A DNA stretch of 64,000 nucleotides, taken from NCBI GenBank assembly GCA_951406725.2, contig OX597817.1, positions 89,652,001 through 89,716,000 on the forward strand. The letters are read 5' to 3'. This DNA is from Octopus vulgaris (Eukaryota). A program made the translations under genes and the position numbers. This document shows positions 1 through 64,000 of this stretch, one piece after another. The notes under the pieces are model-generated. The model was not told where the DNA came from. It searched no databases and was given only the letters and a program-made list of their open reading frames with translations. Position 1 is the stretch's first letter; every line of letters begins with the position of its first letter.

Positions 1-349
1 ATACGTGTGTGAATGTATGTACGTATACATGTGAGTATGAATACATGTTTGTATGGATGGGTGGATATATAGATGTTTATCTCTACATATTTTCTATTGA
101 ATTCCGAGCCAGCGTTTATAAATAAATATTAGCATGCCTGCATATATATCTAGATATACATAAAAAAACTCCGTGTATATGTATGCAATATTTGCTCATG
201 CACAAACACACACATGCATAAACATATGTGCATATGTATGTATGTATGTATGCATACGCATACACACACACACACACACACACACGCATATATATATATA
301 TATATTTATATAGCTATTTAGGTATGTATATTTTGCATTCTGTTTCCAG

Positions 350-385
350 GTGTTTCAAGTTTCCTTGTGTCTCGCATCGAAGACG
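350..385 (+). other. Candidate 36-nt internal exon of an unidentified host gene
   Basis: Acceptor tattttgcattctgtttccag ends at 349 and donor G|gtgaga starts at 386. Length is a multiple of 3; open in phase 1 as (G)VSSFLVSRIED(G). No homology recognised. Confidence 0.35.
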
Positions 386-1160
386 GTGAGAAAAAATAAT
401 AATAACTTACGTGAATGCAGAAAGAGGAAATGTTTATGTTATCTATTGCATATTACAATGTCCTTATGTAAATGCCTGAACACTGGCCAATGATTATACT
501 ATATGTCTTCATACGTGTGTGCGTGTGTGTATTTGAGTTTGTGTTTGTGTTAACAACTACAACAGCGATAACGACAACAGCATTAGCGATAACAATAGAC
601 GGGTAATCGCCGGAGAGATTGGTAAACATGATATTCCGGGTTTATTACTAATTATATTCTGGTAAAGATCATTAATTGAATACCTGGTGGGGGAGGGTGG
701 ACGAAAGAGGAAGCAAGAGGAAAAATTGAAAGAAATGAATTCCAAAGAGAACGATTAACGACATCAACAGCAACAACAACAAAAACGGCAACAATGGAGG
801 GAAATGAAAATAAGCAAATAAATAATGAAAAACATGTAGAGTAGTTGTCGTCTGCTTTTCATGTATCTCGCAGCGAAAGGTCATCTCTTCTGTAAGTGTA
901 ATACATAATCTATGTTTGATTGTTGTATTTCTCACTGTTTATGTAATAAGGGAAAGATTTGTTGGAGCAGAGAGAAATGCAAGGAGAGAAATATGTGGGC
1001 GGTGTGAAAGAAACACACACACACACATTTACATATGTACTCATGCATATATACATATATATATATAGAAGACATACACACATGTGCATAGCACATTCTC
1101 GTATATGTGTATGTATATATATATATTTATGTGTGTATATATATATATATATATACACAC

Positions 1161-1203
<43 letters not shown>

Positions 1204-1605
1204 GAGAGAGAGAGAGAAAGAGAAAGAAGGAGAAGGATAGATGGAAAGATATAGTGGGGGAAAGATAGAGCTGTAGAGAACTGAGAAACAAATATAAGTG
1301 TGTGAATTTGTGTTTGGGTGTAACAAATTTATAATAATAAAGCCCATACGGAGCATTGTTAAACAACAGAAGAAATATGTTGGTATTTAGGCATAACAAT
1401 ACCTTATTCATTGCAAGGAACCGAAATAAACGACAACACCACATCAACAGGATTTTTCTAAATACAATGTATATAAACTCTGCCATTCAACGATTTCTTG
1501 TTCTAAAATACTTAACCAAGTTTCTTCCTAAAGAATTAGTTTACTTTGAGTGACATTTCTGACTAACTCGTTTTGTATCTCCAGCTAAAACAGAAGATTG
1601 GTCAA

Positions 1606-1812
1606 AGGCAGCAAGCTGGCAGAATCGTTAGCACGCCGGCCAAAATGCTTAGAGGCATTTCGTCCCTCTTGACATTCTGTGTTCAAATTCCGCCTAGGCC
1701 AACTTTGCTTTCATCCTTGCGGAATCGATAAAATAAGTACCAGTTGAGCACCGGGGTCGATGTAATCGACTTACTCCACCGTCTCCACCGAAACTGCTGG
1801 CCTTGTGCCAAC
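1606..1812 (+). mobile_element. tRNA-derived SINE, Meta-domain-like family
   Basis: Head gctggcagaatcgttagcacgcc, B-box-like gttcaaattcc, central actttgctttcatcc...gataaaataagtaccag; more than 10 related copies in the window. Confidence 0.8.
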
Positions 1813-2209
1813 ATAGTAGAGTTGCTTGGTCTTTGTTTTTTTTTTATCTCTTTAACTCTCGTGTGATATGAGTGCAAGGTCTATCTCACTTTCTCTCTTT
1901 CCCTTCATCTCTCTTTCTTTCGCCCTATATCTCTCTCTGTCACTCCTTTCTACGTGCTCCAGTCACCCGCCAGTAACAAATTGAAATAGTGAAGGGAATA
2001 TTTCATCTTTTCAATATGTATATGTAATCATAGACAAGCAAACCTATATATGTATGTGTGCATGTGCAAACACACACTGAGACACATACACACACACAGA
2101 CACAGATACATTCACACTACACACACACACAGACACACACACATATACACACACAAATACACCTTCCTATATGTATGTATTTGATAATCACTTTTATATA
2201 TCAATACGT

Positions 2210-3015
2210 GGATCTTTTCCTTTTGAACGGCACTTTGTAACGTAATTTCTAGGTAACTAAAAAGTTTTAAACTTCGTATACTGGTAGAATGTGTTTATAA
2301 AACATCATTTTTCTCTTGGCTTTATTGAGAAAATTCTATAGTTTGTAGGATATTTCGTCTGAAATTACTTGCACTTCGTCAATTTTAACCAATCACTGGA
2401 GTCCATTTAGGTAAATAACATTCTGTGCATAATGAATATTCCTTCCTCTAAGAAACAGATTGGGTTTATTTACATTTGTGAAGAAAAAAAGATACCCTTC
2501 CCCAACCCCTAACCCTAACTCACTCTAACTCTAAAATAGATTGAAATGCAATAGATCGATTCTAGGGTTATAATTATGGGTGACAATTTCATACGACACC
2601 GTTACGGAAAATGGGATTTTTTTCTAGCGGTGTCAAATGAAAATGTCATCCATAATTATGGCCCTAGTATCGATCTATTGCATTTCAATCTATTTTAGAT
2701 TTAGGGTTAGGGTTAGGGGTTGGGGAAGGGTATCTTTTTTTCTTCACAAATGTAAATAAACCCAATCTGTTTCTTAAAGGAGGGACATATTCATACAGCA
2801 CAGAATGTTATTTACCTAAATGGACTCCATTGATTGATTAAAATTGCCGAAGTGCAAGTAATTTCAGACGAAATATCTTACAAACTATAGAATTTTCTCA
2901 ATAAAGCCAAGAGAAAATGATGTTTTATAAACACATTCTACCAGTATACGAAGTTTAAAACTTTTTAGTTACCTAGAAATTATGTTACAAAGTGCCGTTC
3001 AAAAGGAAAAGATCC
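2210..3015. mobile_element. Foldback MITE: ~395-bp inverted arms with 8-bp target-site duplication
   Basis: Starts GGATCTTTTCCTTTTGAACGGCAC and ends GTGCCGTTCAAAAGGAAAAGATCC; arms complementary up to a short centre near 2612. CAATACGT is duplicated at 2202-2209 and 3016-3023. Confidence 0.9.
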
Positions 3016-3461
3016 CAATACGTTTCTTTGACATATGTATGCATACACTATATCTAAAAGAAAAAAGATAGTGATGGCCACGGTTAGAACATAGATCTTT
3101 GATGGTAGCTTATCCTTAGTCCAACCCATGATCAAAGACCTTTGATCCGGTAGACTTATGATGAAACATTTCCCTGATTCAAAACCTCTCTCATCCAGTT
3201 GACCTATTACCAAAGACGTTCCAGCCGTGACTATCACTTTTTCTGTGAGTGTATTCTATCCGGGATACTTTATACAACGTCTATTTTTAATATGCTAGGT
3301 GGCAATTCAAAGATTTTCCCTGTTGTCTTTTGTGAGACTCATTTTACTGTTAATGTTAGTGGAAACTCTATATGATACAATGAGCGCATTTGTTTATTGC
3401 ACTGTTGAATTAAGTTCAAATACACTGATATAAGCAACAAAACATACACATTAAGTTAGAG

Positions 3462-3745
3462 GTTACGACGACGAGGTTTCCAGTTGATTCGATCAACAGA
3501 AGAGCCTGCTCGTGAAATTAACGTGCAAGTGGCTGAATACTCTACAGACACGCGTACTCTTAACATAGTTGTCAGGGAAATTCAGCGTCACACGGAAATT
3601 CAAGTACCACTCATTTTTGCCAGCTGAGTGGTCTGGAACGACGTGAAATAAAGCGTCTTGCTCAAGAACACAACACGTCACCAGTAATCGAACTCACGAC
3701 CTTAAGATCGTGAGCCGAATACCCAAACCACTAAGCCACGCACTT
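3462..3745 (-). mobile_element. tRNA-derived SINE (third family group)
   Basis: Minus strand reads gcgtggcttagtggtttgggtattcggctcacgatc...gagttcgatt (A and B boxes); related to 36830-36978 and 45835-45990. Confidence 0.75.
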
Positions 3746-3835
3746 TCATGACAGCAATAACAACGATTGCTGCAATAGTAGTGACAGCAGCAACGAAACA
3801 TAACACTAAGAAAACCGAGTACAAAAGCAACAACA

Positions 3836-4055
3836 ATCCTTTCCACTAATAGGCACAAGGCTCGAATGTTTGGTGGGGGTGGGGGAGCTAGTCGATGTAA
3901 TTGACCCCAGCGTTTAAACAGTACTTATTTCGTCAACACCAAAAAGCTGAAAGGTACGGTCGACCTCGGCGTCGAACTCAGAACGTGAAGACGGATGAAA
4001 TGCTGTCTAAACGTTTTAACCGGCGTTTCAACGATTCTGCCAGCTCGTCATCTTA
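3836..4055 (-). mobile_element. Meta-domain-like SINE
   Basis: Reverse complement of the 1606 family (gattctgccagctcg, gtcgacctcggcg, taggcacaagg). Confidence 0.75.
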
Positions 4056-4189
4056 ACAACTTTTGTAATAATAATAAAACTACAATAAGTAAAGGCAAAA
4101 TGGAATTGGTGGGACAAGAGGAGATAATTAGTACGGAAAGTCATTGAAAAGGTCGCAGAATGTGTGACGAAAGAACTTGCCTTGATGCA

Positions 4190-4730
4190 GTACCAGACAG
4201 TGGCTCTCATGGCTTCTCATCTTAACTGATTGGAAGTGTTATCATGTACATTGTTTGGTCTTGATATAAAAGATGGGCTACAGCAAATATTCTACTCAAT
4301 ACCACAGATTTGCTTGTCAGTTATTTGACCATAACCAGTTGACCATGTCCCTTAGTGGCTGACGATATGTGCATCTCTGACCAAGAGCAGTAGTGAGGGA
4401 GCATCATAGCTGTGTGTTGAAAGGAATTCTTAGAGGTTTGAATAATTCACCTTTGGAAAAATGGGTGGTTCATTCAACATCCTTAAGCAATCCTTATTCA
4501 AGGAACCTTTTGTGCGGGATGGGCTGCTCGACCAGAAGAAAATTCTAACCGGGCCTCACCAGCAAGGTCATGCGCTGTTTATCTTGATATGAGATCACCA
4601 TGTCGCGCACATATGGTTGTGATGCATGTGCCTGGTGTACCCTTATCAGACGGGTTGTCATGATGGGTATACTGGGCTTCGTATATTTTAGCCCAGTGTC
4701 ACTTTGATGGCATGCACTGCTCTCTCACTC
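4190..4730 (+). mobile_element. Probable 3' end/UTR of a non-LTR element ending in an (ATC)n(AAT)n tract
   Basis: Complex sequence with subterminal hairpin ACTGGGCT/AGCCCAGT shortly before the (AAT)n tract, the same tail polarity as the Dong element. Single copy here, no ORF. Confidence 0.3.
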
Positions 4731-4752
4731 AATCATCATCATCATCATCATC

Positions 4753-4868
<116 letters not shown>

Positions 4869-4944
4869 AAAGCTAAAGTGAAGCTCAAGTAAATAGTGCG
4901 AGTGTTTTATCGGCAAAAATGACCATTCCCACGTATACAATAAT

Positions 4945-5148
4945 AATCCTTTCTACATAGGCACAAGGCCTGAAATTTTGGGGATGGAGACTAGTCAGCA
5001 ACATTGAACCTAGTTCTTAGGAGGTCTTTGCTTTACAGACCTCGAAAGGAAGAAAGGCAAAGACAACCATGGTGAAATTTGAACTCAGAACATGAAGATG
5101 AACGAAATGCTGCCTAAGCATTTTAACGATTCTACCAGCTCGTCGCCG
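4945..5148 (-). mobile_element. Meta-domain-like SINE
   Basis: taggcacaaggcctgaaattt ... aaatttgaactcagaac ... gattctaccagctcg. Confidence 0.75.
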
Positions 5149-5959
5149 TAACAACAACAATAGTAATAACATTAACAATAATGCAACTATAATTATAATG
5201 ACAACAAAAAACAATAGCCTCAGTATAAGGAATATAATCGGATTAGTTTAATCTGGTTTTATATTCTGTGTATTTAAAGGCACAACAGGGCCAATATACT
5301 TTTGTTAAACATTATTTCATCTTTGTAGCATTCTCGCACTTCCGGTTACTGCATGATAAACGATGAAGGTGACTTCCTGGTGCGTACTCACAAACACACA
5401 CACGCACACACATGTATGTATGTATGTATGTATGTATGTATGTATGTATGTATGTATGTATGTATGTATGTTTGTATGTAAATATCCATACACAAACACA
5501 TACGCTCGTGCAAACATATACAATTATGTGTATATGTATGCGAGTATCAATGTTGTATGTCTTTAAAACCTGTATATACACACGTGTGGACGCTCGCACA
5601 TATGAATTCTTTAGAATTCTTCTGGGAGCTTTAGGATGGATTCTAAAGGGCTTTAAACACGACTGGTCTTGTTTTCAAATACATAAATACACACACACAC
5701 ACACACACACACATGAATGTGTGTGTGTGTGTGTGTGTGTGTTTGCGTGTGAGTGTATTCTGCTAAACGTGTTTTTTTTTCCTTTCTGTCTTTGACATGT
5801 AACTGTTCATGAAGAACGGGAAAAGAATCGACTTGACTGTTTCAGCGGGACTACCAATTCTATGGGCACAACTTTTCCCTACACACCGTAAATAGACACG
5901 CCGGAGCGCACATACATATATGTGTGTGTGCGTGTGCATGCGTATGCGTGCGTGTATGA

Positions 5960-5994
<35 letters not shown>

Positions 5995-6617
5995 GACATG
6001 CATATGCATGTGTATGTGTGCTCACGTACACGAGTATGCTTGTGGGTGTTCAGAAACTGATACAGAAGAGGGGTGAAAGAAAACGGTGGTAGTGAGTTGA
6101 TGGAATCGGTGCTGCTAAAGATAGAAAAGGAATGATAATGGAACTTACATTGCTATGGAGATACAGAGACAGAGAAAGAGGAAGAAATAATGAAACGAAT
6201 ATTAATGGAGGAAAAGAGAGAAAGCAGACGACTTAACACGTGACCAGCAGACATGACAACAAAACGCAATATTTATGTTCTTCGCCCTCTTACTGCTGTT
6301 TTATGATGTCATTTTTGAAATGGCATTATGTTTGTTTGATTTATGATATGTTATAGTTGTAATATTATTATGGTTTTTTTTCTGCTATTAAGGTTTTTGT
6401 TTTCTTTTTTATGATATGTCATAGTCGTAATATGTTCGTTACATGTACTTTTATGACATCTCATGGTCGTAAAGCCAGTATGATTTTTATTTATTTATTT
6501 TTTTTATTTATTGCAGGTGTTTTATGATATGTCATAGTAGTGATGAATATCATCGTTTGTCTCTTACTGATGTTTTTCATAATGATATATCATAATGGTA
6601 ATATAACTGCGTTTGTT

Positions 6618-7410
6618 AGGGCGGCGAGTTGGCAGAAACATTAGCACGCCGGGCGATATGCGTAACCGTATTTCGTCTGCCGTTACGTTCTGAGTTCAAA
6701 TTCCGCCGAGGTCGACTTTGCCTTTCATCCTTTCGGGGTCGATTAAATAAGTACCAGTTACGCACTGGAGTCGATATAATCGACTTAATTCGTTTGTCTG
6801 TCCTTGTTTGTCCTCTCTGTGTTTCGCCCCTTGTGGGTAATAAAGAAATAGGTATTTCGTCTACCGATAAACGTTCTAAGTTCAAATTCTGCCGAGGTCG
6901 ACTTTGCCTTTCATCCTTTTGGGGTCGATTAAATTACCAGTTACGCACTGGGGTCGATGTTATCGACTTAATCCGTTTGTCTCCTTGTTCGTTCCCTCTG
7001 TGTTTAGCCCCTTGTGGGTAGTAAAGAAATAGGTATTTTGTCTGTCTTTACGTTCTGAGTTCAAATTCGCCGAGGTCGTCTTTGCCTTTCATCCTTTCGT
7101 GGTCGATAAATTAAGTACCAGTTACGCATTGGGGTCGATGTAATCGACTTAATCCCTTTGTCTGTCCTTGTTTTTCCCCTCTATGTTAAGCCCCTTGTGG
7201 GCAATAAAGAAATAAAAAACGTTAGCACACTGAGTGAAATGCTTAGCAGTATTTCGTCTGTCTTTATATTCTGAGTTCAAATTCCGAGGTCGTCTTTGCT
7301 TTTCATCCTTTTGGGGTCGACAAATTAAATACCAGTTGCGTACTAGAGTCTATCTAATCGACTGCCCCCTTCCCCCAAAATTTAGGGCCTTGTGCCTAGA
7401 GTAGAAAAGA
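6618..7410 (+). mobile_element. Composite Meta-domain-like SINE with four tandem ~180-bp internal units
   Basis: One head (ggcggcgagttggcagaa), then four repeats of gttcaaatt...gaggtcg...tttgcctttcatcc; ends with tail ccttgtgcctagagtagaaaag. Confidence 0.85.
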
Positions 7411-7432
7411 AAAGAATATAACTGTGTTTGTT

Positions 7433-7620
7433 AGGATGGCGCGTTGGCAGAATCGTTAGCATGTCGGGCAAAATGTTTAGCGGCATTTTGTCTATCTTTA
7501 CGTTCTAAGTTCAAATTCCATGGAGGTCCTCATTTCCTTTCATCCTTCTCGGAAACATTGGGGTCGAAGTAATTGACTTAACCCCTCCTCGAAATTGCTG
7601 GCTTGTACTAAAATTTGAAA
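7433..7620 (+). mobile_element. Meta-domain-like SINE
   Basis: Diverged copy beginning aggatggcgcgttggcagaatcgttagc. Confidence 0.7.
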
Positions 7621-7831
7621 TCAATACCACTATGTCTGCTGCTAATTTTTTTAGTGGTATGTCGCAGTTATATTACCATTGCTATTGTTGAACCCCAGTT
7701 CAATGCTGATTGAACAAACTCTCATGTTTTTTAGAGACTGTAGGACCTCAATATCGTGTCATTTCTTTATGTACATCAGTAGAATGAGATCTGAAGGAAA
7801 AATGGCAGCTATTTCTAAAAGTTTTTTTCTT

Positions 7832-8083
7832 TATCTTTTATCGTTTACTTGTTTCAATCATTGGACTACGGCTAGCTGGAGCTCCGTCTTGAAGGATTTC
7901 AGTCGAATGAATCGATCCCGGTAACTTATTTTTTAAAGCGTGAGACTTATTCGATCGGCGATCGGTCTCTTATAGCAATTCGTTAAGTTTCGGGAACGTA
8001 AACAAATCAACAACGGTTTTTGAGCGCTGGTGGGGAACACAGACGCATATACGTACATACATGTGTGTGTGTGTGCGCGCTTA

Positions 8084-8129
<46 letters not shown>

Positions 8130-8448
8130 TAAGAGAGTGTTCACTATATTGATCACTCTAGCACCAGTTAATCCAAGAGGTTTCAACCACGAAAAATACA
8201 TGTTTCCCATGAAAGCCGGTACGACTGTTATATATATATATATGTATGCATACATGCACATACACAGACACACACATACATGTATGCAACGGGCTTCTTT
8301 CAGTTTTTGTCTACCAAATCCACTCACAAGGCTTTGGTCGGCTCAGGACTATTATAAAAGAAACCTGCCCAAAGTGCCATGCGGTGGGACTGAACCCGGA
8401 ACCATGTGGCTGGGAAGCGAACTTCTTTCCACACAGCCACGCCTGCGC
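7832..8448 (-). mobile_element. tRNA-derived SINE with CORE-like segment
   Basis: Head ggcgcaggcgtggctgtgtgg...ggttccgggttcagtccc, CORE-like gcactttgggcag, internal microsatellite, tail tgaaacaagtaaa. Confidence 0.8.
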
Positions 8449-8889
8449 CCACCTTTTATCTACTTTTTTCTCTATATTTTCATATAACTGCCTTGCAGTT
8501 TACTTAGGAACGGCAAAGTTCTTAAATCTATCATAAAGTTACTAGATCTCCACGGTCTCATCTTCAGAATGAACGAATGTTGGAGTATGTTGCTGTCTCT
8601 TTGTAGTGGATGAGGTCAACGTAACTGTTGTAGATATCATCTCTGGAATTTGCGATTTAACAGTTAACTTCATTTATAATCGGCCAAGTGTTTTATTTGT
8701 TCAGCAACTGGTGAATTCTGTCTGTATTTAATTTAGGATTATGTTGTGCTATGAGAAACATTTTCTTTATCAATTGTTTATTTTTGTATGGATTTATCTT
8801 TCTGAATCCTTATGAATTTGTTTCTCTCAATGAGTTAACAGTTATTTATTTACTTATTTATCTATTATGATTTTTTCGGTGGGGGGGGG

Positions 8890-9255
8890 GGGTTAAGAAG
8901 CTTGCTTCTCAACCAAATGGTGGCACATTGGGCAAGTAAGTGTCTTCTACTATAGCCTCAGCCCGACCAAAGCCTTGTGAGTGGATTTGGTAAATGGAAG
9001 CTGAAAGAAGCTCGTCATATATATGTATGTGTGTGTGTTCCTGTGTGTCTGTGTTTCTGTCTTTGTTTGTCCCCACATCACCGCTTGACAACCGGTGTTG
9101 GTTTGTTTGCGTCACCGTAACATAGCGTTTCGGCAAACGAGACCGATACAATAAATACCAAACTTAAAAAATTAAGTATTAGGGTCGATTCATTTTATCA
9201 AAAATTCTTCAAGACGATGCCCCAGTAAAGCTGCAATCTAATGACTGAAACAAAC
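8890..9255 (+). mobile_element. CORE-like SINE
   Basis: aagaagcttgcttc...ttgggcaagtaagtgtcttctactatagcc...atgactgaaacaa. Confidence 0.8.
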
Positions 9256-9379
9256 GATTTTTAAAAATGTATATCCCTGATTGAGAATACATTGCTTTTG
9301 TCACATGTTTTCATGTTGTCAATTGTTTTTTAAATCATCTTTTCACTTACGAGTGCACTCGTCAGTCTTGCAAACTATT

Positions 9380-10440
9380 TGGGACCGGTGACATTGATGC
9401 CGTTAATGTTCCGTTTAAACTGTAAGAAAGACATGAGCAAAGGTGGAGAGTCCAGAGACTTGATGTTCCGGGGAAAAAAGACAAGGCATAGTGGTTGGCG
9501 TGTAGACAGTGGAGAGAGACGTACTGAAACGGAGGTGACTAGAAGTCGAGATAAATCACTTGTGTTTCCAAAGTGGTAGGTCTATAGGACTAGACAGCTC
9601 CAAGATGCAGAGGTCAGTACAGTGCCAAAAGAAAAGAAAGATAAAGGAGACAGCACCCCTGTGGACCAGTGGTTAGAGCTTGTTCGTTAGTAACTGAATG
9701 TCAATTAGCCGAGTGGCCTTTAACTGGATGTGGTCCAAAACATTTATGTGCATAACATCAGCCTCCTCTTAGATGCATGCGCAGTACTCCACTGTGAGTA
9801 TCACTTACAGCTAATGCAGGAAGTTGTGACAGCAGTTGCAGGAAGTTAAAATATCTTCAGGTCTAGAAGAGAAGGGATAGTGTCTGGAATATGGTTCTAG
9901 CTATGCCAAGGATGTAGGAGATCCTCGGTGGTTATGAAATTTCGAATTTAGAACGGCCTTGGAGGCTCTAGCTGAGTGCTGCTCGGGTTTAGAGGAGATG
10001 CAGTGCGATGGTGTTTTCTTGATATGCATCGTGCTAAAGGTTTCCTTTTCTCTTAAAAGAGAAAAAACTGGTATTGCCACACTGCAGGACGTTCTCAAGG
10101 TCTCCATTTATTCAATCCATATAGATTTGGCTTGTTGTGTGTAGGCTGAGTGTGGTTGATATATGGTTGGGGTAGGCTGAGAAGAAACGGATGGGGCGGG
10201 GTGGGGGTCATCTGTATAATGTGGTTGTGGTTGCGAGTAGTTCATTGATGTATAAATGTATGAGAGTAGGGTGCAAAATCGAATCCTGGAGAACATCAGA
10301 TTTGATTGGGAGCAGAGTGGAAAGGGCCTGTTAATACATGCTGCACTGGTACAGCATGTATAAACAGGCCCTTTCCACCTTTCAACCCAAGTGATGAGAG
10401 GTTGTTTAAATTTCGGAGCAGATTTAATACTTACTCATGG
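9380..10440 (-). pseudogene. Decayed LINE reverse transcriptase (CR1/Jockey group)
   Basis: Minus-strand frames give LPIKSDVLQDSILHPTLIHLYINEL (GVPQGS motif), YTDD, DLENVLQCG, VLDHIQLKATRLI, FFPGTSSLW and QFKRNIN in the expected order, with stops and frameshifts. Confidence 0.75.
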
Positions 10441-11302
10441 TTGAGCGAATATCTACTTTTATTGCACTATACCGGGAGTAACTTTTAAAGTTTATCAGTT
10501 ATACTTATAATATCATAATAATTTTCTAACGCTTGGTAAAGTAATTTGATTTCGAAATTTAAAAATGCATAAACCACGCATAACGCATTTTGTATTGATT
10601 AAATGTATAGTAACTATAGAATAAACACTTTACCAAAAACCTTGAAAAGTTATACAAAATGACATGTACTAAACCTCGAGTAAGACCGATAATATGCACC
10701 AAGAGACTGAAATTTAAAATCTTCTAATCAACCACAAACAATGAATACGAGAAAAGCAATAAACCCAGGAGCGTACTATAAGTATCCAATAAACACTATA
10801 CAGTGAACATGTTGTGGAAAGTGGAAAATCCAACGCTTCGAACAGGTGTCATCTTTTCCCTGAAAAAGGACTCTGCTTGAAACGTTGGTTTTCCACTCAC
10901 CAGGGCAACTTCACTACACTCCTTTTTATCGCTTTATCTAATAATGCAAATATTGACGACACCTACCAATACCAGTCACTTTGGATTCTGATCATATGCA
11001 TCCAATGTAATTAATGAATTAGGTTGCATATGTAGAAAATATAAGTTTCACGACTGTAACTGTTATACTGGCCATATAAGCACGACACTTTAACACAGAC
11101 CCACCATACACTTAAACCAAGGAAGAGTCCCTATGGGTTGCAAAAACATAATGTAAAGCAAATCTAGTTAGTAAAATGTTAGTCGATAACACTTCTATAT
11201 TCTACAGATTTCTACACTAATATACACGTCTACTGCTCAAGGTAATACAACGCAAAAAGAAATGCACCAGGAGCCACAACAAACACATCATTTTTTTATT
11301 TA

Positions 11303-11521
11303 TGCGCCCTTTTGAAGCCTAGCCAGGCTCATGGGCCCGGTTTCCCGGTTTATGGGGCGTATGTGCCAGTCCATCGCAGCGTTACTCAAGAAACAGGAAG
11401 AAAGAATGAGAAAAAGTTGAAGAGTACAACAGGGGTCGCCACCACCCCCTGCCGGAGCCTCGTGGAGCTTTAGGTGTTTTCGCTCAATAAACACACACAA
11501 CGCCCGGTCTGGGAATCGAAA
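11303..11521 (-). mobile_element. tRNA-derived SINE, 5'-truncated
   Basis: Shares gagcctcgtggagctttaggtgttttcgctcaataaacacacacaacgcc with 58690-58992 and 24085-24372. Confidence 0.75.
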
Positions 11522-11867
11522 CAATAAACACACAACCCCAAAAAATAAATACTTGATTAATGATGTATAAATTTAACAGTCAGAATTAAAATGCCGGTAG
11601 TAATGTCTACTCCAGTCACATTGGCTCTGCTTAACCATAGAGAGGCAGCAACGCACGTCAACATCTCTCCACTCACAAGATGCGACTATGATGTCTAAAA
11701 GCAAAGCTGACTGATGTGGAATCCCATAGTTCGAAACAAACATCAGGGGGGATTCATGCGAAGCTACAGAAAAACCTTGAGGAAAAGAATGAAAAACAAA
11801 CAAAACCAAATAAAGAACACCGTATTCAATAATTCAACAAGAAAATCTGTTCATATTTCTCTCTCTC

Positions 11868-11915
<48 letters not shown>

Positions 11916-12096
11916 GTATTGTGTAGGAACATACATACATACATACATACATACATACATACATACATAATAGGAAAGATAATGTTAGATACTGTTGTAA
12001 CACCATAAAATAAGACTATAATATACCTGTGTGTGTACGTATATATATATATATGAGTGTGTGTGTGTGTGTGTGTATAAAAGTGTGTATATACAA

Positions 12097-12140
<44 letters not shown>

Positions 12141-12536
12141 CTGTATGAGTATGATTGCCTAATTTGAGTTTATATCGTAATTCTTATATATATATGTATA
12201 TATATATACATACATACCCTCATACATACATACCTGCATACATATATACATAAATACATATCTATATACACAGATACATACATACATACATACATACATA
12301 CATACATACATACATACATACATACATACATACATACGCACATACACACACGCACACACATTGACTGATTGTATTTTCTAGGCGGGGGTCCGCTACTTAG
12401 TGTAATTACTATACTTGATACCCCATTAATGTAACTTAAAGTGATTAGCTGCATCGTTAATTCATATAGCTTAAGGGACTGCAAATCTATACAACATTAT
12501 ACATAGACAGACGTAAAAATATGCTCCTATACATAC

Positions 12537-12642
<106 letters not shown>

Positions 12643-12820
12643 GTGCGTGTGTTTAAAGGTTGTTCAGTGTATGTCGAAATAGTGTAGTGTTCAATTTCGG
12701 AAGTTCTATTTTATTTTTTTTTTTGTTTTTTTTTTATCTCCTGAGACCTAAGAGTTATTTGTTAAAATGGTGTGGTTGATTTACATACGCGTGTATGTAT
12801 GTGGGCACGCATGTGTGTGC

Positions 12821-12891
<71 letters not shown>

Positions 12892-13059
12892 TGTATGTAT
12901 GTATGTATGTATGTATGTGTGTGTGTATATATATGTATATATGGGTACATGACGTTACAAAACGTAAACAACATGAAATACGAAAACCTGGAATAAAGAA
13001 TCTTTTTTGCGAACAGCGTAAGAAACAAATGGAAAAACAAGACAAGTAACATAAAGAAT

Positions 13060-13178
13060 GACCCTTCATCAGTTGTTAGCTGTTTATCTACTCCACATTT
13101 CGAGCAATTACAAGATATGCCTTCGAGGAAGCGGTTGCTCCCGCAACCCAAAATAAAATTTGGGATTTGCGGAGGGTC
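13060..13178 (-). ncRNA. Permuted hammerhead-like ribozyme motif (stem I shortened by a 3-nt deletion)
   Basis: GACCCU-hairpin-GAGCAA...AUAU C UUG UAA UUGCUC GAA AUGU...UAACAA CUGAUGA AGGGUC. Confidence 0.6.
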
Positions 13179-13735
13179 AAAGTTGGTAACAAAAACAGGA
13201 CAGTGAAAGCAAAACAGTGAGCGCTGCTAATCTATGACAAGGTGAGGTGGCTTCCCTCTCTCTCTCTATCTCTCTCTCCTCTCTCTCTCTCTCTCTTTCT
13301 CTCCCTCTCTCTCTCTCTCTCTTCCTCTCCCTCTTTCTCTCTCTCTCTCTCTCTTTCATCCCCTTTCGTTTCCTCTCTCTTCTTTCCTCTAATTCTCTTT
13401 ATCTCCCCTTTTCCTTCTTTCGTTTATTTCTCTCTCATCCTGTCTCCAATTTTTTCTCCCCTTCACCGCTTTCTATGTGTCTCTCTCTCTTTCTCACTCT
13501 TTCTCCTTTACTCCCTCGTTGCTCACACGTGAGCACTAGCCATCTTTCTTTTCTTAACTTGAGCTTCTTTCTTTCCTTCTGGTCTGTCGTACAGATCAGA
13601 CGCATTCTTTTCTGTCTCCTCTATTTTCTTTCCTCCTGTCAAAGCTTGTTCCTCCAGCATTCGCCACCTCACCTTGTCATAGATTAGCAGCGCTCACTGT
13701 TTTGCTTTCACTGTCCTGTTTTTGTTACCAACTTT

Positions 13736-13857
13736 GACCCTCCGCAAATCCCAAATTTTATTTTGGGTTGCGGGAGCAACCGCTTCTTCGAAGGCACATC
13801 TTGTCGTAATTGCTCGAAATGTAGAGTAGATAAACAGCCGATAACTGATGAAGGATC
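13736..13857 (+). ncRNA. Permuted, pseudoknotted hammerhead-like ribozyme motif, core intact
   Basis: Stem III ACAU/AUGU, cleavage triplet AUC (C13800), stem I UUGUCG/CGAUAA, CUGAUGA 13845-13851, GAA 13816-13818, stem II GAGCAA/UUGCUC, closing helix GACCCU/AGGAUC. Confidence 0.7.
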
Positions 13858-13985
13858 GTGCTTTATGTTACTTGTCTTTTTTTCCATTTGTAACTTTCGT
13901 TGTTCGCAAAAAAGAGTTCGTAGTCCATGTTTTCGTATTTCGTATTTCATGTTGTTAACGTTTTGTGACGTCCTGTACTTATATA

Positions 13986-14040
<55 letters not shown>

Positions 14041-14041
<1 letters not shown>

Positions 14042-14253
14042 TAACGGGAAAGTTTACGAAAATAAACAAAAAACGAAGGCAGGTGGAGTACAAACAAACA
14101 AGTGTATTAGTATAGCGCTCAGGAATAGAAATAGAAAAAGTCGTTTACGTTTCGAGCCTACGCTCTTCGACAGAAAGATACACAGAAAAAAACAAGGAGA
14201 GAAACAAGGAGAGAAAAAAATGCGTGTAGAAGCTAACGATCTATCATGGCGTC
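14041..14253 (-). mobile_element. Penelope-like element terminal fragment with minimal hammerhead
   Basis: Closely matches 49443-49655 and 59168-59380; flanked by TA runs; hammerhead-like motif at 14141-14178. Confidence 0.8.
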
Positions 14254-14371
14254 CTATATATACATATATATGTAAGTGTATGTATATATGCACATATATT
14301 TATGTATGTGCATGTGTGTGTGTGTGTGTATGTATGTATATATAATACATATATTTATGTACGTATGTATG

Positions 14372-14402
<31 letters not shown>

Positions 14403-14780
14403 TTGTTTGCATGCGTATGCATAAGTGTTTGCATGCGTATGCGTAAGCGTATGGTCATAGTTAGTCTGAATTCTAACTAACTTGGCAGAAATAGAGTTTA
14501 AATACACAACAGTAGGGAATTATTGTAAAAATAATGCTTAAATACTAGTTAACAGAACAACGAGAGATTTCAGTTCTATGAAGTTCTTCGTAAACAAGAC
14601 AAATATAGTATCTTAGTTTACTTTATTAGTACACTATGTATAATAAGGTGAGTGTGTGTGTTTATCTATCTACCTATCTATTATGTCCTCTTTCTCTCCT
14701 TTTACGTGAAACTCCCCTTCCTTTTTTTTTTTTTTTTTTTATCTAAATGTATATGTAGGTGAGCCCTGTGTGGCTAATGT

Positions 14781-14850
<70 letters not shown>

Positions 14851-15263
14851 GTCTGTCTGTCTGTCCGTCTGTCTGTCTGTCTATCCATTTATTCCATTTA
14901 TCTACCTCTTCATGTGTGTGTGTGTGGGGTGTATGTATATGTGTGTGTGTGTGCGCATGCGCAAGGGTGTGTGCCTCGTACAGAATTTTTCACGTGACTG
15001 GATGGTGACCGTGGCAGGTACCCAAATTCTTGTGAGAGAAGGGACCGAGTCAAGGCTTTCTTCTCCATACAAAAAGAAAAGAAAATTGAGTGACTTTTCG
15101 CTGTTAACAACGTATTAATTACATCCACGATAAATTAACTTACATAGTGACTTCTGTCCTTGTACCTACAGCCCACATAAGAGGATAGTTAGCCTGGCTC
15201 GCACGCATGAACACACACACATAGATATAGATAGATAGGTAGGTAGATAGATAGATAGGTAGG

Positions 15264-15323
<60 letters not shown>

Positions 15324-15364
15324 CAGACAGATAGACAGATAGACAGACAGACAGACAGATAGAC

Positions 15365-15498
<134 letters not shown>

Positions 15499-16534
15499 GC
15501 AGACAGACTGACTGACAGACTGGCAGATAGACTTGATCAAATGTGTAAGAAAAACTTGAAAGAGATCACAAACTGGTTACCTCTTTGCACTCTCAATGAG
15601 AAATAGACTGAGAGGAAGCTGCCCTTGAAATATAGGATTGAAGTAGCTGTCGTTTATTTCACTTCTATAGTATGTCTACCGTTCTTTGTCCTGAGAATCA
15701 TTAATGAGATTGGAGCATTTTTTCTTTTGCATCTTGAGGTCGATAGGAGAACCATCTGCTGTCAGCAGTCGTTCCGGACGGATCTGGAATATCGTGGCTG
15801 ATGATACATATGCATGATGAAACTGACATGTCTGCAGCGATTTTGTGGTGATGACGACAGTGAACAAGTCTGGTCGTCATTCGTGAGTCACGTCTTTCTG
15901 CTGATCTCTCTTTAATTGAGCTTCAGTCTTGAGACATGTACAAACCGAGGATGGACGTTTGGCATCTGAAATGTTGCTGGGTACTTTCTGAACTCTATAA
16001 GTTGGACACTGTGATGAGTGGAAAGTCCAACCACTGTATTCTATTGTGAGTCAGCGGAGATATGAGCGTCGATGGCTTAGAAATGATTCTATGTATTGAC
16101 GAGAATAGTCTCTTCTGGGGTTGTCGATTAAGGACAATTTCCAGAATGATTTGAGCTACAAGTGCTATAGATGGACATTACCTGTTGACGGCCAATTTTC
16201 CTGGCAATGAATTACCAACAACTAAATGTGTCCGATATATGCGCTGAATGAGGAAGCCATCTATACATTACAGATTTATAGGTTTATGTTGAACAGCAGG
16301 AAGAATCAGATTGTTAGCGAAAGGAAGGAAGAAAGAAATAATGAAAGGAAAAAGGAAAAAAGAAAGAAAGAATGAGTGAAAGAAATGCAGAAGGGGAGAA
16401 TGAATGAATGAATGGAAGAGAGGAAAGTCGAAAGAAAGAAAGAATGATAGAATGAATGATTGAATGAAAGTAAGAAAGAAAAGAAGAAAGGAAGATTGAA
16501 AGAAGAAGAAAGAAAGAAAGGAAGATTGAAAGAA

Positions 16535-16567
<33 letters not shown>

Positions 16568-16579
16568 AAAAGAAAGAAA

Positions 16580-16611
<32 letters not shown>

Positions 16612-17210
16612 AAATGAAAGAAAGAAAAATGAAAGAAAGAAAAATGAAAGAAAAAAGTGAATGTATGAAAGAATTAATAAAAGGGTAGGAGAAAGTAAGA
16701 GGAATAGAAAGAAAGGTGACAAAAGAAAAAAACGAAAACAGAAAAAATGCAAAAGGACAGACAACAATATGAGGGAAAAGAAAAGAAAGATGAACATTGG
16801 AAGAACGGAAGACAGAAAGACGATGAACGAGGAGACAGAAAGGAAACTGAGACGAAAAGAGAGAAAAGACATGAGGAAATGCAGACGATATTTGAAGAAA
16901 ACGAGAAAAAATATTAAAAAATGATATTAAAAAAGATATCAAAAGATAAAACAAAAACACCCAGGAAGATGTCAGACGACAGCAGAGGAAAAACTGAAGA
17001 GAAGTTTAAAGGAAGATAAGAAGTAGTCAACAGGTGAGTAAAAGAAAGGGAAAATAGAACTGAATAATTTAACTTTTTCTTTTTTGCTTCTAGTTAACTC
17101 TCTAGCGGAGAGATTAATTCAAGTCATTTCCTTTATATCCCCACCCATCCTCTCTCTCTCCCTCTCTCCCTTTGTATTTTCTTTTCCTCTCTCTGACTCT
17201 CTCTCTCGCA

Positions 17211-17244
<34 letters not shown>

Positions 17245-18129
17245 CTATTTCTTTCTCCGACTTTCTTGTTCACACTATCTTTTACTATTCCATCCTCTCG
17301 CTCTATCTCGCACACTCTAATGCATCGTATATATTGATGTATGTTAATAAAGAAATAGTATATATTGATGTATGTATGAATGTATGTGTGTATACATGTA
17401 TATCATTGTCTAAATGCGTGTATGTACGTATTTATACACACGCGCGCGCACACGCACACACACATGCAAACAAACGCGTGCGCATTTTGCATCATTTATA
17501 GTATTAAATATAAATTAACCAATGAAAGCTAAGCACGTGTTGTTCATTGATTATTAAATCTCTATATAAGGAAAATTACGTGTGTTTGCCTGTCACGGTT
17601 ATCCAACTTCCTGTTTTAGAAGATCGTGTAAGTTTGATTGTTTCATTTTACAAACCCTACGGAGTATCTACTACATTTCCATTTAAGAAAGGTTGAAACC
17701 TGGTAAAGAGTCACAACATGAAAACAATAAGCAAAAGTGGCGAAGGAATTTAAAACGACAAGATGTGTGAATGAAAAGCCCCAAATTTGAGCATCCATCA
17801 CTACACAGAGTTTGGATCTCCTACATTAATGAGTCAAAAACGACGTGGAGAGCGATGGCATACTACTCTATTAGATAGAACAGTGCTTCTGCTACATACA
17901 TAAACATTCAAGATGACTTTCTAAACAAGACGCTCTGTCTGACTAGTGTTCAGTTGCCTACAAATACATTTCCAACATCTGACCCATCAACTTGTTCTCT
18001 CCTCCTCATTTCCGTGTCTTTATCGCCAAAACTACAACGAAGTTTGGTCCCCGGAGGTGGCTGGAGTCGTGTTGTCTACATTTTTGCACTCCCGATTTGT
18101 TCTTTCCTCTTCCTATCAACCACATAGTA

Positions 18130-18658
18130 TAATGGTTCTCAGCCATGTTTTGCCTATGGACCCCTTTGATTCTTATTTTACTCAGAATGGGGTGTGGTGT
18201 GGGGAAGCCTTATAGCCATTCGATATCTAAAAACTTCTATCAATTTTTTATGATTAAATATTATTAGGAATACAGAAGGAAACATTTTTCATATTTTGTG
18301 TATTGCAGAAGTATAAACAATTTATTGCACATAGGTTTCAACTACAAAATCTTATCTGGACCCCAAGGGCTATATGGAGCCTGGATGAGAGCCACTAATG
18401 TAGTGTTTAGCCCAGTCATTCTCAATCATTTTTTGCCTATGGACTCCCTTTCATTGCTATTTTACTCTACAAGACCTCCATAGCCATTCGATATACATAA
18501 TTAAAATCCCCTTGTATTTTTATAATTAAATATTATTAGGAATTGTATTTTTAAAAATGTATAGTAGAAGTATAACCAAATTTATTGCTCATAAATTTTA
18601 ACAACAGAATCTTATATGGGCTCCCAAAGGTCGTATAGACCCCGGTTGCGAACCACTG
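18130..18658. mobile_element. Two tandem hAT (Charlie-like) MITE copies
   Basis: Two ~250-bp units with tggttctca...ttttgcctatgga starts; the second ends ggttgcgaaccactg. Same family as 29959-30599. Confidence 0.7.
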
Positions 18659-18856
18659 ACTAGACTCTAGTGGCCTCAGCCACTATGCCCAATTATTCCT
18701 CCTCAAATGTAGAATTCACTCTCTGCTTATGTTTAATCAGCTATCAAACTTGAAGTTGTTCAAAAGAGACATGGACCATGTCCATCTTAACAGACTTTGA
18801 TGGTTGCCAATAACATGGACATGTATTCTACCTCTACAAAATTCTTTTGTTTTCAT

Positions 18857-18887
<31 letters not shown>

Positions 18888-19139
18888 TTGAGATTTTGAA
18901 CTGGGATACTAATCTACCAGAACTCACTCTGAGACGTCATCAATTCTAAAAGTGTGCAACTCATTGTATGTGTGTAGTCCACAGCTACTTCTTTTCTGTC
19001 ACTACGTTGGATGCAGGCAGCCATAGTAGTGACGTATAGAAGTTTATTTCGCAATCACGTGTTTCCGAATTCTGTCTCATTGCATGACATCTTGCGCAAG
19101 TATTCGCTACCATAGCAGTTAGGTTGATCAATACATATT

Positions 19140-19288
19140 TTTTAAAGCCTGGTACTCATTCTATCACTCTTATGCATGCCGAACTAACTGACGGAGGCGT
19201 GAAAAAGCAACACTGATTGTTAACACACATACAAACACACACACATAAACACACATACACGCGCACATACACACGTTATATATATATG

Positions 19289-19322
<34 letters not shown>

Positions 19323-19455
19323 GATGGATATTTCTTTCAGTTTGCTTCAACTAAATCAACTAACAAGGCTTGCTCTGCTCAAGGTGCCATGCAGAGGGAC
19401 TAAACTCGGAACCATGTAGTTGCAAAGCAAATTTCTTACCATACAGCCGCGCCAG
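19140..19455 (-). mobile_element. CORE-like SINE, decayed
   Basis: aaggtgccatgcagagggactaaactcggaaccatg...cttaccatacagccgcgcc. Confidence 0.65.
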
Positions 19456-19481
19456 TGCTTGTATATATGTGTGTGTGTATG

Positions 19482-19540
<59 letters not shown>

Positions 19541-19789
19541 GAATATATATATGTATGTGAGTGAGTAAGTGAATGAGTGAGTGAGTGAGTGAGTGAGTGA
19601 GTGAGTGAGTGAGTGAGTGAATGAGTGAGTGAGTGAGTGAGTGAGTAAGTGAGTGAGTGAGTGAGTGAGTGAGTGAGTAAGTGAGTGAGTGAGTGAGTGA
19701 GTGAGTGTGTAAGTGTGTGGAGAGAGAGAGGAGATTTATTTAAAAAAGAAAGCTTTTTATAAAAAATATTGCTTTCATTCACATCTAAG

Positions 19790-20165
19790 TCAATTTTTTC
19801 TCTTTGAAGATAATGCACCGCTCCTGAATTTTTTCACTTTCTGGAACACATCCTGTAATATGTTCTGTTCTCTGAGCGAATTTTCTCCAATCTCTTCTAT
19901 CGTCTGAAATCAGTCACTTTTCACGTTGAATTTTAATTTTGGAAACAAAAGTTTGCTTGCGACGAATCCGCAAAAAAGTCGTGGACATGGAGTAGCACGA
20001 AAGCCAGGGCTTTGTTGTGGTGTTGCATCCTATTTCTGTTTGATCATGCTCAGGTGTCTTACTTTATACTGCCTTCCTCGAACGTCTTAGGACATCATTA
20101 ACATTTCTTTTTCACTGTCTGGCAATGTTGAACAAGTTCAAATGAACGACGCGCTTCCAATCTTT
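19790..20165 (-). pseudogene. Mariner transposase C-terminal remnant
   Basis: Minus frames give VVHxELVQHCQTV..DVLRRSRKAV, WMQHHNKALA, LFPKLKFNVK..FQTIEEIGENSLRE and ERCI, matching the mariner catalytic-domain C-terminus, with stops. Confidence 0.75.
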
Positions 20166-20557
20166 GGACTAATTGGTGTATGTCAGTTAGTGTGTTGATG
20201 TGTTGAGTAAAACACAAGCACAATTTGGGCTACCTGTTGTCATCTGCAGTTGGGGTATATTTCCGTTGGATCTACTTCAGGAATTCCGCAGTGTTAGTTG
20301 AAATAATAATCGATTAAGTAAAACAGAAGATAGATTTAGTATTTATCTTTATTGTGTACCACGTTCGTTTCGACCCATCCTGCAACTGTCTCCAATGAGT
20401 GGGATGCTGTGTATCATAATGTGTTGCATCAATTTGCAGTCTGGGGCACACCAGGTACATTCATATATAAAATAGTGTTTTGCCAAAGGTCTTGAGTTTG
20501 GGCAGTCATGCTGATATTTGCCCGCTTCATTCCGTAACTGTTTTACTTAATCGATTA
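20165..20557. repeat. Dispersed repeat with 20-bp inverted termini and a decayed hammerhead-like fold
   Basis: 20165-20290 is similar to 51076-51203; taatcgattaagtaaaacag (20307-20326) is inverted at 20538-20557. Confidence 0.5.
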
Positions 20558-20589
20558 TATATATATATATATATATATATAGTGAATTG

Positions 20590-20790
20590 AATAAAGAAGA
20601 ACAAACAAGTAAAAAATAACAACGCGAGGACGTGGTACAATTACTGTATTATCAGACGCTCAGGAAAGGAAAGAAAGAGGATTTTTCGTTTCGAGCAAAG
20701 CTCTTCTTCGGAAATAGAGGAAAGTTCAAAAGAATGTAAGACGGAGGAAAAAAATCGTCAAAGATACATACGTAGTTACATTTTGAAATA
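20590..20790 (-). mobile_element. Penelope-like terminal fragment (second subfamily)
   Basis: Hammerhead-like CCGAAGA-A-GAGC-uuu-GCUC-GAAA, then the ccugagcg...uaauac motif also seen in the 49443 family; flanked by (TA)n. Confidence 0.55.
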
Positions 20791-20884
20791 TATATATATA
20801 GGCGGTGCTTCAGCATGGCCGCAGTCAAATGACTGAAACAAATAAAAGAGTATATAATCATCTTTCTTGGAACGTGAGATACTA

Positions 20885-20916
<32 letters not shown>

Positions 20917-21216
20917 ATCATCTTTCTTGGACCGTGAGGGACTACCATCATATATATATATAAATGCATACAAAGACGGTTCTGCAATTTATAGCTTGAA
21001 AGCTGCATAAATGATCAAATGTTTATGCGATAGATTAACTACACGACATACCTACATCAGATACACGGCGTACTACATGCTAAGTGTCAAAATGATCATA
21101 TAGCAGCATGCGATGAAGTATTTTAGTGAAGAACACAACATTCCACGCGGTCTTGGAATGGCAACCACGATCTTGCAGTCCTGCGTACAACACCTTAAAC
21201 ACTAGGCCATGCGCCC

Positions 21217-21254
<38 letters not shown>

Positions 21255-23269
21255 GACAGACAGATAGATATACGTGTGTGTATGTACGCACTCATTTTCG
21301 TTTTTTTTTTGTTTTTGTTTTGTTTTTCGTAACTAAGAAGTTGGAAATATTAACTACTTATTGTATAGTAAAATACTTATTTATCTGCAACTTCTGCTTC
21401 GCCCTGTCTCTATTTAGAATTTCCGGCTCCAAGTCCGTTCAGGCCAAATATAATGAAAACTATATACATTGCGCCTGATCGAATGTCAAGAGTGGAAACC
21501 TACGAGTAGCGAAAGAGTGAGCTGCCAGCTGTGTATAAATGACTATTTCCTGTAACAATAGTTTGATGAAGATTAAACGATCAGCAATTATATCAAACAG
21601 TCTTGACTAACCCTGTCTCTTTGTTTTCAAACATGATATATTCTGAAACAGAAATAAAAGAATATAACCAAACGTTTCTCCGTTTCAAACCATAAAAGAT
21701 TCGGAAGCAAGCAAATATTAAGATAAATTTCAAACTTACCAAGTTTTAGAAAGGATTTGGAAAATTAATGATAGTCTACAAAGTTAGTAAACACTCGGAA
21801 GGTAACTTGTATTAGGATAAACTTAGAAAACACTGCGCATTACGATAAACTGGAAGGCGAATAAGTATTAGGACAGACACGGAAGTCGCAACCGACAAAT
21901 CTATTTATGTAGCCGGTCAGGCAACGTGCCCGAACTAATACAACTCTTCCATGCCAGATGTCTCAGTCTCCCACAGCAGTATTCACATCCTAAGCTTGAT
22001 ATCTAGTGTCTTCTAAAGGTTGATTGATATATGCTCTTCTTGGTTTGCCGATAGCTATATATGTCTGCGCGGGTTACCAGAGAAGGAGATCGCTGTATAT
22101 TTCATCCTTGGTTCTGCAGCAGTCCAGCATAACGCGTTCTTTCTCTGATTACGGTATTTATTGGGAACAGAGGTAGTGTTAATACCGAGAAGTAATATCT
22201 ATCCTCACTTAAACGTGGATGTTCTATTAGAACAAACTTTACTGCTGTGGTTACCATGAGAAAAGCTCTCATATTGGCTTTGGGTGCAAAATGCACTCTT
22301 CCTTATATTGCTTGCAGGGTGAAAAAATACCGCCGCCTTTTGCGCCAAGACCACCAGATCAGGTGATTTCGACATTCCTCGATCTTATCAGTGATGGACG
22401 CTCGGCTGCTGGAGATAGCTGATTTCAGTGGTAAGGAAGACTGCAAAACAGTCGCTGTTTTGTAGGGAGTTGCTGCCAAGAAAGATTGATGACTGCACGA
22501 AGCATTCTCGTATATGTACCGTCAAGCTTCTTTTAAAGTCTCTGTTTAGTGTTTATGTTAAAGAGCTATAAAAAAATGTACCGATTCAACGACTGCTTTA
22601 AAGAAACCCCATTTCATGTTGCCAGGAAGAATTATATTTCATATAATTCTGACTCTGTCTCGGACATTCCATACTTTTGCAATCCTAATCTGATAAAACT
22701 GACTGGAAATTAACAACCATTAAGACAAACTTAAGAGAAAAGCAAGGATTAGGAAGGATTTGAAGACTAGAGACTATTAAGGGACTTGGGAGAAAGTATT
22801 AGAACGGACTGGGATGCTAGTAAGTGTAGAGACATCAATATTAAAACTGAAATTTTCTAGTTGTATTATACAGCTACACCTGCTCTAGAATATTTAATAT
22901 CTCTACAAAGTTTCGTCATTAAACTAGATTGAAAAAGTTTACAAAAACTGACTGAAATATATTCTTATAAAACTTGTTATTTCTATTAGTGAAGTAGTGT
23001 AGATTTTATCATTTTAACTTTTGGCTTTTACTTCCTAAGAATCTTTAGAATTTTGATGTCGCGTAAGAAATATTCAAGTGACTTTTTGCACTTCAGCAGT
23101 TATACGTTCCAAAACCTTTACACTTTCTGATAAGCTTTAAATTCTTCCTTTGCACCTGCCCTAACACCTCTGAGAAAACCTACAGCTATTCGGTTCTCCC
23201 ACACACTCGCATACACATGAACACATAGAAGGTAAGCACCTACCAAACTACCAATCTACAAAGGCACAC

Positions 23270-23313
<44 letters not shown>

Positions 23314-23569
23314 TACATACATACATACATACATACATACAAACATACACATACATACATGATAGCTATGACTCGATTTCGAGCAATACCATCGCTTTTC
23401 TAAAGCCTCAGTACCACGGCTGTGTCTCTTCAGCCTTGCTAGTGCGCTACACCTTTTTGCATAGATGTGGTAATGATGTGTGCCTCTTGCATGAGGTGTC
23501 CAGACAGCTTACTGTATGCTTTTATTTCATCATAGAATTTTTCATTGAGTGTTATCTTTCTTTTTTCGG

Positions 23570-23600
<31 letters not shown>

Positions 23601-24084
23601 CATACATACATACATGCACACACACATACATACACACATACATACATACATACATACATACATACATACAAACATACATACAAACATACATACAAACATA
23701 CATACATACACACACATGCATACATACATACATACATACATACATACATACATACATGCATGCATGCCTGCATACATACATACATGAATGCATACATACA
23801 TACATACATACATACATACATACATACATACATACATACATACATGTGATTAGAAAAATACAAGAGAAAGAGGACATCTATTGACCATTGATAAGGAATT
23901 TGCAAATCCCATGCCCAAGATGCACTTTCATGCTTATTATTATTGGAGTAGCAGGATACGTTTCAAAACGTCTGGATCTAAGTGTGGCTGAACCTGGGAT
24001 CTTGAAAGAAAATGCAAATCTTTAATTTACGTGCAACAAATGATCACGACATATGGGTCTATCAAAATCTGCAAGTTTGTTCCT

Positions 24085-24372
24085 TCTCGAACCACGCCTG
24101 GCTCATAAGGGCCGGTTTCCCGGTTTACTTGGCGTATAGGTTCCCCACCTGGACGGGACGCCGGTCCGTCGCAGGTGAGCTGCAAGATACAGGAGGAAAG
24201 AGTGAGAGAAAGTTGTGGCGAAAGAGTCAGCAGAAGTTCGTCATTACCTTCTGCTGGAGCTGCGTGGAGCTTAGGTGTTCGCTCATAAACACACGCATCG
24301 CCCGGTCTGAGATTAGAACCCGCGATCTCTCGACGCGAGCCCGCTGCTCTAACCACTAGGCCATGTGCCACC
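24085..24372 (-). mobile_element. tRNA-derived SINE
   Basis: Head gtggcacatggcctagtggttagagcagcgggctcgcg...gggttctaatctc. aaaatctgcaag occurs on both flanks (possible TSD). Confidence 0.85.
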
Positions 24373-24969
24373 ACAAAATCTGCAAGACCGTCTTAAAATT
24401 TAAAAGATGAGGGTTAAAACAAGAGATTTTCCTTCACAATCTTGCTACTAAGTATGTGGTCGGTCAAAATTTACTCTAAATTAAAAAGAGAAAGAGAACA
24501 TACATACATACATACATACATACATACATACATACATACATACATACATACATACATACATACATACATACATACATACATGCATGCATACATACATGCA
24601 GCAGTCGTTCCAATAGCACCACCAGTCAAAGCTTTGGAAATGGTGGAGCAGGTCAACTCATAATCTATTTCGGAAGCAGGTGTCGAGGCCACCCGTCCTA
24701 TTAGTCAACCTCGTCCACTGGTGGAGATCAGATGGAGGATAGAACCTAAAAGTAAGTGGCCGACTGTTGTGGAGGCTAGGGAAAGGGAAAGAGAAAGTAG
24801 GGAAAAGTCACGAGCGAAGTAAAATGGTGTACAAAAGGCAGTAAGCGACCTCACTACTCAGTGAGAGAATGTGAGATTACACTGCCTCTGAGATTTATGC
24901 AGGGCTTTTACAAAGTTGGAATGATGACAACATATGGGAAAAAAGTTTCTGAGCCATTTACAAAAGACA

Positions 24970-25345
24970 TGCCAGACATGGTTGTGTTGTTAAGAAGCTC
25001 GCTTTGCAGCCACGTGATTTCGGGTTCAGTCCCGCTGTGCGCTACTTTGGGCAAATGTCTTCTACTATAATCTCGGGCCAACAAATGCCTTGTGAGTGAA
25101 TTGGGTGGATGAAAACTGTGTGAAAGACCGCTGTATATGTATATATGTGTGCATGTATGTGTATGTCTTTGTGTCTGCCCATCACCACCGCCATTGCCAA
25201 TTGGTATTATTTGCTTGCATCCGTAACTGAACTGTTTTAAGTGACAAGCTTTTAAAATATGTACTGGAACCGATTTGTTCGACTAAGCCCTTCAAAGTGG
25301 TACCCCAGCATGGCCGCAGTCCGATGACTGACACAAGTAAAGAAA
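24970..25345 (+). mobile_element. CORE-like SINE
   Basis: cgggttcagtcccgctg...ttgggcaaatgtcttctacta...cagcatggccgcagtc...acaagtaaa. Confidence 0.75.
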
Positions 25346-26669
25346 TAAAACATAAAGGGAAATAGAACTTTGGTGAAGACCACATTGTTGATGTAACCCT
25401 GTATAATACAGGAATACTCAGAAAGTCAAATGCTTTTTAACACAGTATTTACCAAAACCAAAAAAAATATTATGTGCGCTAAGAGCTGTACCCCATTGTG
25501 ACTGTTGAAGAAAGGCTATATTTCTGATGGTTGTAAAATGCACCCGGTTTCAATACAACGAGTGACATGCGGGTACAGTTGTAGCATGCATTGACCCCAT
25601 CTACGAAATGAGTTCTCAACTGTGAATGGATGAGTCGCTCAATTTGTGCTTCTTTCTTTGAATTATATCTTTTTACAATTCTGTGTTTTATAAAATAAGT
25701 ACCGGAAGGAGAAAAATGGCGAGGTAGGAATAATACAAGGTTCTTTTAAAACTCTCAGAATGAAAACCTAAATACGTAAGATATTTTCTCTCTTCCTATC
25801 ACGTATCTCTTTCTTCTTCGTCTCTCCTCGACTGTTAGATGTAGTGAAAATAGAAAATATCGATCATACTTAAGTATAATGTTAATTTTAATTTCAAATG
25901 ACTCTGAGGCTTCCATTTCCCTGTCTCTGCATTTACACTCCTTTTCTCTACTGTTAATAGAGTAAGAAAAAAGAATGAAAATAGACCCTATATAATTGCT
26001 AAAGATTTTAAATGAACAGAAACCAACTAAGTTCATGATTTCGAGTTATATCATACTGAGGAGTCCATTAGAAGGGTGAAATGGTGCTATCTACAACTAC
26101 TAGAACACTGGATTATATGGAAATATTATTTCATATGCTCTCTCACTCATAGGAAAAATACCTCTCATAATAATAATGATAATGAAAATTATAAACCCTG
26201 AACCGGTTCTCTCCCCTTAAAGGGAATTTTCACCTTCACTTCACTTTCTTAGTAAAGCCCCTCACTCTCTCCCCGTCTCTCCTTCTCACTCTCTCCTTCT
26301 CTTATTCCGAAAGTGGCAGCAACAACAGTCCCCAGTCAAATTTTCCTATATTTTCTGTTTTTTTTAATCCTCCTGACTCGTCCCTTTGTTTTTAATTGCT
26401 TTGTCCATCCCTACTTGTTTTAACGTTATACTTAGTATGTAGGAGCTGAAGTTAATGAAATACTTTTTGTAACACAAATAACGAAATAGCTTTGTTAATA
26501 TTTCGAGCAAAAAAAAATGTAAATGAAAAATTTCTACCTGTCGTTAAGTGATGGAGCTTTTAGGGTGCTTTCACAGAAGCAATTAAAGAACACTCTAGCT
26601 GAATGATGTGTGGGAATATATGGTTTCCATCGACGAAGGTAAGTCATATAATAATTTTACATCATAATT

Positions 26670-26865
26670 TCGTCACAAGCCTAGCAAGTTCGAGGAAAGG
26701 GGTAAGCCGGTTACATCAACACCATTACTCAGCTGGTTCTCATTTTAACAAACCCAAGAGGATGAAAGACAAAGCCGACCTCAACGGAGTTTGAACTCAG
26801 AACGTAAAGACGGACAAAATGCCGGTAAGCTCGGCATGCTAACAATTTTGCCAGCTCGCCACCTT
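26670..26865 (-). mobile_element. Meta-domain-like SINE
   Basis: ggatgaaagacaaagccgacctc...tttgaactcagaacgtaaagacg...gccagctcgccacctt. Confidence 0.7.
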
Positions 26866-27236
26866 ACATCATATAGTAATACTGCCTGTTTTTTTTTGTT
26901 TCTTTTTTTTGGGGGGGAGGGGGGCATTGAAGTTCGGGCAAGACGACAGGCCGAGCTGACGCGCCACACACTCGCACGCAAACTAATACTGTAATATATG
27001 AGCCATTGTAATATAAAGATCCCGGACAGGGTCATACGTTCGGACATTGGCTCCTGGTTTGTCATAACCTTTGCTTACAGTGTGAGCAGGTTCTCAGTGT
27101 TGTGAGAACAAGAAATGACATATAGTTAAGAGGAGGTCTGCGTGAACATACAGGTCTTAATGATGTGTGAAAACTACAGAGCTATCCTTGGCGCTGTATA
27201 CTATTGTGGATGCCAAATCAGAAGTTCTACACACAA

Positions 27237-27538
27237 GGGCACATGGTTTAGTGGTTAGAGCGTCGGACTTACAATCATGATCGTAGTGAGTTCGATTCTC
27301 GGACCGGGATGTGTGTTGTGTTCTTGCGCTAGACACTGTACTGACCTTTGCCTGGCCTTTACCTGGCCTTTGCCTTTTCCTTGGATAACATCAGTGGCAT
27401 GGAGAGAGGAGGCTGGTATGCATGGGCGACTGCTGATCTTCTATAAACAATCTTACCCGGATGTGTGCCTCGGAGGGTAACTTTCTAGGTGCAATCCCAT
27501 ATTCATTCACGACCGAAGAGAGTCTACCCTAACCCTTT
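27237..27538 (+). mobile_element. tRNA-derived SINE
   Basis: ggcacatggtttagtggttagagcgtcggac...gagttcgattctcggacc (A and B boxes); ends ctaccctaacccttta. Confidence 0.7.
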
Positions 27539-29129
27539 ACGCACGATGATGCCTGTGGGACTGCAAACCTGTGATGACCCCCAGCCCCATCGATCAGGAG
27601 CATGGGGAGAGAGAGGAAGAGAGAAAGAAGAGAGTGAGTGAGAGAGAGAGAAACAGAAAGCGGGTGTGGGAGAGAGATTTGGAACTCACGTCTCCTAGAC
27701 AGGGCAATACAAGGATTTAGAGAGCGTTGGAACAAGACTAGAACTGTCTTCGTCGAGGCTGACCATGTAACGACAGTCGCTTGGTAATTTAAATCCGCGG
27801 ATATATTTTCTGGTCAGTACATATTAGTGAGAAAACCCTTCGACTACGCTCTGTGTCTCAAAACCAGTCATAGGCATACGTCACTCGGCACAGTTATTGC
27901 TTCATGTCGTTCAAAATTAATTTCTTCTTTTCCTTGTTGTTGTTGTTGTTGTTGTTGGTGCTGGTGGTGGTGGTAGTGTTGATGACGCTATTGTTATTAT
28001 TATTACTACTACTGTTGGTTTTGTTGTTGCTCCTGCTGTTGTTATTTTTGCTGTTGTTGTTTATAGTTGTCGGCGTTGTCGTTGTTGTTGCTATCAATGC
28101 TGCTCTTATTCTTGTTGGTGTTTCGTCACAACTGCTGCTGCTTTTTTTTTTTATTATAGTTTATTTTTTGTTATTGTTGTGGTTGTTGCCGTCGTCGTTG
28201 TAGTCGTCGTTGTTGCTGTTGTTGTTTCCGCGATTGGTGTTACTGTTGCTATTGTTGGTCACCTGTGAAACGCTATTATTTTCTCGGCTCTCCGGAAAGA
28301 CGTAATTGTATCGATACTTAGGTAGGGTGAGAACATCTATTGTGACATCTGAGTAGGAGCTACCAACAGTACAAAAATTGTTTTTCTTTTTACTTCCTTT
28401 TTCTTTTCTTTTCCTTTTTTGTTTCTATATTTCAACTAAATAATATTTCATTTTAATCAATCTATATTTCAAGCTTATGCCACCCATCGCACCAGACATC
28501 AGCAAGACAGGAGTTGAACTCTTGTCACGTCTGGTAGTGAATGGATGGCATAAGCTTGAAATATCGGCCGATTAAAATGAATGCTACAGGTCACGAGACC
28601 GTTTTGATTGACTGCGTGACGAGTTTCAAGAATTTGAGCCTTGGTTCAATTATGCTTAAATTTCTGTTTTCTCACATGTAAGGACTGAGGGCCCGAAATA
28701 TCAAGTTATCTATGTGAATGTTATTTATTATTAATACTACATAAAAATAATTATCCTCTTATTACTGACGTCTTCTTCACGACAAATGTGACGTCACTAC
28801 TTTTATAGGGAAATAAGAAACTTAGTTTGAATAACCTTCCCTTCCGCCTCTCTCTCTCTCTCTTTCTCCCCTCTTTCTCTCTCCCTCTCTTTCTCTCTCC
28901 CTCTCTCCCCCTCTCTCTCTCTCTCACCCACGTACAGACGTGCGCGCATTGTTGTCGTCATATGAATATAGACACTTCGAGAATATGAAATAAATCATTT
29001 TGGAGTGGGCGGTGAATCTTGTAGCAGATAAAGCTAAAAATAAAAGCGTGTAAATATAACCGATTATTCACTCACTATTCTTTATACCTTCATATGCTTC
29101 AAAATTCACCGTTCGAGTATGTGAATATG

Positions 29130-29274
29130 TAGTAGGAAGTTTGCTTCCCAACAACATGGTTCCGAGTTCAGTCCCACTGCGTGGTACATTGGGCAAGTAT
29201 CTTCTACTATAGTCTCGGGTCAACTAAAACCTTGTGAGTGGATTTGGTAGATGGAAACTGAAATAAGTCCGTTG

Positions 29275-29328
<54 letters not shown>

Positions 29329-29785
29329 TGTGTGTGTGTGTGTGTGTGTGCGTGTATGTTTGTCCCCCGCTACTGCTTGACAATCGGTGTTGGTGTGTTT
29401 ATGTCCTCGTAACTTGATAGTTCGGCAAAAGAGATCCAATAGAATAAGTACTAGGCTTAAAAAGTAAGTCCTTGAGTCGAGTTGTTCGACTAAAACGCTT
29501 CAATGCGGTGCTCCAGTATGGCCGCAGACAAATGACTGAAACAAGTAAAAGATAAAAAAATAAGAAATAAGATGTGTGTGTGTGTGTGTGTAAGTCTGTC
29601 CTCTCACTACTACTTGATAGTCAGTGTTGGTGTGTTTACGTCCCCGTAAATTAGCGGTTCAGCAAAAGAGACCGACAGAATAATTATCAGGCTTAACAAA
29701 ATTAAGTACTGGCGTCGATTCGTTCGACTAAAATTTATTCAAGGCAGTGCCCCAGCATGGCCGCAGTCTAGTGACTGAAACAAAT
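29130..29785 (+). mobile_element. CORE-like SINE plus duplicated 3' half
   Basis: Full copy 29130-29550 followed by a second 3' half at about 29595-29785. Confidence 0.8.
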
Positions 29786-29958
29786 AAACGAAAAAAATTA
29801 CCAAGAAGCAGTTGGTCCGATATTCTACCGACTCTGCCAATTCGCCACGTAAATATATCAAAATAGTTGCTGGACAGTCAGTAGATGGCGGCCGAGAAGA
29901 CCGTAATGACTACAAATTAATTAGTCAAAAAATGTTCCTTAACAATGAGACTTTAGAT

Positions 29959-30599
29959 CAGTGGTTCTCACCCGGAGTTCATATGAGCCTTCGGTTGGGG
30001 ATCCATATACGATTTTGTTGTTAAAATTTATGAGCAATCAAATTGGTTATACTTCTACGATACACAAAATATTTCAAGAATTTTTTATATGATGGGCACA
30101 GGAGTGGCCGTGTGGTAAGTAGCTTGCTTACGAACCACATGGTTCCAGGTTCAGACCCACTGCGTGGTACCTTGGGCAAGTGTCTTCTGCTACAGCCTCG
30201 GGCCGCCCAAAGCCTTGTGAGTAGATTTGGTAGAAGGAAACTGAAAGAAACCCGTCGTATATATATATATATATACGTGTGTATATATGTTAGTGTGTCT
30301 CTGTTTGTCCCCCGAACATCGTTTGACAACCGATGCTGGTGTGTTTACGTCCCCGTAACTTAGCGGTTCGGCAAAAGAGGCCGATAGAATAAGTACTAGG
30401 CTTACAAAGAATAAGTCCTGGGGTCGTTTTGCTCGACTAAAGGCGGTGCTCCAGCATGGCCACAGTCAAATGACTGAAACAAGTCAAATTAAATAGAAAA
30501 ATTCCTAATATTATTTAAACATTGAATGGTTGTGTGGGTCCAATAGAGTGAAATAGGTATCAAAAGGGTCCATAGACAAAAAGCGGTTGAGAACCACTG
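29959..30599. mobile_element. hAT (Charlie-like) MITE interrupted by a SINE
   Basis: TIRs CAGTGGTTCTCA / TGAGAACCACTG; 8-bp TSD ctttagat / ctttaaat. Confidence 0.85.
30093..30485 (+). mobile_element. CORE-like SINE, near full length, nested in the MITE
   Basis: gggcacaggagtggccgtgtggtaagtagcttgct ... aaatgactgaaacaag. Confidence 0.9.
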
Positions 30600-30889
30600 C
30601 TTTAAATAAACGTCATGTTGAATCTCCAGTTACGAATTGTCATTTGTTGTCATATAAATGTTCCTTGTTGAAACATCTGTTATGAATTCTGAATTATTTA
30701 CCCTATAATTAATCGCTGATAGATTCCGATTGTGAGTTATCTGATCCTAACCTTGCTGAAATATTTTAATCGAAAGCAAAGATAATGAAAGCAACGTTTC
30801 AAAAGAGATCGTTCATTTATTTCTATCAAAGACCAGTTTTGAGACTCCGCTGGAGTTATTAACTAATGGTTCATCTGATGTAGCTAGGA

Positions 30890-31525
30890 CAGTGTTAGCT
30901 AACCTATTTTCCCCCAGGCCCCACTGTAACCTTTGAGAAAAATTTATGTTCCACTAGTTGCAGGAAAAAAGCTTTATTTTTAATATTTCATCACAATTAT
31001 TTAATACAAAAAAAATCAACCGGTAATTCTTTTATTAAGTATTGAGTACAAAATACAGTACATTATTGACTAATTGAATTACTTTAATGAGAACCTTGTG
31101 CCCAGCAACTACAGCAGATCTCCTTGATTCGAGAAGGCAATTTTGTTTGCCTCAGTCATAAATCACCACGTTTTGTAATTTCAAGTCCGCTACTCTCACT
31201 ATGGCATTAGAATAGCACTATGTTGTAGCAAACAGCCCTCACACAGTATGCTTGGCCAAAGGAACTGGTTTAGCTAGGCTGAGTATAGGTGTAGTATGTT
31301 TGCTGTGAAAAAAGATTTTCACAATTCCATGTGCCACTCTTTTACTTGTTTCAGTCATTTGACTGTGGCCATGCTGGAGCAAATCGACCTCCAGGACTTA
31401 TTCTTTGTAAGCCTAGTACTTATTCTATCGGTTTCTTTTGCTGAACTGCTTAGTTACGGGCACGTAAACACACCAGCATCGGTTGTCAAGCGATGTTGGG
31501 GGAGGGGACAAACACAGACACACAA

Positions 31526-31582
<57 letters not shown>

Positions 31583-31826
31583 CATATATACAACGGGCTT
31601 CTTTCAGTTTCCGTCTACCAAATCCACTCACAAAGCTTTGGTCGGCCCGAGGTTATAGTAGAAGATGCCACGCAGTGGGACTGAACCCGGAACCATGTGG
31701 TGCGTAAGCAAGCTACTTACCACACACCCACTCAAAAAAAAAAAGAAAAAATTTTGGATTTCTCGCCCCACTACACTTTTCCCAGGCCCTTTGGCTTGAG
31801 AATATGCCCCACGTTGGGAATCACTG
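30890..31826 (-). mobile_element. hAT (Charlie/Buster-like) deletion derivative with transposase C-terminal remnant
   Basis: Termini cagtgtt... / ...aatcactg, degenerate TSD agctagga / agctagag; minus frame reads LEITKRGDL*LRQTKL. Confidence 0.65.
31336..31728 (-). mobile_element. CORE-like SINE nested in the hAT remnant
   Basis: ctcttttacttgtttcagtcatttgactgtggccatgctggagc ... aagctacttaccacac. Confidence 0.85.
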
Positions 31827-33499
31827 AGCTAGAGGATATGTGTTCCAGTACGATAGGTGAGACCATAATGAATAATGTGAGTCCTGAAAAAAAGCTGCCC
31901 ATCGCCGAGTAAGCTAGATTATATCTCAAGAATCGAATAGATCTATCGTAGAAATTGTGCGTCGTTGTTGTAACAGGTTTTGATGTGAGTTCAATAATTT
32001 TCGGTCAAAGTGACCAAAGTACTGAAGATAAATTGATGCAAATGTGATTCAGTGAAGGTATATATCAAATGAAGGCATGTATCAGACATCACATAAATCA
32101 AGGATTCTGGGGAAAATCTGTCAGTCGATGAATGTGTGAACTTCAAAGATCATCAGGAAATCATATTGCATTTTATCAGAGTCGACATTTCTCGTGAAGT
32201 ACAGCCTAAGATTGCTGATGTCTGTCACGTAGCAAAAATGAAAAAAAGTTACTCTATGTAAATTTTGTGGTTATAAACACGCATTTATTAAAGGTAAATA
32301 TTGCATTTGAATGGATATGCTGCAGATGTCAGTTTGTAGCTGTAAAATGAAAATTGTGGAACGAATATAACAAATTGAAGATGAAAGATTTAACACTGAA
32401 ATAAATGTGTATACACTACAAAACAAAGAAAAAAAAAGCGCACTTCCTGTTAAACTAAATAACGTTTGTTTGGATATACAACTGGATTGCAGTCGTGAGG
32501 TTACCGTAATTCCAAAGAACTTTTGTATATTAACTAGGCAACCAGAAGTTTTGAAAAGCCATCCATTATTTTGCCAGTTCAATGGATTCGATTTAAAACT
32601 ATAGTAGTTATAACGAATTGTAATAAAAGCATAGTCTTGTTCGAATTAATTTGTGCCTGAAATGAATGTGCGGACGTATTAAAAGTTTATAAGGTCAATA
32701 TTCCAGGAATTCCCTCTGTTCCGGGAGTAATGCATTCCCGAAAAACAAAATTGACATAACGTGAGATCTCGTCATGTGAAATTTATTTTCCCATTGATTT
32801 TCATGCTATAATACGATAATGCGTTCCAACGGGTATTTTCGAAAAAAAGCAACAAAAGGAAAAAAAAAATTGCAACACGACTACTTTTATGTAAAAAAAA
32901 TAAGTACAATATATATTGTGCATAAAAATATTTTTTTTTAATTCGTAAAGGGAATAAATAAGAATAATGATGGCGTAGTATGGCTCGTTCTTATAAAAGA
33001 TGTGGACAACTGTATGAGAGGTGGTGGTGAAATAAGAGTTACTATTAGGATGTGAGATACTCTTCTATTTAACAGTTTACCACCATCGTTAACATCTACT
33101 TGGGGTGGGGGGCAAGAACTTATACCAAATTGGTTGCTTATTGTACATCATCTCTTGTACGTTTTATGTTACGTTTACAATTAAAGTTGTTATCAAAAAC
33201 TTACATACTTGTCTCTATAAATAAATACCAGACCTGTAGCAATATTTTTTGCAGTCAGTTTCTGTGAATCTCTGTATTCTCAGCTTGCTTTTACTCAGCT
33301 TGTATGATACACAAGTAAACCAACTGCATCATTCTCTATTATTTCTTCAGATCCTACGTCATTTGAAAGTGTCACGCTCTCATTCCTAACTCAATGTAGA
33401 TTAAAAAAAAATTTTTTTTGGCTTGTGGTTATATATTTTTATAAGAATCTTTCAAAGTTGAGAGCATCACTTCTTCCCATGGTTCAGGTTATTTTTTCA

Positions 33500-33701
33500 A
33501 CAGCATCGTTTGCGCGCCGGACAAAATGCTTTGCGGCATTTTTCCCGACATTTTACGTTTTGAGTTCAAGTGCCGCCAAGGTCGACTTTGCCTTTCTTCC
33601 TTTCGGGGTCAATATAATAAATACTAGTTGAGCACTTGGGTTGATGTGATTGACTTCCTTTTCTCAAGTTGCTGACCTTGTTCCAAATGTAGAAAGAATT
33701 A

Positions 33702-33733
<32 letters not shown>

Positions 33734-34193
33734 GTTGTTGTTGTTGTTGTTGCTGCTGCTGCTGCTGCTGTTGTTGTTGTTGTTGTTGTTGTTGTTAAGG
33801 TGGCGAGCTGGCAGAATCGTTAGCACGCCGGGCGAAATGCTTAGCGGTGTTTCGTCTGTCGCTACGTTCTGAGTTCAAATTCCGCCGAGGTAGACTTTGC
33901 CTTTCATCCTTTCGGGGTCGATTAAATAAGTACTAGTTACGTACTGGGGTCGATATAATCGACTTAATCCCTTTGTCTGTCCTTGCTTGTCCTCTCTGTG
34001 TTTAGCCCCTTGTGGGTAGTAAACAAATAGGTATTTCATCTGCCGCTACGTTCTGCGTTCAAATTCCGCCGAGGTCGACTTTGCCTTTCATCCTTTCGGG
34101 GTCGATAAATTAAGTACCAGTTGCGTACTGGATAGATCTAATTGACTGGCCCCCTCCCCCAAAATTTCGAGCCTTGTGCCTAGAGTAGAAAAG
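33500..34193 (+). mobile_element. Two tandem Meta-domain-like SINEs with (TTA)n tails
   Basis: 33500-33697 and 33797-34193 (second has two internal units); each is followed by tta repeats. Confidence 0.85.
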
Positions 34194-34254
<61 letters not shown>

Positions 34255-34278
34255 TTATTATTATTATTATTATTATTA

Positions 34279-36163
34279 CTTCTTTTTTCTTCTTTCAAAT
34301 TTGCTTCCATTTCTTGCCGAGTGTCTTCCCGACTCCTAGGGCAAAGAAACTCATAGTATACATTGGTAGGCCATTAAACTAAACTCAGTAGTTCGTTCAT
34401 TTTTTTTTTTTTTTTAAAGTTCAATTAAAATACATGAGCAGCAACAGTTCTCACATCGACAATGCTCTTCTCAATACGTGTGATGTACCAGTTAAGACAA
34501 TCTTTTGCACTTCTTGCAGGGATGGTAAGCCAGGGATCATTCTCATATAATTTTCGGTTCCCTTCTTGATCATTCCTAGTGCTCCTACGATCACTGGTAT
34601 TGTAACCGCCTTGAGATGCCACATTTTCTCAATTTCAATGAGTAGGTCTTTATATTTTCTGAGCTTGTCAAACTCTTTCGCTGAGATATTATGATCACAT
34701 GGGATGCTCATGTCGATCAATAAGCAAACTTTATTGTTTTGGTCTTTCACAACAATATCTGGTTTATTGGCCTTGATGGTTCGGTCTGTATGTACTGGAA
34801 AGTCCCACAAAATGGTTACATTTTCTCCTTCAGTTACAGCCTCAGGGTGGTGATTATACCACTTGTCGGCAGTTTTGATATTGTAATGCCGACTTATTAG
34901 CCAGTGGAGATATTGGCCAACTCTGTCATGTCTTAATTTATACTCCACTGGTGCTAAGACTTTACATCCAGAGATTAGGTGGTCCACTGTTTCAATCATG
35001 TCGTTGCAGAATTGGCATTTTGGGTCTGCTCCATTTTTCATCACATTGGCCTGGTAGTTCCGGGTTAATAGGCTTTGATCTTGAGCAGCCAGGATGAAAC
35101 CTTCACTCTCTGCTTTTATCCCTGATTTCCGTAGCCACTGATGGGTTTGCTTCTGGTCAACATCAGCTTGTTTGCTGCGGGTCACATATTTGCCGTGCAG
35201 AGGTTTCTCCTCCCACCTATCAGCCAATTGCTCGTGCGCTTTTTTCATTGCCATCATTTTCACCTTCTTTGCAACAATAGTTGCCGTACTTCCCTCGGGT
35301 TGTTCAGTTTGGGTATCCTGCACGAGATCAATAGCAAATTTTTTGCTTTCCTTGATGATAGAATGGAGCTTCTTTCGTCTCTCGTGATTTTCCACGAGCT
35401 TTAGCATCCAGTCATTCGATATTTCGAGATATTTGGCCAGTCCAATTGTGGTTGTTTTGTAAGCTAGTTCAAATTGGATCAGGCCTCGACCTCCTTGGGC
35501 TCTGGGAAGGTAAAGGCGATCTACGTCTGCCTTTGGGTGGTGCATCCTATTACAACTCAGCAGCTTGCGTATTTTCCTATCTATATTCTTTACTTCACTC
35601 ATATTCCAGTTCAACACATTGTAGCTATAAGTAACAACTGGAACTGCTAAGGAATTTATAGTTAACACCTTGTTACGTGCATTTAGTTCAGATTTCAGGA
35701 CTGCACGAACTCTCCTATAACATTCCTTCCTGATTTTCTCTTTCATGCTTGCATGCTGAATTACAGAGCCTTCATTTATCCCTAAATATTTGTATGTTTG
35801 TTCTTGTTCAAGCTCTCTTATGACTGTGTCAACATCTAACACGACTGAATTTGTGGTCTTCACTTTCCCTTTCTGGAAAGTGGCCTTGGCACACTTCTCA
35901 AGTCCAAACTCCATCCCGATGTCATCGCTGAATGCTTTCACGGTGCGCAATAGGCCTTCAAGTTCATTATTGTCTTTACCATAAAGTTTTAAGTCATCCA
36001 TATAAAATAGATGGCTTATTTTTTTATTGGCAATTTTATACCCATACCCTGTTCTGTTTAATTCACTTGTAAGGGGTATTAGGGCTATGCAGAATATTAA
36101 AGGTGAAAGTGAGTCACCTTGAAAAATTCCACAGTTGATGTTTATATTTTCTGAGGCAAGTAC
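34279..36163 (-). mobile_element. 5'-truncated R4/Dong-clade non-LTR retrotransposon inserted in a (TAA)n microsatellite
   Basis: (TTA)n tracts on both sides (about 34195-34278 and 36164-36196); ~170-bp 3' UTR after the ORF stop. Confidence 0.92.
34451..36163 (-). CDS. RT C-terminal half + CCHC zinc knuckle + restriction-like endonuclease (partial, uninterrupted frame)
   Basis: GIFQGDSLSPLIFC and HLFYMDDLKLY (in frame upstream of the listed ATG), YKYLGI, CQFC..ETVDHLISGC, RHD, NKPDIVV..LLIDMSIP, K..KY. No stop over about 570 codons. Confidence 0.93.
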   Translation of the reverse strand, partial: VLASENININCGIFQGDSLSPLIFCIALIPLTSELNRTGYGYKIANKKISHLFYMDDLKLYGKDNNELEGLLRTVKAFSDDIGMEFGLEKCAKATFQKGKVKTTNSVVLDVDTVIRELEQEQTYKYLGINEGSVIQHASMKEKIRKECYRRVRAVLKSELNARNKVLTINSLAVPVVTYSYNVLNWNMSEVKNIDRKIRKLLSCNRMHHPKADVDRLYLPRAQGGRGLIQFELAYKTTTIGLAKYLEISNDWMLKLVENHERRKKLHSIIKESKKFAIDLVQDTQTEQPEGSTATIVAKKVKMMAMKKAHEQLADRWEEKPLHGKYVTRSKQADVDQKQTHQWLRKSGIKAESEGFILAAQDQSLLTRNYQANVMKNGADPKCQFCNDMIETVDHLISGCKVLAPVEYKLRHDRVGQYLHWLISRHYNIKTADKWYNHHPEAVTEGENVTILWDFPVHTDRTIKANKPDIVVKDQNNKVCLLIDMSIPCDHNISAKEFDKLRKYKDLLIEIEKMWHLKAVTIPVIVGALGMIKKGTENYMRMIPGLPSLQEVQKIVLTGTSHVLRRALSM

Positions 36164-36197
<34 letters not shown>

Positions 36198-36198
36198 T

Positions 36199-36651
36199 AA
36201 AGCGGTGAGCTGGCAGAATCGTTAGCACACCGGACGAAATGCTTAGCGACATTTCGTCCGTTTGCACGTCTGAGTTCAGATTCCGACTTTGCCTTTCATT
36301 CTCTCAGGGTCGATAAATTAAGTACCTGTGAAACACTGGAGTTGATGTAATTGACTAGTCCCCTTCCCCAAATTTCAGGCATTGTGCCTATACTAGAAAG
36401 GATCAGTTTTATTATTAAAGCGGCGAGCTGGTAGAATCGTTAGCACTCCTGACAAAATGCTTACTGGCATTTCGTCTGTCCATAGGTTCCGAGTTCAAAT
36501 TCCATCGAAGTCAACTTTGCCTTTCATTCTTTCGGAGTCGATGAAATAAGTACCATTTACGCACTGGCGTCGATGTAATCCACTAGTCCCCTACCTCAAA
36601 TTTCAGGCCTTGTGCGTATAGCAGAAAGGATTATTATTATTATTATTATTA

Positions 36652-36714
<63 letters not shown>

Positions 36715-36825
36715 CAGTGAAAGACAGCGAACTGACAGAATTGTTTGCGTACCGGACAGAATACTTAGTGACATTTTGTCCGTCATTACGCATTGATTTC
36801 AAATTCCAACAAGGTCAACTTGATC
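36199..36825 (+). mobile_element. Three tandem Meta-domain-like SINEs
   Basis: 36199-36402, 36417-36630 and a decayed copy at 36720-36825, separated by tta runs. Confidence 0.8.
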
Positions 36826-36829
36826 CTTT

Positions 36830-36978
36830 GAAATGCTGCTCATTTTTTGCCAGCTGGGTGGACTGGATCAACTTGAGATAAAGTGTCTTGCTGAAGTACA
36901 CAATGCGCCGCCGGTGATCGAACTCACGACGTTTCGATCCAGAGCCGAGTACCCTAACCACCAAGCCGCGCACCTTCA
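36830..36978 (-). mobile_element. tRNA-derived SINE head
   Basis: Similar to 3600-3745. Confidence 0.7.
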
Positions 36979-37153
36979 CCGGCAGGTAAAAAAATCATAG
37001 TTAAAAGGGTGTCTTAAATTCAAATATCACTTGAAGTTTTCGGTGTAACATTCTCCAGGCCTCTAACAGACCTAGTATGATATTAAGATCTATTCAATCA
37101 ACTATATTTCTTCTCCCCTAAATATATTAATATTAATATAAATATAAATATAA

Positions 37154-37239
<86 letters not shown>

Positions 37240-37240
<1 letters not shown>

Positions 37241-37345
37241 CAAAATGGGACAAGAACGCAAAACATTCAAATAGACGACACAAAAAAAGCGGACGGGTCA
37301 TTCGAAGCCTCTAATCTTCAGTCAAGAACCGCATCATCCTCGCAA
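37240..37345 (-). mobile_element. Terminal fragment of the permuted-hammerhead family
   Basis: Matches 56630-56748 and keeps UCUUGA-CUGAAGA-uuagAGGCuuCGAAUG; flanked by TA-rich repeats. Confidence 0.75.
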
Positions 37346-37428
37346 CATACATATAAAGAAATATATATGTACAGAAAAAATATATGTATATATATATATA
37401 TATATACACATTATACACATACACAGAT

Positions 37429-37499
<71 letters not shown>

Positions 37500-39171
37500 C
37501 ATATTATACATGTATATATACTCACATTATTGCTACATACCTTCATATTCTTCTCCACTTAAGGTTTTGCATCATATTCAACTCAACGACATACAATCAC
37601 GATAGAGACTAGTACTTAGCTGTTATATTGAGTTTGTTGTGTTTGTTGTTTTATGTCAAGACATTGAGGACAGTAAACTGATTATCTTCCCCCTTACATT
37701 TAATAACATTTTATAACAAATTTATTTTCACTTAGTTCACACTAATCTGGTTTATATTTCAATCACTCGATACATCACAGGCTTTGAAATGGTTTCTATT
37801 GTTAAAACGTTCGTCTCAGCTTCCGATGTGTTCAGCATTTTAGGAAAATTAATCTCACATGGATGAGAGCATATGCTGTTTGAAACTTCAGTCGTGTAAC
37901 TCACTACAAATCTTTATTATAGATGACATTTTCGAAAAGCTTGTCTCAGCTGGGAAAATTTAATCAGTTGGGAAAATTTTTCGTCCCTTTTTGCTGTTTT
38001 AAACTACATTCAAAACATCTGCAAAGCTATTTCAAATGGCTGCCATTGTTGAAACGTTTGTCTTAATTTCCAACTTTGTTGATGTTTAACTTAGTTTCTT
38101 CTCTGATTGGTTAAGTGAAGGATCAAAGGTATCTGGGATATGACCACCTCATCACCTTAATTTCAGAAAAAGTGTACTCTGTACTACACAGTCTAACGGG
38201 GCCTTTCCTTCTCCAATATGGAAATGTATGGTTCGGAGGTGAGAGATTTGTCTGCTATTTTTAGTTGTTCGAAAGAAAATCAAGAACTCACTCATTGGCT
38301 TGATATATTCTGTGTTGAGAATCATGGAGTGAAATATAATACCTTTCTCAATGTACAAAGTACAAATAGTTTGCATGAATCAAACATGTAGTTTTACCTC
38401 TTGACGTCAGAAACACGAAAAGAAGCCTTATTTTCATTTTCACAACTCCGTATTTCAAAGTCGTTCGTGAAAATCAAGCATAAAAATAAAAGATAGAATT
38501 ACTGGTAGGAAAAAAATTGTCGTTTAGATTTATTTATTTATTTTTAAATTTGATTCTTTCTTCTTTGGTTTGTTTTATTTTTTTTTTATTCACAATTCAA
38601 CAGATTCTAGGACAAAAAATATCTAAACCACAACATTAAAAAAAAAGAACAAGTTTAAAAAAATCTAAAATTTAAAATTTGCATTTCATTTCATTTTATT
38701 TAATTTTATTTCATAAACATCTTTGTGAAGACAAAGGCGAGGCTAGTTTATGAATTTAGAATTTTCAAGAAGGATATCTAAATTCTTCATTTAAAAAATA
38801 AAAATAAAAATTTTTAATCGTGTTTACCAATTTCGACAATGGTCTAAGAGCGTCGGACAGCTTCTGAAGAATTTATTCAGATTCAGTTTTACCAATTCCA
38901 ACAAAGCAAGTAGCTTTAGGCTGCACTTTTGCAAATTTATTAAATAAAATTTGATATAGTTCTGTTTAGCGGAGCAAACGTGTGTATTAATATATACATG
39001 TGTGTATATATGAATGTATGTATTTGTGTGTATTTATGTATACATACGTGTATGAGTGTGGGTATGAATGTGTATGTTTATATATATATGTGTATGTGAG
39101 TATATATGTATGCATGCGTATGTATGTGTGGGGGATATGTATCTATGTATGTGTGTATGAGTGTGTATATG

Positions 39172-39203
<32 letters not shown>

Positions 39204-40323
39204 TGTGTGTGACACTGTGTATGTATATGTGCATTGGTATTCATGCATGCATGTACGTATGCATATGAACGTATGTGTATGCATGTATGCATGTGTTTAG
39301 TGCTGACACTGGAGTTGACAGTGGTGGTGTATTGGCAATAATGTTGATGGTGGTGGTGATAGTGGTGTTTGTGGTAGTGGTAGAGGCATTGAAATGTATA
39401 TGTGGTTGTTTATAGAGAGGATAAGAAACAGACAGAGACAGAGAGGGAAAGGAAGTGAAGGCCGTGGAGAAACTGTGAGAACGCGAGTGTGAGAGAAGGA
39501 GTAGTATGAGGTAGAAATGAGGGAGCAAATGACAGAGAGAAAGAGAGAGAGAGAAGGGCAGAGAGATTGGGACAGAAAGAATGTGTGTGTGTGTGTGTGT
39601 GTATGTGTGTGCGCGTGCGCGCGATTTTGTACGAGAGAGTAAGAGTGAAAGGATAGAGCGATATGTGAAGGGAGACTACCAATGTATGCGTGTGTGCATA
39701 TGTACGAGTGTGTGTGAGACTGTATGTGCTTGCGTGTGTCCGAGAAAGAGATAGAGAGAGAGAGGGGGAGGGAAAGAAAGAGAGAGAGGGAGAAAGGGAG
39801 AGAGAGGGAGAAAGGGAGAGAGAGAGAAGACTGAAAATGGAAGATAATCCAGGAACACCAACCGGAAAGACCTAAGCAGCGGCGACCATTTTGCAAACAC
39901 TTTAAGTTAGCACCTCTACAATAGAACGGATATGACTCATAATTTCAACCAACAAAAACTATTACACCACAAGTTATTTTATGTCTAGCTGTCGCCATTT
40001 ATAGAGCTTCTGCCAATGATATCGATGGAAACTATTCACACCTCTCACTTGCAAAATATTGTTTTTAACACTCCGTCAGAAAAGAAAACCTGCTTTGTAT
40101 TTACCCATACTACCTGACCAAAGCCTTGTGAGGTTGGAGAAATAATATATAGCACAATAGAATCCTATCATTCAGTTTTCAGCAAAGTAACCGAGTCATT
40201 ATTCTGGACCATTATCATGGTGTAATAGTCTAGCGAAAAACAAATATACTGGCTTTATTGGTGTTTATCTTGCCCAGGTGAGATATGAATGTGCACGACC
40301 TGTCTTCTCTCTATCTCTCTCTC

Positions 40324-40449
<126 letters not shown>

Positions 40450-41455
40450 CAGCAGCAGCAGTAGTAGCAGCAGCAGCAGCAGTTGTTGCTATTGTTGTTT
40501 GTCCCAGGGCAACCCTGATCGAACTGACTCCTGATCATGTGCAATCCACCCATTCCTATCAGTCCTCTGTTCAGACACAACTACAATATCCAATGATGGG
40601 ATATGAAGTAAACTATGACTGCTTTTGCTAGCGAGTCAAAGGAATCGCGTAGGAACTTCTTTGTTGCCTTCTGTTTGTATTGTAAAGTAATATAGTAGTT
40701 ATTGTTTACCCCACAAGGCGGCTCTGATCGAGAAAAAGCTACGATCAAGGCACAAGGAGTTCCAACAGTGATTATCCCTTCATTATTTTTTTTTTCTTTT
40801 TTACTTTTCGAGAAAGAGTACCGTATTTGATGACATATAAGACACACTTTCTTTCAGAAAAGAATATCTCAATGAGTCACTCCATATATATGCAAAGTTG
40901 GGCCTTCCAGCTTCCCTGGCGATCTTCCTCCTGAACATGAGCTGCTGAACTTGGGGTTCTTCTAATGTAGCTGTGCATCTTTTATGCCATCAAGTACAGT
41001 ATATGTGAGTATATTATCTTATTCATCTGTCATTTCCATTTTAAGGCAAGTAGATGTGATTTGAAGGTGATATGGTGACTTCAAAGTAATATTGCTTATA
41101 AGCAAAGTGTTTATATGGACCTCCCTTATTGGCATCGTATCGTGGCACTGTACTATAACACCAAAGTGTTCAAAACATTACCATTGGGTATAATAACTTT
41201 ATGAAGAATACTCTCTGCCATCATGGAGAGAGACTACTAACACAAGTTTATGCTAATGTTATACTAATATGACAACCTAACATAACGTTTTAATGTTATG
41301 CTAATTTTATTCTAATGTAAACATCGCATAATATAAATTGTTTTTCCCACACCACTTTGAAAATATTGGCAGGTCACGACAAACGAGAGAACCTTTAAGT
41401 GGTAACTCGACTTGTTACAAATAGCAGATAAATTTTCCTCGAAACACCATACCAT

Positions 41456-41852
41456 AGGCGTAGGAGTGGCTGTGTGGTATGTAGTATGCTAACCAACCAC
41501 ATGGTTCCAAGTTCAGTCCCACTACGTGGCACCTTGGGCAAATGTCTTCTACTATAGCCTCGGGCCGACCAAAGCTTTGTGAGTGGATTTGCTAGACGGA
41601 AACTGAAAGAAGCCCGTCGTATATATGTATATATGTGTGTGTGTGTATATGTTTGTGTGTCTGTGTTTGTCCCCTAACATCGCTTGACAACAGATACTGG
41701 TGTGTTTACGTCCCCGTAACTTAGCGGTTCGGCAAAAGAAATCGATAGAATAAGTACTAGGCTTACAAAGAATAAGTCCTGGGGTCGATTTGCTTGACTA
41801 AAGGCGGTGCTCCGGCATGGCCACAGTCAAATGACTGAAACAAGTAAAAGAG
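41456..41852 (+). mobile_element. CORE-like SINE, full length
   Basis: aggcgtaggagtggctgtgtgg ... tgactgaaacaagtaaaagag. Confidence 0.9.
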
Positions 41853-44800
41853 AAAAAGAGAGTATACTGTCTTAAAATAAGACACATTGGATAGAGTAGT
41901 TCTAGCAATACAACTGAAAAATAGAGAAAGTATATCATAGTTCGAAGGCCTTCTAATGATAGGTCTACTTCGATTAGTCCTGACGTAAAGTTACAAAAGC
42001 AATATGCTGTTAGATCATGCTAGTACAGGAGTTTCCCTGCAGACAAATAGAATTCTGAAGAATTGAGAATAGTTAGTCAAAGCTGTCCATTTCTGCTGCA
42101 TCCCCCATCAAACCTTTCAGTCGCACAAGAAAGAACAGGTTTGGTAAAATCAAATACTTACCATGTCTTGGGTCGGTATTGATTATTATAACATACAACC
42201 ATGTTGTTTTGTTCGTATAAGGTTGGCTTCTATTGAACTTTTCTTTCTCTTCTTTGCTTTTTCTTGAAAAAGAAAAGCTAACCGAAACGTCCAACTTCCC
42301 ACTGTTGTTTCCTTAAACTGTATAATTAATTACCTTATACTTTTGTTTTCTATTGACACGATAAAATTATTTATGGTGTACTCCTGTTTCTTATACTGTA
42401 AACTTTATTACCGAATACGCTAGTTCCTTCCTTACACAGTAAAGTTTATTACCTTGTGCTCCTGTCTTGCTTTTGCTGTTGTTTTCCTTCTTGAAACTTT
42501 TTAAATATTGATCACATGTGTTTTGTTCGGTTCCTGCAAGGCTGGGCCCAAACTCCTGGAAGTCCACACAATTTATGTCTTTATAATAATAAAGAAATTA
42601 CTATTATAGTCTGCGACGTCGTCTTTCTGTAAGTTCCAGTCTTAAACGACTATCTATCGCTCCACTAACACTACGTGGCAATGTATAAGAACATGGTCAC
42701 AAAACTGATTGAAGAACGACAAAGCTGGATCTCAGAATAATATAACTGTTCCACAACAACGACAGCAACAACAGCGAAAGCACAAACTTACTATGCACTC
42801 AAATCATTAAATTAAATTGAGAGCAATAATAATGACTTCCTAGATGGCCTCCACATCACAAATTTTGAGGTTAGGGTTTAGTTAAAAACATTTCCAATAA
42901 TTTTGATGTTTATTTCAACTAATCTAGAACTGTGGTAAGAGCATGGAATAGAAAGAGTTGTTGTGGTTGCCTTTTCCTAGAACAGTCCAGACATTCAGAA
43001 TATCCCAGCTTGTTGTTGGTTGTCATTTGGTAAGCTACAGATCTGTATGACGTCAATTTTTAACATTCGCTTTAATAATTTGGATATAGGCATAATTGTT
43101 TAGCTAAAACACTCACTCCACAAACATACGGTTCCGAGTTCGAGTCCATTACACGACAACTTTTGTAAATGTCTCTTTCAGCATAACCTTGGCTTCATCA
43201 ATACTTTACGAGTGAAATTTAGTAGACAGAAACTGTGCGGAATCCCACCGAATATACACGTGCATGTTTGTGCATGTGTGTGCGTATCTTTTGCCTATAT
43301 ATATCAGCGAAGGATATAAACAGGATATAGACATGAAACTCGCGATTTAAAAAAAAAGTTCCTTGTGGTATTTGTTCTACATCAAGCTACAAGCACTCTT
43401 GTCACTCTCATAGTCAGAAATACAGTGGAATAGTGCAATCAAATGCAACCACAGCTGCTATTGATATCAAATAAATATAAATAAATCGGTAACACCCTGG
43501 ATTGCGTGATGTTCGATGGACAATAATGACCCCCAAGAAAAGACCAATGGAGTGCTTATCTCACCATTGACCTTTTCCTGTCTATAGGCACAATATGAAT
43601 CACTCCCCGAACAGTTTCATTCCTGAAGAGGATACTCCCAAGTATTTCTGGACGACTAGCCAATTCTTGATTGACAACAGGGTACAGTACTGTATGATAT
43701 GAGAGCACACGAGAATCTGTTTTATGAGTGGATTATTTAGAGAGCCTTCGATTTGGTTCCGCTTCACGGGTTCAAGAAAATGAAAGAAGGCCACAAATTC
43801 CATTACACTGAGATGAAATTCTTTAAAGAAAGAATGGGAAAATGGTAGACTTTTTTTTACAATACTGACACGAGCCAACATCTAGCTCTACTGGGAACAG
43901 TAGCCACATTTCTTTCAAATTACCATTTTAAGAGAATGATATAGTGGACAATGTAATAGAAAGAAAAAAAATCATGCAAAAACAAGGAATTATCACCGTT
44001 GGAACACCTTTGAAAAGTCTTCTTGTTAAGAGCTGGCCAAAATGACCTCCATCACTTGTTTCAGAAAATAACAATGCAAAAAGGTTACTGAACATTAGCA
44101 TAGACAGACAAACACAGAATTTATATGGCAAAAGAAATAAATAACAGGACAAATTAATACTTTACATAGCAATATGATATTGCTTAGCAATAAGGAGAAG
44201 ACTTACAGTGCAAAAAGTACTTGTAGAGTTTATAGGTGTGACGAAATGATAGAATAAATGAATGTATTAATTTATTTTGTGCACTAAACTTTCAGTAAAT
44301 ATAAATACATCTGCGCTTCTGTGTGCGAAGAATACAAGGTGTATTTAAATCTGTCCAAAGTTTCATAGCAGAGGCTTCATTTTGATTACTTTAAATTTGC
44401 TTTAGATTTCTAATGCACACTACGCTGAGTATATATGTTTAATTATATTATCAGACTGTCGGCGAATGCATGGTGGGCATATATAATAGTTTAACCACTA
44501 CAGCTGAGTCCTGGTTTGTGTTTGATTTAAATAACGACTACTACGACTCCTGCTTGTGAGTGGATGGATGAAGGGTACTTATACATTGATGATCTGATGA
44601 GTGGTCAACTTTCTGTGAAATATGTTACGGCAATCTCTGTGTAAAAGAGACTAACAAGATGATGTATTTACATGTGTTCAAAGTTTCACTGCAAAAGCCT
44701 TAAAAGTTGTAGTTTAACCATTTTTAAAAAATCTGTTTTACACGCGCGCGCGCGCGCATACGCGCATTCACACAAGCAAACAAACACGCACATATGTATA

Positions 44801-45192
44801 CATGTGTGTCTCTGTAATGGTTATGTACTTGTGTGATTTTTATACTTATATAATGTCTTTTGTTAATAATACATTAGTATAGACCCATCTATGGAATCTA
44901 TAATTTCCGGCTTAGTTGGAAACAGAAACAAAAAATCTCAACTAATATTCAGAAACAAGCTTCAAAAACATAATTCAATCAGTCATTTGAGGACAGAGGT
45001 CCAAACACTCCGAGTAAAAATTAGCACACACACACTTAGTGAAATAAAGACTGGAATTTATGGTATTTATTTTTAATAATGCGCACACAATTCTTTCAAT
45101 ATATTACATGAGCGTAAATGTTAATATTATCATATATGTATAACATTCATAATATAACAATATGTGTATATATATATATGTGTATATATATG

Positions 45193-45252
<60 letters not shown>

Positions 45253-45357
45253 TGTTCAAGTATAATTTTCCAAGGTGGTCTCGCAGCTTGGCCGTAGTGT
45301 AATGACTGAAACAAGTTTTATATATCTGTATATATATAATCTGTATGTATTGTTATA

Positions 45358-45552
45358 ATCCTTTCCAATATAGGCACAAGGCCTGAAACTTTGCGGGAGG
45401 GGCTTAACTGGTACTTATTTTTATCGATCCTAAGCGGATACTAGGCAAAGCCAACTTGAGTGGAATTTGAACCCAGAACATAAAGACGGACCAAATGCCG
45501 CTCAGCATTTTGTCTGGTGTTTCTGCTAGCGGTTCTGCCAATTCACGGCCTT
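45358..45552 (-). mobile_element. Meta-domain-like SINE
   Basis: taggcacaaggcctgaaa ... ggaatttgaacccagaac ... ttctgccaattcacggcctt. Confidence 0.7.
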
Positions 45553-46284
45553 GCATCGGGTCACAATAAACTCAATTTTACATTAAAACGAAAAATTTCT
45601 CAATACCTTTTGTAAAATACAAATTTATTGATTTACAAGAATAGTTTCGACAATGACATCGAATACGATTCTTTTAAAATAATTATAGAGATGGCGATTT
45701 CAATTTAATTGCGTTATCCGTATTTTTTTTTTTTTTTGTCCAGGAAACTTTCCGCCATATCAGCGAACGTATCATTAATTGCTTCCTATATCCCGAAGGT
45801 AGAATTTCGTCTTCGTAAATGACAACCGGTACTCGGTTGGTGACGTCGACGAAGGTTCTAGTTGATGCGATCGACAGAACAGCCTGCTCATGATATTAAT
45901 GTGCAAGTGGCTGAGCACTCCACAGATACACGCGTACTTCTCACGAAGTTTTCAGAGAGATTCAGCGTGACACAGAGTTTGACAAGGCTAAAAAAATAAG
46001 ACAAAATATATATGTATACTAGCTTAAAAGCCGTCCAATCGGTCGAATTTTAAGCTAGCTCCTGTGGAGGGCTCTTCATTACGCTTTGGGTCCAACAATG
46101 ACACTTCATGCATTGAGTACATATCAAATTCTCTTAAACTTCAACAATATTTTTCAAGCAATGAACAATTTTCATCAAAACAATGATGTAATTTCTCGAC
46201 TTTGAATTTATTGCAAAGCTGCATGATAAACATTTTTTGTCTTCCCATTCAGGCATTAGTACAATTTTTTTCTGTCCAACTTCT

Positions 46285-46376
<92 letters not shown>

Positions 46377-47570
46377 CTTTCTGCTGATTGTTTTCAACTA
46401 TCACCATCACCAGTACAACCACCATCGCCACCACAACTGCTATACACGCACCATTCAGACTTCTGACGCCACCGCCATCAATGCCTTTGACTTCGCCACT
46501 TTCCCCTCCATCACCATCACCACTATCGTTCACATCGCTTACTCTCACTTCATCCCTCACCACCTCGGCTACCACCACCACCACCGCCATCATCATCAAC
46601 ACCGCCTCCGCTTCTATCACAACTAAATATTATACTGCTACTATCACCCCATTACCATCACAAAAAAGTTTAATGTGTGTGTTCGTTCCGTATGTTACTT
46701 CAGCATGTTGGGTTCAGTGTTCAGTCTCTCTTTCTTTCACATACCCACTCTTTCTCTCTCTCTGTCTCTTTCTTTCTCTCTCTCTGTCTCTTTCTTTCTC
46801 TCTCTCTTATTATCACTCCCACTGGCTCCATCAGCACTACTACTTTTAATAAAAAACATCAACTCTCCCTAAATGTCTTTGCCTCTCTTTCTCTCTCTTT
46901 CTTTCTTTTTACCTCCCTGTCTGTCATCGCCACTGCCATCACCAAATCTATGTCTACTATTACTCTCACCCCACTATGAGCAATAGTAGGAGTATCAATG
47001 AATAGTGAGAGAGGTGGTTGAAGTGTGACACATTGACACACAGAGATTAGTTTTCGCATCTCCTTCCTTACTTTACCACTATTGCTGTTTAGAATAACAC
47101 CTTCGCAAATTTTAAAGACATTCAAATGAGATGTCTCAAGAATTCAATCACTACTACCATACACAACGGGTCACTTTCAGGGCACTTGACCATTTAACAC
47201 ACTACTATCATGGCACTCCTGCATTCTTCTTCTTCTTCTTCTTTTTCTTCTTCTCCTCCTCCTCCTCCTCCTCCTCCTCCTCCTCCTTCTTCTTCTTCTT
47301 CTTCTTCTTCTTCTTCTTCTTCCCTACCAAGAATTCACAACGACCTCGAACCCACAAGAGTAAACAAGAGAGACAGAGACAGGCAGAAACAAGGAAAATG
47401 CCCCTTGTATTTGAATATTATGCAAATATTCCTTTAAAAAACTTTACTTTTAATTTTTCCAAAATTTAATTGCTTTCCATACTTACGGTTGAAAAAGTTT
47501 CAATGACTGAAACCGGTACTGAAATGTTTTTTATAAAATTATTTTAGCATTTTCTACCTTGACTTTTGTT

Positions 47571-47715
<145 letters not shown>

Positions 47716-47723
47716 TGTGTGTG

Positions 47724-47755
<32 letters not shown>

Positions 47756-48301
47756 CATACAAACATACATACACATTGAAGTACCCATGTGCATATTGTA
47801 TGGATAGCTTTCTTCTTAAAGATAAACCGGCATTCGCTGAAATGCTCGTCGAAGATACAGCTCGGATTTAATCCATTTTATACACTAAATATATATGTAT
47901 ATGTGTGTGTTTGAATGCATATGAATACATGTGTATATATACCATTGTTTTTATGCAAAACTGACATAAGTCCAAAACGTTGCATTTTCAGAAAACGAAA
48001 AATAGTTCCATCATTCCATAGCAAAACCGTTGTACTACACTTTGACAATTTTTGATATCTTGGCATCAGAAACAGCTGGAGATACTATAGTTTGACCAAA
48101 AGAATCGGCTATTGCAAGCAAAAATAAATATTGCAAAAAATGCTTTTGGTCAAATTTGGACATACGACAGTTTAACATAATATCGACGATATATATGGTG
48201 ATAGATACATATATGTATGCATGATGCATTCTCAATAACACAATTCTACAGACACAAATATATACAACTCCCCTCACATTCCAACCCTACTACTACTGCT
48301 G

Positions 48302-48343
<42 letters not shown>

Positions 48344-48804
48344 TTGAAACTCCCACCACTACCACTACATCACCATTATTAGCCATTACACCCCCCACCT
48401 CAATGGATGTTCATCTTTCCTCACCTTTGCTGCCTTTTGCTGACCTCCTTTATCTCCTACGGCGACCGTTTGACGGCTTTGGTGTTCTTCCAAAGGCAGT
48501 CATTGTAATAGGAACATCCCAAGTATCTGTGTGTCTGCACACGTATATGTGTAATGTCTATGCTTTGGCAGGTGTGTGTTTTCACGCGTGTGTTATCATG
48601 CGTCTATGCAAGCTCGTTATTTATTTGAGTTATACTGTAGTGGGTAATATATTATGTCTGTATTTCGTGAGTGTGTCTATGTTATCTGTGATTTGGTTAA
48701 TATGTGAGTATAGATGTAAGTATATATATATATATATATATATACATGTGAGTATTTTCCATGAATGTGTGAGTGTGCGCGCGCGCGCGTGTGTGTGTGT
48801 AATC

Positions 48805-49413
48805 GTCACTAAAATGACAGAGGATACAAAGTGGTGCCTGCATTGCTAGAAATAATAGTCAAAACGACTCATTAGCCACAAAAGCACTATCTTAGTAAGT
48901 TGACAAAGGAAACAAAGTTCCCTATAGCCGTATCACATGATTTCGAATATCGATGCATAGCATCTTAATGTTTGTCGTCTCGTAAACTTATAGAAAAACC
49001 GTGCTCCTTTCAAGAACGGTAGAAGTGTAAAGTATAAATAATGTGGGTGGCCTATTAGCAATTTAAAAACCTAAAGGATAATTTATAGACATCACTAAAG
49101 TGACAGAAGGTACAACGTGATACCAACATTGCTAAAAAGAAGACTCAAAACAACTCATTAGCCACAAAAGCACTATTTTAGTAATTTGACGAGAAAGATA
49201 CTCTGCATCAAAATTCGAAATCACGCGATATGGCTTTATCTGCGACCGTAGGGATCTTTGTTTCCCTTGTCACCTTACTAAGATAGTGCTTTTGTGGCTA
49301 ATGAGTCGTTTTGATTCTTATTTCTATCAATGGTGGTACCACTTTGTACCCTCTGTCACTTTAGTGGCGTTTATAAATTTGCCTTTAGGTTTTTATACTG
49401 TTAATAAGCCACC

Positions 49414-49417
<4 letters not shown>
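48805..49417. repeat. Cluster of three related ~150-200 bp repeats, two direct and one inverted
   Basis: actcattagccacaaaagcactat at ~48867 and ~49153; its reverse complement at ~49283-49307. Confidence 0.85.
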
Positions 49418-49446
<29 letters not shown>

Positions 49447-49543
49447 CGGGAAGCTTTATGAAAATAAACAAAAGACGAAGGCAGGTGGAAAACAAACGAA
49501 CAATTGTATTAGTATGGCGCTCAGGAAATATAAATAAAACAAG

Positions 49544-49581
49544 TCTTTAACGTTTCGAGCCTACGCTCTTCAACAGAAAGA
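49544..49581 (-). ncRNA. Minimal type-I hammerhead with variant core CUGUUGA
   Basis: UCUUU CUGUUGA A GAGC guag GCUC GAA ACG UU AAAGA. Confidence 0.65.
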
Positions 49582-50403
49582 TACAGAGAGAGAAAAACAC
49601 AGAAAGAAGGAGAGAAAAAAAATGCGTGCAGTAGCTAACGAATCAACATGGCGATCTGATTTCGGCCAGAGGTCAAAGATCAAACATGAGACGCGAGAGC
49701 GAAATAAGGGGAGATAATAGGGTTGATAAAAGGGTTGAGGGACCAGCTAAAAGTGCGTGGGAGGGGTCTGGATGTGTGTATGTATAGGGTTGGTGTATGT
49801 ATTAGTATGTATAAGGGTGTGTGTGTGTGTGTGTGTATGAGAGAGTATTAGTGCGTAAGATTGGTCTGGACGTGCGTATGTATGGGGTTGGTGTATGTAT
49901 TATTATGTATTAGTACGTATTGGTATGTATAGGTATGTGTGTGTGTGTGTGAGAGAGTATAAGTGCGTATGCGGGGTCTGGACGTGTGTATGTATAGGGT
50001 TGGTGTAAGTATTAGTATGTACTAGTATGTATTAGTACGTATTAGTATGTATTAGTTGGTGTGTGTATTAGTATGGCACATCATATGTGATGTGATGTGT
50101 AAAGTCATGTGGTGTAGTGAGGAGAAGAGGGGGAGGGGGAGAAGAGGGGGGAAGAGGGGGGAGAAGGGGGAAGAAGAGGGGGAGGAGAAGGGGAAGAGGA
50201 GAGGATGGGGGAGAAGGAAGGGGAGGAGGGGGGATGAAGGAGGAAAGAGGGAGAGGGGGAGAGAGGGAGTGAGGGAGCAGAGGGAAGGGGAAGAGGGAGG
50301 GAGAAAGAGGGAAGAAGGGAAGGGGAGTAGGGGTGAAAGGATGAAGGACTGAAGAAGTAGGGGTCGGGGGGAGAAAGGATAGGTGAGGAGGGGAGAGAGG
50401 GGG

Positions 50404-51035
50404 GTTAGATGAGGAGGGGGGAGAGTTGAGACCAAATGGCGTATAAGAGCAAAGAGAGAAGATTAATTCCTGTTCACGGCGCAAACGGGAATCCGGATGG
50501 CCTCTGTGTAAGGACAAACCGAACACAGATAGGTGTTGCAAGGAGTGACCGGTGGAGCGGAAATGGCGTGAGACCGGTGTGTCGTTCGCAAGGTGGATGT
50601 CACGAAGGTGTTCCGCGAACCGGTCAGCCAAGCGGCGTCCCGTTTGTCCGATGTACAAGGAATTGCAGAGAGAGCAAGAGATGCAATAGATAATATTGCT
50701 GGAGGTGCAGGTGAAGGAGTGGATGATGGGATAGGGTCGATGGTGGGTGCTAGTGAGGCGGGTGGTGTTGGAGAGGTAAGGGCAAGTGCGGCAACGTGGG
50801 CGGGAGCAGGGGAACGAGCCGGGTTGGGAGGTAGGGTCAGGGAAGGAGCTATGGACCAAAAGGTCTCGAAGGTTGTGGGCTCGTTTGAAAGAGGGGAAGG
50901 GTCGGTTAGGGAAGAGGTGTGAAGTGGACGGGTCGGACTGGAGATGACGGAAAGCTCGAAGAATGGTGCGTTGGAGACGTAGGGTCGTGGTGTGGTAAGT
51001 GAGGGGAAAAGGGAGGCGGGAGACTACAGGGCGGG

Positions 51036-51036
<1 letters not shown>
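50404..51036 (-). CDS. Penelope-like ORF C-terminus: linker zinc finger + GIY-YIG endonuclease (partial)
   Basis: RLPFPLTYH..LQSDP..FKRAHNLRDLLVHS, CSRPRCRTC, FTCTSSNIIYCISCSLCNSLYIGQTGRRLADRFAEH, VSRHF, RLRREQELI, PFGLN. The Pro/Ser-rich extension in the ORF track is read-through into low-complexity UTR. Confidence 0.9.
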
Positions 51037-51070
<34 letters not shown>

Positions 51071-51421
51071 CAATATTTTGGACTAATGGGTATATATCAA
51101 TTAGTATGTTGATGCGTTGAGTAAAGCACTGGCACGGTTTAGACTACCTGGTGACATCCGCAGTTTGAGTATATTTCCCTTGGATCTACTTCAGAAATTC
51201 CGCCAAATCCATCTTCTGGTTAAGTCTTTTGTGGTGCTTTTGCGGCTTTAATAAAAAAGCAAATTACTCTATCTTCGGTATTCGAGTACTGTTTTTTCCC
51301 ACCTTTATGTGCTTACTTGCGTATATATATGTATGTGTGTGTGTGTGTGTGTGCGTGTTTGTACATACATACATATATATATACATACATACATACATAC
51401 ATACATACATACATACATACA

Positions 51422-51457
<36 letters not shown>

Positions 51458-51599
51458 TGTGTGTGTATACAAACCCACACATACATACATACATACATAC
51501 ATACATACATACATACATACATACATACATACATACATACATTCACATATCCATATACTCACACACACGTCTGTGTGTGTTAGAAATAGAAAATAGACA

Positions 51600-53340
51600 A
51601 GCGCAGGAGTGGCCGTGTGGTAAGAAGCTTGCTTCCGGTATGGCGTTTTGTTTAGTTCTACTGCTGTCTTTATGAATAACACACGTGGTTTGTGGTTGTC
51701 TTGGTGGTGCGAATTTTTCCCTCTTATTTAATGGAGGGGCGTCGTGTAATGAGTTGTGAGGATTTAAATTATTCTTCTTCAGAATTTGTGTCGTGTGAGG
51801 AAGAAATGGTGAAATGTTTGAGCAAGATTAACACAGCAATACAAAGAAGGAATTACGCTGCAGCGGCAAAGGGGAAAATTGAAGACATAAGAGCTGAGCA
51901 AGTTCAAAGAAATACTTTAAGGGGAGGGGAACGACGTGAAAGCGTCCCCCGCCACCAAAGAGGTGTTAAAGGATAAGGAAGAGAGAACGACTGTTTACAG
52001 GACATACGCGGTGGCAACAAGAAAAATAGAAGTAGTGTTGGAGGCACAATTTGAAAAGGCGTTGAGGCCTGTCTGGCAAGAGATATCCTACTTTGCCAGG
52101 GAAAGAAAGTACGGAACGGTTGAAGTGCAGTTTCGGGAGATAGCTACCACCAGACTGCACTCAGCCACACCATTTATAACCGAAGAAGTGGTGCTTCTAC
52201 CCGTATACCTTGGAAGACGTGCTTCCAGAGTCAGGGTAGAAGATATACCATCAGAAGTGAATGTAGCGTGGCTGGTGGCTGCCATACTGCTAGGCATGGA
52301 AGAAAAGGTGGTGGTCCTGCAGGCCACCAGAACATCCTACAGAAACTGGCAAATGCAGAGTCTGGACATGGTGGTGAGGATTAACTTCCCCATACTTCGC
52401 CTGACATAAGCACAAGCACAAACACACAGGAGCCCCAAATTTCCCCACCCCGGCCCATGGATAAATATGTTATATTATATAACAGGAATAAAGAAGAACT
52501 TTGCAACAAGATAAAGACATGGTAAAAAGCAATAGAAGTGGACATAACAAGAGTAGGAAGGTTGCCTGAGGACGTTTGCTGTGCAGTGGTGGACCTGAAG
52601 TACCTCTCAAGATTGATAAAGTACGAAGAAGAAGCTGATTTCGATTGGTGGGTTACAAAAATGGACACCAGCAAAATACCTAAAAGAATAAGTTCTACTT
52701 ACATTTTAAAGGAACTTGACATAGACATTTTCCAAAAAAAGTGGAAACTGGCAGTCACAAAGGCATTATCAATGGTAGTTTAAATTAATGTTTTAAAAAA
52801 AAGAGTTGTATTAACAGGTTCAATGAAGTTGCTCGGAGGTGGGGCCAAACGGCTTCATTCCACTTTTTCATTATATTCAATTCATCTTTTCCATTCATTT
52901 TGGTTTTTTGTCCCCACCTTGTGCTGTTCCCTCTATGTACGGCCTTCATGGCCAATTTCATGAAATAAAGAAGCTTATTACCCAACTACAAGATTCCGAC
53001 CACAGCCTTGTGAGTGGATTTAGTAGATGGAAAGTGAAAGAAGCCCGTCGTAACACACACACACGTATGTATGTATGTATGTATGTATGTATGTATGTAT
53101 GTATGTATGTATGTATGTATGTATGTATGTATGTATGTGTTTGTGTGTCTGTATTTGTCCCTCCACCATCGCTTTGACAACCGATGTTGGTATGTTTACG
53201 TTTTCATAACTTAGCAGTTCGGCAAAAGACCGGTAGAATAAGTACTAGGATTACAAAGAATAAGTCACGGGGTCGATTTGTTCGACTAAAAGTGGTGCCC
53301 GGCATAGCCGCAGTCAAATGACTGAAACAAGTAAAAGAGT
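51600..53340 (+). mobile_element. CORE-like SINE split by an insertion
   Basis: Head at 51600-51636; remainder resumes at 52968 and ends tgactgaaacaagtaaaagag. Confidence 0.8.
51637..52969 (+). mobile_element. Internally deleted L1/Tx1-like element (ORF1-like remnant, AATAAA end)
   Basis: Complex coding-like frames (GTVEVQF..LLPVYLGRRASRVRVEDIP), T-rich 3' region, terminal AATAAA, ~15-bp degenerate TSD. Clade assignment is tentative. Confidence 0.55.
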
Positions 53341-53934
53341 AAGCAAAACATGTGATTTCAGTTTAGGGCATTTAGTTCATAGTTGAAACAGTTCAAAGTA
53401 ATTATGGTAAATAAATAATGACAGTCGTTTGTAGAATTGTTAAGTATGTGGCGCATATGTTTTCGAGTAAAGATTTCCACATAAGCTTACTAAAACGTCA
53501 CCGGAGAGAGAGAAATAAAGAATATCCTAAATCTAGGATATTAATAGTTACCAGTTCGTTGTCCAAAGTAAAGAGATAATACGCCTTATAAAAGATAATA
53601 CTTATATAATACAAAAACACCCTGCTGACAGTGATAGCCAATAAAATTGTAATAAAATTTAAAAATTTATTTTCTGTGTGTGGCTCAGTGCCAAATGTCC
53701 CACGCTCGATGTTTGGGTACTCCTGCTCCAAGCAATTTGCGATTTACAATAAAATATTAAGGGACCTGAAAAAATTTTACTTTAGATGTGTGTATTGGTA
53801 TGCATTGCAAGAAACAGCAAGGTTTATTTCTCTGGCGTTTTACACAGTTCAACCAACACAAGTAAATGTGTGAAAAACAAAATAGGAATTTTCAAAGAAG
53901 CGTTTATAAAACTAATTTTTAGACGTCGAATACG

Positions 53935-54190
53935 TATCGGGGTCCACCAGAATAAAATCGTAATCAAATGGGTCCATAGCTTTAAAAAATGGTTGAGAAC
54001 AACTGCTTATACCCATTCGGTATTAAAAAACTCTTCTATTTTTGTAATTAAATATCGTTAGATGTATTTTTTTTAATGTTTAAATATTTAGTGTATAACA
54101 GAAGTATAAGCAATTTATTGCTCATACATTTTAACCTCAAAATCTTATATGGACCCCCAAAAGACATATGGACACTGGTTGAGAACCACA
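53935..54190. mobile_element. hAT MITE fragments
   Basis: ggttgagaacaactg and ggttgagaaccac termini; body similar to 18130-18658. Confidence 0.6.
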
Positions 54191-54561
54191 ATTGCAACAG
54201 TGTTACAAGGAGGTAAAAGTTACTCCCATCTATGAGTTAAATACCCGCGTACCGCTTTCTCTTTGATGTTTCGCTGGGTCTAGAGTGCGAGGTGTGTCTA
54301 TGCCAACGTACGAATAAACGAGACTTTAAGGAAGGAAGGAAGGAATAATGCATCAGAACAAGCTGTGGTTTTTGTGACCAAGTCATATTTGATTGCAAGT
54401 GAAAGCCGGCAGCTAGGAAGATATTTAAGTAGCGTTAAATACTGAGCCATAAAAAACCAAGTACGCAATGCGGAAGTGGTGTGTAGATAACAATTATTGT
54501 ATTGCTGAAATTACTGAAAGTAAGCGATACAAAAAAAGGACAGGAATAAACAAGGACGAGT

Positions 54562-54697
54562 CATTCGGGGCTTTCAATCTTCAGTCGAATTCCAGATTTT
54601 CTCAGCAGTTTCGGTCGGTTACACTCGAGACTGCTCCAATCCCCACCCCCAATCTAAGCTAAGAGTACTAGATTCCTTGGAAGAAAGCAAGCGAATG
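54562..54697 (-). ncRNA. Permuted hammerhead-like motif, core intact, upstream stem-II strand damaged
   Basis: GCAGU C UCGAGU guaa CCGACC GAA ACUGC ... AUUCGA CUGAAGA uu GAAAGC cc CGAAUG. Confidence 0.6.
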
Positions 54698-55482
54698 TAT
54701 GCAAAAACAAGGACGAAAAAACCGGAGAAATGGTACGCAAATAAAAATACAAACAACAAGACATTAACAACAGGTGTCTTTCGACTAAGGACGAATTAAA
54801 TTAAGCTAGTGTGTGTGGAAGTAAAGCCTTACGGCAAGGACATAAGAGATGAAAGTCATGGGAAGGAATATAGATGCTGCAAGGATAGCCGAACACCGGT
54901 CACGTGGAAAGAGAGGAGACAGGTAGGCAGAGAGATAGAGAATTAGAGAGGGACGAGAGAGAAAGAAAAAGAAAAGGGACAGAGCGAGATAAAAGAGGAG
55001 GGAAGGTGAGAATGAAGGAAAAGCCAAGGAATGTGAGAGACGGGAAACGAGAAAAAGAAAAGTGGAAAGAACACAGTAAGTGTGAAGAGGCTGAAAGAAA
55101 GAATAAGAGAGTCGTACAGAATTTAGATATATATATATATTACTTTCATCTAAGAGACCAAAAGTGTACGTACTCCGCTATATGTATATTTAAAAAAGAA
55201 AACAAAAATGGAACAAGAACGTGACAGGCGACAACAAAACACGTGACCGGTGTTCCGCCAAGCCTGAACTTTCTTTCTTGGTTCGACTACCATCCGTGCA
55301 GCAGCTATATTCTTTCCCATGACTTGCATCTCTTATGTCCCTGTCGTAAGGCTTCACTTCCACACACGCCAGCTTAATTTAATTCTTCCTTAGTCGAAAG
55401 ACACCTTTTGTTAATGTCCTGTTGTTTGTATTTGTATTTCGGTGCCATTTCTCCGTTTTTTTCCCGTCCTTGTTCTCGTATA

Positions 55483-55617
55483 CATTCACTTGCTTTCTTC
55501 CAAGGAATCTAGTACTCTTAACTTGGATTTTCTTGGGGCCGGCCAGATTGGAGCAGTCTCGAATGTAACCGACCTAAACTACTGAGAAAATCTGGAACTC
55601 GACTGAAGATAGAAAAC
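55483..55617 (+). ncRNA. Permuted hammerhead-like motif with GAA>UAA core mutation
   Basis: GGCCGG CCAGAUU gga GCAGU C UCGAAU guaa CCGACC UAA ACUAC ... AAUCUGG a ACUCGA CUGAAGA. Confidence 0.55.
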
Positions 55618-55730
55618 TCCTTGTTTTTTTTCCTGTCCCTTTTTGTATCGTCTAATTGTCCAGATGTTTTGTTGTCGCCTGTTACGTTTTTGTTCCATTT
55701 TTTTTCTTTTTTATATATACATACATATAA

Positions 55731-55771
<41 letters not shown>

Positions 55772-56077
55772 TATGTACGTATGTATATGGATATATATAT
55801 ATATATGTGTGTGTGTATATATATATATATATATACATATATATATGCATATATACATATATATATATACACACATATATGTATATATATGTTTATATAC
55901 ATATATACATATACATATGTATAACCATGTATACACATACAAAATATATTAGCACAGACTCATACACACGCGCATGTGCGCTTATACGCACACCTCATTG
56001 AGATATCTAGTTACTACTCTTCTTCTTTTGAGACCTGTTTTTGTACCATTCGGAAACCGGAAGTATATGAAGGAAAC

Positions 56078-56113
<36 letters not shown>

Positions 56114-56577
56114 AGAAGAAGAAAAATGAGGGGAGGAAGAGAAGAAGAAGAAGAAGAAGAAGAAGAAGAAGAAGAAGAAGAAGAAGAAGAAGAAGAAGAA
56201 GAAGAAGAAACGTAGGAGCAAGTGGGGATGGAGGTGGAGGCGGCTACATAAATGTACGATTGCGATACATAGAAAGCGAAAAGAAAAGAAGAAAACAAGT
56301 GGGAATGAGAAAATGAAATAAAAAAACTACAAGAGAGAAAGAAAAAAAAAACCAAAGAAATATAGGAAAGACGGAAGACCAATATGAATGAATCAAATCT
56401 CAGCTCCACCCGTTTTACCACCACCACCACCACCGCCACTACTACTACTACCAACATTAACGACAACAACAACAGCAATAAAGCACCTTAGTCACTCCCT
56501 CCCCTTTATACTTCCCACACATTTTTCATGGTTGGTGAGAAACGTAGTTTTATATGTGTGTGTGTGTATATATATAT

Positions 56578-57312
56578 AAGAGAACAAATTGTACGTACGT
56601 CGCTATATATATATATATATAATAAAATACAAAATGCGACAAGAACACAAAATGGAACAACAAAACATCCAGATAGACGATACAAAAAAACACGGACGGG
56701 TCATTCGAAGCCTTTTATCTTCAGTCAAGAACCGGATCATCCTCGCAATTTCGGCTGATTAATCTTGAGATTGCTCCAATCTGGCCAGCCCCAAGGAAAA
56801 CTAAGCTAAGAGCATTAGATTCCTTGGAAAAAAGCAACGAATGTATACGAAACAAGGACAGAAAAACAGACAATGTTACACGAATATAAATACAAAATAC
56901 AATAAAAAAAAATAATAATAATAACAGAACATAACAACAGGCGTCTTTCGACAGGGAACGAATTGAAATCAGCTGGCGTGTATGGAAATTAAGCCTTACG
57001 GCAGAGGGAAGAATATCGACGTGGCAGTGACCACAGTCAAACGCAAAAGGGTTAGCAGTCACGTGAGAAGAGAAGAGAGAGAAAAAGGGGAACAAAAGAA
57101 TTAAGGAGGGGAGAAGAGAGAGAGAGAGAAAGAGAGTGTGTAGAAGAAGCAGATAGACTGAAGAGTCAAGGAGTGGCGAGAAAAAAAGAGAGACAGGGAC
57201 ATGGTGAAGTGCAAAGTAAGAAAAACAAAGAAATGTGAGAGAGTGGGGAGAAAGATTTGAAAAAGTCGTACAAGATTTAGTGAAATGTGTACTTACATAT
57301 AAGAGAACAAAG
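56578..57312 (-). mobile_element. Non-coding ~720-bp repeat unit with short direct terminal repeat
   Basis: Homologous to 54520-55240; taagagaacaaa at 56577 and 57300; TA-rich flanks. Confidence 0.7.
56702..56843 (-). ncRNA. Permuted, pseudoknotted hammerhead-like ribozyme motif, all helices intact
   Basis: Stem III GCAAU/AUUGC, triplet AUC (56769), stem I UCAAGA/UCUUGA, stem II GGCUGG/UCAGCC, CUGAAGA, GAA, hairpin CCAAGGAA/UUCCUUGG, closing helix CAUUCG-GCUUUU / AAAGGC-CGAAUG. Confidence 0.72.
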
Positions 57313-57840
57313 TATATATGTATATATGTATATATATATAAGAGTATATATTTTTAAATATATAATTATATACTTAAAAATTATATGTTCATTTGTTCAT
57401 TTTTTATATGCTAACATTTTTTATAAGTATAAATAATTTTTGAGTTCTCGAGTCATATTATGTGGTGGTACTATATTTACCCCATATGATTTCTGACATT
57501 AACAACATTGCCGAGATGGGCTAGTAGATGGATTATATACGCGGGAAATGCATGTATATATTGGTATCTGTGCGGGTAAATTTATCGCTATGTATATGTA
57601 TTTTTCGCGTGTATATTTGTCGGTGTATCTCTACTGAGGATTGAAAAATAATCATTATTACGGAGCATGAAATCTTAAGATAAATCTTTGCATTCGACCT
57701 GGGATTATAAACAAAGAACAAATTTAGAGTGGATTGTAGGTATTTGACATCTACTTCTAGCGTATAAGTGCTGGCCTTCCAGCGCCCTTAATTATAATTA
57801 TATTTTTATAATTATATACTTGAAAAATAATTTTACCTTA

Positions 57841-57914
57841 TCTCTGATGACGGTATACCCAGTGTATAGAAATGCTAACCCATCACTTGGGATATCCCAG
57901 AAACAGGTGTAAGA
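57841..57914 (+). ncRNA. Type-I hammerhead ribozyme motif with long stem II
   Basis: UCU CUGAUGA c GGUAUACCCAGUG...CACUUGGGAUAUCC ca GAA ACA gg UGU A AGA. Confidence 0.65.
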
Positions 57915-58040
57915 AATGAAATATTTAATCAATTGATGAACTAATTCATTAGTTAATCACTTCAAATTCACCTTGCTCTAATTAGATATTCTAGATGACT
58001 TGAGATACTCGTCCTGCCTTGGTTTTGGTGTCCTTTTTCC

Positions 58041-58080
<40 letters not shown>

Positions 58081-58093
<13 letters not shown>

Positions 58094-58672
58094 GTTGTTG
58101 GCATCCTTTTTGTCTCGGGAGACAGCGGAGTTGCGCATAAAATAATCTAGTCCGGCTTTTACATTTCATGTCCTAATACATTTCTTGCTGTGGCTGTGTA
58201 GTCCTATCCTGGACAAACACTCCCTCTGGCAGGTGCCGCAAATGTAGCGAAGACTGTTCCTGGCTGGTTGTAATGTCATAGTTTCTTGTTGACGTCTTTT
58301 TTTGTCTTTCCATTTCTCCCTTCTCTCTCTCTCTCTCCATGTCACTCCTTTGTGTTCCCTCTTTTACGGTACGTCGCCAATCTCCACGGTTGCTGGCAAC
58401 TGCTTCCCAGTTGCTAATATTGATGTTGCAGGCCTTCATGTCCCTTTTGCAAACATCCTTGTATCGTAAGAACGGTCTTCCCACATACCTAGTACCCCTA
58501 GCAAGCTCTCCGTAGAATATGTCCTTGGGGATTCTGCTATCTTCCATACGGCCAACATGTCCAAGCCATCTCATACGTCTTTGTGTGAGGAGTGCAAATA
58601 TGCTTGGTATTCCTGCTTGCTTGAGGACATCTTCGTTGGGGACATGATTCTGCCATTAGATGCAAAGGATCT
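58081..58672 (-). mobile_element. RTE-clade LINE 3' fragment
   Basis: WQNHVPNEDVL..RRMRWLGHVGRMEDSRIPKDIFYGEL..GRPFLRYKDVCKRDMK, frameshifted C2H2-like CGTC..RIGLHSH, short UTR ending in (CAA)n. Confidence 0.9.
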
Positions 58673-58689
58673 TATATATATATATGCAT

Positions 58690-58992
58690 ATCACGTGATC
58701 ACGTGACCGACCAGACCATCAGATGTTGTTACACATCGCTGGTCACAATGCGTTTGCATTGTTTTAGCCTTCGAATGACACCACCCCGCTGGCTAAGCGA
58801 GCAAGCCAACAGAAGAAAGAGTGAGAGAAAGAGTGGTGAAGGAGTACAGCAGGGATCACCTGCCTCCTGCCGGAGCCTCGTGGAACTTTTAGGTGTTTTC
58901 GCTCAATAAACACACACAACGCCTGGGAATCGAAACCGCGATCCTACGACCGCGAGTCCGCTGCCCTAACCACTGGGCCATAGCGCCTCCGC
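58690..58992 (-). mobile_element. tRNA-derived SINE
   Basis: gcggaggcgctatggcccagtggttagggcagcggactcgcggtcgtaggatcgcggtttcgattccc head. Confidence 0.85.
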
Positions 58993-58995
58993 ACA

Positions 58996-59078
<83 letters not shown>

Positions 59079-59167
59079 GCATATTATACATACATACACA
59101 CATGCATATTTACGTGCAGAGCCACACGTATATTGTATGTTTGATTGTATATATATATATATATATA

Positions 59168-60301
59168 TAATGGGAAGCTTTACGAAAATTAACAAAAGAC
59201 GAAGGCAGGTGGAGTACAAACAAACAAATGTATTAGTATGGCGCTTAGGAATAGAAATAAAACAAATCTTTTACGTTTCGAACATACACTCTTCAACAGA
59301 AAGATACACAGAAAGGAAACACGGAGAGAAACAAGGAGAGAAAAAAAATGCGTGCAGGAGCTAACGAATCAACATGGCGGTCTGATTTCGGCCAAAAGTC
59401 AGAGATCAGACGTTAGACACAAGAGGGATAGTAGGGGAGATAACAGGGTTAAATGACCTCGCCCCAACATAAGGGTGCGTTTGTGTATGAGAGAGTATGT
59501 ATGTGCGTATGAAAGGTCTGGACGTGTGTATGTATGTATGATGTGATGTGTAATGTCGTATGGTGTAGTGTAGTGTCGTATGGTGTAGTGTAGTGTAGTG
59601 TGATGTTGTGGGGAGGTGGGGAAAGCCCATGTGGGGTGTGGGTTCGGCTGGGAGTTGGGGTAGAGTGGGGGTTGTGGGGAGAGTGAAAGGGGGAGAGAAG
59701 AGAGAGGAGAGGAGGAGGGAAGAGAGATGAGGGGAAGGGAGTAGGGAGAAGGGAGGAGGGAGGAGGGAAGAGAGATGAAGGGGAGGGGAAGGGGAAGGGG
59801 AAGGGGAAGGGGAGAGAGGAGATGAGGAGGAGAGGGGAGGAGAGGGGAGAGGGAGTGGGGGAGAAGGAAGGAGAAGGAAGGAGAGGAGAAGAGGAGGGGG
59901 ATGGGAAAGGAGGGGAGAGGGGAAAGGGGAGAGGAGGGGGAGGGGGAGAGAAGGGGAGTGAGGGAGTAGAGAGAAAGAGAGAAGGGGAAGAGGGAAGAAG
60001 AAAGAGGAAAGAAGAGGAGGGAAAAAGAGTAGGGGTGAAAAGATGAAGGACTGATGAGAAGTAGGAGTCGGGGGGAGGTTAGATGATGGGGGGAAGTTAG
60101 ATGAGAAAGGGGAGAGTTGAGACCAAATGGCGTAAAAGAGCGAAGAGAGAAGATTAATCCTTGTTCACGGCGCAAACGGGAATCCGGATGGCCTCTGTGC
60201 AAGGACAATCCGAACACAGACAGGTGTTGCAAGGAGTGACCGGTGGAGCGGAAATGGCGTGAGATCGGTGTGTCGTTGGCAAGGCGGATGTCACGGAGGT
60301 G
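59168..60301 (-). mobile_element. Second 5'-truncated copy of the Neptune-like Penelope element
   Basis: Encodes the GIY-YIG C-terminus QHLSVFGLSLHRGHPDSRLRREQGLIFSLRSFTPFGLN; same terminus and hammerhead (59266-59305); TA runs on both flanks. Confidence 0.9.
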
Positions 60302-60533
60302 ATATATATATATAGGTTTGGTGATGCAAACAAGAAAAATAGAACATTGATAAAATTAAAAAAATATTTTTTTTTTTATATTTTTATGAAAATTTAGGAG
60401 AAGCAATAGAGTAACTCAGGGGCAGAGAGTTTCATGTGTTGGCACTTTTCAGAAGTTTGATAAGTTTCAACACACGAATTTCTCAACCTTTGAGTTACTC
60501 TGTTGCTTCGGTATATATATATATATATATATG

Positions 60534-60569
<36 letters not shown>

Positions 60570-60699
60570 TATATATGCATGTATGTATGCATGTATGTAT
60601 GTAATATCGAAGTGTAGGAGGTTTGAAAGCTTCGAGCATTCCTTGGCAGGTATAAAAGACAACGTTTAGGAACAATAATAATTTATTGGCATCGAAGGT

Positions 60700-61420
60700 T
60701 GTAGGCTTTTCCCACATCGAAGTTTGATAAGCTGGAAAACTTTTTCGCCTATAGCTCAAACATAGCCCTAGAACTTCATTAAACCTTCTTAACAACACCG
60801 ATTCTCACGCCGCCGATCCCAATCCTAATACTCCACTCAATCCCCTCAACCAACCCTACCTAACGATCCGGCTGTACCAACTATTGAAGGAGAGAATAAT
60901 AGGAATGATATTGGGAGCTATTATAAGCTACATCACACGAACCGGCTCCCTCACCACCACAACCGATACTGATGGAAACGCCGAGACATATATTAAATAT
61001 AACACCCAGTTAACCTCAGGTAACCCACGAACTCTGCGTAAGCACACTTTAGAAATCTATGCAGCTGTTGATGCCCCACTTCCCGTCTCTTGCAAAATAA
61101 ATGCCTTACGAAAAATATAGTCTATAAGTTACAATCTCCACGGAAAATTCCAAGTATGCACAACCCGTGCAGCACTACCTTCAAGGTCACAATTACTTAC
61201 CGCTATTCTATCTTTAGATCTCAAGCGAAAACTAATAATACCTCTTTATTTACGCTCATTCGTAACCTAAAAATAACTCAGTTGTATACAGTTTAAAATG
61301 GTCCATTGTTATCCATGCCAAACCGCTTAACGGTTATAACAAATGCGACCTCTGCATCACAGCAATTTTATCTATTTTGAAATGCAGCGTCTGCCTTAAT
61401 GAACGGCACAAATTATGTAA
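60700..61420 (+). pseudogene. Decayed GIY-YIG endonuclease of a different Penelope-like family
   Basis: CSC*CP..LQNKCLTKNIVYK..STTFK..NNTSLFTLIRNLK..YSLKWSIVIHAKP..KCDLCIT, with stops and frameshifts. Confidence 0.7.
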
Positions 61421-61708
61421 TATCTTCTTAAGGTACAAATAATTCTACCTTCCCCGATAATTCCATAGCTAATCTTCCTACATTCCCCCACCCGAACACC
61501 TTGAATTTCTTTAATGTATTTACAACATATATATTTTTAAAGTTGTCTTTATACATTTCCTTAACTATGTGATCTCTTTATATCTTCTTTATTGCATATG
61601 GAAATATCCATGCGCGTACGCGCACGTGTATACCTAAGCTGACACTATGAGCACATTGTGAGTGTACGCGTGCACGCGCGGGTACACTAATATGTATGAA
61701 TATATACC

Positions 61709-61941
61709 TATTTCTTTACTACCCACTAGGGGCTAAACACAGAGGGGACAAACAAGGACAGACAAAGGGATTAAGTCGATTACATCGATACCAGTGCGCA
61801 ACTGGTCCTTCATTTATCGATCCCAAAAGGATGAAAGGCAAAGTCGACCTCGGCGGAATTTGAACTCAGAACGTAACGACAGACGAAATACCGCTACGCA
61901 TTTCGCCCGGCGTGCTAACGATTCTGCCAGCTCAACGCCTT
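61709..61941 (-). mobile_element. Meta-domain-like SINE
   Basis: Reverse complement of the 6618 unit; tatgtatgaatatatacc on both flanks (TSD-like). Confidence 0.85.
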
Positions 61942-62503
61942 ATGTATGAATATATACCATGAATTAGTAAGCGACCGACTAAAACTACTATGCTCCTCCT
62001 TAATAAAACAATCCGATCTCCCTCTTTTTCCTTTCCGGCCTCTTCTTCTTTCCTAACAATTCCACCAAACTCTCACTCGTAAATTTTTGACCTCTTCTTT
62101 TTCTTTTATTTCTCATTCAACTCTTCAAAATTTTCTTTTCTTTTTATTTCTCATTACATCTCTTCAAAATTTTCTTCTGCATAAATGCTTACGCATGGGT
62201 GCACCATTGTACTAATTTACTGTAAACAGTAAAAAGACCCCAGTTTAATATCCTCAAAGACTCTTACTTTAAAGTCAGCATCCATCTTACAATAAATCCC
62301 CCTCTCTCCCTCTCATTTTCTTTATTCTTAACAATTTTGGACAATTCCCTACTCACAAATATTTTACCCCTTCCTTCACATTTCTTACTTACTGACCAGC
62401 TTATTTCTTCAAACATTTGTTTTCTTTTTCATCTTTTCTTTGTTTTTTTACTTTTTATTTTTCTACTGTGTTCTTCCGGCTACGCCACTCATTTCAAATT
62501 ATA

Positions 62504-62897
62504 TCTATTTCTTTATTGCCCACATGGGGCTAAACATAGAGAAGACAAACAAGGACAAACAAAGGGATTAAGTCGATTACATTGACTCCAGTGCGTAACA
62601 AGTACTTATTTAATCGACCCCGAAAGGATGAAAAGCAAAGTCGACTTCTGCGGAATTTGAACTAAGAACGTAACGGCAAACGAAATACCTATTTCTTTAC
62701 TACCCACAAGGGGCTAAACACAGAGAGGACAAACAAGGACAGACAAACGGATTAAGTCGATTATATCGACCTCAGTGCGTAATTGATACTTATTTAATCG
62801 ACCCCGAAAGGATGAAAAGCAAAGTCGACCTCTGCGGAATTTGAACTCAGAACGTAGCGGCTGACGAAATACCGCTAAACATTTCGCCCGGCGTGTT
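62504..62897 (-). mobile_element. Meta-domain-like SINE with two internal units
   Basis: Two repeats of ggggctaaaca.agag..gacaaacaaggac...gcggaatttgaact. Confidence 0.85.
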
Positions 62898-63732
62898 CGG
62901 CAAGTAAACTTCCTTAATGACAATGTGACTTTCATGTAATTAATGTATCTTCAGTCTGATGAATATTTAGCTGCGTATCCTCCGTTGAGTAATTATTGGA
63001 TCTTTTCTGTTTGGTTGCCAATTTTCAGTCTCTTCGATTCCTGCTCGAATTGATTTCATATTCTCTATAATGATGTGGTTTTATATGTTAATCACTTCTT
63101 TGAAATTCATTTTCGCAATAAATCAATAAATAAAGTGTTATCAACTTTTAAAGTGTGCAAATTTTGGGTAATTTTAGCCAATAGTAAGCCAGAGATACAT
63201 CCTTGCCTGTTTCCATAGTAACAAGCCAAGAACGAAAACTCATTTGTCTGCGATAAAGCATGTGTTAACAAGTATTCCCACTCATTCAGGTGGTCGTTAA
63301 ATGTGCTAAAAATAACAGTCAAATAGGCCTTAGATCACGCACCCAAAAGTTTTATGTTTTAGGTTTGGATAATCACATAAATTCCCGTCTGTAGAATACA
63401 AATTCGCAAAAGTTTTCTGAAAATTCCAAAAAATAAATATTTTATCAGGAGTTACATAGCATGCATAAAGCAGAATTTGATTTCTTTAAAGCTGACATGT
63501 GCTGTCATGCACAAAATAACAGCTTCCAAATCTTGTTTTCTGACTGGGTAAAAAAGTTTAAACTTCTATAACTTTTTTACGAAAATTTTCTGGAAAAAGT
63601 GAAATATCTCCTAAAATTCAGCTTGAAAAACTACATTAATGTATCAAATTTGAAAATTTTCAATAAACTGAATTTGGCAGCCAAATATATATATATATAT
63701 ATATATGCGTGTGTGTTGTGAGTGTATACATA

Positions 63733-63938
63733 CAGTAATTCCTCGACTATCACGGTTGTTACGTTCTAAATTCCACCGCGATATGTGAAAATCTGTGAAG
63801 TAGAAACAGTACTGTACTGTATATTTTAAAAAAATATATTTATTCTATCATAAATGCAAAACAACACCACGGAGGAATCAACGTAAGCTTAAATAATAAA
63901 CCGCGATAGATGACCTGCGATAAGGCGAGGGATTACTA
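63733..63938. mobile_element. Tigger/pogo-like MITE
   Basis: TA-CAGTAATTCCTCG ... CGAGGGATTACTA-TA termini. Confidence 0.75.
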
Positions 63939-64000
63939 TATACATACATACATACATACATTCATACATACATACATACATACATACATACATACATACA

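What the first reader, a model, noticed from the sequence alone, without database searches (positions are those of the whole stretch)
54562..55617. Sister-subfamily copies give compensatory changes across the permuted hammerhead helices
Relative to 56702-56843: stem III GCAAU/AUUGC becomes GCAGU/ACUGC; stem I UCAAGA/UCUUGA becomes UCGAGU/A(C/U)UCGA; stem II GGCUGG/UCAGCC becomes GG(C)CGG/CCGACC (5 of 6 pair); P0 GCUUUU/AAAGGC becomes GCUUUC/GAAAGC. An extra helix CCAGAUU/AAUCUGG extends stem III. CUGAAGA, UC and the 4-nt (G/U)UAA linker are unchanged. The plus-strand copy has G12U, which should inactivate it.
Basis: partly seen in the sequence, partly recalled or inferred. Interest (0 to 1): 0.75.

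Follow-up and report, generated by a model that had tools for sequence, protein, structure and literature searches.

The report
Split-core permuted hammerhead in Penelope retroelements
A repeat with thousands of copies in this animal genome keeps all the conserved letters and helices of a hammerhead ribozyme in an order not found in our literature searches, with the catalytic strand split in two, and it likely cut its own RNA, because shortened copies begin at the predicted cut site far more often than chance.

Summary
The two copies belong to a sister subfamily of a ~730-nt non-coding Penelope-like repeat (thousands of genomic candidates). Between subfamily majorities there are 5 compensatory pairs, 4 one-sided changes that keep pairing and 2 broken pairs; none of 11 core positions changes. 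The strand order is that of non-circularly permuted (SGC/CSG) hammerheads, but the chain is opened between A9 and G10.1 and closed by P0 plus a hairpin. A k-turn sequence joins stem III to the 'extra helix'. A topology search found the same design with unrelated helices in two more repeat families and in this genome's Naiad 3' ends. By eye it also fits 10 of 53 published Naiad 3' ends, elements reported to lack canonical hammerheads; 6 nematode Naiads read as intact type CSG. Of 100 copies 5'-truncated near the ribozyme, 93 begin at or just 3' of the predicted cut (63% expected), which is indirect evidence of cleavage in vivo. Corrections: copy A has lost stem II; copy B's G12U is private decay alongside other mismatches. 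Cleavage is untested, and one-molecule versus dimer folding is open.

The parts
54525..55241 (-). Copy A: sister-subfamily unit, about one full repeat, decayed
   Evidence: unit layout; ends approximate
54562..54697 (-). Ribozyme region of copy A: core intact (UC 54630-54629, GAAA from 54612, CUGAAGA from 54584); hairpin 3' arm and stem II 5' strand destroyed
55243..55720 (+). Copy B: inverted, 5'-truncated partner of A (84.6% identical), ending in (TA)n; head-to-head layout described for Penelope-like insertions
   Evidence: PMC8557442 section 6; ends approximate
55483..55617 (+). Ribozyme region of copy B: P0 55492-55498/55611-55617, hairpin 55500-55536, stem II 55537-55542/55569-55574, I-helix 55543-55549/55589-55595, stem III 55553-55557/55578-55582, UC 55557-55558, stem I 55559-55564/55597-55602, CUGAAGA 55603-55609
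55575..55575 (+). G12U in copy B, private decay (0 of 29 sister copies)
56604..57310 (-). Copy C: subfamily-1 unit, young (96-98% to its best 39 relatives over the ribozyme)
   Evidence: 5' end approximate
56702..56843 (-). Intact ribozyme of copy C: outer helix 56843-56838/56707-56702; P0 56835-56829/56716-56710; hairpin 56827-56791; stem II 56790-56785/56758-56753; I-helix 56784-56778/56738-56732; stem III 56774-56770/56749-56745; stem I 56768-56763/56730-56725; GAAA 56752-56749; CUGAAGA 56724-56718
   Evidence: nested part (outer helix, P0, hairpin, stem II) is the predicted minimum-energy fold, z = -3.0
56768..56769 (-). Predicted cleavage site, after UC (between 56769 and 56768)
   Evidence: hammerhead analogy; pile-up of genomic 5' ends
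56739..56777 (-). Predicted k-turn between stem III and the I-helix (non-bulged strand 56777-56775; 3-nt bulge plus GA and 3b at 56744-56739)
37211..37345 (-). Copy D: short 3' fragment of the same family, starting inside stem III's second strand
13735..13859 (+). Second, sequence-unrelated family (F3) with the same split topology (stem II from 13774, UH 13799, GAAA 13816, CUGAUGA 13845)
   Evidence: (3209 candidates)
13059..13179 (-). Inverted partner copy of family F3

Best explanation
The copies are decayed members of a high-copy, non-coding repeat with Penelope-like insertion structure whose 3' end likely encodes a self-cleaving hammerhead ribozyme with a split, non-circularly permuted core, likely inherited from Naiad retroelements. 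Shown: strand order 5'-P0, hairpin, stem II 5' strand, I-helix, stem III + UC, stem I 5' strand, 4-nt linker, stem II 3' strand + GAAA + stem III, I-helix, stem I 3' strand + CUGANGA, P0-3'. This is the cyclic order of types SGC/CSG/GCS, opened between A9 and G10.1. Inferred: P0 and the hairpin stack into one nicked helix that holds A9 next to G10.1, in place of the one-nucleotide insertion that Penelope hammerheads usually have there. A k-turn bends the stem III/I-helix arm back so that one molecule can fold (about 60:40 over a two-copy fold). Inferred role: the ribozyme cuts tandem transcripts after UC and so makes the template's 5' end. A Penelope-type reverse transcriptase supplied in trans starts internally 100-170 nt downstream, runs off at the cut and inserts into (TA)n, leaving short solo copies; uncut RNA gives the longer and partial-tandem copies. 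Selection acted on the source elements, not on these inserted copies.
For: Covariation between subfamilies with an unchanged core. Among 96 of 100 truncated copies that could be aligned, N7 is A 60, U 19, G 17 while the other six CUGANGA positions are 91-95 of 96 constant. A descriptor for the split order gave 50 hits in 1.26 Mb of loci and window (loci were chosen for these repeats) and 0 in 3.39 Mb of shuffles, and found families F3 and F4 without sequence search; in F3 P0 follows A9 and the hairpin precedes G10.1 with no gap. A motif from the published octopus Naiad 3' end has 643 matches here, 0 for the control; those copies fit the descriptor, 12 of 30 loci of the linked RT have part of that 3' region downstream on the same strand, and 4 of those 30 show the Naiad DKA motif. 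By-eye fit in 10 of 53 published Naiad 3' ends from ctenophore, cnidarians, acanthocephalan, clam shrimp and octopus. Truncation: 1305 copies have a 5' junction within 18 nt upstream of a stem II anchor; 93 of the first 100 lie at or 3' of the site against 63% expected with (TA)n microhomology (P 5e-12); 12 at the site against 1 in the next three upstream positions; about 101 per position there against at most 17 upstream (321 in 19 positions) and 18 downstream (246 in 14). These come from many subfamilies, several of which also have full-ribozyme copies; 0 of 30 run on into a second unit. k-turn G.A/A.G positions conserved in both subfamilies and in Naiad-type copies while bulge letters differ. 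~730-nt partial tandems, inverted pairs and (TA)n ends match PMC8557442.
Against: No cleavage assay and no raw RNA reads. The truncation test rests on subfamily 1 and its near kin: the sister-subfamily search gave only 14 matches and the F3 replication was swamped by full-length copies of a one-base-longer subfamily. Only 12 of 100 junctions sit exactly at the site; 27 sit 9 nt downstream at an AT microhomology. The three density searches used different anchors and may cover subfamilies unevenly. The repeat shares no alignable sequence with the Naiad copies beyond simple repeats, so Naiad ancestry rests on topology and the k-turn. Naiads are reported long dead in cephalopods (PMC8557442), while a young Poseidon-type element is present, so the mobiliser is unidentified. 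Subfamily 1's majority has an A.C mismatch in the I-helix. A rough estimate leaves a 28 A gap between helix ends even with a 50-degree kink, and in the clam-shrimp Naiad stem III and the I-helix read as an almost unbroken ~15-bp rod. In an Anolis Penelope element cleavage was not needed for insertion in vitro and no reads ended at the site (PMC11167929, passages).
Confidence: 0.8

Rival explanations
1. Same ribozyme, but active only as a head-to-tail dimer: each copy is a rod with the cleavage-site and GAAA half at one end and the CUGANGA half at the other, so stems I and II form between two copies of a tandem transcript and single copies are spared.
For: Stem III and the I-helix are joined on both strands by short links (3 and 6 nt; 0 and 4 nt in L115; 1 and 0 nt in the clam-shrimp Naiad, by eye); rough gap of 28-62 A for one molecule. 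Other Penelope hammerheads work as dimers (PMC4209133, passages). Partial tandems exist.
Against: A conserved k-turn is what a fold-back needs and a linear dimer does not. Type SGC/CSG single transcripts cleave, some SGC with a 0-nt link at this place (PMC10085705).
Confidence: 0.3
2. The fold is real and selected but no longer or never catalytic (for example a reverse-transcriptase binding or pausing element derived from a hammerhead), and the 5'-end peak reflects stalling plus microhomology.
For: A9 and G10.1 are not joined directly, which PMC10085705 assumed to be required. Many junctions lie at AT microhomologies 3' of the site. Cleavage was dispensable in vitro in another Penelope element (PMC11167929).
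Against: Every catalytic letter is kept across unrelated families with only N7 free, and the letter before the cut is C or A, never G, in family majorities. The peak stops at the predicted bond although the next upstream positions offer better microhomology. By that point an enzyme moving 3' to 5' has already removed all downstream pairing partners (inference).
Confidence: 0.13
3. Chance: hammerhead-like words and short complementary strands in an AT-rich repeat, with shared ancestry mimicking covariation.
For: Only two subfamilies underlie the original finding; 52 of 500 shuffles match one of the five measures; no Rfam hammerhead match.
Against: 0 descriptor hits in 3.39 Mb of shuffles; same seven-helix order in unrelated families; truncation peak. 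Rfam models encode the canonical orders.
Confidence: 0.02

Closest known systems
Type-SGC and type-CSG non-circularly permuted hammerheads (Eckert et al. 2023, PMC10085705; read parts 1 and 3-6 of 8)
   Same: Cyclic order of the S, G and C blocks; short linker from stem I to stem II (3 nt there, 3-4 here); 'I' helix joining the other sides of stems I and II; same core letters.
   Different: [quoted passage not shown]
Naiad Penelope-like elements (Craig et al. 2021, PMC8557442; passages, section 6, supplement S1 and 3' ends in S5)
   Same: (TA)n targets, 5' truncation, partial tandems, adjacent inverted copy; 'HHR_half_core' is noted for the octopus family, whose 3' end has this topology.
   Different: The repeat here has no ORF and no alignable sequence to the Naiad copies; that paper reports no canonical hammerhead in Naiads and gives no structure for the half cores.
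Minimal hammerheads of Penelope pseudo-LTRs (Cervera and de la Pena 2014, PMC4209133; passages)
   Same: [quoted passage not shown]
   Different: Those are type I with a vestigial stem III; this one has a full stem III, pseudoknots and an opened chain at 9/10.1.
Animal non-LTR retrozymes (PMC7229834, passages; bioRxiv 10.64898/2026.07.22.740005, first part and passages)
   Same: Non-autonomous, ribozyme-bearing, low-GC repeats proposed to depend on Penelope-like elements.
   Different: Canonical type I ribozymes in 150-450-nt tandem arrays with circular RNAs; here ~730-nt dispersed units, mostly truncated, circles not tested.
CChMVd (+) hammerhead with an extra A10 (review PMC3705267, passage)
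   Same: Shows that the A9-G10.1 step tolerates an insertion, with U the best.
   Different: One nucleotide, not a chain break with two helices.

Membership tests
Hammerhead ribozyme | Core CUGANGA, GAAA and UH with H not G | tested here: met
   Intact in copy C, in 23 of 29 subfamily-1 and 11 of 29 sister copies; only N7 varies by subfamily
Hammerhead ribozyme | Stems I, II, III flank the core, with G10.1-C11.1 and A15.1-U16.1 | tested here: met
Hammerhead ribozyme | Self-cleavage 3' of H17 | not testable with these tools
   Indirect only: genomic 5' ends pile up at the site
Canonical types I, II, III (CGS, GSC, SCG) | Circular order of blocks, three-way junction without pseudoknot | tested here: not met
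   Order is S, G, C; no Rfam hammerhead match
Type-SGC hammerhead | Block order S-G-C, short stem I-II linker, 'I' helix | tested here: met
Type-SGC hammerhead | Stem II 5' strand within 0-2 nt after CUGANGA (block C unbroken) | tested here: not met
   The strand lies about 65 nt upstream of CUGANGA, at the 5' side; 3 intact-SGC descriptor hits against 50 split hits, and all 3 are places that also have the split partner
Penelope-like element, non-autonomous | Partial tandems (pseudo-LTRs), adjacent inverted truncated copies, microsatellite targets | tested here: met
Penelope-like element, non-autonomous | 3' end shared with an autonomous partner | tested here: inconclusive
   No alignable sequence with 20 Naiad-type loci or with the young Poseidon-type 3' ends; same ribozyme topology as the Naiad
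Naiad clade (autonomous) | ORF with N-terminal GIY-YIG, CxC, DKA and RT | tested here: not met
   No coding frame in the unit; RT and DKA only in separate Naiad loci
Non-LTR retrozyme | Tandem units with type I hammerhead, expressed as circular RNA | tested here: not met
   Not type I; mostly dispersed copies; circles could not be tested (contigs only)
Standard k-turn | 3-nt bulge followed by G.A and A.G pairs | tested here: met
   Sequence level only; the kink itself is not testable here
tRNA-derived SINE | tRNA-like head | tested here: not met
   ARAGORN finds 0 genes in the window; a weak test for decayed heads

The most novel reading that the evidence does not exclude
Naiad retroelements, said to lack hammerheads, carry across animal phyla a seventh hammerhead topology in which the catalytic strand is cut between A9 and G10.1 and clamped by two stacked helices, with a k-turn folding the arm back; nematode Naiads carry the rare type CSG. 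Non-circular permutations would then be common in animal genomes, and their cleavage in the germ line is recorded in thousands of copies that start at the cut.
Probability: 0.7. Interest if true: 0.92.

Novelty: new variant of a known kind. Interest (0 to 1): 0.86.

Why it matters
It breaks the three-block rule that limits hammerheads to six orders, so descriptor and Rfam searches have missed a class present in thousands of copies. It offers an answer to why Naiads seemed to have only 'half cores'. The role of ribozymes in Penelope-like transposition is open; the genome-wide peak of 5' ends at the predicted bond is a read-out of cleavage in vivo that can be repeated in any assembly. A hammerhead whose two ends leave from inside the core, with a k-turn, would also be a new scaffold for structure and switch design.

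Tried and rejected
Rfam at gathering score over the window: 0 matches; at E up to 5 over 54400-57400 only simple-repeat noise, no ribozyme. RNA evidence: no RNA holder listed; four runs guessed as RNA were contigs only and cannot show ends, strand or level. Sister-subfamily truncation test: 14 matches, uninformative. F3 truncation test: 168 matches, most of the first 100 full-length copies of a longer subfamily; inconclusive. Naiad-type truncations: 17 places by my count, 3 at the site (two of them one duplicated locus), with TA microhomology there; not counted as evidence. An intact SGC reading (stem II from the letters after CUGAAGA) was rejected: it gives at most 4 bp after a 5-nt insert in subfamily 1 and none in the sister. 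A single truncated master as source of the peak was rejected. The young RT family is a canonical C-terminal-endonuclease element without shared sequence; the F4 match beside L247 is a separate insertion. The first column count was off by one base and was redone. Earlier findings: three look-ups, nothing returned. Literature: 10 searches; none listed a split-core hammerhead or a structure for Naiad half cores. Subscription journals are largely missing, bioRxiv supplements are closed, and I did not read the supplement of PMC10085705 or File S2 of PMC8557442, which could bear on novelty.

Full report
What is at the coordinates. The interval holds two copies of one repeat head to head: A on the minus strand and B on the plus strand, 84.6% identical; a third copy C lies 1 kb away and a fragment D at 37.2 kb. 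The window lies in a 2.8-Gb genome in which the ribozyme regions of C and B have 2957 and 2526 first-look candidates (40 scored each, 30 fetched each). The genome is likely an octopus, since a motif of the published octopus Naiad has 643 matches. Flanks show a unit of about 730 nt in partial tandems, inverted pairs and (TA)n ends, with no coding frame. These are the insertion features listed for Penelope-like elements in PMC8557442 (section 6).

The covariation. With 29 copies per subfamily (the two self-hits left out), the majorities differ at 16 of 88 paired positions: 5 compensatory pairs, 4 one-sided changes that keep pairing, 2 broken pairs; 0 of 11 core positions and 12 of 45 unpaired positions differ. 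A random placement reached 5 compensatory pairs in 16 of 200,000 trials, with the caveat that the structure came partly from these sequences. The pair count on 26 rows gave 92.6% paired against 29-50% for slid partners; one of the five measures was not exceptional (52 of 500) and the shuffles ignore relatedness. Two subfamilies are one contrast, so the stronger evidence comes from other families.

The topology. In the terms of PMC10085705 (parts 1, 3-6 read) the order is S, G, C, with a short linker between stems I and II and an 'I' helix joining their other sides, as in type SGC. That paper assumes that CUGANGA and its two stem strands cannot be separated. Here the stem II strand that should follow A9 lies at the 5' side. 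After A9 comes one U and the 3' strand of P0; P0's partner is followed by a hairpin whose last base precedes G10.1. If P0 and the hairpin stack (inference), A9 and G10.1 meet at a nick. An extra nucleotide at this step is usual in Penelope hammerheads (PMC4209133) and tolerated in a viroid one (PMC3705267). The nested part of this model is the predicted minimum-energy fold of copy C (z = -3.0); the program cannot fold the pseudoknots.

Other families. A descriptor for the split order gave 50 hits in 1.26 Mb of fetched loci and window and 0 in 3.39 Mb of shuffles. It found, with no sequence query, an inverted pair at 13.1-13.9 kb of this window (family F3, 3209 candidates) and a further family (F4, 4 copies seen). 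The F3 majority from 30 copies has all helices with different letters, no gap after A9 and none before G10.1. More subfamilies with new compensatory pairs appeared.

Naiads. PMC8557442 reports that Naiads lack canonical hammerheads but lists 8 'half cores', the octopus family among them. I read by eye the last ~420 nt of 53 of its 54 consensus sequences; this was not computed, and ribozymes further upstream would be missed. Ten fit the split order (Bfor, Chem-3, Amil, Aacu, Anas, Movir-2, Plae, EuTe, Obim, Ovul; seven independent lineages; stem I is only 2 bp in Bfor, P0 is weak in the octopus pair and partly out of view in Plae), and Esco fits with a damaged stem II. Six nematode families (Nbra-1 to -3, Hcon, Hpol, Asuum) read as intact type CSG. 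The other 36 showed neither. In this genome the octopus-type ends fit the descriptor and lie downstream of a Naiad-type RT. The window's repeat does not align with them, so its descent from Naiads is an inference.

A k-turn. Between stem III and the I-helix both subfamilies and the Naiad-type copies have a 3-nt bulge followed by G.A and A.G, the standard k-turn (PMC5061560, passages). The four G/A positions are 27-29 of 29 in each subfamily and 15-17 of 18 in Naiad-type copies, while bulge letters differ. F3 and F4 have an AGUA/GAA loop instead (loop-E-like; recalled motif). A kink cuts the rough gap between helix ends from 62 to 28 A, which makes a one-molecule fold plausible but not certain; a dimer remains a real rival.

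Evidence for cleavage. If the RNA is cut after UC, reverse transcripts should end there. 1305 copies have a 5' junction within 18 nt upstream of a stem II anchor. I fetched the first 100 listed: 93 begin at or 3' of the site against 63% expected, 12 at the site against 1 in the next three upstream positions. Density is about 101 per position there and at most 17 and 18 in the flanking windows. The 30 examined in full are solo inserts of roughly 100-170 nt from many subfamilies. Internal initiation of reverse transcription is known for a Penelope element (PMC11167929, passages), though that paper found cleavage dispensable in vitro. Replication in the sister subfamily and in F3 was uninformative, and RNA data could not address ends.

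Verdict. The finding is a real, selected RNA structure, most likely an active hammerhead in the source elements, of a topology that ten literature searches did not return. The copies inside the finding are probably dead. It works like an SGC/CSG hammerhead but fails that type's unbroken-block test, so it is filed as a new variant.

Noticed in passing
window 13059-13859: Inverted pair of a second, unrelated repeat family with the same split hammerhead; 3209 genomic candidates; has an AGUA/GAA loop where family 1 has the k-turn.
   Followed up: yes
window 14145-14175, minus strand: By eye a minimal type-I hammerhead-like motif (4-bp stem II, GAAA) with a changed core letter, next to the F3 copy; likely the end of another Penelope-like family.
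   Followed up: no
window 55345-55354 and 55394-55403 (and the matching places in copies A and C): Two short hairpins with GNRA tetraloops kept in both subfamilies 100-150 nt upstream of the ribozyme; could be protein-binding or tertiary-contact sites.
   Followed up: no
PMC8557442 File S5, nematode Naiads: Six 3' ends read by eye as intact type-CSG hammerheads, a type so far described from two metagenomic sequences.
   Followed up: partly
PMC8557442 File S5: Several other Naiad ends carry twister-like words (recalled motif; Movir-1, Chem-4, Mgal, Bpla, Mphi), and oyster, hemichordate and two Clytia families share another recurring structured motif; Naiads may swap ribozyme classes.
   Followed up: no
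L246-L253: Young autonomous Penelope/Poseidon-type family (753-aa RT plus C-terminal GIY-YIG frame, upstream 367-aa frame), inserted in (TA)n; a candidate mobiliser, with no sequence shared with the repeat.
   Followed up: partly
L168:1850-2010, L034, L209, L210, L247: Family F4, related to F3, with further compensatory changes in stems I, II and the I-helix.
   Followed up: partly
window 56657-56761 (records 9 and 25): In two runs guessed to be RNA, a deep contig carries a truncated copy joined at 56761 to unrelated sequence, 7 nt 3' of the predicted cut; perhaps a solo insert in an expressed transcript.
   Followed up: no
window 6668-7214, 29337-29797, 36189-36645, 62501-62873: Tandem pairs or triples of 181-237-nt units that look like the common octopus short interspersed repeats (recalled).
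   Followed up: no

Follow-up and report, generated by a model that had tools for sequence, protein, structure and literature searches.

Hammerhead ribozymes have been treated as assemblies of three blocks, S, G and C, each assumed to be uninterruptible, and three such blocks therefore allow six layouts (Eckert 2023, PMC10085705). In the parts of that paper available to us, no insertion of more than 1-2 nt stands between CUGAnGA and the adjacent stems in known alignments, the validated type-SGC joins stem I to stem II by about 3 nt and has an additional helix that links these two stems, type-CSG is known from two metagenome sequences, and these RNAs are placed in no known genome except for one bacterial GCS candidate. 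Weinberg 2015 is cited, in the accessible portion of PMC13725137, for hammerheads "with additional helices", and the later no-insertion statement of Eckert argues against an earlier report of such an insertion. Among Penelope-like elements (PLEs), the Naiads were described, in the available sections of Craig 2021 (PMC8557442), as lacking canonical hammerheads, with some carrying "HHR_core" or "HHR_half_core" words that were left unexplained; their insertions target (TA)n, bear a 30-40-bp tail and occur in tandem and inverted arrangements. A July 2026 preprint on retrozymes used type I models alone in the portion at hand (bioRxiv 10.64898/2026.07.22.740005).

The stretch analysed here, referred to as the window, is 64,000 nt of Octopus vulgaris DNA (contig OX597817.1, positions 89,652,001 to 89,716,000). 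At 56843-56702 on its minus strand we found every hammerhead core base in non-circular S-G-C order, arranged in the following segments.

56829..56843, minus strand: P0 5' strand, CAUUCG-UU-GCUUUUU (CAUUCG 56843-56838, GCUUUUU 56835-56829), closing helix of the module
56791..56827, minus strand: hairpin abutting stem II, with an 8-bp base stem, present in the minimum free energy (MFE) fold
56785..56790, minus strand: stem II 5' strand GGCUGG (from position 10.1 on), moved to a place upstream of the cleavage block
56777..56785, minus strand: 5' strand of the linker ("I") helix, with one A-C mismatch in this copy
56775..56776, minus strand: GA, non-bulged strand of the putative k-turn, invariant in alignment A2
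56770..56774, minus strand: stem III 5' strand GCAAU, ending in U16.1, from the core and stem parse
56768..56769, minus strand: C17 (56769) and predicted cleavage site 56769/56768, AUC triplet, by analogy with the hammerhead core
56763..56768, minus strand: stem I strand 1, UCAAGA, 4/6 pairs with two-sided change in the F2-superfamily alignment
56745..56758, minus strand: block G, made of UCAGCC 56758-56753 (stem II 3' strand), GAA 56752-56750 and AUUGC 56749-56745 (stem III 3' strand)
56740..56744, minus strand: putative k-turn, 3-nt bulge (GAG) and GA; in alignment A2 the GA is invariant and the bulge variable
56731..56739, minus strand: 3' strand of the linker ("I") helix, pairing with 56785-56777
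56718..56730, minus strand: stem I strand 2, UCUUGA 56730-56725, and core CUGAAGA 56724-56718
56702..56716, minus strand: P0 3' strand, after a single unpaired U that follows A9

The module thus opens with the P0 5' strand and the hairpin; the stem II 5' strand and a linker lead to block S, made of a stem III strand, C17 and a stem I strand, which a short linker separates from block G. A second linker follows, then the stem I strand with CUGAAGA, and the P0 3' strand closes the module; the core bases CUGANGA, GAA, A15.1-U16.1 and H17 are all present. Because the stem II 5' strand lies upstream and is joined to A9 via the closing helix and the hairpin, block C is split. A preliminary description of this DNA had named these segments, all of which lie on the minus strand where it had put them, and its predicted cut at 56769/56768 is correctly placed by analogy with known hammerheads; two parts it did not contain are a helix formed between the two linkers and a k-turn-like bend beside stem III. 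Folding of the region gave z = -3.0, and pseudoknot-free MFE folds never contained stems I, II and III together, as expected. The AUC triplet at the predicted site is rare in natural hammerheads, according to the portion of PMC1636495 available.

The module sits in a repetitive, non-coding element (family F2) that is accompanied in the window by degenerate or truncated relatives and by an unrelated family with the same arrangement.

56575..57315, minus strand: host element, one ~723-nt non-coding unit, with its 3' end at ~56621, (TA)n and then a ~30-nt tail that repeats the element start
54560..54700, minus strand: F2b copy, degenerate in hairpin and stem II
55481..55620, plus strand: inverted partner of the F2b copy, with mutated core
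37298..37345, minus strand: F2 copy, 5'-truncated, starting inside stem III
13736..13857, plus strand: F1, same architecture in unrelated sequence
13051..13190, minus strand: inverted F1 copy

The element at 13736-13857 shares the element order, as had been claimed, and BLAST returned no similarity between the two elements. The fixed stem lengths and UAA-ending linker of the preliminary description did not survive comparison, as both vary among 18 representatives, with an unbroken stem I run of 4-8 bp and an S-to-G linker of 1-5 nt as parsed. Its larger claim, a conserved permuted hammerhead at retroelement 3' ends, is supported by covariation, by recurrence in unrelated elements and by position.

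Evaluating the abundance of F2 in the octopus genome, we obtained about 3000 candidates at first look, of which the best 30 matches were 96-100% identical, and a 20-mer of F2 occurred at 6666 places with none for the control, indicating at least about 6,700 copies. This 20-mer lies 3' of the cut; the one 5' of the cut had 5205 matches, and subfamilies share the two 20-mers unequally, which confounds the comparison as a gauge of 5' truncation at the cut site. Depth falls 5' of the cut site in four of four sequence runs including the largest, these runs being contigs, which cannot show RNA ends, so that the fall is given no weight as evidence. F2 copies have a common 3' end ~100 nt past the core that runs into (TA)n, often followed by a ~30-nt tail equal to the element start, and they show variable 5' truncation and tandem or inverted pairing, a pattern of insertion that is shared with other PLE clades. 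Tandem F2 copies are spaced 720-726 nt apart at five places on contig C1, and in subfamily F2d (locus L183, C1:70375450-70377900) four ribozyme copies are spaced by 706-709 nt in units that are >99% identical, so that the retrozyme trait of a non-coding tandem repeat with one ribozyme per unit is present. Across this rewired form the unit measures ~710-725 nt and the module 96-143 nt. Sixty arbitrarily placed 10-kb stretches of the genome yielded 3 strong descriptor matches, one of them a new family (F4, with a module of about 96 nt), and reversed controls yielded 0, while BLAST of the same stretches recovered 10 copies, whole or partial, among them the source of the query itself. Extrapolation from a density of ~1 per 60 kb suggests roughly some tens of thousands of copies. 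Two descriptor rows from this random sample (L083 and the second L134) were weak and were dropped as likely chance. In an F4 copy (L170, contig C27, about 1550-2070), three ~124-nt partial tandem repeats precede the copy and each ends right after GAAAC of block G, which suggests template jumps at the ribozyme.

Pairing between the linkers, 56785-56777 with 56739-56731, corresponds to the SGC "I" helix, and G56785 is able to pair either in it or in stem II. Taken alone, the linker helix of the window copy is not significant (97/300 shuffles), nor does the helix stand out from shuffles in the F1 and Naiad copies tested (275/300 and 278/300). It exceeded shuffles in 4/7 genome representatives (at most 6/300 as good) and in all 11 metagenome matches described below (at most 3/300), for which the helix had formed no part of the descriptor's filter. 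Between this helix and stem III the window copy matches the standard k-turn sequence, with tandem GA steps next to a bulge of 3 nt; a k-turn is defined as two helices separated by such a bulge and then tandem G.A/A.G pairs (PMC5061560, in the portion available). The consensus recurs in 17/18 parsed F2 copies (30 loci), 2/2 of F2c (6 loci), 1/1 of F2d, 1/3 of F2b (25 loci) and 7/8 of the Naiad family F3 (12 loci); it is rare in F1 (1/8, 25 loci) and was found in 0/13 parsed F4 copies (15 loci). Three of the 11 metagenome matches are k-turn-like, one of them weakly, and six have a one-sided bulge of 3-10 nt; in L190 the place is taken by a 5x4 loop in which each strand carries GA, and neither a k-turn nor a one-sided bulge occurs in L234. 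A bend beside stem III thus appears to be common, though differently built among families, and at the putative k-turn it could produce a kinked three-dimensional fold or bind a protein of the L7Ae family.

For covariation we aligned 7 copies of the F2 superfamily, including two decayed ones, with MAFFT and without fitting to the structure. In this alignment 92.4% of cells were paired and 11/40 pairs had changed on both sides; 0/500 shuffles reached either figure and slid controls gave 31-52% pairing. All six helices had at least one two-sided change each, stem II in just 1/5 pairs, and the P0 columns were 85.7% paired with two-sided change in 2/7 pairs. Across unrelated families each helix shows several pair types, and two-sided changes in stem II are more numerous there. 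These figures are support and not a probability, because the sequences are related and the structure was taken from the first row.

Stems I, II and III abut the core, with covariation, and the departure from known hammerheads lies at A9, which in the window copy is not joined to stem II within 1-2 inserted nt. Here P0 and the hairpin would instead form a four-way junction at A9/G10.1, with 0-1 unpaired nt as parsed at each of its putative crossovers. The hairpin was parsed in 18/18 representatives, its presence being a parser requirement. A viroid hammerhead reportedly tolerates an extra base at the A9/G10.1 step. Eckert 2023, in the parts available, saw no insertion of more than 1-2 nt there, which counts against tolerance of a whole junction at this step.

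The closest described system is type-SGC (HRIMA-1; PMC10085705, from the portion available), which shares the order S, G, CUGANGA, the short stem I-stem II linker, the full core and a Watson-Crick helix between the distal parts of stems I and II, which the window copy shows only weakly. It differs in that block C is interrupted here, which that paper assumes to be impossible, in that the linker helix is here tied to stem III on both strands, and in the P0/hairpin junction and k-turn consensus added here and the animal source of the DNA; the words "kink" and "k-turn" are absent from the text of its supplement. The split-core form would therefore work like SGC without being filed as SGC, since block C is not intact. 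Type-CSG is another opening of the same ring and, unlike the split-core form, keeps block C whole and has no P0/hairpin, as far as its published account is available. Among animal elements, Penelope-like type I hammerheads (PMC4209133) share the placement of a ribozyme in a PLE terminal repeat and the non-LTR retrozymes of the July 2026 preprint share PLE-dependent non-coding tandem units, and both have, in the portions available, type I topology, which the rewired module does not. The "HHR_core" labels of Craig 2021 (PMC8557442) mark the same elements and the same 3' UTR core words, with no fold given for the cores in the sections available. In the preliminary description the subtype was called possibly undescribed; this fails for the S-G-C wiring, published in the accessible part of PMC10085705, and stands for the split block C, the four-way junction, the k-turn and the occurrence in animal genomes. 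Our literature search returned no description of these four features, nor of hammerheads in Naiads, with Weinberg 2015 and Lunse 2017 as sources that may bear on novelty.

To place the module among Naiads, we inspected by eye the final ~330-420 nt in 53 of the 54 published Naiad consensi (PMC8557442 supplement S5). A complete split-core fold was seen in 6/53 ends (Bfor, Amil, Aacu, Anas, Obim and Ovul), which come from coral, ctenophore and octopus, the three corals and the two octopuses being near-copies and stem I being short in Bfor. The same fold is cut off upstream in 3_Chem and 2_Movir and degenerate in Esco, and 6 nematode Naiads (1/2/3_Nbra, Hcon, Hpol and Asuum) have intact type-CSG hammerheads with covarying stems and linker helix, again by eye. 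The remaining ends had other motifs or none in the part examined. The core of the octopus Naiad (F3) matched the octopus genome 433 times with 0 for the control, and at one genome copy examined an RT fragment lies upstream of the 3' UTR ribozyme; full-length homologues of this fragment have an N-terminal GIY-YIG and a C-terminal RT in 4/4 cases, the GIY-YIG of the genome copy lying beyond its truncation.

Among 80 Naiad-like RT loci in metagenomes, 11 have the split-core fold (11/68 of those with tails of at least 250 nt), all in sense orientation downstream of the ORF, 3' of the RT, with 0 in reversed controls. The other 69/80 loci have no such motif, which rules out that all Naiads carry this fold. 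In a quick RT tree the split-core loci fall in two clades and one single branch, with the octopus-genome row on a long branch; three motif-less members fall in the first clade and one in the second, with short tails of 71, 59, 328 and 198 nt.

Other 3' motifs were seen among these elements. Rfam assigned no ribozyme family to 20 motif-less Naiad-like loci, its only matches there being SECIS in 4/20 (L216, L247, L250 and L254, 3' of the RT; L216 alone passes the gathering score), in agreement with published selenoprotein Naiads. Naiad ends of CGi, Sglo, Olur, Tgra, Pmar, Skow and Pfla (oyster, clam and hemichordate) share a conserved 3' UTR motif that is possibly another structured or self-cleaving RNA, and a different one is common to Mmer, Scon, Mphi, Bpla and Mgal (PMC8557442 supplement S5). 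Turning to the autonomous partner, our genome search found none for F2, F1 or F4. The best Naiad-like RT matches in the octopus genome are short or broken, so that the helper of F2 may be another PLE. On the 3' sides of three RT matches, one ends in an F3 ribozyme and two have no core within 1.4-1.6 kb. The F2 unit (~720 nt, of low complexity) gave no Pfam match in its one long frame and does not have the GIY-YIG and RT ORF of a Naiad, making it at most a non-autonomous passenger of a Penelope-type element, whose tie to Naiads rests solely on the shared ribozyme and insertion pattern. F2d is very uniform although no intact Naiad was found in the genome. As for the motif common to Mmer, Scon, Mphi, Bpla and Mgal, we presume a resemblance to the twister ribozyme.

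We regard the module as a real, conserved and probably catalytic new layout of a known ribozyme class, as judged from its sequence, with hammerhead chemistry at H17 by analogy. The explanation that we find reasonably probable is a hammerhead that belongs with the non-circularly permuted SGC, CSG and GCS forms (the "ring" family) and has its opening at a fourth position, A9/G10.1, acting in cis and processing tandem transcripts, its cleavage being predicted; we infer that SGC, CSG and the split-core form represent one ring cut open at different points. In this fold the far ends of stems I and II would be held together by the linker helix and the short S-to-G linker, the k-turn or one-sided bulge would bend stem III and the linker helix back so that the ring closes within one molecule, and P0 and the hairpin would form a coaxial stack that joins stem II and the core in a four-way junction, the chain crossing from A9 into P0 and leaving the hairpin for G10.1. 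Located about 100 nt from the 3' end of Naiad-type PLEs and of the non-coding ~720-nt passengers, the module would cut tandem transcripts into unit-length RNAs, which may circularise and may serve a Penelope-type RT/endonuclease supplied in trans; the 5'-truncated, tandem and inverted copies at (TA)n would be its products. The same role was put forward by Cervera and de la Pena for other PLE hammerheads (PMC4209133, in the portion available), and cleavage is documented for type-SGC RNAs that share the short linker and the linker helix (PMC10085705, likewise). Product release may need help, because the cleavage products would stay paired by about 30 bp.

A serious, if unlikely, contender keeps the same core and makes it active as a strand-swapped dimer of tandem units, such that only tandem transcripts are cut; each unit would be a rod, and its tip loop, with the cleavage site, stem I strand, stem II strand and GAA, would dock into the internal loop of the adjacent unit in the tandem. 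A rod of stem III and linker helix does appear in the MFE fold of 12/18 representatives, stem III is tied to the linker helix by both strands, which in cis imposes a steric constraint that is strongest in F4 (about 96 nt), and Eckert 2023 raised the same distance problem (PMC10085705, in the part available); tandem units also exist, and dimers were proposed for other PLE hammerheads (PMC4209133, same limitation). On geometric grounds, however, a two-fold symmetric dimer would need no sharp bend, and a k-turn or 3-10-nt bulge recurs in most families, so that cis folding is favoured, and type-SGC relatives cleaved co-transcriptionally from single-copy constructs, in work that, in the parts available, included no dimerisation test (PMC10085705). 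Rather improbable is a hammerhead-derived fold that no longer cuts, or does so only with protein, and that the Penelope RT/endonuclease would use at the 3' end as a signal for recognition or folding. The break at A9/G10.1 adjoins the catalytic G8 and G12, and many Naiads have other 3' motifs instead, as that reading would allow, but all catalytic positions are kept and H17 is never G across unrelated families; since the descriptors required both, non-conforming relatives would be missed. The Naiad consensi read by eye, which no descriptor chose, also keep the full core, and nematode Naiads carry intact type-CSG at the same place.

Two simpler accounts fare worse still. An ordinary type-SGC, with the stem II 5' strand directly after CUGANGA (GGCU in the P0 3' strand) and the upstream match incidental, is very improbable: the GGCU of the window copy, which lies 5 nt beyond A9, can pair with AGCC over 4 bp, but the strand immediately after A9 forms 0 bp, and among the 18 representatives such a rival strand forms 0-1 bp in 13 and never more than 4 when up to 2 nt are inserted, and 4-5 bp in only 6 when up to 8 nt are allowed, whereas the upstream strand pairs with stem II at positions 1-5 in 18/18, a count with some circularity, since pairing was a requirement of the parser. 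Coincidence within repeat-rich DNA would fit the shortness of the motifs and the Rfam results, which included no ribozyme family among the 150 of 239 window matches listed and, with covariance models, no hammerhead family (types I-III) among 67 matches on 17 loci. It is refuted by controls and retains a negligible probability: a core-only descriptor (core and stems I-III, nothing else) matched the window 3 times against 0 in 200 dinucleotide shuffles, in line with the preliminary judgement that chance was unlikely, a strict descriptor had 0 matches in 600 kb of reversed genome, and the arrangement recurs at the same place in unrelated elements.

With the cis-acting ring hammerhead as the working explanation, the split core breaks an explicit design rule for hammerheads, that of three uninterruptible blocks in six layouts (PMC10085705, in the portion available), and would move non-circular permutations from rare environmental RNAs to animal genomes at high copy number. 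It also offers a possible answer to the apparent lack in Naiads of the hammerhead that other Penelope-like elements carry (PMC8557442, in the sections available), and it supplies many natural covarying examples, including of type-CSG, for which the available part of PMC10085705 has two sequences. An end-closed module with both strand ends exiting via one helix could be useful for RNA engineering. More tentatively, and as a broad proposal that we hold to be quite possible while short of probable, hammerheads that are both active and non-circularly permuted may occur in a large part of the Naiad clade (CSG in nematodes, split-core in cephalopods, cnidarians and ctenophores), the split-core form being a seventh natural layout with a four-way junction in its core; the k-turn could link cleavage to a host L7Ae-family protein in some lineages, and tens of thousands of copies in the genome may give rise to ~720-nt RNAs of unit length, possibly as circles.

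The window also contains other retroelement fragments. A 570-aa frame at 34454-36163 (minus strand) matches RVT_1 and zf-RVT and is a LINE-type fragment, and at 50068-51096 (minus strand) lies a Penelope-like element fragment ending in GIY-YIG, with a weak Pfam match; the split-core motif is absent 3' of both the RT ORF (34454-36163) and the GIY-YIG fragment (50071-51096). The 3' end of the GIY-YIG element, at about 49540-49575 (minus strand), carries a motif that resembles a minimal type I hammerhead and has an atypical core, and similar type I-like motifs occur at about 14140-14175 and 59270-59300, both on the minus strand. An inverted similar copy of the 3' region of this element lies near 59180-60270 on the plus strand (58984-59364 and 59399-60355).
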